A stretch of DNA of 6,045 bases from a virus (lineage: Duplodnaviria > Heunggongvirae > Uroviricota > Caudoviricetes), in IMG/VR virus record IMGVR_UViG_2671180755_000006, one strand, 5' to 3'. Both the position numbers and the translations under genes were made by a program. Below are positions 1 through 6,045 of the stretch, in pieces (within the stretch, counting starts at the first letter, position 1; each line of letters opens with the position of its first letter). The notes beneath the pieces were generated by a model. That model was not told the origin of the DNA. It saw only the letters and a list, made by a program, of their open reading frames with translations, and searched no databases.

Positions 1-5710: not shown

Positions 5711-5737
5711 AAACCCGCCCACAAGCGGGTTTTTTTG
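5711..5737 (+). terminator. strong intrinsic terminator (tR'-like)
   Basis: AAAACCCGC-CCACAA-GCGGGTTTTTTTG: GC stem followed by a run of seven T, upstream A-tract complementary to the T-tract. Confidence 0.85.
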
Positions 5738-5856
5738 TGCCACTTATCTCGGATAGACATGGTGAATGCGCTGGTGGAGGAAGCAAGGGTAATTTTTAAC
5801 CAGGTGATTCTTGAATGCTTGCAACATTGATTTCGTAACGTTATTATCCTGCGCCC

Positions 5857-5932
5857 GGCCCTTTAGCTCAGTGGTGAGAGCGAGCGACTCATAATCGCCA
5901 GGCCGCTGGTTCAAATCCAGCAAGGGCCACCA
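5857..5932 (+). tRNA. ileZ: tRNA with CAU anticodon (Met or lysidine-type Ile2), CCA encoded
   Basis: Hand-folded cloverleaf: acceptor GGCCCTT/AAGGGCC, D-stem GCTC/GAGC, anticodon loop CTCATAA, T-arm GCTGG-TTCAAAT-CCAGC, discriminator A. Symbol is by analogy to the ileZ-argN-argO set of Stx phages (from memory). Confidence 0.85.
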
Positions 5933-5939
5933 TCACATA

Positions 5940-6016
5940 CCGCCATTAGCTCATCGGGATAGAACGCCAGCCTTCGAAGCTGGTTTCGCGGGGTTCGAGT
6001 CTCCGATGGCGGTCCA
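5940..6016 (+). tRNA. argN: tRNA-Arg with UCG anticodon, CCA encoded
   Basis: Hand-folded cloverleaf: acceptor CCGCCAT/ATGGCGG, anticodon stem CCAGC/GCTGG with loop CTTCGAA, T-arm CGGGG-TTCGAGT-CTCCG (one G-U pair). One D-stem mismatch. Starts 7 nt after the previous tRNA. Confidence 0.85.
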
Positions 6017-6029
6017 TTATCGGTATTCT

Positions 6030-6045
6030 GCGTTTTTAGCTCAGC
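6030..6045 (+). tRNA. argO: 5' fragment of a third tRNA, truncated by the window end
   Basis: GCGTTTT-TA-GCTCAGC fits acceptor strand, positions 8-9 and start of the D-arm, 13 nt after the previous tRNA. Anticodon not visible; the symbol is a guess from the known trio. Confidence 0.45.

Follow-up and report, generated by a model that had tools for sequence, protein, structure and literature searches.

The ileZ-argN-argO tRNA gene cassette in a copy of the lambdoid prophage Sp14 of Escherichia coli O157:H7

The window, a stretch of 6,045 nt of viral DNA that was analysed as a whole, ends in closely spaced tandem tRNA genes with the anticodons CAU, UCG and UCU, in this order. With a probability of roughly 85%, they represent the ileZ-argN-argO cassette of a lambdoid prophage, here in the copy carried by the serU-integrated, non-Stx prophage Sp14, with a role in the supply of decoder tRNAs. 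The cassette is located in the late operon, behind the gene for the antiterminator Q and the candidate signals PR' and tR', and ahead of the holin and lysozyme genes, which were read downstream in three loci (L002, L003 and L004). Reference genomes already list the trio under its gene names (ileZ7, argN5 and argO7 in the RefSeq annotation of strain Sakai), its kind is annotated in the record of phage 933W, and it is a known and ordinary element. Beyond correct annotation the finding has little significance, and the useful point is a negative one, namely that no toxin should be inferred from these tRNA genes.

Assignment of the window to prophage Sp14

When 5426 complete E. coli genomes were searched, the whole window fell within a lambdoid prophage of E. 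coli O157:H7. The matching prophage is integrated at serU and is annotated in the Sakai genome as 'prophage Sp14, lambda-like phage' (NC_002695.2). With the N-masked runs left out of the comparison, the window differs in one base from strain Z887 and in three bases, all within Q, from Sakai Sp14, and the tRNA region is identical to the Sakai locus ileZ7-argN5-argO7. Based on these alignments, the window is Sp14, a lambdoid prophage that O157:H7 carries at serU, and not an Stx phage.

There is no substantive difference from Sakai Sp14, except that the two N stretches of the window are shorter than the real sequence for which they stand (Table 1). For this reason the coordinates of the window are compressed. 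The N runs are masking artefacts and not biology, and the same holds for ORFs predicted across them, for example 3154-3480 and 4781-4960. A match with '98% coverage in 3 pieces' was likewise rejected as a biological signal, its cause being the two masked runs. The Rfam match to sok belongs to the prophage's type I toxin-antitoxin locus, of the hok/sok type (hokD), which is followed by a hairpin with a T-run at about 3347-3375.

A 100%-identical match in strain EDL933 (CP120944, 2.42 Mb) was rejected as the counterpart of the window, as only the last 1175 bases match and the early region differs. These bases (window 4871-6045, from Q to the tRNAs) are located in a second, different lambdoid prophage of EDL933 (L002 11972-13146), whose upstream genes, where alignable, reach just 88-94% identity and whose early region is different, containing for example relBE. 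The occurrence of 1175 nt at 100% identity beside diverged upstream genes suggests that lambdoid prophages residing in the same host have recently recombined or undergone gene conversion.

Table 1. Features annotated in the window, with positions counted from its first nucleotide.
Feature	Position	Strand	Evidence and remarks
sok antitoxin	3042-3216	+	Rfam model, 114.9 bits, E 2e-26
N run	3238-3346		Stands for 197 real bases, hokD coding region
N run	4837-4870		Stands for 221 real bases, most of rusA
Late-gene antiterminator Q, 229 aa	4957-5646	+	Pfam PF06323 (Phage_antiter_Q), E 6.8e-92
Candidate late promoter PR', TTGCAA-17-TATATT	5630-5658	+	Consensus scan only, 9/12 matches; putative function
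Intrinsic terminator, candidate tR', AAAACCCGC-CCACAA-GCGGGTTTT and U-run	5710-5740	+	RNA fold
Predicted tRNA promoter pT, TTGCAA-17-TATTAT	5819-5847	+	Consensus scan; ends 9 nt before the first tRNA
ileZ, tRNA-Ile2 type, anticodon CAU, encoded CCA	5857-5932	+	ARAGORN; Rfam RF00005, 72.5 bits, E 5.9e-15
argN, tRNA-Arg, anticodon UCG, encoded CCA	5940-6016	+	ARAGORN; Rfam RF00005, 44.4 bits, E 3.4e-07
argO, first 16 nt, tRNA-Arg, anticodon UCU	6030-6045	+	GCGTTTTTAGCTCAGC; gene interrupted by the window end

The tRNA genes and their transcription signals

The original prediction, made from the sequence alone, had read two complete tRNAs (CAU and Arg-UCG) and the start of a third at spacings of 7 and 13 nt, and all of this was recovered by the tRNA detection and by comparison with related genomes. 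The two spacers are TCACATA (5933-5939) and TTATCGGTATTCT (6017-6029). The fragment at the window end matches the complete 77-nt tRNA-Arg(UCU) gene of L002, L003 and L004 at all of its first 16 positions (16/16); the genomes supplying this complete argO are identical in sequence to the window over the shared part. Complete argO scores 63.3 bits (L004), and all three genes thereby lie above the gathering score of RF00005, which is 29 bits.

The CAU gene is labeled tRNA-Ile by PGAP. ARAGORN labels it tRNA-Met because it reads the anticodon only, and this label was rejected in favor of tRNA-Ile2 after alignment with ileX, metT and metU of strain K-12. The pairs C4:G69 and C5:G68, which are the TilS determinants separating tRNA-Ile2 from tRNA-Met, are the same in ileZ and ileX, as are the four inner anticodon-stem pairs, the anticodon loop and the A73 discriminator, whereas the elongator tRNA-Met (metT/metU) differs in its anticodon stem and has the pairs U4:A69 and A5:U68. 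In total, 67/76 positions of ileZ are identical to ileX. The differences include an A27-C43 mismatch where ileX has G27-U43 and a compensated change from C6:G67 to U6:A67; unlike ileX, ileZ is phage-borne, with its own predicted promoter, and lies inside a late operon. By this alignment the CAU tRNA is a tRNA-Ile2, that is, a lysidine-dependent decoder of AUA that is ileX-like and not Met-like. With regard to the two arginine tRNAs, the UCG anticodon of argN is, to our knowledge, missing from the tRNA set of K-12, and the UCU anticodon of argO is the same as that of the rare host tRNA argU.

Upstream of the tRNAs, Q is annotated as such in Sakai Sp14 and strain Z887. The candidate PR' overlaps the Q stop codon, as does the annotated pR' of 933W, and the alignment revealed no homology between these two promoters. 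The G+C-rich hairpin of the candidate tR' (5710-5733) with its U-run has a folding energy of -16.4 kcal/mol (z = -3.6, with 0/200 shuffles equally stable), and its position 64 nt past the Q stop codon fits a late terminator. As A-runs are located upstream and T-runs downstream of the hairpin, a terminator on the minus strand was called by the scan too, and the element may be bidirectional. The placing of the tRNAs after a late terminator in the original prediction could thus be confirmed in that the terminator is real as a sequence element and located upstream, but it is not immediately adjacent: about 116 nt separate it from the first tRNA.

This gap contains the sigma-70-like promoter listed as pT in Table 1, which aligns with the 933W feature annotated as 'pT; putative tRNA promoter' (TTGCAG-17-TATTAT). 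In a comparison of seven diverse prophages, pT and ileZ are almost invariant. The -10 hexamer of pT is fully invariant, and the -35 hexamer is invariant at 4/6 bases (TTGC).

Comparison with phage 933W and the cargo slot

For the comparison with the Stx2 phage 933W, the GenBank annotation was used, in which the trio features are located at 21120-21371. The order given in this record (NC_000924) is Q, pR', qut, two terminators, pT, ileZ, argN, argO, a terminator, stxA2, stxB2, the SASA esterase gene, S and R, in agreement with the layout given in the original prediction, a trio between Q/PR' and stxAB. The two cassettes agree in their three anticodons and in the order of these, with identities of 75/76 for ileZ, 71/77 for argN and 73/77 for argO, and in both the trio comes after Q, a late promoter and one or more terminators and is followed further on by the esterase and lysis genes. 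The pT promoters have the same 17-nt spacing and -10 hexamer and differ in one base of the -35 hexamer, and the spacers between the tRNAs are 7 and 13 nt in the window and 9 and 13 nt in 933W. The homology starts at the -35 hexamer of pT (5819), spans the trio and extends for about 55 nt behind argO; it then breaks off and returns at an STnc100 element (Rfam) upstream of the esterase gene. As judged from this alignment, the trio is a true homologue of ileZ-argN-argO of 933W. In contrast, 933W has an unrelated Q gene (the one in the window belongs to PF06323) and an unrelated PR'/tR' region, and one terminator precedes the trio in the window as compared with two in 933W.

The three tRNA genes differ from their 933W counterparts to unequal degrees. 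For ileZ, a single base in the variable loop is different, being C47 in the Sp14-like copy, no stem is changed, and both copies score 72.5 bits. In argN, six bases are different and a C11-A24 mismatch is found in the D-stem (44.4 vs 54.8 bits for 933W). In argO, four bases are different and the acceptor stem contains a U6-C67 mismatch in place of the G6:C67 pair of 933W (63.3 vs 68.1 bits); U6 is seen in the window, and its partner C67 was read in the full gene beyond it. Among seven diverse prophages, with the intact copies aligned, both mismatches occur only in Sp14-like sequence. At position 37 of argO, the Sp14-like copy has the canonical A37 and 933W has G37. Of the three slots, that of argN is the most labile, and it is decayed or altered in other lineages. 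In PPompW phages (L001 6920-6995), it contains a gene with the anticodon UUU and C33 instead of the usual U33, which is designated tRNA-Lys by ARAGORN and by the record and does not reach the Rfam gathering score for tRNAs; the slot of strain MNCRE44 and that of isolate FELIX_MS724 are scrambled.

The sequence beyond the window end was read in three close relatives, namely Sakai Sp14, Z887 and the second EDL933 prophage. In each of them, the first gene past the trio encodes a 142-aa TerB-family protein (PF05099, E 5.4e-13; 'TciA/TerB-like' in Sakai), the second, overlapping gene a 55-aa DUF3927 protein (E 1.7e-16) and the third a 616-aa SASA-family carbohydrate esterase of the NanS-p type, followed by the holin, the lysozyme and the remaining lysis genes. 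In none of these three is stx found past the trio and, judging from near-identical relatives, no stxA-stxB pair lies between the trio and the lysis genes. The combination of Q, trio, TerB and DUF3927 is present at at least 99% identity in 324 records, compared with 332 records for Q and trio alone, which makes it almost certain that the continuation of the window itself is the same as that of its relatives. The remaining 61 nt of argO would then be followed by a spacer of about 170 nt, ORFs of 429 nt (TerB family) and 168 nt (DUF3927), an STnc100-like element and the esterase gene of 1.85 kb. Toxin or other cargo had been expected just past the window end: cargo ORFs do precede the lysis genes in the close relatives, and the trio does not lead straight into lysis, but the cargo is of the TerB-family/DUF3927 kind and includes no stx. 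For the two cargo proteins, no significant PADLOC match was obtained (best E 0.005).

As the homology stops past argO and resumes at STnc100 and the esterase gene, the cassette on one side and STnc100/esterase on the other bracket a replaceable slot. It contains stx2AB in 933W and the TerB-family and DUF3927 genes in the Sp14-like prophage; in MNCRE44 and FELIX_MS724 it contains DUF3927 and iraM, in PPompW phages an IS element, and in O104:H4 and ST131 prophages it is empty before the esterase gene. Judged by these comparisons, the cassette is also a conserved module boundary with a variable cargo slot immediately behind it, whose right-hand border the STnc100 element marks, and it can serve as a landmark for finding prophage cargo genes. 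The prophage of strain CUVET21-1780 (L021 2501-2810), which has the same Q type, contains the tRNAs Ile-CAU, Lys-UUU, Thr-UGU and Gly-UCC, with the holin gene directly behind them and neither cargo nor esterase. The STnc100-family sRNA element just past the slot scores 100.8 bits in the Sp14-like sequence (L004 16152-16324) and 207.7 bits in 933W, where STnc100 is accompanied by an anti-sRNA, AsxR, on the other strand (L005 3778-3983 and 3985-4037); AsxR gave no scoring Rfam match in the Sp14-like locus.

A further difference concerns the terminator between argO and stx2A of 933W (GGCTCGC-TTTT-GCGGGCC plus T6), which is intact there and disrupted in Sp14-like sequence. The same site in L004 (15395-15425, about 15-45 nt past argO) contains two substitutions affecting both arms, and this hairpin is no longer predicted by RNAfold.

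The prevalence of the cassette was determined in 5426 complete E. coli genomes, a genome being counted when at least 80% of the query was covered. The 250-nt trio query was found in 2578/5426 genomes (7548 matching places overall, up to 13 per genome), the trio with stx2AB in 594/5426 and the trio with TerB and DUF3927 in 671/5426. The cassette is thus a widespread module of lambdoid prophages in E. coli, and about half of the complete genomes carry it. As only 594 genomes carry it with stx2AB and other slot contents are found elsewhere, it is no toxin marker and its presence is no sign of Shiga toxin.

Codon demand, proposed function and alternative readings

Codon counts per 1000 were compared between the early and the post-tRNA genes of the Sp14-like prophage and a K-12 core region of 47 genes. 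The frequencies (early genes, post-tRNA genes and K-12 core, respectively) are 9.4, 7.0 and 2.4 for ATA, 6.1, 14.1 and 0.9 for AGA, and 6.1, 6.5 and 0.8 for AGG. These three codons are commoner in the prophage, with odds ratios of 3-16 and Fisher p values of 3e-3 to 4e-15. CGA (5.2, 5.3 and 2.5) and CGG (12.7, 5.9 and 4.0) are less enriched, by about 1.5-3 fold. In stx2A of 933W, ATA has a frequency of 47 per 1000 codons. The TerB-like cargo gene is almost devoid of these codons (one AGA in 142 codons), which suggests that the tRNAs serve the whole phage and not the adjacent cargo.

Given the established knowledge of tRNA-Ile2 with TilS and of Q antitermination, the tRNAs likely act as follows. 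In the lysogen, a basal output of tRNAs would come from pT, and after induction their bulk would be produced within the Q-antiterminated late transcript, from which host tRNA-processing enzymes would release them. The released tRNAs would then raise the decoder supply for AUA, CGA/CGG and AGA/AGG, codons that are rare in the E. coli core and frequent in the prophage's own and other acquired genes. Decoding of AUA would depend on the host TilS, which forms lysidine at C34.

The occurrence of tRNA genes just downstream of Q is recurrent in lambdoid phages and has been linked to rare codons (PMC3636060). In SfI, Sf6, ST64T, PS3 and p21, tRNA genes are located at the same map position, and the same decoding role has been proposed for them; the tRNA species are different from the trio, being Asn and Thr in SfI (PMC3636060). 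A literature search on these three genes, also in connection with Shiga toxin, and on the tRNA genes of 933W in relation to rare codons returned nothing, and in two STEC genomics papers tRNA genes are mentioned only in figure legends or methods.

An origin of the window from an Stx-converting phage, with stxA/stxB just past its end, would explain why the trio genes are 92-99% identical to those of 933W, where stx2A begins 90 nt past argO, and would agree with the joining of trio and stx2AB in the 594 genomes counted above. This reading has virtually no probability left, as the whole window corresponds to Sp14 at serU with its TerB-family, DUF3927 and esterase genes, and Stx2 phages match it only at 5784-6045 with about 90% identity, their Q and PR'/tR' being unrelated; the 324 vs 332 records point the same way. 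It is unlikely, although less remote, that argN and argO of Sp14 are redundant copies in decay that retain little function, if any, and that only ileZ is under selection. The Sp14-specific mismatches, the Rfam scores 10.4 (argN) and 4.8 (argO) bits under those of 933W, and the altered or scrambled argN slots of the PPompW phages and two other lineages would all fit such a decay. Among the matches listed, the O157 genomes contain 5-12 matching places each, and any single copy may therefore be redundant. On the other hand, both genes score above the Rfam gathering threshold and are recognized by ARAGORN as well as PGAP, a single mispair in a tRNA stem is frequently tolerated, two different O157 prophages have retained exactly this sequence, and it is the argO copy of Sp14, and not that of 933W, that has the canonical base at position 37.

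Phage-borne tRNAs have also been proposed as an escape from tRNA-targeting defenses, and colicin D is an anticodon nuclease that cleaves tRNA-Arg. With two of the three genes coding for arginine tRNAs, the trio could on this general knowledge serve mainly in counter-defense, as replacements or decoys against anticodon nucleases such as colicin D, with codon supply being secondary. This is very improbable, since the anticodons exactly match the codons over-used in the prophage, the cargo proteins lack a significant PADLOC match, and the cassette is highly conserved, whereas an arms race would give diversified anticodon loops. Also improbable, if slightly less so, is a further proposal in two variants. 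The mismatch-bearing arginine tRNAs could be nuclease-resistant replacements or decoys, or the loss of the terminator could let a constitutive pT express the TerB-like and DUF3927 genes in lysogens. Transcripts from pT might indeed run into the TerB-like gene because the hairpin downstream of argO is disrupted, and if they do, the trio would be the promoter-and-leader unit of a lysogenic-conversion module. Decoder supply from a known phage cassette is the preferred reading.

When one genome per species was scanned for a 46-mer of ileZ, exact matches came from Escherichia and Shigella. The 46-mer is also present on two contigs labeled uncultured Collinsella sp. and MAG: Proteobacteria bacterium (L011 and L017), which may be Escherichia prophage DNA that was misassigned in binning.
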